DNA of 32,000 nucleotides from Cereibacter sphaeroides 2.4.1 (GCF_000012905.2 NC_007494.2:840001-872000); one strand, 5' to 3'. Numbered from the stretch's first letter, positions 1 to 32,000 are shown. Made by a program: numbers and translations. Notes: a model not told the origin generated them from the letters alone.

Positions 1-424
1 AGGTCGCGTAGGGATTGAGGCAGGCGGTGGGGCCGATGAAGCTCACCTCCTCGTCCGGTCCCGACCGCATGGCGATGTCGGTCATCCGCACCGCATCGCC
101 GAGGATATGCCGCTCGAACTGTTCGAGCCGCGCGGCGCGGTCGTCGGGCAGCATCTCCATCGCGGGGTCCTCGAGGCCGGTCTGGTAGGCGGTGGCATAG
201 GCCGCCGCCAGCTTCCACGGCGGCGCGATCCACGGACGCTGCGCCACGCTGGCCGCGGTCAGCGCCTCGACCTCCGCCTCCTCCATCCGGAGCGGCCCGA
301 AATGGCGCTCGAGCACGGCGCGGACCAGATCCTCGGGCCGGCGGGTGATCGCATAGCCCCCCGCCGCGGCGAGGGCGGCGGTGGCTCCGGCCAGCTGGAG
401 GGCGCGGCGGCGGCTCAGTCTCAT
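1..424 (-). CDS. Twin-arginine (Tat) signal protein, C-terminus cut by window edge; possible partner/small subunit of the adjacent GMC flavoprotein
   Basis: Reverse-strand ATG at 424-422, preceded by GGAG with a 7-nt spacer, 11 nt after the GMC stop. My translation is MRLSRRRALQLAGATAALAAAGGYAITRRPEDLV..., with an S-R-R-R-x-L-Q Tat motif and an Ala-rich h-region. The reading frame stays open to position 1. It is absent from the ORF track because there is no stop in the window. Confidence 0.5.
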   Translation of the reverse strand, partial: MRLSRRRALQLAGATAALAAAGGYAITRRPEDLVRAVLERHFGPLRMEEAEVEALTAASVAQRPWIAPPWKLAAAYATAYQTGLEDPAMEMLPDDRAARLEQFERHILGDAVRMTDIAMRSGPDEEVSFIGPTACLNPYAT

Positions 425-435
425 GGGCGGCTCCG

Positions 436-1887
436 TCAGATCAGAAGGTCGGCGGCGCGCAGCGACAGCGCGGCGGCGGTGAGCGAGGGGTTGGCGGCCG
501 AGCAGGTGGGGAAGGTGCTGGTGCCCACCACCACCAGATTGCGCAGCCGGTGATGGACAAGGCCCGCATCCACCACGGACGTGGCCGGATCGGATCCCAT
601 CCGCAGCGTGCCCTGCAGGTGGCTCTCGGTCTCGCGGATGCCGTGGTCGAGGATCTTCTCGACCGGCAGCGGCGCGAGCAGTTCGGGCAGCGCGGCCTTG
701 GCCCGCTCCATCCCGCGCAGCGCATAATCCGAGGGTCCGTGATAGTCGACGAAGGCCCGCCCCTCGCCATCCAGCGTCACGCGGTTGCGGTCCTCGGGCA
801 GGTCTTCGGTCACGATCACGAGCGGCAGGGTCTGGCGCATCCGCTCGGCCCCGAGCCGCATCCCGTGCGACCAGCGATTCTCGAAATAGACCAGCGCCGC
901 GCCCCGATCCTTGCGGTGCGGCCCGTCGTAGAGGCCGAAGTCGAGCCCCGTCGTGATGGTGCTGCCGCCGAAATTGTCGACCCCGTCGAGCCAGGCCTCC
1001 ATCGACCAGCCGTAGGATTCGTGCAGCCCCACGCCGGTCAGCCCGCCGCCCAGATCCGAGCGCAGAAGGATCGCCGGGCTGTGGATCGCGTTCGCGCCGA
1101 GCACGAAGAGATCGCCCGTCACCTTATGCTCGCGCCCGTCGGGGCCGCGGATCACCGCCGCCGAGATCGATGAGCCCGCCGCCTCGAAGCGGCGCACCTC
1201 CGTCTCGAGGCAGAGGGTCACGCCCGGCGTCTCGTAGAGCGGCACGAGCGAATTGTTCGCCGTGAACTTCGCATCCGCCGGACAGATCTGGCAGCGCAGT
1301 GAGGCGCAGCAGGCCGCGCGCGTCTCGGTGGCGATGCGGGCCCGCGCGGTCGGCATCACGAAATGGCTGTCGGGCCGCGCCGCCTTCATCAGCCGGTCGG
1401 GATCGGGCATCACATGCGGCGGCTGCGGGAAGGGACGCGAGCGCGGCATGACCTGCGCCATGTCGGGATCGCCCGAAACCGCCATGATTTCCTCGGCCTC
1501 GCACCAGTAGGGTTCGAGATCGTCGTAGGAGACGGGCCAGTCCTGCGCCACGCCGTGATCGGTCCCGAGCCGGAAATCCGCCGGATGGAGGCGCGGCGTC
1601 TGGGCGAACCAGCAGTTGGTGCCTCCGCCGAATCCGATGGTGAAGTTCCAGGGCTTCTCGGAGTTGGTGGCGTAGGTGTCGCTGTCGGTCACGGGCGAAT
1701 TCCGCCCTTCCTCCAGCTGCCAGTCGTGTGTCGAATGCCGACCCCATTCCAGGACGAGGACCCGCCGCCCCGGCTGGCGCAGCAGCCGATGCAGGAAGAA
1801 CGAGGAGCCGAAGCCCGAGCCCACAATAATCACATCGAAATGTTCGCCGGCGACGCTCTCGGGCGGAGCCAGGTTCATAAGATTCAT
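436..1887 (-). CDS. GMC-family FAD-dependent oxidoreductase
   Basis: 483-aa ORF with the N-terminal dinucleotide-binding motif DVIIVGSGFGSS and a C-terminal GMC-like HLQGTLRMG motif. High GC3. There are two ATGs (1887 and 1878); the second is better spaced from AGGAG, so the start is uncertain by 9 nt. Confidence 0.85.
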   Translation of the reverse strand: MNLMNLAPPESVAGEHFDVIIVGSGFGSSFFLHRLLRQPGRRVLVLEWGRHSTHDWQLEEGRNSPVTDSDTYATNSEKPWNFTIGFGGGTNCWFAQTPRLHPADFRLGTDHGVAQDWPVSYDDLEPYWCEAEEIMAVSGDPDMAQVMPRSRPFPQPPHVMPDPDRLMKAARPDSHFVMPTARARIATETRAACCASLRCQICPADAKFTANNSLVPLYETPGVTLCLETEVRRFEAAGSSISAAVIRGPDGREHKVTGDLFVLGANAIHSPAILLRSDLGGGLTGVGLHESYGWSMEAWLDGVDNFGGSTITTGLDFGLYDGPHRKDRGAALVYFENRWSHGMRLGAERMRQTLPLVIVTEDLPEDRNRVTLDGEGRAFVDYHGPSDYALRGMERAKAALPELLAPLPVEKILDHGIRETESHLQGTLRMGSDPATSVVDAGLVHHRLRNLVVVGTSTFPTCSAANPSLTAAALSLRAADLLI

Positions 1888-2211
1888 CTCCTAGTTATTG
1901 CTTGCCACCTTGGGGCGAGCGGCGGGAAACTGTCCAGACCTGCCCCCGTGGATCGGCAAGGCTTTGCCGGCCCGGTTTGCAACCGCAGCATGATTGTGCT
2001 TATGCAGCGCGGAGGTGCCGCTCGAACGGGCAGCGGCAGGAAACTGCGCGTGCCGAAGACCGCCAGGTTGCACGTCTGGGAACTTTGCGGCCCCTTGGGG
2101 CTTCGTCCGCAAGCCGCGGGTCGGCCGGTCCCTCGCCGGTCTGCCGCGGAACCGAGGGAGAAACGTCTCGATGCGATCCTGTCTGACTGCCTGCGCCGGG
2201 CCGGTGTCCCG

Positions 2212-3726
2212 GTGAGCGGCCAGCATCTTTTCGATCCGCCGCAGGGATCGCTGCGCACCACCGTCGGCCGCGGCGCCGCGGCCATCGCCGCGTCGCAGGC
2301 GGTGATGGTGGCCACGCAGATGGGATCGGTGGTCATCCTGTCGCGCCTGCTCGCGCCCGAGGAATTCGGCCTCGTGGCCATGTGCGCGCCGGTGCTGGCG
2401 CTGATCGGGATGCTGCAGGATTTCGGCCTCGTGCAGGCGACGGTGCAGAAGCCCGACCTGCGGCACGAGGAGGTGAACTTCCTCTTCTGGGTCAATGTCG
2501 CCCTCTCGGCCGCGCTGGCGCTGCTGCTGCTGCTGATCTCGCCGCTCGTGGCCCTCTTCTATCAGGAACCGCGGATCGGGCCGCTGATCGCCGCCATGGC
2601 GCTGATCGTGGCCGCGAACGGGCTGGGCGCGCAGCATGCGGCGCTTCTGAACCGGCGGATGGAATACGGTCGCATCGCCATCATCGGCGTGGTGGGCGCG
2701 GTGGCGGGGCTCGGCACGGCGACGGCCTGGGCGCTGGTGCAGCCGAGCTACTGGGCGCTGTTCGGCGGCCAGCTGGCCGGGACGCTGCTGCCCACCGGCC
2801 TCATGTGGCTCGCCTCGCGCTGGCGGCCGGGCCGGCCGGGCGGGGCCGAAGGCGGGCGGGCGCTCATCGGCTTCGGCGCGGGCATCACGGGCTTCAACTT
2901 CGCGAACTTCTTCGCCCGCAACCTCGACAATGTGCTGATCGGCCGGGTCTGGGGCGGCGCGCAGCTCGGGCTTTACGACCGTGCCTACAAGCTCTTGCTC
3001 ATGCCCTTGAATCAGGTGGCCAATCCGCTGTCGAAGGTGATGATCCCTGCCCTCTCGCGGATGCTGGACGAGCCCGACCGCTACCGGAGCGCCTATCTGC
3101 GCGTGCTGACGCTGTCGCTCCTCCTCGTCCTGCCGGGCGTGGCGGCGGCGACGGCGATGGCGGACCTGCTGATCCCCTTCGCGCTCGGCGCGCACTGGGC
3201 GGGCAGCGCGCCGATCTTCATGGCGCTCGGCTTCGCGGGACTCCTGCAGCCTTTGAACAATCCGGCCGGATGGCTCTTCATCAGTCAGGGCCGCTCGACC
3301 GAGTTCATGTACTGGGGCTTCGCCACGGCCCTCTTCGCGGTGGTGGCCTTCGTGCTGGGCCTGCCCTATGGCGCGCTCGGCGTGGCCATCGCCTACGCCA
3401 TCAGCGAATATCTGAAGACCCCGGTGCTCTGGCTCTATATCGGGCGGCTCGGCGCGGTCCGCGCCCGCGATGTGGCCCTTGCCTGCGGTCCCCTCGTGCT
3501 GGCGGGCCATGCGGCGCTCGGCGTCGTGTGGCTCGCGCGTCCCTGGCTCGCCGAGGCCCCCGTGGCGGCGCTGCTCGAGGGGGCGCTGCTCGCCTATCTC
3601 GTGACCGTCCTGCTCATCGCCCCCTTCCCGCAGGGCCGCGCCGTGCTGGCCGAGGCCGGATCGCTTCTCCGCGGCGGCCTCTCGAAGCTCCGCTCCCGCA
3701 CCATCCGCCGCGCGACGTCCGGCTGA
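2212..3726 (+). CDS. Polysaccharide flippase, Wzx/MOP (PST) family
   Basis: C-terminal ~505 aa of track ORF 1363-3726. Multiple hydrophobic helices and the typical N-terminal region ...VATQMGSVVILSRLLAPEEFGLVAM.... The upstream part of the track ORF is Arg-rich and overlaps the GMC gene, so I trimmed it to the in-frame GTG at 2212. The start is approximate. Confidence 0.75.
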   Translation: MSGQHLFDPPQGSLRTTVGRGAAAIAASQAVMVATQMGSVVILSRLLAPEEFGLVAMCAPVLALIGMLQDFGLVQATVQKPDLRHEEVNFLFWVNVALSAALALLLLLISPLVALFYQEPRIGPLIAAMALIVAANGLGAQHAALLNRRMEYGRIAIIGVVGAVAGLGTATAWALVQPSYWALFGGQLAGTLLPTGLMWLASRWRPGRPGGAEGGRALIGFGAGITGFNFANFFARNLDNVLIGRVWGGAQLGLYDRAYKLLLMPLNQVANPLSKVMIPALSRMLDEPDRYRSAYLRVLTLSLLLVLPGVAAATAMADLLIPFALGAHWAGSAPIFMALGFAGLLQPLNNPAGWLFISQGRSTEFMYWGFATALFAVVAFVLGLPYGALGVAIAYAISEYLKTPVLWLYIGRLGAVRARDVALACGPLVLAGHAALGVVWLARPWLAEAPVAALLEGALLAYLVTVLLIAPFPQGRAVLAEAGSLLRGGLSKLRSRTIRRATSG

Positions 3727-3737
3727 CGAGGACAGAC

Positions 3738-4691
3738 ATGCATTACCGTTCGATCACCGATCTGGCCGATCTTCTGCAACAGAGCCTGCACCGCATCCCG
3801 CGCGAGACCGATCTGGTCGTGGGGCTGCCGGGCGGCGGGGTTCTGGCGGCCAACATCCTGTGCCTGCTGGCCAATGTGCCGATGTCGGATCTGGAGAGCA
3901 TCCTCGCCGGGCGCAGCTTCTCGGTGGGGCGCACCAAGCTCGATGGCGGCCCGGCGCCTCAGCCGCAGCATGTGGTGGCGGTGGCCGACACGGCGGAGGG
4001 CGTGGCCGAGGCGCGCGCGCGGCTCGAGGCGGCCGGGATCGCCGCCACGCTCGTCGTGGCCTACGGCGATGGCCCGGACGTGCCGGGGGCGGATCTGGTG
4101 CTCGAGGCCCTGCCCGAGCCGCGGATCTTCCAGTGGAGCTTCATGCAGCATCCGGTGCTCGAACGCGCCTGCGTGGATATCGACGGCGTCCTCTGCCTCG
4201 ATCCCACCCATGCCGAGAACGACGACGGCGCGGCCTATCTGGAGTTCCTGACGACCGCCCGGCCGCTCTACCGCCCGGTGCGGCGGATCGGAACGCTGGT
4301 CACCAGCCGGCTCGAGAAATACCGCGCCGAGACCGAGGGCTGGCTCGCAGCCCAAGGCATCGCCTACGGACGGCTGGCGATGCTCGACCTGCCGAGCCAG
4401 GCCGAGCGCATCCGGCTCGGGGCGCATGGCAGCTTCAAGGCCGAGACCTACCGCAAGTCCGACGCGCCGCTCTTCATCGAGAGCGAGAACCGGCAGGCGC
4501 GCCGCATCGCGGAGCTGTCGGGCAAGCCCGTGCTCTGCCTCGAGACCCACAGCCTCGTGACCCGCGAGACGCTGGCGCGCGCCCCCGCCGCAGCGCCCGT
4601 GCCCTCCACCTTGGGCACGGCGAAGGCCATCGCGCGCGGCCTTCTCGGCCCGGCGCGGGTGGCGGCTCTGAAGCGGCGGTTCGCACGGTGA
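3738..4691 (+). CDS. Two-domain protein: N-terminal type I phosphoribosyltransferase-like domain (degenerate PRPP loop) + C-terminal HAD-like phosphatase domain (paralog A)
   Basis: ATG at 3738 with GAGGA 5 nt upstream, 11 nt after the wzx stop. N-terminus DLVVGLPGGGVLAANIL matches the PRTase hood/loop pattern. The PRPP-loop position reads VVAVADTAEGVAEA. The C-terminus has CVDIDGVLC (DxDG HAD motif I), LVTSR (motif II) and FIESE. About 65-70% identical by eye to the 6446-7396 protein over the C-terminal domain. Confidence 0.8.
   Translation: MHYRSITDLADLLQQSLHRIPRETDLVVGLPGGGVLAANILCLLANVPMSDLESILAGRSFSVGRTKLDGGPAPQPQHVVAVADTAEGVAEARARLEAAGIAATLVVAYGDGPDVPGADLVLEALPEPRIFQWSFMQHPVLERACVDIDGVLCLDPTHAENDDGAAYLEFLTTARPLYRPVRRIGTLVTSRLEKYRAETEGWLAAQGIAYGRLAMLDLPSQAERIRLGAHGSFKAETYRKSDAPLFIESENRQARRIAELSGKPVLCLETHSLVTRETLARAPAAAPVPSTLGTAKAIARGLLGPARVAALKRRFAR
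4119..4541 (+). repeat. Arm 1 of a diverged inverted repeat (HAD-domain coding region of paralog A)
   Basis: Hand alignment with the reverse complement of 6602-7030 gives shared runs such as ctggtcaccagcc, ctcgagaaataccgc, ggcagcttcaaggcc and ctcttcatcgagagcga. I estimate roughly three quarters nucleotide identity; this was not computed. Confidence 0.6.
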
Positions 4692-4780
4692 TGAAAAAAG
4701 CGCCGCTCTGCAGCATGAACCGGAGAAGACCTTGCGGCGGCCGACCTGTCAGGGCCGGGCGGTTTGCATCTTTGTGAGAA

Positions 4781-4806
4781 TCCGCGGCCAGACGTTGGAC
4801 CGCGGA
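4781..4806 (+). terminator. Hairpin downstream of paralog A (possible terminator or protein-binding palindrome)
   Basis: TCCGCGGCCA-gacgt-TGGaCCGCGGA: a 10-bp stem with one bulge, ~90 nt after the stop at 4691. No U-tract follows, so terminator function is doubtful. Confidence 0.25.
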
Positions 4807-4959
4807 AAATAGTAACCTATGGTTGAGTCTGTCACGAGGAGTTTGGGTGCCAGTTTGGTGGCGAAGGCGATCACCGTCCCGATCGATCCATGAACCGACC
4901 GGGGGTCCAGCGATCTCCTCAACTCCGACCGTCAACAGGAAGCACGGGAAAACAGAACG

Positions 4960-6279
4960 TTGTCACAGAACATTCGTCAAACGGCCAGAGGCCGTGCCGG
5001 CGGAGCTTCCGCCTCTCTCGCCCGGTCCGAGGCTGCGAGGCCGTCCTGGCTGGACCAGCTGCGGCCGGCGGACCTCAACCGGCAGTTGCCCTTCGGCGGC
5101 TTCGGTGGCGTCAGATCCGAGAAGTCCGTGCCGCAGACGGCCGCGCGGCCGCTCCGCATTCTTTTCACTCTGGGAGACCCCTACCTGCCGCAGCGCAGCG
5201 GCGGCGCCCAGTCGAGCACCGACCAGCTGGCCGCCGCGCTGCGCGCCGAAGGTCATGACGTGGCGGTGCTCGCGGGTCTCGAGGGCGGCGGCTGGACGGA
5301 ACTGCGCTCGCGCATGCAGCGCCGCCTGCTGCGCCGCGACTATGCCCAGAACCGCATGGGCGGCTACCGCGTGTTCCGCACCTGGAACCCGGTCGACGCG
5401 TCCGAGGTGGTCCGCCGCTTCCGGCCCGACGTGGCCGTGGTGCAGAACGACAACACGCAGCGCACCGTGCCGCTCGCGCGCTCGCTCGAGGCCGCCGGCG
5501 TGCCGGTCGTCTTCTACTTCCGGAACGTCGAACTCGAGGATCTCGGCGGCAACCCGGCGAGCCTCAAAGGCGCGCGCTTCGTGGCCAATTCCGAATTCAC
5601 CGCCCGCACCTACGGCAAGGTCTTCGGCATCCGCTCGACCGTGATCCCGCCGCTGGTCGAGCCCGAGCTCTACCGCACCGAGACCACGCGCGAGAATGTC
5701 ACCTTCATCAACCCGGTGGCGGTGAAGGGGCTCGAGACCGCGCTCGGCGTGGCCGAGCTCTGCCCCGACATCCCCTTCGTCTTCGTCGAGAGCTGGCCGC
5801 TCAGCGCCGAACGCAAACAGGAGCTGGAAGAGCGCATCGCCGCGCTGCCGAACGTCACCCTGCGGATGCGGACGAGCGACATGAAATCGGTCTATGGCAA
5901 GGCCAAGATCCTCCTCGCGCCCAGCGTCTGGCAGGAGGCCTGGGGCCGGGTCGCGACCGAGGCGCATTTCTGCGGCATTCCGGTGATCGGCTCGAACCAG
6001 GGCGGCCTGCCGGAGGCCATCGGGATCGGCGGCCATGTGCTGCCGGTGGATGCGCCGGCGGCCGACTGGGCGGCCGAGGTGCGGCGTCTCTGGGACGATC
6101 CGAAGGCCTACGAGGCGGCCTCGGCGGCAGCCTATGCCCATGCGCGGCGGCCCGAGATTGCGGGCGACCACCAGCTCCGCACCTTCCTCTCGGTGCTCCG
6201 CGGCGCCTGCGGCGACTTCACCCGTCGCGCCGGCACGGTGGCGGCGCGGGCCATGACCGTGGCCCTGCCCCTGATCTGA
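4960..6279 (+). CDS. GT-B fold glycosyltransferase, family 4-like (GT1 superfamily)
   Basis: 439-aa ORF. LRILFTLGDPYLPQRSGGAQ is a typical GT4 N-terminus. The C-terminal EAWGRVATEAHFCGIPVIGSNQGGLPEAIG corresponds to the E-x7-E donor-binding motif. The true start may be the in-frame GTG at 5128, just before RPLRILF. Confidence 0.8.
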   Translation: MSQNIRQTARGRAGGASASLARSEAARPSWLDQLRPADLNRQLPFGGFGGVRSEKSVPQTAARPLRILFTLGDPYLPQRSGGAQSSTDQLAAALRAEGHDVAVLAGLEGGGWTELRSRMQRRLLRRDYAQNRMGGYRVFRTWNPVDASEVVRRFRPDVAVVQNDNTQRTVPLARSLEAAGVPVVFYFRNVELEDLGGNPASLKGARFVANSEFTARTYGKVFGIRSTVIPPLVEPELYRTETTRENVTFINPVAVKGLETALGVAELCPDIPFVFVESWPLSAERKQELEERIAALPNVTLRMRTSDMKSVYGKAKILLAPSVWQEAWGRVATEAHFCGIPVIGSNQGGLPEAIGIGGHVLPVDAPAADWAAEVRRLWDDPKAYEAASAAAYAHARRPEIAGDHQLRTFLSVLRGACGDFTRRAGTVAARAMTVALPLI

Positions 6280-6289
6280 CGACCCCGCA

Positions 6290-6314
6290 GCGGACGGGGC
6301 CCGGTCCCGTCCGC
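6290..6314. terminator. Hairpin between the convergent GT and paralog B genes
   Basis: GCGGACGGG-gcccggt-CCCGTCCGC: a perfect 9-bp stem, 11 nt after the GT stop. No clear U-tract. Confidence 0.35.
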
Positions 6315-6445
6315 CCGCTCCGCCGGATCAGAGGGCCGCGACCGTCGGCCCCTCGACAGGCGGGCTGGCTCTCCCTCTTCATCGTTGCCCCTGAAGGCGT
6401 GACGCGACCATCTGCGCCCCGTATCGTCCAGCCTCCGCCCGGACC

Positions 6446-7396
6446 TCAGGCCCCGCGCAGGCGCTGGCTCAGGGCGGAAAACCGATCCGGCCCCAGCACC
6501 GACCAGGCCGCCTGCCGCACCAGATGGCGGGCGGCGCTGCGGCTGCGCAGGCGCGGGATCTGGGCGGCGATATGGCCGAGATCGGGCTGGTAGAGCCGCT
6601 GCTCGGGCAAGCACAGCACCGGCCGCCCGGAGAGGCGCATGATCTCGGCGGCCTGCCGCGGCTCGCTCTCGATGAAGAGAAGCGCGTCGCTGTCGCGGTA
6701 GACCGTGGCCTTGAAGCTGCCGTGCGCGCCCCGGCGCATCCGCTCTTCGCGGCTCGGCAAATCCAGCATCGCCAGCCGGTCGAAGGCGATGCCCTGCGCG
6801 GCCAGCCAGGCTTCCGTCTGGGGGCGGTATTTCTCGAGACGGCTGGTGACCAGCATCCCGATCCGCTGGCGCGTGCGGTTGAGCGGACGCGCGTTCAGGA
6901 GGAAGTCGAGATAGGCGGGGCCGTCGTCGTTTTCGGCCTCGCTCGGGTCGTGGCAGAGGATGCCGTCGATATCGACGCAGCAGCGGGCGAGAAACTTGTG
7001 GTGCATCGCGTTCCACTGGAACATGCGCGGTTGCGGCACCGCCTCGAAGATCAGGTCGGCCTCGGGATGCTGCGGCTTCAGCCCGTAGACGGCGGCGTAG
7101 AGCACGCCCTCGCCCCGCCCCGCCAAGGCCACCCGGTCGCGCGCCTCCTGCATGGCGATGCCGGAACTCAGGCTGTCCTCGAGCACGAGGACGCGCCGCT
7201 CGGCGCCGCCTGCGGGCGTGCGCTTCTCGAGGAAATCGTCGAGCGCCACGACCGGCAGGCCCGTGGCCGCGCCCAGCATCTGCGCAGCCAGAAGCCCGCT
7301 CCGCGGGACGCCCACCACGAGATCGAGATCCCGCGGCAGCCGATGCAGGCTCGCGAGGATCGTGCGGTTCATGTCGGCAATCGAGCGGTAGTTCAT
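6446..7396 (-). CDS. Two-domain protein: type I phosphoribosyltransferase-like domain (intact PRPP loop) + HAD-like phosphatase domain (paralog B)
   Basis: 316-aa ORF with GGAG 7 nt upstream of the ATG at 7396. DLVVGVPRSGLLAAQMLG, and a canonical PRPP-binding loop RRVLVLEDSLSSGIAM (four hydrophobic residues, two acidic residues, then a small-residue loop). HAD motifs CVDIDGILC, LVTSR and FIESE. Confidence 0.85.
   Translation of the reverse strand: MNYRSIADMNRTILASLHRLPRDLDLVVGVPRSGLLAAQMLGAATGLPVVALDDFLEKRTPAGGAERRVLVLEDSLSSGIAMQEARDRVALAGRGEGVLYAAVYGLKPQHPEADLIFEAVPQPRMFQWNAMHHKFLARCCVDIDGILCHDPSEAENDDGPAYLDFLLNARPLNRTRQRIGMLVTSRLEKYRPQTEAWLAAQGIAFDRLAMLDLPSREERMRRGAHGSFKATVYRDSDALLFIESEPRQAAEIMRLSGRPVLCLPEQRLYQPDLGHIAAQIPRLRSRSAARHLVRQAAWSVLGPDRFSALSQRLRGA
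6602..7030 (-). repeat. Arm 2 of the diverged inverted repeat (HAD-domain coding region of paralog B)
   Basis: See the arm 1 entry. The two arms are in opposite orientation and flank the glycosyltransferase gene. Confidence 0.6.
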
Positions 7397-7492
7397 GCGG
7401 GTCTCCGGGTCATGGCTTCAGGCCAGAGGTGGGGCGGGCCTGCGGCCTGTCGAGGGGCGGGCGCCTGACGATGGGAAGCCGCCGCCGCCCGG

Positions 7493-8647
7493 TCAAGCAT
7501 TGCGGGGCGTTCCGGGGCGGTCGGGCGCGAACCTGCCGCGCAGCGTGGCGATCCGGCGGAGGAGAGGTTCATCCACGAGCCAGGTGAAGGCGATGGCCAG
7601 CGCCAGCGTGAGTGCCGCGAAGACCGAAGCCACCAGCGCCTCGGGCGCGCCGCGGAGCATGGCCCAGCACACGACCGTGTAGAGGATCGGGACATGGACG
7701 AGGTAGAGGCCGAACGAGATCCGGCCGAGGAAGAGCGGCAGCCGTGTGGCGAAGATCCGCGCCAGCGCAGGCAGCGTGAGGACCGCATAGAGCAGGAGCG
7801 CCGCGGCGAGGATCGGCACGAGACCGCGCGGCTCGCCCACCTCCCAGCCCTCCGGCACGTCCGGCAGATGCAGCCGGTCGTGCGCGCCCTCGCCGGGCGA
7901 CCCCAGCAGCACCGCCGCCACCAGCGCCGTGGCGGGCAGCGCCAGCCCCGGCAGCGGTCGCAGGTGACCCCGCCGATGGGCCTCGTAGAGGCCGGCGCCC
8001 AGAACGAAGCCCAGATAGGGATCGGGCAGCCAGATCAGCACGGCGAGGCTGGCCGCGCCGAGCGCGAGGAGCCGCACCCGGCCCTCCGTCAGGAAATAGA
8101 GGACGAAGATCCCGGCCGAGCCCAGAAGCTCGAACTTCATGGTCCAGAGGACATTGTTGAACCGCGAGAAGCCGCGGATGAAATTGCCCGCCATCCCGTC
8201 GGCCACGGCGAACCAGAGCGGCTTCAGCGGCTCCTGATAGGTCAGGGCCAGCCAGCGCGACGGCTGGACGAGCGTGCTCTGCAGCCGGGTCGCCGCATCC
8301 GGGAACAGCGAGAGCCAGCCCCAGGCCACGAGGCAGCTCACCGTCACCGGCAGCGCGAGGCGCAGATACCTCGTCACGAGGTTCGTCAGCAGCGCCGAGC
8401 GGCGCCGCTCGGCCGCGGCTGCCATGACGAAGCCCGACAGGACGAAGAAGACCGCGACGGCGAAGCGACCGTTCCACAGAAGATGCAGCGGCGTATCGGC
8501 AAAGCCGGTGAGCGTCTTGCCCATCGACGGCGTCAGATGCGGATGGAGCAGGCACAGATAGTGATAGAGCACCACGATGGCGGCGGCGATGCCGCGCAGC
8601 CCGTCGAAGGCCGCGATGCGCGGGGAAGGCGGAGGCGCCAGGGACAT
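7493..8647 (-). CDS. Acyltransferase family 3 (OafA/YrhL-like) integral membrane O-acyltransferase
   Basis: Track ORF 7493-8740 trimmed to the ATG at 8647 (MSLAPPPSPRIAAFDGLRGIAAAIVVLYHY...). This is the characteristic AT3 N-terminus with the F-D-G-L-R-G motif, followed by about 10 hydrophobic helices. Confidence 0.8.
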   Translation of the reverse strand: MSLAPPPSPRIAAFDGLRGIAAAIVVLYHYLCLLHPHLTPSMGKTLTGFADTPLHLLWNGRFAVAVFFVLSGFVMAAAAERRRSALLTNLVTRYLRLALPVTVSCLVAWGWLSLFPDAATRLQSTLVQPSRWLALTYQEPLKPLWFAVADGMAGNFIRGFSRFNNVLWTMKFELLGSAGIFVLYFLTEGRVRLLALGAASLAVLIWLPDPYLGFVLGAGLYEAHRRGHLRPLPGLALPATALVAAVLLGSPGEGAHDRLHLPDVPEGWEVGEPRGLVPILAAALLLYAVLTLPALARIFATRLPLFLGRISFGLYLVHVPILYTVVCWAMLRGAPEALVASVFAALTLALAIAFTWLVDEPLLRRIATLRGRFAPDRPGTPRNA

Positions 8648-8790
8648 GAGACCTCGGTTCCGTCTGAGCGTGAGAAGGGTCCCGCCGGGGACGGGGGCTT
8701 TGGCCGCGACCCTAGGCCCTTTTCGCCGGAGGCACCACATGCAGCCTGAAGTTGTGCGCGATCCCGCTCAGGGGCGGCGAAATCCGGCCT

Positions 8791-8809
8791 GCACCGGCAC
8801 GGCCGGTGC
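8791..8809 (-). terminator. Hairpin 15 nt downstream of the histidine kinase stop
   Basis: GCACCGGC-acg-GCCGGTGC: a perfect 8-bp stem with a weak T-tract on the minus strand. Confidence 0.3.
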
Positions 8810-8823
8810 GCAGAGGCGGGCCG

Positions 8824-9900
8824 TCAAACCTCCGGGACGGGATCGGCCTGAGGGCCGCGCGGCATCTCGGTGGGGAAGGTCAGCTCCGACAGGGTGCCGC
8901 CGCCCGGACGCGCGCGGATCGTGAGCGCGCCTCCGATCTGCTCGGCGAACTGCCGCGCGATCGACAGGCCGAGGCTCGTCGTCCCGGTCACCGAGAAGCC
9001 CCGGGGCAGGCCCGCCCCGTCATCCTCGATCACGAGCCGCGCGTGGCCCTCGGCGCTGGCGACCGACAGGCGGATCAGGATCGTCCCGGAGGCGCCGCCC
9101 GCAAAGCCGTGCTCGCAGGCATTCATCAGCAGTTCGCTCGTCACCAGCCCCAGCGGCATCGCCTGATCGGGCTCGGAACGGAAGGAGTCGATCTCATACC
9201 GGCAGGAGATGCGATCGCTTGCATCCATGGCCGCCACCGTATCGCCGGCGAGGCCGCGGATATAGTCGCCCATATCGACGAACTGCCGCGAGGGATCGTG
9301 CAGCCGCCGCTGCAGGCGCGCCACCACCTCGAGGCGGGCCCGCGAGTCCGCCACGGCGGCCCGCGCCTTCGGATCGCCGAGCCGTCTTTCCTGCAGGCGC
9401 AGGAGCGAGCCCAGGGTCGCGATATTGTTCGAGACCCGGTGCTGAAGCTCGTGAAACATGAGCGTGCGGGCATGGGCCAGCGCCGAGCTGCGGGCCTCGG
9501 CTTCGACCATGCGGTGCAGGGCCGCGGTCATCAGATGGACGAGCAGGATGTCGGTCGCCGCGATGAAGGCGAAGAAGAGCATCGCGAACAGCGCAGGCGT
9601 GGTCACCGAGAGCGTGCCGACCGGATGGATGAAGCAATACCAGGCGATGAAGCCCGTCGCGACCGCCACCGCCGATCCGGCCGCCGCCCCCGCGAAGAAG
9701 GCGGTCAGGATGATGGCCGGGAAGAAGGTGAGAAAGGGAAAGCCGGGCGGCAGCACCTCGTCGACCGCGAAGCGCAGGAGGGTCGAGACCGCGACGGCAG
9801 AGAGCACGAAGACGCTCTTGAACAGGGGCGAGCGGCCGGTCGCCCAGCGCAGGACGAACCGGCTCAGCCGGTCCGGCAGTTTCGCAGTGAGCAGTCCCAA
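8824..9900 (-). CDS. Sensor histidine kinase: DUF4118-like membrane domain + HisKA_2/HWE-type dimerisation domain + HATPase
   Basis: 358-aa ORF. The N-terminal hydrophobic block is FPFLTFFPAIILTAFFAGAAAG.... The H-box FHELQHRVSNNIATLGSLLRLQ is HisKA_2 type. The ATPase N and G boxes are ELLMNACEHGF and DDGAGLP...GLGLSIA. The start codon at 9900 is TTG, so the start is uncertain. Confidence 0.8.
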   Translation of the reverse strand: MGLLTAKLPDRLSRFVLRWATGRSPLFKSVFVLSAVAVSTLLRFAVDEVLPPGFPFLTFFPAIILTAFFAGAAAGSAVAVATGFIAWYCFIHPVGTLSVTTPALFAMLFFAFIAATDILLVHLMTAALHRMVEAEARSSALAHARTLMFHELQHRVSNNIATLGSLLRLQERRLGDPKARAAVADSRARLEVVARLQRRLHDPSRQFVDMGDYIRGLAGDTVAAMDASDRISCRYEIDSFRSEPDQAMPLGLVTSELLMNACEHGFAGGASGTILIRLSVASAEGHARLVIEDDGAGLPRGFSVTGTTSLGLSIARQFAEQIGGALTIRARPGGGTLSELTFPTEMPRGPQADPVPEV

Positions 9901-10183
9901 CCTTCAACCCTTCGCTGAACCCGGCGAAACTACAGCAAGCGGTGGCCAATGCAACCGGAGCCGACCCGACGTCCCCCCTCGGACCGGTCACGTTGGTGGC
10001 AAACCGCTCAGCCCTCGCGGGCCCGTGTCCCGGCGATGCGCTGCAGCGCCGTCCGGGCGAGCGGCAGGGGCGCGCCTGCGCCTGCCGCAGCCGCTCGAAG
10101 CGCTCGCGGGCCTCGCGATCCGGCGAGAGGCCGCGATCCGGCTGCATTGCCGCGCGCCGCTCTCGATGCGCGCGCCCCCCGCC

Positions 10184-11893
10184 TCAGGCGGGACCGCCGC
10201 GGCGGCGGCCGGACGGCGGGGCGGCCTGCAGGCAGGCCCGCGCCCAGCTCAGGTCGAGCTCGGCCACCAGCCGATCGACCCCGTCGAGGATCGCCCCGGG
10301 GTCGTCCGGGTCGAGCGTCGGCAGGATCCGCTCCCACAGCATCCGGGCCGGGCCGAACATCATGGCGGGCGCCACGGCCCGCGGCCGGGGCTCGGCGCTC
10401 GCCTGCGGCGCTGGCCTGCCCGGCCCCTGCAGGGGGGCGTCCGCCGCGATCTCGTGGTCCACAGCATCCGACGTCAGGGAGGGCTCCGACTGATCCGGCG
10501 TCCCGGCCTTCCTGGACAGAGCTCCGGCCTCCAACATTTGGGATGGGTCCGGCGTGCGGGCCCCTCCAGGCAGGGCACCGGCCACGCGAGCCTCGGCGGT
10601 CGCCTCGCCAGCGTCGGCCTCCGACGAGAGCGGAGTCGAAGGCTGGGGCGTCCCGATCGTCTCACGCAGAAGGGCAAGGAAGGCCCCATCGTCGGCCGCC
10701 TCAACCGGTTCCGGCGGCGCGGTTTGGGCGGCATCCGCCCCATCCTCATAGCGCGGCGCGGTCTCCGGCTCCGGGAGATCGAGGTCCGGGGACGGGTCCC
10801 CGACCGAGCGGTTCTCCTGCCCGGAGGCCAGCGCGGGCGAGGGCGAGATCGGGAGAAGCTCCTCTCCCCGGGCCGCTTCCTCATCGCCGGGGCCTCCCTC
10901 GGGCGCGCTCTCGACGTGTGTCGGCCCGTCCGCGCCCATCGGGAGGTGCGCCGCGCCCAAAGCTGCCGACTCCTCTCTTTCGTGCCCCTCTTCCGCATCA
11001 AGTGGAGAAGCGACGCCCGGATCGTCGGGAAGCCAATCCCCGCCGGAGACGGCGTGCCCGTCCGGCGGCGCGCCCTCGCGCGCGGACGCATCCGCCGGAT
11101 CGACGAGCAGGAGCGGTGCGGGCGCGGCCGAGCGTCCGCGGACGCGCCGCGGCACGATGCGCGTCCGGGCAGGATCGTCCGCAGGCTCCTGAACGGGGCG
11201 CCGCGGCAGGGCGGCCGCCGCTTCGCGCAGCGCAAGCCGCAGGGCGCCCACATCGGCCTCGGCCAAGAACGAGGCCATATGCACCGCCGCGAACAACCCC
11301 TCCACCTCGCGCAGGACGCGGCGCATGACCTTGCCCCTGTCCTCGTCCCGCACGAGCCTGTCGGCCTGCGACAGGACCAGAAGGCTCGGCGCCGTGAGCG
11401 CCGCGGGCAGCGCCGCCCAGGCGGATTTCTCGCTCTGCCGCCAGGCCTGCACCGCCGGAGAGCACCAGACCACCATGTCGGCCTCGGGCACCATCCGCTC
11501 CCAGCTGGCCGCGGGCATCCCGGGATCCGAGCCGCCGGGCGTGTCGATCAGGTCGAACGCGCGCAGGAGCGGGCTCGGATGGGCCAGGCGGCAGTGCGAG
11601 ATGCGCTCGAGATCGGTCCCGTCGAGATGGGCCAGCATCTCGGCCAGCGAAGCGAAGCGCTGCACCGTGCCGTCGAGGAACAGGCAGTCGGGTGCGCCCT
11701 CGCCGTGACGGATCCAGATCGGCGGCAGCGCCGTCGAGGTGACCGACGCGGGCAGCAGATCCTCGCCCAGAAGCGCGTTCACAAGGCTCGTCTTGCCCGA
11801 GCTGAACTCGCCCGCCACGAGGATGCGCGGTCGCGCCGCCTGAACGGCCGCCGTCTCTCCCACGACCTCGGACAGTTCCAGAGGCAGGTTCAT
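10184..11893 (-). CDS. Dynamin-family-like P-loop GTPase (~230-aa G domain) with a long acidic/Pro-rich disordered region and a short C-terminal helical module
   Basis: 569-aa ORF. G1 is GEFSSGKTSLVNALLG, G3 is LIDTPGG and the G4-like motif is LSQADRL. GGGGAG lies 4 nt upstream of the ATG at 11893, which overlaps the upstream gene's TGA (ATGA). Hand-checked codon periodicity in the low-complexity part (10741-10800) gives about 85/50/85 % G+C at positions 1, 2 and 3, which supports this frame. Confidence 0.8.
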   Translation of the reverse strand: MNLPLELSEVVGETAAVQAARPRILVAGEFSSGKTSLVNALLGEDLLPASVTSTALPPIWIRHGEGAPDCLFLDGTVQRFASLAEMLAHLDGTDLERISHCRLAHPSPLLRAFDLIDTPGGSDPGMPAASWERMVPEADMVVWCSPAVQAWRQSEKSAWAALPAALTAPSLLVLSQADRLVRDEDRGKVMRRVLREVEGLFAAVHMASFLAEADVGALRLALREAAAALPRRPVQEPADDPARTRIVPRRVRGRSAAPAPLLLVDPADASAREGAPPDGHAVSGGDWLPDDPGVASPLDAEEGHEREESAALGAAHLPMGADGPTHVESAPEGGPGDEEAARGEELLPISPSPALASGQENRSVGDPSPDLDLPEPETAPRYEDGADAAQTAPPEPVEAADDGAFLALLRETIGTPQPSTPLSSEADAGEATAEARVAGALPGGARTPDPSQMLEAGALSRKAGTPDQSEPSLTSDAVDHEIAADAPLQGPGRPAPQASAEPRPRAVAPAMMFGPARMLWERILPTLDPDDPGAILDGVDRLVAELDLSWARACLQAAPPSGRRRGGPA

Positions 11894-13869
11894 GCCGCTC
11901 CCCTTTGCGCCATCTCATCCGTCGCCGGACGCTCCATCGCGTCCAGCACCGCCGTCACGAACCCCGCCTGCCGCGTGCAGAAGGCACGGGCGGCCTCGGA
12001 CAGGGCATCGCAGAAGAGGGTAAATTCTTCCTTTGCGACCGCCTCGATCATGGGCCGAGTCTCGTCGGCGATCAGCGCGCGGTAGCGGCTCGCCAGCTCT
12101 TGGGGGGCGGCGCGGCGCTGGAAGAACCGCCGCCACCACGCGGTCTGCATGTCGAGCGCGATCGCCTGCGCGATCGGCCCCGGCGCCTGCGGCACCGGCC
12201 CCTGGGGCAGATGGAAGGCCACGCTGCCCTCGGGCACGGCAAGGTCGCCGCAGAGGATCCGCCCGTAGCCCTCGGCCGCCTCGGCGGTGCAGTCGGCCAG
12301 CGCGTCGCGCCCGGCCTTGGCCGCCGCGAGATAGGCCGAGCGGATCATCATCCGCAGCGCGGTCGGATCGCAGCGCCAGCCCTCGCCGTCGCCACAGGCC
12401 GCGATATGCGCGGCGAGGGCCGCGACCGCCCCCTCGACGAACTGCTCCTGCGCCCGGCCGAGCCGATCCGAGAGGGCCGCCGCAGCCTCGGCCAGCCGCG
12501 CCGCAAGACGGGTCTCGCAGAGCCTTGCCACCTCGGCCGCGCGCGCCTCGATGCCGGCGCGGTCCACCCGCCGCGCGGGCTGGCTGCGCGCCACCACATC
12601 GACCGTCTCCACCTCCGAGATGACATTGCCGGTCTCGGCCCGGATGTCGGCCAGCATCGCCTGTCCGGGCCCCTCGACCACGCGGCGCGCGATGGCCGCG
12701 CGCAGTTTCGGCACGCCGGAGGCCTCGAAGGCCATGCGGCAGAGGTCCCCCTCCTCGCGCAGCCCCTGCTCGGCCGCCCAGAGACGCAGCGCCGCGCGGC
12801 TGGCCGCCGGAAGCGTCTCGCAGCGGTCCTCGAGCGCGCGCACGGCCCAGAGCGCGCTGCCGAAGAGGATGGTAAGGCCCGCGCCCACCTCCGCCGCCGC
12901 AAGCGTGCGGCGCATCGCGGTCTCGATCTCGCGGCACTGCGCGGCCGGATCGGCCAGCTCGTCGATCCGGTTGACGAAGAGCAGAACCTCGCGCGCCTCG
13001 ACATTGCCGATGATGCGCAGAAGCGCCATGTCCATCGTCGTCAGCGCCTGATGCGCCGAGAGGACGATCACGCAGACAGGGCTTTCGCTGATGGCGTTGA
13101 GCGTGATCTGCTCGCGCATCAGGACCGTGTCGTTCACGCCGGGGGTATCGCGCAGGCACAGGTTCTGCGGATAGCCCGGCAGATCGAGATAGAGATCGGC
13201 CGTGCGGGTGAGGTCGGCATAGAAGCCCTGCCCGCCCGCAGAGGCCTCGGCCGGGTCGCCGTAGCAGATGTAGCGGTCGATGATCTCGGAACGGAGGTCG
13301 GGGAAGGCATGGCTGCTGCCGAGCAGCGTCTCGAAGGCGGAGCCGAGCCGGGCCTCCGTCGCCCGGCGCATCCGCATCACCTGCGCCCGCACCTCCTCGG
13401 CCTCGTCGGTGAAGCCGGCGCGCCGCGCCATCTCGCCGAGCCGCCCGCCGGTGAGGGCCAGCCGCTCCCACTCCAGCGCATCGAAGAAGCGGAACAGCGC
13501 GCGCGTCTTAAGCGGGCGGCGTGGCGAATTCAGGTGGACGTTGGTGATGACCGAGGTCCAGGGGTTCACATCCGCCGGAAGGAAGCCCGGCCGCCCGATC
13601 AGCGCGTTGAGCAGCGTGCTCTTGCCGGCCTTCACCTGACCGAGCAGGCTCACCGAAGGTTCGAACGCGTCGATCCGCTCGACGATCCGGTCGAGGTCGG
13701 TGCGCAGCGCGGGCGTGGCATCGCTCGCGAGCTCCAGCAGGGCCTCGCGGATGCGGCCGAGGCTCGCCCGGTAGCTCTCCAGCTCCTCGAACGCCGGCCG
13801 CCCGAGGGGAGAGACAGGCTCGGTCTTCTCGGCGAAATCGCGCACACTCCATCTCCGCAGCCGGGCCAT
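11890..13869 (-). CDS. Bacterial dynamin-like protein (large GTPase with helical stalk-like C-terminal half)
   Basis: Track ORF 11890-14856 trimmed to the ATG at 13869 (MARLRRWSVRDFAEK...). The G1 motif is GQVKAGKSTLLNALIG, followed by the dynamin-like PADVNPWTSVIT. G3 is LRDTPGVND and G4 is FVNRIDEL. This is followed by ~330 aa of Ala/Arg/Glu-rich helical sequence. An alternative GTG start at 13845 has better SD spacing. Confidence 0.85.
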   Translation of the reverse strand: MARLRRWSVRDFAEKTEPVSPLGRPAFEELESYRASLGRIREALLELASDATPALRTDLDRIVERIDAFEPSVSLLGQVKAGKSTLLNALIGRPGFLPADVNPWTSVITNVHLNSPRRPLKTRALFRFFDALEWERLALTGGRLGEMARRAGFTDEAEEVRAQVMRMRRATEARLGSAFETLLGSSHAFPDLRSEIIDRYICYGDPAEASAGGQGFYADLTRTADLYLDLPGYPQNLCLRDTPGVNDTVLMREQITLNAISESPVCVIVLSAHQALTTMDMALLRIIGNVEAREVLLFVNRIDELADPAAQCREIETAMRRTLAAAEVGAGLTILFGSALWAVRALEDRCETLPAASRAALRLWAAEQGLREEGDLCRMAFEASGVPKLRAAIARRVVEGPGQAMLADIRAETGNVISEVETVDVVARSQPARRVDRAGIEARAAEVARLCETRLAARLAEAAAALSDRLGRAQEQFVEGAVAALAAHIAACGDGEGWRCDPTALRMMIRSAYLAAAKAGRDALADCTAEAAEGYGRILCGDLAVPEGSVAFHLPQGPVPQAPGPIAQAIALDMQTAWWRRFFQRRAAPQELASRYRALIADETRPMIEAVAKEEFTLFCDALSEAARAFCTRQAGFVTAVLDAMERPATDEMAQRGAA

Positions 13870-13963
13870 CTCCGCAGTCGGGCGACCCGTCGGTCCACGC
13901 CCGAGGCGGGACCGGCCGTCTCGCCATCCGCATAGGACTTCAGTGATGGCGGGGGAATGTGAT

Positions 13964-14099
13964 CCAAATTGACCGCAACCCCGGCAATTTGGAGACGGAA
14001 CCGACGGCCCGGACGCGCAGGCAAGCCCTGCAACCGCATCAGGGGGCAGGGTTTCGCGCGAATGGCGAACCGGGCCGCCACATTGCCGCCACAATTTGG
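13964..14099. promoter_or_regulatory. AT-rich 8-mer repeats (CCAAATTG-N13-CAATTTGG palindrome plus a third CAATTTGG) upstream of the GTPase operon
   Basis: Copies at 13964-13971, 13985-13992 and 14092-14099, located 95-230 nt upstream of the ATG at 13869. They stand out against the GC-rich background. No regulator has been assigned. Confidence 0.3.
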
Positions 14100-14185
14100 C
14101 CCGCACGCCGCTCAAGGCCGGAGTGGCCGGACGGCACCGGCGGCTCGGCCGGGACGGGCGGTGGCGCTGCCTGCCGCGGCCCATG

Positions 14186-14212
14186 AAAAAACCGCGCCCG
14201 AGGGGGCGCGGT
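14186..14212 (-). terminator. Rho-independent terminator of azoR
   Basis: On the minus strand: ACCGCGCCC-cctc-GGGCGCGGT, a 9-bp GC stem followed by TTTTT, starting 25 nt after the azoR stop. Confidence 0.7.
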
Positions 14213-14237
14213 CTGCATCGTCGGTCTGTCGGTCGGA

Positions 14238-14828
14238 TCAGGCGGCGAGGGCTGCCACGGCGGCCTCGGCCCGGGCCATGGCCTCGTCGGCGCCGAAGAC
14301 CATGCGGTCGGCCGCCACGAAGTCCACATCGGTGATGCCCACGAAACCCAGCACCTGCCGCAGCCAGCCCGAGGCATGATCGAGCTCGGACCCCAGCGGC
14401 GTGCCGTCCGAGGTGAAGGCCACGATGGCACGCTTGCCGGTGAGCAGGCCGACGGGGCCGGTCTCGGTATAGACGAAGCTCTCGCCGCGGCGGGCGATAT
14501 GGTCGACCCAGCTCTTGAGCTGCGCGGGGGCGCCGAAGTTGTAGACCGGCAGCGCGATCACCAGAATATCGGCTTCCTTCACCTCGGCCATCACGGCGCC
14601 GGCGGTGCGGGCGATCTCCTGCTGATCGGCGGTGCGCTGCTCGGGCGCGGTGAAGACCGAGCCGAGCCACGGGCCGTCGATCTGACGGATGCCCTGGGCG
14701 AGGTCTCGCGAGACGACCGTCGCATCGGGATGCGCTTCCAGAAGCCGGTCGAGGATGCGCTGGGTGAGACGGCGCGAGACGGCAGCCTCGCCCTTGATGG
14801 AACTGTCGATGCGGAGGATGGTGGTCAT
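14238..14828 (-). CDS. azoR: FMN-dependent NADH-azoreductase
   Basis: Track ORF trimmed to the ATG at 14828, with GAGG upstream. MTTILRIDSSIKGEAAVSRRL...ADILVIALPVYNFGAPAQLKSWVDHI... is the canonical AzoR/flavodoxin-like-fold pattern. Length is 196 aa. Confidence 0.9.
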   Translation of the reverse strand: MTTILRIDSSIKGEAAVSRRLTQRILDRLLEAHPDATVVSRDLAQGIRQIDGPWLGSVFTAPEQRTADQQEIARTAGAVMAEVKEADILVIALPVYNFGAPAQLKSWVDHIARRGESFVYTETGPVGLLTGKRAIVAFTSDGTPLGSELDHASGWLRQVLGFVGITDVDFVAADRMVFGADEAMARAEAAVAALAA

Positions 14829-15303
14829 GGCGGATACCTCTGTTGGCTGTGGCCAATCACATGGCATTAGACCGATCCGCAAGCAACGCGCGCCGGCGCG
14901 CGAGACTTGTGCAAGGGCGAACAGATCTCCTCCGCGTCAGCCGGGGCGGCATCGAGGTCGCCCCCCGAAGGTCGCGCCAGAAGAAAACCTGTTCGAAAGC
15001 GCCGGAGACGGGCCGGCAGCGGCAGGATGGGGCGCCGCGCCGGCGGGATCAGCTGGCCACGTCGCCCGGCCCCGCGCACCGGGGCCTTTCGGCAAGACCG
15101 GCGCGGCGCCGTGGCAGGGCCCGAAGGGCACCTTCGCCATGCTTATGCTGCGCCCCGATCCATCCGCTCGGATGAGCATGGGCAGTGGCACCGTCCAACG
15201 GATGAGCGCACCCGACTCCTGTCCATATTTCCACCGCTGCAGGCGGATGCGACAAGGAGGGGCGCTCGCCTTCCGCCCAGTACCTTCAGCCGGTGACAGT
15301 CCC

Positions 15304-15696
15304 ATGCAAAGCGATCCGACAGCCAATTCCGCGGCTCCCGCCGCCGCCTCCGCCCCCCGACCCTTCGCAGGATGGGCGCTCCGGACGGCGCTGCTCCTCG
15401 AGGGCCAGACCGGCGTGAAACTGGTGGAGCCGCTCCTCGGGGCGGGCAACCAGCGGCGCGCGGCGGCCTTCATGGCGCTCGCGGCATGGCATGCGCCCTC
15501 CGAGCGCCATGCGGAGATCTTCAGCGACCTGAAGCCGGCGGAATTCGCGGGCTGGCTGCTCGAGGAGGATCCGGCCGAGATGGCGGAGCTTCTCAGCGAG
15601 AGATGCCACGATCCCCAGACGCTCGCGCGGTTGGGCGAACAGCCGCTGAGCGATCCCGCCGACTACTGGATCCCGCCGGGGGCGCTGCTCCACTGA
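15304..15696 (+). CDS. Hypothetical protein (130 aa), no recognisable domain
   Basis: In-frame ATG at 15304 within track ORF 14689-15696. Third-codon G/C is high across 15304-15696 but drops upstream of it. No clear SD, and I recognise no motif. Confidence 0.5.
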   Translation: MQSDPTANSAAPAAASAPRPFAGWALRTALLLEGQTGVKLVEPLLGAGNQRRAAAFMALAAWHAPSERHAEIFSDLKPAEFAGWLLEEDPAEMAELLSERCHDPQTLARLGEQPLSDPADYWIPPGALLH

Positions 15697-15888
15697 CGGA
15701 AGGCCCCGCGCCGGACGACCGAGCCCCGGGGTCCCCACCGCCCGCGCTCGGTTCCCCGGAGGCAGATCTCGGGCGATGCCCGACGAGGTTGCACCTGCCG
15801 TCAAGCTGCGCAAGGATCGGCCTTCTCCGAGGACCGCGCGCCTCGACGGCAGCGCCCCTCCTCGACCCCCGACAGCGCAGGAGCTAGC

Positions 15889-16770
15889 ATGAGCGACCAG
15901 ACGGATTACACGCCCCCGGAGGTCTGGACCTGGGAACAGGGCAACGGCGGGCGCTTCGCCAACATCAACCGGCCCACGGCCGGGGCCACGCATGAGCGCG
16001 AGCTGCCGGTGGGCCGCCATCCGTTCCAGCTCTATTCGCAGGGCACGCCGAACGGGCAGAAGGTGACGATCCTGTTCGAGGAGCTGCTCGAGGCCGGGCA
16101 TGAGGGCGCCGACTACGACGCCTGGCTGATCGAGATCGGCAAGGGCGACCAGTTCGGCTCGGGCTTCGTCGCCGTCAATCCGAACTCGAAGATCCCGGCC
16201 CTCGTCGACCGCTCGGGCGCGGAGCCCGTGCATATCTTCGAATCCGGCGCCATCCTCGTGCATCTGGCCGAGAAGTTCGGCGCCTTCCTGCCCTCGGGCG
16301 GCGCCGCGCGGGCCGAGACCCTGTCCTGGCTCTTCTGGCAGATGGGCTCGGCGCCCTTCCTCGGCGGCGGCTTCGGCCATTTCTATGCCTATGCGCCGGT
16401 GAAGATCAAATATGCCATCGACCGCTATGCGATGGAGGCCAAGCGCCAGCTCGATGTGCTCGACCGGCGGCTGGCCGAGAACGAGTTCCTCGCAGGCTCG
16501 GACTACACGATCGCCGACATGGCGGTCTGGCCCTGGTATGGCGGGCTGGTGACGGGCGCGCTCTATGGCGATGCCGCGCGGTTCCTCTCCGCCCATGAAT
16601 ATGCCCATGTGAACCGCTGGGCCAACCAGCTGCTCGCCCGGCCGGGGGTCAAGCGCGGGCGCATGGTGAACCGGACCTCGGGGCCTCTGTCCGAGCAGCT
16701 GCACGAGCGTCACGAAGCGGGCGACTTCGAGACCCGGACGCAGGACAAGCTGGAAGGCAGCGCAGGCTGA
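15889..16770 (+). CDS. yghU: Nu-class glutathione S-transferase-like disulfide-bond oxidoreductase
   Basis: 293 aa with AGGAG 7 nt upstream. It is collinear with my recollection of E. coli YghU: EVWTWEQGNGGRFANINRPTAG...GTPNGQKVTILFEELL...FGSGFVAVNPNSKIPAL...GGGFGHFYAYAPVKIKYAIDRY...NRTSGPLSEQLHERH. Confidence 0.9.
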   Translation: MSDQTDYTPPEVWTWEQGNGGRFANINRPTAGATHERELPVGRHPFQLYSQGTPNGQKVTILFEELLEAGHEGADYDAWLIEIGKGDQFGSGFVAVNPNSKIPALVDRSGAEPVHIFESGAILVHLAEKFGAFLPSGGAARAETLSWLFWQMGSAPFLGGGFGHFYAYAPVKIKYAIDRYAMEAKRQLDVLDRRLAENEFLAGSDYTIADMAVWPWYGGLVTGALYGDAARFLSAHEYAHVNRWANQLLARPGVKRGRMVNRTSGPLSEQLHERHEAGDFETRTQDKLEGSAG

Positions 16771-16776
16771 CTGCGC

Positions 16777-16811
16777 CGCCCCTCCGCGGGTCGACCGACC
16801 GCGGAGGGGCG
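16777..16811. terminator. Bidirectional terminator hairpin between convergent yghU and the DeoR-family gene
   Basis: A perfect 13-bp stem (CGCCCCTCCGCGG / CCGCGGAGGGGCG) with a 9-nt loop. It fills essentially the whole 42-nt intergenic gap. Confidence 0.6.
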
Positions 16812-16812
16812 A

Positions 16813-17532
16813 TCAGGCCGCCCGGTCCGGCGCGCCGATCCAGCCCTCGAATTCCTCGAGCCGCGCATAGGTCGCGGGGCGCAGCCGGCCCCATTTCGAG
16901 CCGTCGCAGACCAGATAGGGCTGGCGGGACCGCGCCAGCGCCGCGCGCTTGACCGGCACCTCGTGGAAGTGGAAGCAGGTCACGCCCTCGGTCTCATGCA
17001 CGCCCGCGGCCGAGAAGAAGCCCTTGGTGATGTTGATCCGCCCGAGCATCGCCACCGCCTCCTCGGAGGAGAAGCTCGCCGTCTCGGGGTGGTAGATCCC
17101 CGCCAGCAGGATCAGGTTGACACCTGTCAACCGCGCCACCGTTTCGGCGATGTTGAGCGCCTGCGTCACCACCGTCACCCGCGCATTCTGCGGCACCCGC
17201 GCGGCGAGATAGGGCGTGGTCGTGCCGCAATCGAGAAAGACCGTGTCGCCCGGCTCGATCAGCGCCGCCGCCCGCACCGCGAGCGCCTCCTTGGCGCCCG
17301 CCTCGGAGGCTTCGGCCGCGGTGAGCGAATAGCCCTCGGCCCCTTCGGAGGCGCGCATAACATAGCCGCCGAGGCAGACGAGCCCCCCTGCGCCCACGCT
17401 CAGATCGCGCCGGATGGTGATCTCGGAGGCGCCGATCTGGCGCGCCGCCTCGCCGATATGGACGATCGAGCCCGCCCGGCACAGTTCGCCCAGCGCCGCG
17501 ATCCGCTCTGCCCTGCCTGATGGTCTTGCCAC
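16813..17532 (-). CDS. DeoR/GlpR-family transcriptional regulator (DeoQ-like by context)
   Basis: HTH region IAALGELCRAGSIVHIGEAARQIGASEITIRRDLS followed by a DeoR C-terminal sugar-phosphate sensor-like domain. The track ORF extends to 17577. I prefer the GTG at 17532 (GGAG 6 nt upstream). The start is uncertain. Confidence 0.8.
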   Translation of the reverse strand: MARPSGRAERIAALGELCRAGSIVHIGEAARQIGASEITIRRDLSVGAGGLVCLGGYVMRASEGAEGYSLTAAEASEAGAKEALAVRAAALIEPGDTVFLDCGTTTPYLAARVPQNARVTVVTQALNIAETVARLTGVNLILLAGIYHPETASFSSEEAVAMLGRINITKGFFSAAGVHETEGVTCFHFHEVPVKRAALARSRQPYLVCDGSKWGRLRPATYARLEEFEGWIGAPDRAA

Positions 17533-17612
17533 TCGCACCTCCGGTAGGCCGCCGCCATGGCACATCAAACTAGACATTGACAGGCCAGCCCAGGTTTTGA
17601 ATGAATAAGATC

Positions 17613-17636
17613 ATATTGACGAGATTCGATCAATAT
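17613..17636. promoter_or_regulatory. Candidate operator in the divergent regulator/transporter intergenic region
   Basis: ATATTGA-N10-TCAATAT inverted repeat in the only AT-rich stretch of the 17533-17695 gap. ATTGAC also occurs at 17576-17581, and a TTGACA hexamer at 17577-17582. Confidence 0.3.
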
Positions 17637-17695
17637 AGGCAACTGCAGGGGGCGCGAGGAGGATCGGCGCCGTCTGTTCCGAGGGAGGAAATCGG

Positions 17696-18742
17696 ATGAA
17701 GATCATGCTGACGTCAGCGGCGCTGGCGCTGTCGGTTCTGGCGGCCCCCGCCGTGGCTCAGGACATCGTCGACGTGTCCAAGGTCAACAAGGACCTGATC
17801 GCGACGAAGGACGGCAAGGAATATTCCATCGCCACCGTCGTGAAGGTGGACGGCATCGCCTGGTTCGACCGGATGCGCGACGGGATCACCCAGTTCCAGA
17901 AGGACACCGGCCACGACGTCTGGATGGTGGGCCCGAGCCAGGCCGACGCGGCGGCGCAGGTGCAGCTGATCGAGAACCTGATCGCGCAGGGCGTGGATGC
18001 GATCTGCGTGGTGCCCTTCTCGGTCGAGGCGGTGGAGCCCGTGCTGAAGAAGGCGCGCGACCGGGGCATCGTGGTCATCACCCACGAGGCGTCGAACATC
18101 CAGAACACCGACTTCGACCTCGAGGCCTTCGACAACCTCGCCTATGGCGCGAACCTGATGAAGGAACTCGCCAAATCCATGGGCGAGAAGGGCAAATACG
18201 TCGCCACCGTCGGCTCGCTCACCTCGAAGAGCCAGATGGAATGGATCGACGGCGCGGTGGCCTACCAGAAGGAGCATTACCCCGAGATGAGCCTCGTGGG
18301 CGACCGTCTGGAGACCGCCGACGACGCGGCCATCGACTATACCAAGCTCAAGGAAGCGATGACCACCTATCCCGACATCACGGGGATCCTCGGCGCGCCG
18401 ATGCCGACCTCGGCCGGGGCCGGTCGCCTGATCGCCGAGAGCGGGCTGAAGGACAAGGTCTTCTTCGCGGGCACGGGCCTGCCGTCGGTCGCGGGCGAAT
18501 ATCTGCAGAACGGCGACATCCAGTATATCCAGTTCTGGGATCCGGCGGTCGCGGGCTATGCGATGAACATGCTGGCCGTGGCGGCCCTCGAGGGCAAGAA
18601 GGACGAGATCAAGCCGGGCCTGAACCTCGGCCTCGCGGGCTACGAGGAGCTGACCGCGCCGGACGCGGCCAACCCGCATCTGCTCTATGGCGCAGGCTGG
18701 GTCGGCGTGACCAAGGACAACATGGCCGACTACGACTTCTGA
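17696..18742 (+). CDS. Periplasmic sugar-binding protein of an ABC importer (LsrB/RbsB-like, PBP type 1)
   Basis: 348 aa with a GGGAGG SD and a signal peptide MKIMLTSAALALSVLAAPAVAQD. The sequence pattern resembles LsrB-type binders from memory, including the C-terminal ...YDF. Confidence 0.9.
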   Translation: MKIMLTSAALALSVLAAPAVAQDIVDVSKVNKDLIATKDGKEYSIATVVKVDGIAWFDRMRDGITQFQKDTGHDVWMVGPSQADAAAQVQLIENLIAQGVDAICVVPFSVEAVEPVLKKARDRGIVVITHEASNIQNTDFDLEAFDNLAYGANLMKELAKSMGEKGKYVATVGSLTSKSQMEWIDGAVAYQKEHYPEMSLVGDRLETADDAAIDYTKLKEAMTTYPDITGILGAPMPTSAGAGRLIAESGLKDKVFFAGTGLPSVAGEYLQNGDIQYIQFWDPAVAGYAMNMLAVAALEGKKDEIKPGLNLGLAGYEELTAPDAANPHLLYGAGWVGVTKDNMADYDF

Positions 18743-18769
18743 TCGGGTTCGCCTGACCGGATCCGTCGC

Positions 18770-18793
18770 GAAGGGGCCCGCCGGGGCCCCTTC
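18770..18793 (+). terminator. Intra-operon hairpin after the binding-protein gene (partial terminator/attenuator candidate)
   Basis: GAAGGGGCCC-gccg-GGGCCCCTTC: a 10-bp stem followed by the pyrimidine-rich CTCCTCTCTCCTTTCC. Confidence 0.4.
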
Positions 18794-18823
18794 CTCCTCT
18801 CTCCTTTCCAGCACGGGCAGGCC

Positions 18824-20317
18824 ATGTCGGACACCCTCATCGAGCTGAGAAACATCGGCAAGCGCTTCGGCGGCGTGCGTGCGCTCGACGGCGTGTCGCT
18901 GGCGATCCGCCCCGGCGAGATCCATTGCCTGGCCGGCGAGAACGGCTCGGGAAAATCCACCGTCATCAAGGTGATGTCCGGGATCTACACGCCCGAGGAG
19001 GGCGAGATCCTGATCGACGGCCGCCCCGTGGGCCGGCTCGACCCGATCCGCGCCGTCCAGCACGGGGTGCAGGTGATCTATCAGGATTTCTCGCTGTTCG
19101 GGAATCTCACCGTGGCGGAGAACCTCGCGCTCAACACCTATGTGCTCGAGGGGCGCCGCCGGATGGACTGGCGCCGCGCCCGGACGATGGCGGTCGAGGT
19201 GCTGGCCCGGCTCGGCGTCGACATCGACCCTGACGCCGAAGTGGGGACGCTGCCCACCTCGGGCCGGCAGGTGGTGGCCATCGCGCGTGCGATCCTTGCC
19301 AAGGCCCGGCTCATCATCATGGACGAGCCCACCACCGCCCTCACCCGCCACGAGGTCGATGCGCTGTTCGCCATCGTGCGCGATCTGCAGGCGCAGGGCA
19401 TCGCCGTCCTGTTCGTCAGCCACAAGATGCGCGAGATGCTGGAGATTTCCGAGCGGCTCACCGTCTTCCGCAACGGCCGCAAGGTGGCCGAGGGGCCGAT
19501 GTCCGACTTCGACGAGGCGGCGATCACCCATGCGATGACGGGCCTCTCGCTCACCGACGACCCCTACCGCCCCACGCTGCCGCCGGGCCCGCCGCTGCTC
19601 GAGGTCCGGAAGCTCTCGGTGCCGGGCAGCGTGCAGGACATCGACCTGTCGCTCCGCCCCGGCGAGATCGTGGGCATCTCGGGCCTGATCGGCTCGGGGC
19701 GCACCGAGCTTGCCCGCGCGCTGTTCGGCATGGAGCCCGCGATGACCGGCACCCTCCGGCTCGAGGGCCGCGAGATCCATCCCCGCTCGGTGCAGGAGGC
19801 CATTGCCTTGGGCATCGCCTATGTGCCCGAGGACCGGCTGACCGAGGGGCTGTTCCTGCCGCAGTCGATCGAGCGCAACCTCGTGGTCTCGATCCTCGAG
19901 CGGCTGCGCCGCGGGCCCTTCCTCGACACGCGCGCCGTGCGCGAGAAGACGCTCGGGATGTTCCGCGACATGCAAATCGCGGCCCCCTCGCCCGAGACGG
20001 CGGTGGGCAACCTGTCGGGCGGCAATGCGCAGCGGGTGATGCTCGGCCGCTGGCTCCTGACCGGCGCGCGCGTCCTGATCCTGAACGGGCCCACGGTGGG
20101 CGTGGACGTGGGCTCGAAGGCCACGATCCACCGCATCATCCGCGACCTCGCGCAGCGCGAGGGGCTGGGCGTGCTGATGATCTCGGACGACGTGCCCGAG
20201 CTCGTCACCAACTGCAACCGCATCCACGTCATGCACCGTGGACGCTTCGTCGCCGATCTGGACGGGTCCGGGATGACCGAGGACCGGATCAACGATGCCC
20301 TCAAGACCTTGAACTGA
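18824..20317 (+). CDS. Sugar ABC transporter ATP-binding protein (duplicated ABC cassette, RbsA/LsrA-like)
   Basis: 497 aa. Walker A is GENGSGKST, with LSGGNAQRV-type signature motifs and Walker B IIMDEPT in the first half. The degenerate second cassette is typical of CUT2 ATPases. Confidence 0.9.
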   Translation: MSDTLIELRNIGKRFGGVRALDGVSLAIRPGEIHCLAGENGSGKSTVIKVMSGIYTPEEGEILIDGRPVGRLDPIRAVQHGVQVIYQDFSLFGNLTVAENLALNTYVLEGRRRMDWRRARTMAVEVLARLGVDIDPDAEVGTLPTSGRQVVAIARAILAKARLIIMDEPTTALTRHEVDALFAIVRDLQAQGIAVLFVSHKMREMLEISERLTVFRNGRKVAEGPMSDFDEAAITHAMTGLSLTDDPYRPTLPPGPPLLEVRKLSVPGSVQDIDLSLRPGEIVGISGLIGSGRTELARALFGMEPAMTGTLRLEGREIHPRSVQEAIALGIAYVPEDRLTEGLFLPQSIERNLVVSILERLRRGPFLDTRAVREKTLGMFRDMQIAAPSPETAVGNLSGGNAQRVMLGRWLLTGARVLILNGPTVGVDVGSKATIHRIIRDLAQREGLGVLMISDDVPELVTNCNRIHVMHRGRFVADLDGSGMTEDRINDALKTLN

Positions 20318-20325
20318 GCGGTCCG

Positions 20326-21303
20326 ATGAAGATCCTGCATTCCACCGAATTCGTGATCGCCCTCGTGCTTCTGGCCGCGATGGTGCTGATCGGTCTCGTG
20401 AACCCGGCCTTCTGGGGGCTGGACAACCTCTTCAGCCTGGCGAAATCGAACGTCGTCATCGGCATCATGGCCCTGGGCGTGCTGCTCGTGATGATCTCGG
20501 GCGGCATCGACGTGTCGTTTCCGGCCATCGCGGTGGCGGCGCTCTATATCGTCGTGCGCGCCATGGTCGAGCTGAACTACGACGGGGTGTTCATTCCCTT
20601 CCTCGCCGCGGCCGCGATCGGACTCGTGCTCGGAGGCTTCAACGCCTTCATCATCGAGCGCTTCCGGATGATCCCGCTGATCGTGACGCTCGGCACCGCC
20701 TCGATCGTGCGCGGACTCGTGCTGGGGCTTCTGGGCAGCTCCATCGTCAATATCAACAAGATGCCGAAGGAGCTGATCGAGTTCGGCCGCCACGACCTGA
20801 TGACGGTCGAGGCCGCGAACGGGGCGACCTACGGGCTGACCTCGATGGTGCTGGTCTATCTCGGCATCGCGCTCGTCATGCATCTGGTGCTGCGGCACAC
20901 GATGATCGGCCGCTCGGTCTATGCCTACGGCACGGATGCGGAATCGGCGCGCCGGGCGGGCTTCAACACCCGCCGGACGATCTGGTTCGTCTATTGCCTC
21001 GCGGGGCTGCTCGCGGGCTTTGCCGGGATGCTCCACACCTCGATGATCTGGCAGGCCAACCCGCGCGATTTCCAGGGGCTCGAGCTCGACGTGATCGCGG
21101 CCGTGGTGCTGGGCGGCGCCTCGATCTTCGGCGGCCGCGGCTCGGTCGCGGGCACGCTGATCGGGGTGTTCATGCTGGTGATGGTCAAGAACTCGCTGAT
21201 CCTGCTGAAGGTGGACACGACCTGGCAGCGGGTGGTCGTGGGCCTCATCATCGTCGCCGCGACCGCCATCACCGCCTGGCGCGACCGCAAGAAGCTGGCC
21301 TGA
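20326..21303 (+). CDS. Sugar ABC transporter permease (RbsC/LsrC-like)
   Basis: 325 aa, polytopic, with the typical CUT2 permease pattern GGIDLS-like GGIDVSF and VLGGASIFGGRGSV. Confidence 0.9.
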   Translation: MKILHSTEFVIALVLLAAMVLIGLVNPAFWGLDNLFSLAKSNVVIGIMALGVLLVMISGGIDVSFPAIAVAALYIVVRAMVELNYDGVFIPFLAAAAIGLVLGGFNAFIIERFRMIPLIVTLGTASIVRGLVLGLLGSSIVNINKMPKELIEFGRHDLMTVEAANGATYGLTSMVLVYLGIALVMHLVLRHTMIGRSVYAYGTDAESARRAGFNTRRTIWFVYCLAGLLAGFAGMLHTSMIWQANPRDFQGLELDVIAAVVLGGASIFGGRGSVAGTLIGVFMLVMVKNSLILLKVDTTWQRVVVGLIIVAATAITAWRDRKKLA

Positions 21304-21315
21304 GGGGGGAACGCC

Positions 21316-22326
21316 ATGGCCTCGAACACCGAAACCCGCCCCCTGCTGAGCCGCCTTCTCGGGCGCGATGCGGCGGTGGCGCAGCTCATCGTCATCACGC
21401 TGCTGATCTTCGTCGCGATGACCGCGCTGAACCCCGACAAGTTCCTGCGCTACTACAATTTCGAGTCGCTCACCTATATCGCGCCCGAGCTGGGCATCCT
21501 CTCGGTCGCCATGATGATCGCGATGCTGACCGGGGGGATCGACCTCTCGATCGTGGGGGTGGCGAACCTCGCGGCCATCGTGGCGGGGGTCTATTTCCGC
21601 ATCCCGGCCGTGAGCGAAGCCACAGCCGCGGGCGGCGCGGGGCTCGTCCTCCATACGGCGGCGGCGGTCCTGATCGCGCTCGTGGTGGGGCTGGCCGCGG
21701 GCGGGCTGAACGGCGTGCTGATCGCACGGCTCCGCATCATCCCGATCCTTGCCACGCTCGGCACCGGGCAGATCTTCGCGGGCCTCGCGCTCGTGCTGAC
21801 CGGCGGCCCCGCCATCACGGGCTTTCCCGAGACCTGGGCCTGGATCGGGGCGGGCAAGATCCTCGGGCTCGCCACGCCGCTCTGGGTGCTGATCGTGGTC
21901 GCGGGGCTGGTGGCGCTGCTGCTCGCCCGCACCACGCTCGGCGTGAACCTGATGCTCATGGGCACCAACCCGCGCGCCGCGATCTTCGCGGGCATCCGCT
22001 CGGGCCGGATGATCCTCTACAGCTACATGCTGACGGGGATGCTCGCGGCCGTGGCGGGCGTGCTGCTCTCGGGGCGGACCAACTCGGCCAAGGCGGATTT
22101 CGGCGCCTCCTACCTGCTGCAGGCGGTGCTGATCGCGGTGCTGGGCGGCACCAATCCCGCCGGCGGCAAGGGCCGGGTGCTGGGCGTGCTGCTCGCGCTC
22201 GTGGCGCTGATGCTGCTCTCGTCGGGTCTCCAGATCATGCGGGTATCGAACTTCCTGATCGATGCCGTCTGGGGCGCCTTCCTCGTCATCGTCATCGCCA
22301 TCAACTACCTGAGGTCGCGGAAATGA
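21316..22326 (+). CDS. Sugar ABC transporter permease (RbsC/LsrD-like)
   Basis: 336 aa, polytopic, with GGIDLSIVG and VLGGTNPAGGKGRV motifs. Confidence 0.9.
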   Translation: MASNTETRPLLSRLLGRDAAVAQLIVITLLIFVAMTALNPDKFLRYYNFESLTYIAPELGILSVAMMIAMLTGGIDLSIVGVANLAAIVAGVYFRIPAVSEATAAGGAGLVLHTAAAVLIALVVGLAAGGLNGVLIARLRIIPILATLGTGQIFAGLALVLTGGPAITGFPETWAWIGAGKILGLATPLWVLIVVAGLVALLLARTTLGVNLMLMGTNPRAAIFAGIRSGRMILYSYMLTGMLAAVAGVLLSGRTNSAKADFGASYLLQAVLIAVLGGTNPAGGKGRVLGVLLALVALMLLSSGLQIMRVSNFLIDAVWGAFLVIVIAINYLRSRK

Positions 22327-23417
22327 CCGAGATCCATATACCCCTGCCCCGCGACGCCTTCCCCGACCGGGGCGAGCGGCCCATCGCCAGCGGCGCGGGC
22401 TTCACCGCCACGGCCTTCCGCTATCCGTCGGGCGTCGAGGCGCTGCGGCTGACGAATGCGCGGGGCGCGGTGACGCTCCTGCCCTTCCTCGGGCAGATGA
22501 TCTGGGACGCCGAGTTCGACGGGCGCCGCCTGACCATGGGCAATGCCTTCGACGGCCCCCGCGCGGGCGGCTCGATCCTCGAGACCTACGGCGCCTTCGC
22601 CTATCATGCGGGCCTGCTGCGCAACGGCACCCCCGGTCCGCAGGACGATCATCCGCTGCATGGCGAGATGCCGGTGGCGGCCATGGACAGCGCCCATCTG
22701 ATCTTCGGCACCGATGGGCAGGGCCCCTTCGTCGAGCTCGGCGGGCACCGCGATCATGTGGTGGGCTTCGGGCCGAACTACCGCGCCACGCCGCGGGTGC
22801 GGCTCCATGCCGAGGATGCGCTGATCGCGGTCGAGATGGCGGTCGAGAACCGCTCGGCCCATCCGATGGAGCTCATGTACATGCTCCACGCCAATTTCGA
22901 CTTCGTGACCGGCGGGCGGATCGTGCAGGCCGCGCCCTTCACCCCCGAGCGCACCGAGGTGCGCCGCGCGGTGCCGGGCCACGTCACCCCCACGCCCGAG
23001 TTCCTCGCGCTGCTGGAGGATCTGGCCGTGAACCCTGCGCGGATGGAGCGGCTGACCGAGCCCGACCTCTATGCGCCCGAGCAGGTCTTCTACATCCGCG
23101 ACCCCGGCACCGACGCCCGGGGCCGCACCCGGATGCTGATGGAGCTGCCGGCGGGCGGCGCCTTCTCGGTCGCCTGGCGGCCCGAGGACCTGCCCTTCTG
23201 CGTCCGCTGGATCCTGAACGACGGCGATGCGCAGGTGGCGGCCTTCGCGCTGCCCTCGACCTGCGAGCCCGAGGGCTACACGGCCGAGAAGGCCAAGGGC
23301 CATGTCCGGCTGCTCGGGCCGGGCGAAAGCGCCCGCTTCCCGGTGACGCTGGGCTGGCTCGGGCCGACCGAGGTGGCCGCGGCGCGCGCCGACATCGACA
23401 CCATGCGAAAGGGCTGA
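22323..23417 (+). CDS. Aldose 1-epimerase/galactose-mutarotase-like protein (DUF4432-like)
   Basis: In-frame ATG at 22323 overlapping the permease stop (ATGA). 364 aa and predicted beta-rich, with the H-G-E motif DDHPLHGEMP. The family assignment is from memory and is not secure. Confidence 0.65.
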   Translation: MTEIHIPLPRDAFPDRGERPIASGAGFTATAFRYPSGVEALRLTNARGAVTLLPFLGQMIWDAEFDGRRLTMGNAFDGPRAGGSILETYGAFAYHAGLLRNGTPGPQDDHPLHGEMPVAAMDSAHLIFGTDGQGPFVELGGHRDHVVGFGPNYRATPRVRLHAEDALIAVEMAVENRSAHPMELMYMLHANFDFVTGGRIVQAAPFTPERTEVRRAVPGHVTPTPEFLALLEDLAVNPARMERLTEPDLYAPEQVFYIRDPGTDARGRTRMLMELPAGGAFSVAWRPEDLPFCVRWILNDGDAQVAAFALPSTCEPEGYTAEKAKGHVRLLGPGESARFPVTLGWLGPTEVAAARADIDTMRKG

Positions 23418-23420
23418 GCC

Positions 23421-24368
23421 ATGACCGCATCGAAACCCGGCCGCATCGCGGTCGTCGGCTCCAACATGGTCGATCTGGTGACCTACATCACCCGGATGCC
23501 CGCGCCCGGCGAGACGATCGAGGCGCCCGACTTCGAGATCGGCTGCGGCGGCAAGGGCGCCAATCAGGCGGTGGCCGCCGCAAAGCTCGGCAGCGCGGTC
23601 AGCATGGTGACGAAGGTCGGCGACGACATCTTCGGCGAGAACACCCGCCGCAACCTCGCCCAGCACGGCATCGACATCCGCCATGTGGAGACGGTGGCGG
23701 GCAAGTCCTCGGGCGTGGCGCCGATCTTCGTCGAGGCGTCGGGCGAGAATTCGATCCTGATCGTGAAGGGCGCGAATGCCGACCTTTTGCCCGCCGATGT
23801 GGATACGGCCGAAGAGACGCTGCGCGCGGCCGACCTGATCCTGATGCAGATGGAGGTCCCGCGCGAGACGGTGATCCATACCGTGCGGCGGGCGGCGGAA
23901 TGGGGCGTGCGCACCATCCTGAACCCCGCCCCGGCCGCGGCCGACCTGAATGTGGATGACCTGCGCGACCTGAGCTTCCTCGTGCCGAACGAGAGCGAGC
24001 TTGCGCTGATCTCGGGCCTGCCCACCGGCAGCGAGGAGGAGATCGCGGCCGCCGCCCTGAGCCTGATCGAGCGCGGCATCGGCACGGTGATCGTGACGCT
24101 GGGCGGGCGCGGCGCCCGGCTGGTGACCCGCGCGGGCGTGGTGCCCATCGCCCCGGTCCGGGTGACGCCCGTCGACACGACCGGCGCGGGCGATGCCTTC
24201 ATCGGCGCCTTCGCCCATTTCCTCGCCGCGACCGGCGAGGTGGAGGGCGCGCTGGCCCACGCCGCGCGCTATGCCGCCCATTCCGTGACGGGGCGCGGCA
24301 CCCAGAAATCCTACGCCACGCCGGAGGCCTTCGAGGCCTTCTGCCGCGCGCTCCCCCCATCCGCATGA
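23421..24368 (+). CDS. Ribokinase-family (PfkB) sugar kinase; deoxyribokinase by context
   Basis: 315 aa with the GGKGANQAVAAAKLG and DTTGAGDAFIGAF signature motifs. Confidence 0.9.
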   Translation: MTASKPGRIAVVGSNMVDLVTYITRMPAPGETIEAPDFEIGCGGKGANQAVAAAKLGSAVSMVTKVGDDIFGENTRRNLAQHGIDIRHVETVAGKSSGVAPIFVEASGENSILIVKGANADLLPADVDTAEETLRAADLILMQMEVPRETVIHTVRRAAEWGVRTILNPAPAAADLNVDDLRDLSFLVPNESELALISGLPTGSEEEIAAAALSLIERGIGTVIVTLGGRGARLVTRAGVVPIAPVRVTPVDTTGAGDAFIGAFAHFLAATGEVEGALAHAARYAAHSVTGRGTQKSYATPEAFEAFCRALPPSA

Positions 24369-25339
24369 AGGCCCACGCCATGCCCGACAGCCACCCCCGC
24401 AACCCCGGCACGCCCTTCGCCCCCGACTGGTTCGAGGAGATGCAGGTGAACCGCACCGCGGCCGAGCGCCGCGCGACCACGATCTCGGGCAGCCGCTCGG
24501 TCAAGAAGGATCATCAGGCCGCCTGGCTCCTGCGCGCGATCCAGTGCATCGACCTGACCACCCTGTCGGGCGACGACACGCCGGGCAAGGTGCGCCGTCT
24601 CTGCGCCAAGGCGCGCCAGCCCGTGCGGCCGGACCTCCTGGAGGCGATGGGCGTGGGCGACATCGGCCTGACCACGGGGGCAGTCTGCGTCTATCCGACG
24701 ATGGTGCCCCATGCGGTCGCGGCCCTTCAGGGCTCGGGCATTCCGGTGGCCTCGGTCGCCACGGGCTTTCCCGCCGGCCTGACGCCGCTGTCGCAGCGGC
24801 TGGCCGAGATCACCTATGCCGTCGAGGCGGGCGCCTCCGAGATCGACATCGTCATCACCCGCGAACATGTTCTGCTGGGCAACTGGCAGGCGCTCTACGA
24901 CGAGGTCGCGGCCATGCGGGCCGCCTGCGGCGAGGCGCACATGAAGGCGATCCTCGCCACGGGCGAGCTCGGCACGCTGACGAACGTCTACCGCGCCTCG
25001 ATGGTCGCGATGCAGGCGGGGTCCGACTTCATCAAGACCTCGACCGGCAAGGAGACCGAGAATGCCACCCTGCCCGTCTCGCTCACCATGCTGCGGGCGC
25101 TGAGGGACTATGGCGAGCGGACGGGCTATCGGATCGGCTTCAAGCCCGCCGGGGGCCTGCGCGCGGCCAAGGACGCGCTGGCTTGGCTCGCGCTGATGAA
25201 GGAGGAGCTGGGCCAGCCGTGGCTCAGGCCCGACCTCTTCCGCATCGGCGCCTCGACGCTGCTCGGCGACATCGAGCGGCAACTCGAGCACCACGTCACG
25301 GGGCGCTATGCCAGCGCCGACCACCACGCCCTGAGCTGA
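24365..25339 (+). CDS. deoC: Deoxyribose-phosphate aldolase, long (~320 aa) DERA-type
   Basis: ATGA overlap with the kinase stop. IDLTTLSGDDT, GAVCVYP, ASVATGFPAG, EIDIVI, SDFIKTSTGKE (Schiff-base Lys region) and FKPAGGLR. The N-terminal extension and overall sequence closely resemble animal DERA as I recall it. Confidence 0.9.
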   Translation: MKAHAMPDSHPRNPGTPFAPDWFEEMQVNRTAAERRATTISGSRSVKKDHQAAWLLRAIQCIDLTTLSGDDTPGKVRRLCAKARQPVRPDLLEAMGVGDIGLTTGAVCVYPTMVPHAVAALQGSGIPVASVATGFPAGLTPLSQRLAEITYAVEAGASEIDIVITREHVLLGNWQALYDEVAAMRAACGEAHMKAILATGELGTLTNVYRASMVAMQAGSDFIKTSTGKETENATLPVSLTMLRALRDYGERTGYRIGFKPAGGLRAAKDALAWLALMKEELGQPWLRPDLFRIGASTLLGDIERQLEHHVTGRYASADHHALS

Positions 25340-25350
25340 AGGCCTGAGAC

Positions 25351-27726
25351 ATGAGCATCAAGGACATCATGGAAAGCATGGATTACGGCCCTGCGCCCGA
25401 GGCCGCGACGGATGCGAAGGCCTGGCTGGCGGCGCGCGGCCATGCTCTCGGACATTACATCGACGGCGCCTTCACAGGCGCCGAGACGGCCGCCATCGAG
25501 GTCGAGAACCCGGCCACGGGCGAGATCCTCGCCCGGATCCCCGCGGCGGGTGAGGCCGAGATCGAGGCCGCCGTGGCGGCGGCCCGCGCGGCCTTCTCCG
25601 GCTGGTCGCAGCTTCCGGGCTTCGAGCGGGCGCGCTACCTCTATGCCATCGCCCGCGGCCTGCAGAAGCGCGAGCGGTTCTTCTCGGTCATCGAGACGCT
25701 CGACAACGGCAAGGCCATCCGCGAGACCCGCACCGCCGACGTGCCGCTCGCCATCCGCCACTTCTACCACCATGCGGGCTGGGCCGCGGTGCTGGGCGAG
25801 GAGTTTCCGGGCCACGAGCCGCTCGGCGTCTGCGGTCAGGTGATCCCCTGGAACTTCCCGATGCTGATGCTGGCGTGGAAGATCGCGCCGGCGCTGGCGG
25901 CGGGCAACACGGTGGTGCTGAAGCCCGCCGATCTCACGCCGCTGACCGCGGTGGCCTTCGCCGAGATGCTGGAGGAGATCGGCCTGCCCAGGGGCGTGGT
26001 CAACATCGTCCATGGCGGGGCCGAGACCGGCGCGCTTCTCGTCCGCCATCCGGGCGTGGCGAAGGTGGCCTTCACCGGCTCGACCGCCGTCGGCCGCGAG
26101 ATCCGGCGCGCGACGGCCGGCAGCGGCAAGAGCCTGACGCTCGAACTCGGCGGCAAGTCGCCCTTCGTGGTCTGCGCCGATGCCGATCTCGATGCGGCCG
26201 TCGAAGGGGTGGTGGAGGGCGTCTGGTTCAACCAGGGCGAGGTCTGCTGCGCGGGCTCGCGGCTTCTGCTGCAGGAGGGGATCGCCGAGCGATTCCTCGC
26301 CAAGCTCCGGGCGCGGATGGAGAAGATCCGCGTGGGCGACCCGCTCGACAAATCCACCGACATGGGCGCCATCGTCTCGGCGCGCCAGAAGGCCCGGATC
26401 GAGGAGCTGATCGCGGGCGCGGCGCGCGAGGGCTACCGGCTCGAGCAGGCGGCCTGCCCGCTGCCCGCGGCGGGCCATTTCGTGGCGCCCGGCTTCTTCG
26501 CCGACACCGAGCCCGCGGCCACCGTCGCGCAGGTCGAGATCTTCGGCCCGATCGCGGTCACGACCACCTTCCGCACCGTCGACGAGGCGGTGGCGCTGGC
26601 CAACAACACGCCCTACGGGCTTGCGGCCTCGGTCTGGTCCGAGAATATCAATGCCGCGACCGAGCTTGCCGCGCGGATCCGCGCGGGCGTGGTCTGGATC
26701 AACGCCTCGAACCTCTTCGATGCGGGCGCGCCCTTCGGCGGCATGAAGGAGAGCGGCTTCGGGCGCGAGGGCGCGCGCGAGGGTCTCGGCGCCTATCTGC
26801 GCCCGCGCACGCCGCGCGGCCCCGAGGCGCTGGTGGCGCCCGTGGATTTCACCGCCCATACCGGCACGGGCGGCAGCCTGACCGGACTGATCGACCGCAC
26901 GATGAAGAACTACATCGGCGGCGCGCAGGTCCGGCCCGACGGCGGCGCGAGCTATGTGGTGCGCGGGCCGAAGGGCGAGGCCCTGGGCCTCGCGCCCGTG
27001 TCGGGGCGCAAGGACATCCGCAACGCCGTCGAGGCCGCGCTGAAGGCCAAGGGCTGGGCCGCCAGCGCCCATGGCCGGGCGCAGGTGCTGTTCTTCCTTG
27101 CCGAGAACATCGCCGCCCGCGCCGAGGATCTTGCGGCGGCCCTCGTGCAGGGCGGCGCCGGCAGATCCGAGGCCGCAGCGGAGGTGCGCAGCCTCATCGA
27201 GCGGGTGTTCTTCTATGCCGGCATGGCCGACAAGGACGATGGCCGCATCCATGCGACGAAGCCGCGCCACCTGACGCTCTCGGTGAAGGAGCCGCTGGGG
27301 GTGGTGGGGGTGCTTGCGCCCGACGAGGCGCCGCTCCTGTCGCTCATGTCGCTGATCCTGCCGCTGATCGCTGCGGGCAACCGCGTGGTGGCGGTGCCCT
27401 CGCCCGCGCAGGCGCTGCTGGCGCAGCCGCTCACCCAGATCTTCGACACGTCGGATCTGCCCGGGGGCGTGGTGAACCTCGTCACCGGCGACCGCGACCT
27501 CCTCGCCCGGACGCTCGCCGAGCACGATGCGGTGGACGGGCTCTGGTATCACGGATCGGCCAAGGGAGCGGCGGAGGTCGAGGCGCTGTCGGCGGGCAAC
27601 CTGAAGCAGGTCTGGACGAACGGCGGGCGCGCGCTCGACTGGAACGCGGATGCCGTGGCCTGCGGGCGGAGCTGGCTCGACCGGGCGACCCAGATCAAGA
27701 CGATCTGGGTGCCCTACGGCGCCTGA
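25351..27726 (+). CDS. Aldehyde dehydrogenase fused to a degenerate partial second ALDH-like domain (791 aa)
   Basis: Domain 1 has all the ALDH motifs: VIPWNFP, FTGSTAVG, ELGGKSP, GEVCCAGSR, EIFGPI and PFGGMKESGFGRE. Domain 2 (from about 26900) keeps EPLGVVGVL, AAGNRVVAVPSP and PGGVVNLVTG. However, it reads TNGGR where ELGGK is expected and lacks the Cys-containing segment. Confidence 0.9.
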   Translation: MSIKDIMESMDYGPAPEAATDAKAWLAARGHALGHYIDGAFTGAETAAIEVENPATGEILARIPAAGEAEIEAAVAAARAAFSGWSQLPGFERARYLYAIARGLQKRERFFSVIETLDNGKAIRETRTADVPLAIRHFYHHAGWAAVLGEEFPGHEPLGVCGQVIPWNFPMLMLAWKIAPALAAGNTVVLKPADLTPLTAVAFAEMLEEIGLPRGVVNIVHGGAETGALLVRHPGVAKVAFTGSTAVGREIRRATAGSGKSLTLELGGKSPFVVCADADLDAAVEGVVEGVWFNQGEVCCAGSRLLLQEGIAERFLAKLRARMEKIRVGDPLDKSTDMGAIVSARQKARIEELIAGAAREGYRLEQAACPLPAAGHFVAPGFFADTEPAATVAQVEIFGPIAVTTTFRTVDEAVALANNTPYGLAASVWSENINAATELAARIRAGVVWINASNLFDAGAPFGGMKESGFGREGAREGLGAYLRPRTPRGPEALVAPVDFTAHTGTGGSLTGLIDRTMKNYIGGAQVRPDGGASYVVRGPKGEALGLAPVSGRKDIRNAVEAALKAKGWAASAHGRAQVLFFLAENIAARAEDLAAALVQGGAGRSEAAAEVRSLIERVFFYAGMADKDDGRIHATKPRHLTLSVKEPLGVVGVLAPDEAPLLSLMSLILPLIAAGNRVVAVPSPAQALLAQPLTQIFDTSDLPGGVVNLVTGDRDLLARTLAEHDAVDGLWYHGSAKGAAEVEALSAGNLKQVWTNGGRALDWNADAVACGRSWLDRATQIKTIWVPYGA

Positions 27727-27732
27727 CCCGGA

Positions 27733-27760
27733 GCGGAGGCGAGGAAAGCCCCGCCTCCGC
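27733..27760 (+). terminator. Hairpin directly after the ALDH stop
   Basis: GCGGAGGCG-N10-CGCCTCCGC: a 9-bp stem, 7 nt after the TGA. No U-tract. Confidence 0.4.
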
Positions 27761-27855
27761 CGCGGCCCCCGCAGGCGCGTGTCCCGGCCGGGTCGAGAGG
27801 CCCTCGTGCGGCAGGAGAGCACGGGGCACGCGAAGGGTCTTATGCCGCAAAGCGA

Positions 27856-27881
27856 AAGGGCCGGCCCGAAGGCCGGCCCTT
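27856..27881 (-). terminator. Terminator hairpin of the minus-strand ABC/ureohydrolase operon
   Basis: AAGGGCCGGCC-cgaa-GGCCGGCCCTT: an 11-bp stem, 22 nt downstream of the stop at 27903. It is followed on the minus strand by TCGCTTTGCGG. Confidence 0.5.
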
Positions 27882-27902
27882 CCCGACATGGCGGGCCGTG
27901 CC

Positions 27903-28694
27903 TCAGTCGGCGAGGCTGCGGATCGGGTCGGCCGGCGCGGGCGAATAGCCCACGAGCTCGGAGGTCAGCTTGGCATAGGTGCCGTCGGCGATCATCTCGC
28001 CCAGCGCCTTGTTGATGGCGGCGGTCAGGTGCGGCTTGCCCTTCTTGATCGCGAAGCCCTTCTGGATCGTGCTCACCGGCTCGTCGAGCATCTTCAGCGG
28101 CAGGTTCGAGTTCTTGATCGCATAGCCCGCGGCCACCGCGTCGGTGATGATCGCATCGACATTGCCGTTGGCCAGATCCTGCATCGCATCGGACTCGGCC
28201 TTGTAGGCCTTGACCTCGCCGCCCAGCTCTTCGGCGATCTTGGTCCAGTTCGAGGCCACAAGCCCGCCCACCGGACGGCCCTTCAGATCGGCCGGCGCCG
28301 CGATGTCGCTGTCGGTGCGCACCACCACGCGGCCGCCGGATTCCAGCCAGCCATCGGCGAAGGTGACCTTCTGCTGCCGTTCCTCGGTGATGTCCATGGC
28401 GACGCTGATGACGTCATATTGATCGGCCTCGAGCCCGATCAGCACGCTTTCCCATTTCACCAGCACCGGCACATATTCGAGGTTCAGCCGCTTGGCCACC
28501 TCCCCCATCACGCGGATCTCGAGCCCGTCGAGTTCGCCGTCGGGGGCGCGCATCGAGAAGGGCGGATAGGTGCCCTCGGTCGCGGCGCTGAGCTGGCCGG
28601 GAACGAGGAGTTCCAGCTCGTCGGCGGCCCAGGCGGCCGGGGCGAAGGTCTGGAGGGCAAGGACGGCGCCGAGCGCCAGGGCTTTCAGGGTCAT
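27903..28694 (-). CDS. Polar amino acid-type ABC transporter substrate-binding protein (SBP family 3)
   Basis: 263 aa with signal peptide MTLKALALGAVLALQTFAPAAWA and a typical family 3 pattern (GTYPPF, DGELDGLEIRV, YDVISVAMDIT). Confidence 0.9.
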   Translation of the reverse strand: MTLKALALGAVLALQTFAPAAWAADELELLVPGQLSAATEGTYPPFSMRAPDGELDGLEIRVMGEVAKRLNLEYVPVLVKWESVLIGLEADQYDVISVAMDITEERQQKVTFADGWLESGGRVVVRTDSDIAAPADLKGRPVGGLVASNWTKIAEELGGEVKAYKAESDAMQDLANGNVDAIITDAVAAGYAIKNSNLPLKMLDEPVSTIQKGFAIKKGKPHLTAAINKALGEMIADGTYAKLTSELVGYSPAPADPIRSLAD

Positions 28695-28721
28695 GATCTA
28701 TTCTCTCTGTTGGGACGCTGC

Positions 28722-29684
28722 TTATCGTGACCGCTCGCGGACCCGCGCCTCGGCGAGGATCGCCAGAAGCTCGGCCATGACGGTGGCCCCGAGCAGGGCG
28801 GTGATCTGGCCCGGACCGTCATAGGAAGGATTGAGCTCGACCACGTCGCAGCCGACGAGGTTGAGGCCCTGGAGGCTGCGCAGCAGCGAGAGCGTCTCGC
28901 GCGCGGTGGGGCCGCCGCACTCGGGCGTCTCGACGCCGGGCGCATAGGCGGGATCCACGAAATCGAGATCGAAGCTCAGGAAGGCCGGGTGACCTGCGCT
29001 GCGCGCGGCGATCCGGCGGGCGGTCTCGGGCAGTCCCAGCGCGAACATCTCGTCGCAGGTGATGACCTCGAGGCCGAGATCGACCGACTGGCTGACATCG
29101 GCCGGCTGGAACAGCGAGCCGCGCATCCCCACCTGGATCGAGCGGGCGGGATCGACGATGCCCTCCTCGATGGCCCGGCGGAACATGGTGCCGGCGCTGT
29201 AGCGCTTGCCGTCGAAGTAGCTGTCCCAGGTGTCGGTGTGGCTGTCGAAATGCACGAGGCCGAGCGGCCCGTGACGCTTGGCCACCGCCCGGAGACCGGC
29301 GAGCGAGACCGAGTGGTCGCCCCCGATGCCGAAGGGCACGGCGCCGGCCTCGACCACCGCGTCGAGCGCCCGTTCGAGCGCGGCGAGGCTCTCGATCTCG
29401 TAGCCCGGCACGCAGGTCGCGTCGCCCGCATCGGCCACGCGCAGGACCTCGAAGATGTTGATGTGGCCGCGGTAGGGGTTGATCGGGCGCAGCATCACCG
29501 ACATGGCGCGCAGCGCGTTCGGCGCGAAGCGCGCGCCGGTGCGGAAGGGCGCGCCCGAATCCGAGGGCAGGCCGACGATGGCGGCGTCGAGCCCCTGAAG
29601 CTCCGTGGCCATGGGCAGGCGCATGAAGCTCGGCAGGCCGACGAAGCGGGGGGTGGAGAGCGAATCGGTGGGCAGGACGGACAT
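28722..29684 (-). CDS. Arginase/agmatinase-family ureohydrolase (agmatinase / guanidino-acid hydrolase-like)
   Basis: 320 aa with the Mn-binding motifs GGDHSVSL, HFDSHTDTW and SFDLDFVDPAYAPG. Confidence 0.9.
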   Translation of the reverse strand: MSVLPTDSLSTPRFVGLPSFMRLPMATELQGLDAAIVGLPSDSGAPFRTGARFAPNALRAMSVMLRPINPYRGHINIFEVLRVADAGDATCVPGYEIESLAALERALDAVVEAGAVPFGIGGDHSVSLAGLRAVAKRHGPLGLVHFDSHTDTWDSYFDGKRYSAGTMFRRAIEEGIVDPARSIQVGMRGSLFQPADVSQSVDLGLEVITCDEMFALGLPETARRIAARSAGHPAFLSFDLDFVDPAYAPGVETPECGGPTARETLSLLRSLQGLNLVGCDVVELNPSYDGPGQITALLGATVMAELLAILAEARVRERSR

Positions 29685-29687
29685 GGG

Positions 29688-30343
29688 TCAGCTCAGCCTT
29701 GCGTAGCGCCGCTCGGCCCAGTTCGCGATCTGGGTGAGCACCGTGGTGAGGACAAGATAGATGACGGCCACGGCGATGTAGAAGTCGAAGGGCCGGAAGG
29801 TCGCCGAGATCAGGGTCTGGGCATAGAGCGTGAGCTCGACCACCGTGATCGTGGACAGAAGCGACGTGTTCTTCAGCGTCGAGATCGCCTCGTTGGTGAT
29901 CGAGGGCAGGATGATGCGGAAGACCTGCGGCAGCACGATGGTACGCATGGTCTGGCTCTGGCTGAAGCCCAGCGCCAGCGCGCTCTCGGTCTGGCCGCGG
30001 TGGATGGCCGAGAGGCCCGAGCGGACGATCTCGGCCACATAGGCGCCCGAGTTGATGCCGAGCGCGATGACGCCCGCGGTGAAGGGCGACAGGCGCAGGC
30101 CGAGCTGCGGCAGGCCGAAATAGATGATGAAGATCTGGATGAGGGCGGGCGTGCCGCGGATGAACCAGATGTAGAAGGCGGCGGCGCCGCGCACGAGACG
30201 CAGCTCGGACCGCTGGGCGAGCGCGGCCAGCAGGCCGCAGGCCCAGCTCACGAGGATGGTGAGCAGCGTCAGCCACAGGACGAGCCAGGCGGCCTTGAGA
30301 AAGCCCGGTCCGTAGGCCGCGATATCCTGGAGAAGAGAGCCGT

Positions 30344-30347
<4 letters not shown>
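29688..30347 (-). CDS. Amino acid ABC transporter permease (His/Glu/Gln/Arg/opine family)
   Basis: 219 aa, about 5 TM helices, with an EAA-loop-like sequence ESALALGFSQSQTMRTIVLPQ. Confidence 0.9.
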
Positions 30348-31140
<793 letters not shown>

Positions 31141-31144
<4 letters not shown>

Positions 31145-31755
31145 GCCTCTTCTCCCTCTGCATGGAGGATGACCTCGATGTCGCGCGGCGTGCGCGCGCT
31201 GCCGTTGATCGGCGTCACATCCTGCGGGCAGGCCGAGAGCACGAGGAGGAGATCCATCTCGGCGCGCAGGGTCACCCGGTCGCCCGGCTGGCTGCGCGGC
31301 GGCAACCGGTCGAGGCTGCCGTCGAAGGCCACCGGCACGTTCATGAACAGGTTGAGCGAGGCGGGCGTGAAGGGCAGCGACAGACCGTGCGCGGCGATCG
31401 CCTCGTGGAAGTTCTCGGTGCAGCTGCGGTGGTGCCCCGTGCAGCCGAGTTCGCGGTAGATCTCGGCGCTGCAGGGGCAGAGCAGCGTGTCGTGGTGACC
31501 CGGCGTCGTGTCATCGATCATGGTCAGCATCGGTCGGCGGCGGACGGACATCACCCGCTGACCTGCCTCGAAGAACAGATTGCTGTTCACCGAGCGCGTA
31601 TGTTCCATCGCCGAATGGTCAAAGGGATCGTCGAGCGCCAGCGCCCAGGTATCGACGACCTGCGTCCCGTGCGGGTTGCGGATGGTGGCGCACTGGCCTG
31701 CCCGCACCGCATAGGCTGCGCCTCGGGCGGCGGGAAGAATGTGGCTTTCGCGCAT
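31141..31755 (-). CDS. DUF1989 / urea-carboxylase-associated family protein
   Basis: Track ORF 31141-31782. I prefer the ATG at 31755 (MRESHILPAARGAAYAVRAGQ...). The pattern G..V.D.W...DP..H.SM.HTR plus the Cys/His cluster HHDTLLCPCSAEIYRELGCTGHHRSC is typical of the family as I recall it. Confidence 0.8.
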
Positions 31756-31831
31756 CGGGCAGTCCTTTCGGAAGGTCGGCAAGGCTCATGCAGACGGTGG
31801 TGGGGGGAAGCGGTCGCCATGGAAACGCAAA

Positions 31832-31999
31832 TTCAGTATACCACTGGCATTCGGAACCGTCTTTTACGAACCTGTCAAGAAAGATGCAGAGTTCGCGCAC
31901 CGGTGCTGCACGATCGGGCAGGTCCGTGCCCGCCTCGGGTGCCGGCGAGTCCCGGCAACGCAAGCCTTGCCGAACGCGGAATACGCTCGGTATACTGAA
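31832..31999. promoter_or_regulatory. 11-nt inverted repeat pair TTCAGTATACC ... GGTATACTGAA upstream of the DUF1989 operon
   Basis: Copies at 31832-31842 and 31989-31999, each containing the GTATAC palindrome. The first copy is embedded in CAGTATACCACTG, about 77 nt upstream of the ATG at 31755. The region is AT-richer than its surroundings. The second copy touches the window edge. Confidence 0.3.
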
Positions 32000-32000
32000 A

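Follow-up and report, generated by a model that had tools for sequence, protein, structure and literature searches.

Two adjoining minus-strand genes of Cereibacter sphaeroides 2.4.1 encode a translationally coupled pair of dynamin-family GTPases with conserved folds and motifs, and the pair is itself conserved across Rhodobacterales. We lean towards reading it as a heteromeric membrane-remodelling dynamin-like protein (DLP) of a reduced DLP1/DLP2 type, in which the stalkless gene 2 product would activate the gene 1 product by G-domain dimerisation. The analysis covers a stretch of 32,000 nucleotides, referred to here as the window. A literature search found no paper describing the pair, in agreement with the uncharacterised status assigned to it in a preliminary description of this DNA.

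Organization of the gene pair

The two ORFs lie side by side at the positions given in the preliminary description, and the features of the locus are as follows.

11890-13869, minus strand: gene 1, long bacterial dynamin-like protein, 659 aa (ORF, Pfam, AF2 and Foldseek)
10184-11893, minus strand: gene 2, stalkless dynamin-like GTPase, 569 aa (ORF, Pfam and AF2)
11890-11893, minus strand: ATGA in which the gene 1 stop and the gene 2 start overlap, a -4 overlap also present in orthologous loci
11898-11906, minus strand: Shine-Dalgarno-like AAAGGGGAG, within the 3'-terminal part of gene 1 (sequence reading)
14186-14210, minus strand: terminator-like hairpin and T-run, 3' of the upstream AzoR-like gene (by eye)

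The overlap is exactly where it had been placed. The gene 1 TGA occupies 11892-11890 and the gene 2 ATG 11893-11891, with the ATGA at 11893-11890 shared between them, and a GGAG within AAAGGGGAG (11906-11898) ends 4 nt short of the gene 2 ATG. The start of gene 1 is ambiguous, public annotations giving either 659 aa (ATG at 13869) or 651 aa (GTG at 13845). A 988-aa ORF was set aside, as it merely extends upstream into the AzoR-like gene. An 875-aa plus-strand ORF antisense to gene 2 fails the codon-position GC test; gene 2 itself has an overall GC3 of 0.86. The terminator-like sequence at 14186-14210 reads cgcgccc-cctc-gggcgcg-g-tttttt and is absent from the pattern-scan listing. Its presence suggests that the pair may have a separate promoter in the region of ~316 nt upstream of gene 1.

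Both proteins pass Pfam Dynamin_N (48 bits for gene 1 and 44 bits for gene 2, against a cutoff of 27), and Foldseek structure searches put dynamin-family proteins first for both. Together with NCBIfam, these results uphold the assignment to the dynamin family rather than to Era/EngA/YeeP-like GTPases. Era/Der/HflX-type proteins were indeed rejected, the best NCBIfam score being that of Der with 38 bits against a cutoff of 306.7, and the other models falling far below their own cutoffs.

Gene 1 encodes a BDLP-like protein with a complete stalk

The AF2 model of gene 1 (pLDDT 85, pTM 0.84) shows the following elements.

12832-13656, minus strand: G domain, residues ~72-346 (invariant G motifs and AF2 secondary structure)
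11896-12807, minus strand: helical stalk, residues 355-658 (AF2, and whole-chain Foldseek matches to BDLP, IniA and Cj-DLP1/2)
12112-12174, minus strand: Trp-rich basic tip motif, residues 566-586, IAQAIALDMQTAWWRRFFQRR, a candidate paddle equivalent

Only ~70 residues, folded as two helices, precede the G domain, which carries a helical insert at ~131-182 and contains the motifs G1 (GQVKAGKST, 77-85), G3 (DTPGVND, 241-247) and G4 (NRID, 300-303). The stalk is built on four long helices spanning residues 386-428, 437-492, 503-542 and 589-646. The best Foldseek matches are BDLP (2j69, E 1.3e-10), IniA, SynDLP and Cj-DLP1/2. The G motifs of this protein and of its partner are found where the preliminary description had located them, and their residues are invariant or nearly so in the family alignments.

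No TM-like segment is present in gene 1 (best 19-residue Kyte-Doolittle mean of 1.58, inside the G-domain core) or in gene 2 (1.41, likewise inside the G-domain core), as had been noted. The accompanying view that the pair is also devoid of a paddle does not hold in the same way. The WWRRFF segment, correctly placed at nucleotides 12121-12138 and corresponding to residues 578-583, sits in the 543-588 loop between the last two stalk helices, helices 3 and 4 of the AF2 model. From the order of the helices, this loop would occupy the topological position of the BDLP paddle, and thus probably the tip of the stalk. Across the 86 sequences of the family alignment, W579 and D573 never vary, and at least 90% retain W578; orthologs show WWRRFF, WWKGWW and similar variants, and the Trp-rich motif is kept in both ortholog groups. 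The model and the conservation make the motif a candidate membrane-binding equivalent of the paddle, against which stands an unremarkable hydrophobic moment of the segment (0.4-0.5).

Gene 2 encodes a G domain followed by a disordered linker

The gene 2 product was described beforehand as a G domain with a disordered region and without a stalk. This description is accurate as far as it goes, and is to be completed by a short linear motif and a folded C-terminal hairpin.

11204-11836, minus strand: G domain, residues ~20-230 (pLDDT >90, Foldseek and invariant residues)
11141-11158, minus strand: short linear motif IVPRRV, residues 246-251 (P248 nearly invariant)
10358-11191, minus strand: disordered linker, residues 235-512 (~280 residues; pLDDT <50 and composition)
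10223-10351, minus strand: C-terminal helical hairpin, residues 515-557, beginning GPARMLWERILPTLDPDDPGAILDGVDRLVAELD (pLDDT 79-96, conserved in the alignment)

Residues 1-20 are unstructured in the AF2 model. The G domain carries G1 (GEFSSGKT, 28-35), G2 (T54), G3 (DTPGG, 117-121) and G4 (SQAD, 175-178), and has MFN2, IniA, Cj-DLP2 and BDLP as its best Foldseek matches, all at E values of ~1e-11. The best PDB match of the family profile is Cj-DLP2 (5owv_C, E 2e-13), over the whole G domain. In place of a stalk, the disordered segment is followed only by the 43-residue hairpin. The linker contains 19% Ala, 15% Pro and 18% Glu+Asp, for a net charge of -32. The consensus [IVLM][IVLMAT]PRR[IVLP] is found in 38 of 84 short proteins of the pair-1 type, and a similarly placed PRR in 18 more; no motif of this type was found in the other short paralogs.

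The linker is hypervariable in length and sequence, total lengths of homologs ranging from ~250 to 700 aa, and its codon-position asymmetry is weaker (GC1 0.82, GC3 0.81). These two properties are those expected if gene 2 were the functionless remnant of a full-length DLP whose stalk has decayed to low-complexity sequence. Such decay is nevertheless extremely improbable given that the G domain is strongly conserved across 263 clusters (50% identity), its catalytic motifs being invariant, and that the stalkless form is stable order-wide and recurs in paralogous pairs. The PRR motif is conserved as well, and a hairpin-motif HMM detects the hairpin in frame past the variable linker, on the ORF that also encodes the G domain, in 22 related loci, which identifies gene 2 as a single translated ORF. 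These 22 loci all belong to the closer ortholog group, to which the hairpin is confined; it therefore cannot be a universal coupling element.

Comparison with the Campylobacter DLP1/DLP2 pair and proposed mechanism

The best or near-best PDB sequence matches of the two proteins are Cj-DLP1 and Cj-DLP2 of Campylobacter jejuni (PDB 5OWV/5OXF; PMC6104087), with a reciprocal preference. Gene 1 favours Cj-DLP1 (6.9e-8) over Cj-DLP2 (0.025), whereas gene 2 matches Cj-DLP2 at 7.4e-11 and, as a single sequence, has no Cj-DLP1 match at E <= 1, the gene 2 family profile reaching only 0.0029 against Cj-DLP1. The gene order, DLP1-like then DLP2-like, is that of cj0411-cj0412, and the GTPase motifs are intact in both partners of both pairs. 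The architecture, which the preliminary description did not recognise, was not found in the literature either. However, the G domains make one protein DLP1-like and the other DLP2-like, so that the pair varies a known theme and is not a separate system. Most bacterial DLPs are found as operon pairs (PMC6104087), and tandem pairing is the norm (PMC6104087, PMC4159319).

Cj-DLP1 and Cj-DLP2 are each inactive alone. A helix carried on a random-coil linker connects them, and it is their assembly that triggers both GTPase activity, probably by way of a G-dimer, and lipid binding (PMC6104087). In this complex the N-terminal assembly domain of Cj-DLP1 binds helix H1 of Cj-DLP2, which dimerises back-to-back through its stalk (PMC6104087). 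The 119-aa assembly domain of Cj-DLP1 is missing from gene 1, and the N-terminal H1 helix, neck and trunk of Cj-DLP2 are all missing from gene 2, which has instead its ~280-residue disordered tail and C-terminal hairpin. The absence of H1, neck and trunk implies that gene 2 cannot form the back-to-back stalk dimer seen at the centre of the Cj tetramer and, in the absence of both the assembly domain and H1, coupling between the two proteins, if any, must differ from that of the only solved pair. What the Campylobacter pair supplies is the concept of two DLPs coupled by a flexible linker and activated by assembly.

On this analogy we infer a physical interaction between the two proteins, and the following sequence of events. 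Gene 1 would be the membrane-engaging subunit, its BDLP-like G domain and stalk carrying the Trp-rich basic motif of the distal loop into the lipid interface. Gene 2 would derive from a DLP2-type partner that has lost its neck and trunk while keeping a G domain predicted to be catalytically intact. Translational coupling would yield the two proteins in fixed proportion, and the gene 2 tail, through either or both of the IVPRRV motif and the C-terminal hairpin, would keep gene 2 attached to gene 1, the acidic disordered linker acting as a flexible leash. The two G domains could then dimerise across the nucleotide pocket, which would turn on GTP hydrolysis by gene 1 and its conformational cycle at the cytoplasmic membrane. 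The physiological outcome of this cycle may be membrane tethering, fusion or repair.

Comparison with other dynamin-like systems

In structure, gene 1 is closest to Nostoc punctiforme BDLP1 (PDB 2J68/2J69) and Mycobacterium IniA (6J72/6J73), with Foldseek E values of 1e-10 to 1e-7 and TM scores of 0.41-0.52, at an identity of only 13-14%. The shared architecture comprises a G domain, helical bundles and a lipid-binding element at the distal tip, for which gene 1 offers its short Trp/Arg-rich motif as a candidate where BDLP has a hydrophobic paddle. The operon partners BDLP2 and IniC are full-length DLPs (PMC4159319, PMC6104087), unlike the stalkless gene 2. IniA/IniB/IniC was rejected on this ground and because the window has no third gene between the two or adjacent to them. 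DynA (NCBIfam DynmDynABac, 14 and 24.6 bits against a cutoff of 1600) and CrfC/YjdA (NCBIfam CrfC, 14.7 and 9.2 bits against 1146) were also rejected. Engineered mini-mitofusins (MFN1/MFN2/Fzo1 internal-deletion forms, e.g. 5GOM, 6JFK and 9KFF) are among the best structural matches of gene 2 (Foldseek E of ~1e-11 to 1e-10, r.m.s.d. 3.4-4) and formally resemble it in consisting of a G domain, a linker and a C-terminal helix, but they are laboratory constructs with a four-helix HD1.

The LeoABC/Eleos systems (PDB 4AUR; PMC4159319; bioRxiv 10.1101/2022.05.11.491447) are likewise tandem DLP operons with one unconventional partner, and the pair could be an anti-phage defence of the Eleos type, with two consecutive dynamin-like GTPases shielding the membrane or blocking the phage. 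Eleos is a two-gene operon that needs both P-loops, is found in ~1% of genomes and has 60% of its occurrences within defence islands (bioRxiv 10.1101/2022.05.11.491447). Gene 1 has a Foldseek match to LeoA (E 1.2e-5), and the PADLOC LeoA and LeoBC profiles match gene 1 at 41.6 bits, over residues 236-476 only, and 18.9 bits, respectively; LeoA also matches gene 2, at 22 bits and in the P-loop region only. These matches being partial, weak and short of full length, identity with Eleos (LeoA plus LeoBC) was rejected, and neither this system nor IniA/IniC, DynA or LeoABC corresponds end to end to the pair, as the preliminary description had supposed. Gene 2 is wholly unlike the ~600-aa LeoBC. The Leo split cuts through the G domain, LeoC holding the P-loop and switch 1 together with a TM anchor while LeoB has all else, stalk included (PMC4159319); the two together rebuild a full DLP, whereas gene 2 has a complete G domain with no stalk and no TM segment. 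Furthermore, the pair is clade-wide, Eleos being patchy and island-borne, and the neighbours in the window are ABC transporters, GST, AzoR, a kinase, glycan genes and sugar catabolism, with no defence or mobile genes. A defence role, raised earlier, is thus not borne out and appears quite improbable.

Distribution and genomic neighbourhood

Relatives of gene 1 are present in at least 577 Rhodobacterales species, from which 80 loci of different species were drawn, and identity within the family declines roughly with taxonomic distance. The local gene order of the family is conserved among these species. A short-type gene directly follows the long gene in at least 76 of these 80 loci, so that the two genes are co-conserved well beyond chance. 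The -4 start codon (ATGA, GTGA or TTGA) is present in nearly all loci of the closer group and in many of the distant group. By contrast, the histidine kinase and glycan genes, which the preliminary description had given as the context of the pair, are not syntenic with it in other genomes.

The breadth of this distribution also bears on whether the pair could be a specialised factor that builds or divides the photosynthetic intracytoplasmic membrane (chromatophores). C. sphaeroides is phototrophic and has extensively invaginated membranes, and DLPs are membrane remodellers, yet orthologous pairs occur in many genera, among them Paracoccus, Thioclava, Tropicibacter, Roseivivax and Neomegalonema, several of which are not known as phototrophs. 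No photosynthesis genes adjoin the pair in the window, and a chromatophore-specific function is very improbable.

In 27-36 of 49 roseobacter-type loci (group B), the pair stands on the same strand directly after genes for a Ser/Thr kinase anchored in the membrane, an FHA protein and a PP2C phosphatase, as well as a third short GTPase. This arrangement would fit a signalling module, in which gene 2, and perhaps gene 1, would be a nucleotide-dependent switch and the disordered tail a phospho-regulated scaffold recruiting or controlling other proteins. The E. coli DLP YjdA/RdcA is reported as a signal input to a diguanylate cyclase (PMC6510439), and conserved small accessory ORFs flank the pairs. 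However, the kinase, FHA and PP2C genes are missing from C. sphaeroides and its group, and gene 1 retains a complete BDLP-like stalk and a conserved aromatic tip motif of the kind typical for DLPs that bind membranes. We regard a pure signalling role as unlikely, while noting that the two functions are compatible, as phosphorylation could simply gate a remodeller of the heteromeric DLP type favoured here. Many relatives have not one but two or three such pairs in tandem.

Organization of the gene pair

The pair lies on chromosome 2 of Cereibacter sphaeroides, and an ORF call of the window places both reading frames on the minus strand, at the positions assigned to them in the preliminary description:

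11890–13869, minus strand: gene 1, the long dynamin-like GTPase, 659 aa, ATG at 13869
10184–11893, minus strand: gene 2, its short partner, 569 aa

The junction reads ...AAAGGGGAGCGGCATGA..., with the gene 2 ATG (11893–11891) sharing bases with the gene 1 TGA (11892–11890), exactly the overlap that had been claimed; a GGAG ends 4 nt 5′ of this ATG. Public annotations give two starts for gene 1, either 13869 (659 aa) or a GTG 8 codons downstream (651 aa). The annotated ATG of this disputed start is covered by a 17-bp tandem duplication (window 13849–13883; CCATCTCCGCAGCCGGG; 2.1 copies). Both genes pass the codon-position GC test (GC3 0.90 for gene 1 and 0.86 for gene 2), which the long ORFs in other frames and strands fail. 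Among the latter, an 875-aa open frame antisense to gene 2 and reaching into gene 1 (window 9458–12085, plus strand) is most likely a high-GC artefact.

Gene 1 is a stalked dynamin-like protein with a Trp-rich loop

Both proteins score well above the Pfam Dynamin_N gathering score of 27 (gene 1, 48 bits; gene 2, 44 bits), and the G motifs first read from the sequence are all present in both and invariant or nearly so across the family alignments. Scores against the NCBIfam equivalogs for Der, Era, HflX, CrfC and DynA are one to two orders of magnitude too low. An Era/Der/YeeP-type assignment is ruled out by NCBIfam scores far below the cutoffs and by fold searches that return dynamins first, which upholds the original dynamin assignment.

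The AlphaFold2 model of gene 1, calculated from an 86-sequence alignment, is confident (pLDDT 85, pTM 0.84). It shows two N-terminal helices within residues 28–67, a G domain (residues 72–346) with a helical insert at about 131–182, and four long helices (386–428, 437–492, 503–542 and 589–646). The top PDB matches found by Foldseek are Nostoc BDLP (E 1.3e-10, TM 0.44) and IniA (TM 0.41–0.52), followed by SynDLP, the Campylobacter jejuni proteins Cj-DLP1 and Cj-DLP2, and LeoA.

The loop joining helices 3 and 4 (residues 543–588) holds IALDMQTAWWRRFF, and the aromatic-basic patch WWRRFF maps to residues 578–583 (nt 12121–12138), as previously located. In the 86-sequence alignment D573 and W579 never vary and W578 is conserved to at least 90%; at this site distant orthologs have WWKGWW or WWRKFW. 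Judging from the antiparallel order of the helices in the model, this loop would lie at the far end of the stalk from the G domain, the position of the paddle in BDLP (PMC6104087). The initial view that neither protein has a TM hairpin or hydrophobic paddle stands in its first part, a search for TM-like segments in gene 1 and gene 2 having found none, but has to be amended in its second, since the Trp-rich loop is predicted to occupy the paddle position.

Gene 2 is a G domain with a disordered tail

The gene 2 model consists of a compact G domain (residues 20–230, pLDDT above 90), a stretch with pLDDT below 50 (residues 235–512) that is rich in Ala, Pro, Glu, Asp and Gly and carries a net charge of −32, and a two-helix hairpin (residues 515–557, pLDDT 79–96). 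The best Foldseek matches of the G domain, all near E 1e-11, are MFN2, IniA, Cj-DLP2, MFN1 and BDLP, and the family profile searched against the PDB matches Cj-DLP2 at 2e-13 across the whole G domain, with other chains far behind.

The short family comprises 263 clusters (50% identity, E <= 1e-30); in almost all of them a G domain at the N terminus is followed by a tail, for a total length of about 250–700 aa. The tail is hypervariable, with a conserved short motif, [IVLM][IVLMAT]PRR[IVLP], represented in gene 2 by IVPRRV (residues 246–251). Of 84 shorts of the pair-1 type, 38 match this PRR motif strictly and a further 18 loosely, and the other short paralogs lack it; the C-terminal hairpin was found in the tails of 22 loci, all of the closer ortholog group described below. 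The portrayal of gene 2 as a stalkless G domain with a disordered tail is correct, but omitted the PRR motif and the hairpin. That gene 2 might be a decaying remnant is contradicted by its strong conservation. Some homologs (P0217, P0243 and others) extend N-terminally and were considered as domain fusions; they contain no extra Pfam domains, and are therefore probably over-extended gene calls.

Comparison with known dynamin pairs

Tandem DLP genes are standard in bacteria (PMC6104087, PMC4159319). In PDB sequence searches gene 1 favours Cj-DLP1 and BDLP. Judged by the ancestry of its G domains and the order of its genes, the pair corresponds to the DLP1/DLP2 operon pair common in bacteria, except that the DLP2-type member has lost its neck and trunk. 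In Cj-DLP1/2, neither subunit has more than slight activity by itself, a helix carried on a random-coil linker connects the two, and assembly triggers lipid binding and GTPase activity, the latter likely through a G-dimer (PMC6104087); the coupling elements specific to that complex are absent from the gene 1/gene 2 pair. LeoB/LeoC, the closest unconventional case, are split inside the G domain and still rebuild a full DLP, whereas the gene 2 G domain is complete.

Membership in Eleos, DynA, CrfC and IniAC was rejected. The sources name these proteins only 'dynamin family protein'. The literature searched contained no relevant report on this family in Rhodobacter or other alphaproteobacteria and no description of multi-pair DLP arrays or of linkage to kinase/FHA/PP2C genes; nor did it describe a stalkless, IDR-tailed partner with a complete G domain.

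Distribution of the pair

A genome scan detected gene 1 relatives in at least 577 species-representative genomes. The best 80 of these species' loci all belong to Rhodobacterales, and in all but a few of them a gene 2-type short gene directly follows the long one, three of the exceptions being located at contig ends. The co-conservation that the preliminary description had proposed as a test is thus borne out in nearly all of these loci. The −4 start codon is found in nearly all loci of the closer group and in many of the rest.

The closer group comprises 31 loci (Rhodobacter sp. NSM, C. ovatus, Paracoccus, Thioclava, Neomegalonema and others). All but one, which lies at a contig end, have a second long–short pair immediately downstream, and six have a third (multi-pair loci L002–L032, for example L002:7812–14880 and L012:7962–16764). 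A single pair is present here in C. sphaeroides, against two in Rhodobacter sp. NSM and Cereibacter ovatus, which suggests that the second was lost or relocated. A role specific to chromatophores is unlikely: the pair is not beside photosynthesis genes, and some genera with orthologous pairs are not known to be phototrophic. Gene 1 was also searched for group-specific indels matching the restriction of the hairpin to the closer group; the one indel found, a 13-residue C-terminal insertion in the roseobacter-type group, is not informative.

Roseobacter-type loci

The more distant, roseobacter-type group comprises 49 loci (L033–L081). Genes for a Ser/Thr kinase with a C-terminal TM segment, an FHA-domain protein, a PP2C phosphatase and a third short dynamin-like GTPase precede the pair on the same strand in 27–36 of the 49 (examples of these upstream genes are L036:2638–4449, L037:4644–5579, L041:5556–6578 and L043:5990–7345). 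Kinase matches to PD-T4-6 and mad6 were judged to reflect generic Hanks-kinase similarity. In the third GTPase the G3 motif appears degenerate, with ETVAP for DTPG.

A conserved ORF of about 125 aa follows the pair in 37 roseobacter-type loci. Altogether, three small conserved ORF families (about 106, 125 and 115–160 aa) lie beside pairs in other Rhodobacterales, as at L010:7534–7854, L069:5528–5926 and L010:14920–15405. None of the three has a Pfam match at E <= 10, and the 106- and 125-aa families have no PDB match by profile and show no detectable relationship to one another. A Roadblock/LC7-like identity, noted by eye for the 106-aa family, was supported by no search.

Proposed mechanism

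The pair is real, widespread and experimentally tractable, and the function proposed for it rests on analogy. Of the readings considered, a heteromeric DLP is the best supported. By analogy with Cj-DLP1/2, gene 1 would attach to the cytoplasmic membrane by way of its Trp-rich tip, translational coupling would supply gene 2 in stoichiometric amounts, and the partner G domain from gene 2 would switch on hydrolysis while being held on a long flexible leash by its tail, through the PRR motif, the hairpin or both. Since only part of the family has the hairpin and the C. jejuni-specific coupling elements are absent, details may differ from Cj-DLP1/2. In physiological terms the outcome would most probably be the tethering, fusion or repair of membranes, the roles suggested for DynA, IniA and Cj-DLP1/2.

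An Eleos-like role in anti-phage defence is disfavoured by PADLOC matches that are weak and partial, by the clade-wide distribution of the pair and by its non-defence neighbourhoods; no defence or mobile genes were found in the window. A role as a signalling switch, suggested by the kinase/FHA/PP2C context in roseobacters, is possible and compatible with a gated remodeller.

More tentatively, and with some doubt, the pair could represent an unrecognised dynamin class across Rhodobacterales. In such a class the long DLP would bind membrane and be driven by a stalkless co-GTPase that derives from DLP2 and is held on a long disordered leash; the module, present in arrays of two to three pairs, would in roseobacters be gated by a membrane-anchored Ser/Thr kinase/FHA/PP2C phospho-switch, giving signal-controlled membrane remodelling or repair. 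If so, the short partner would be a natural separation-of-function case, indicating that a DLP can be run by G-domain heterodimerisation alone, with no second stalk.

The pair bears on the question of why dynamins occur as pairs in bacteria and on their role in the cell. No heterotypic bacterial DLP pair other than the C. jejuni complex is known to have been solved, and in that complex each partner has a stalk. The present family offers a minimal partner from nature, consisting of a G domain and no stalk; a model organism that is amenable to genetics and has a single pair at this locus; and a very large ortholog set to compare. Should the short protein activate the long one, the essential contribution of the second subunit would be its G domain, and the pair would be a clean system in which to study GTPase activation apart from the assembly of stalks. 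In roseobacters, linkage to kinase/FHA/PP2C genes would place bacterial DLPs in a new regulatory context, of which the literature searched contained no report.

Neighbourhood in the window

The histidine kinase and glycan genes initially noted as context, and likewise the AzoR-like gene, proved not to be conserved neighbours beyond the closest relatives. A functional link to the histidine kinase and glycan genes was rejected, the kinase homolog lying elsewhere in C. ovatus and being missing from the other loci, and adjacency to AzoR is shared with Rhodobacter sp. NSM only. The remaining genes encode transporters and catabolic enzymes. Within the glycan-gene cluster, a 316-aa ORF (window 6446–7396, minus strand) has a coding-like GC3 of 0.91 and no Pfam match at E <= 1e-5. 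No Rfam families were found in the window, a tandem-repeat search returned trivial repeats only, and a promoter/terminator pattern scan reported nothing. Directly after the AzoR-like gene (14238–14882), a GC-rich hairpin with six T's behind it, seen by eye at 14186–14210 (minus strand) and not among the output of the pattern scan, looks like an intrinsic terminator.
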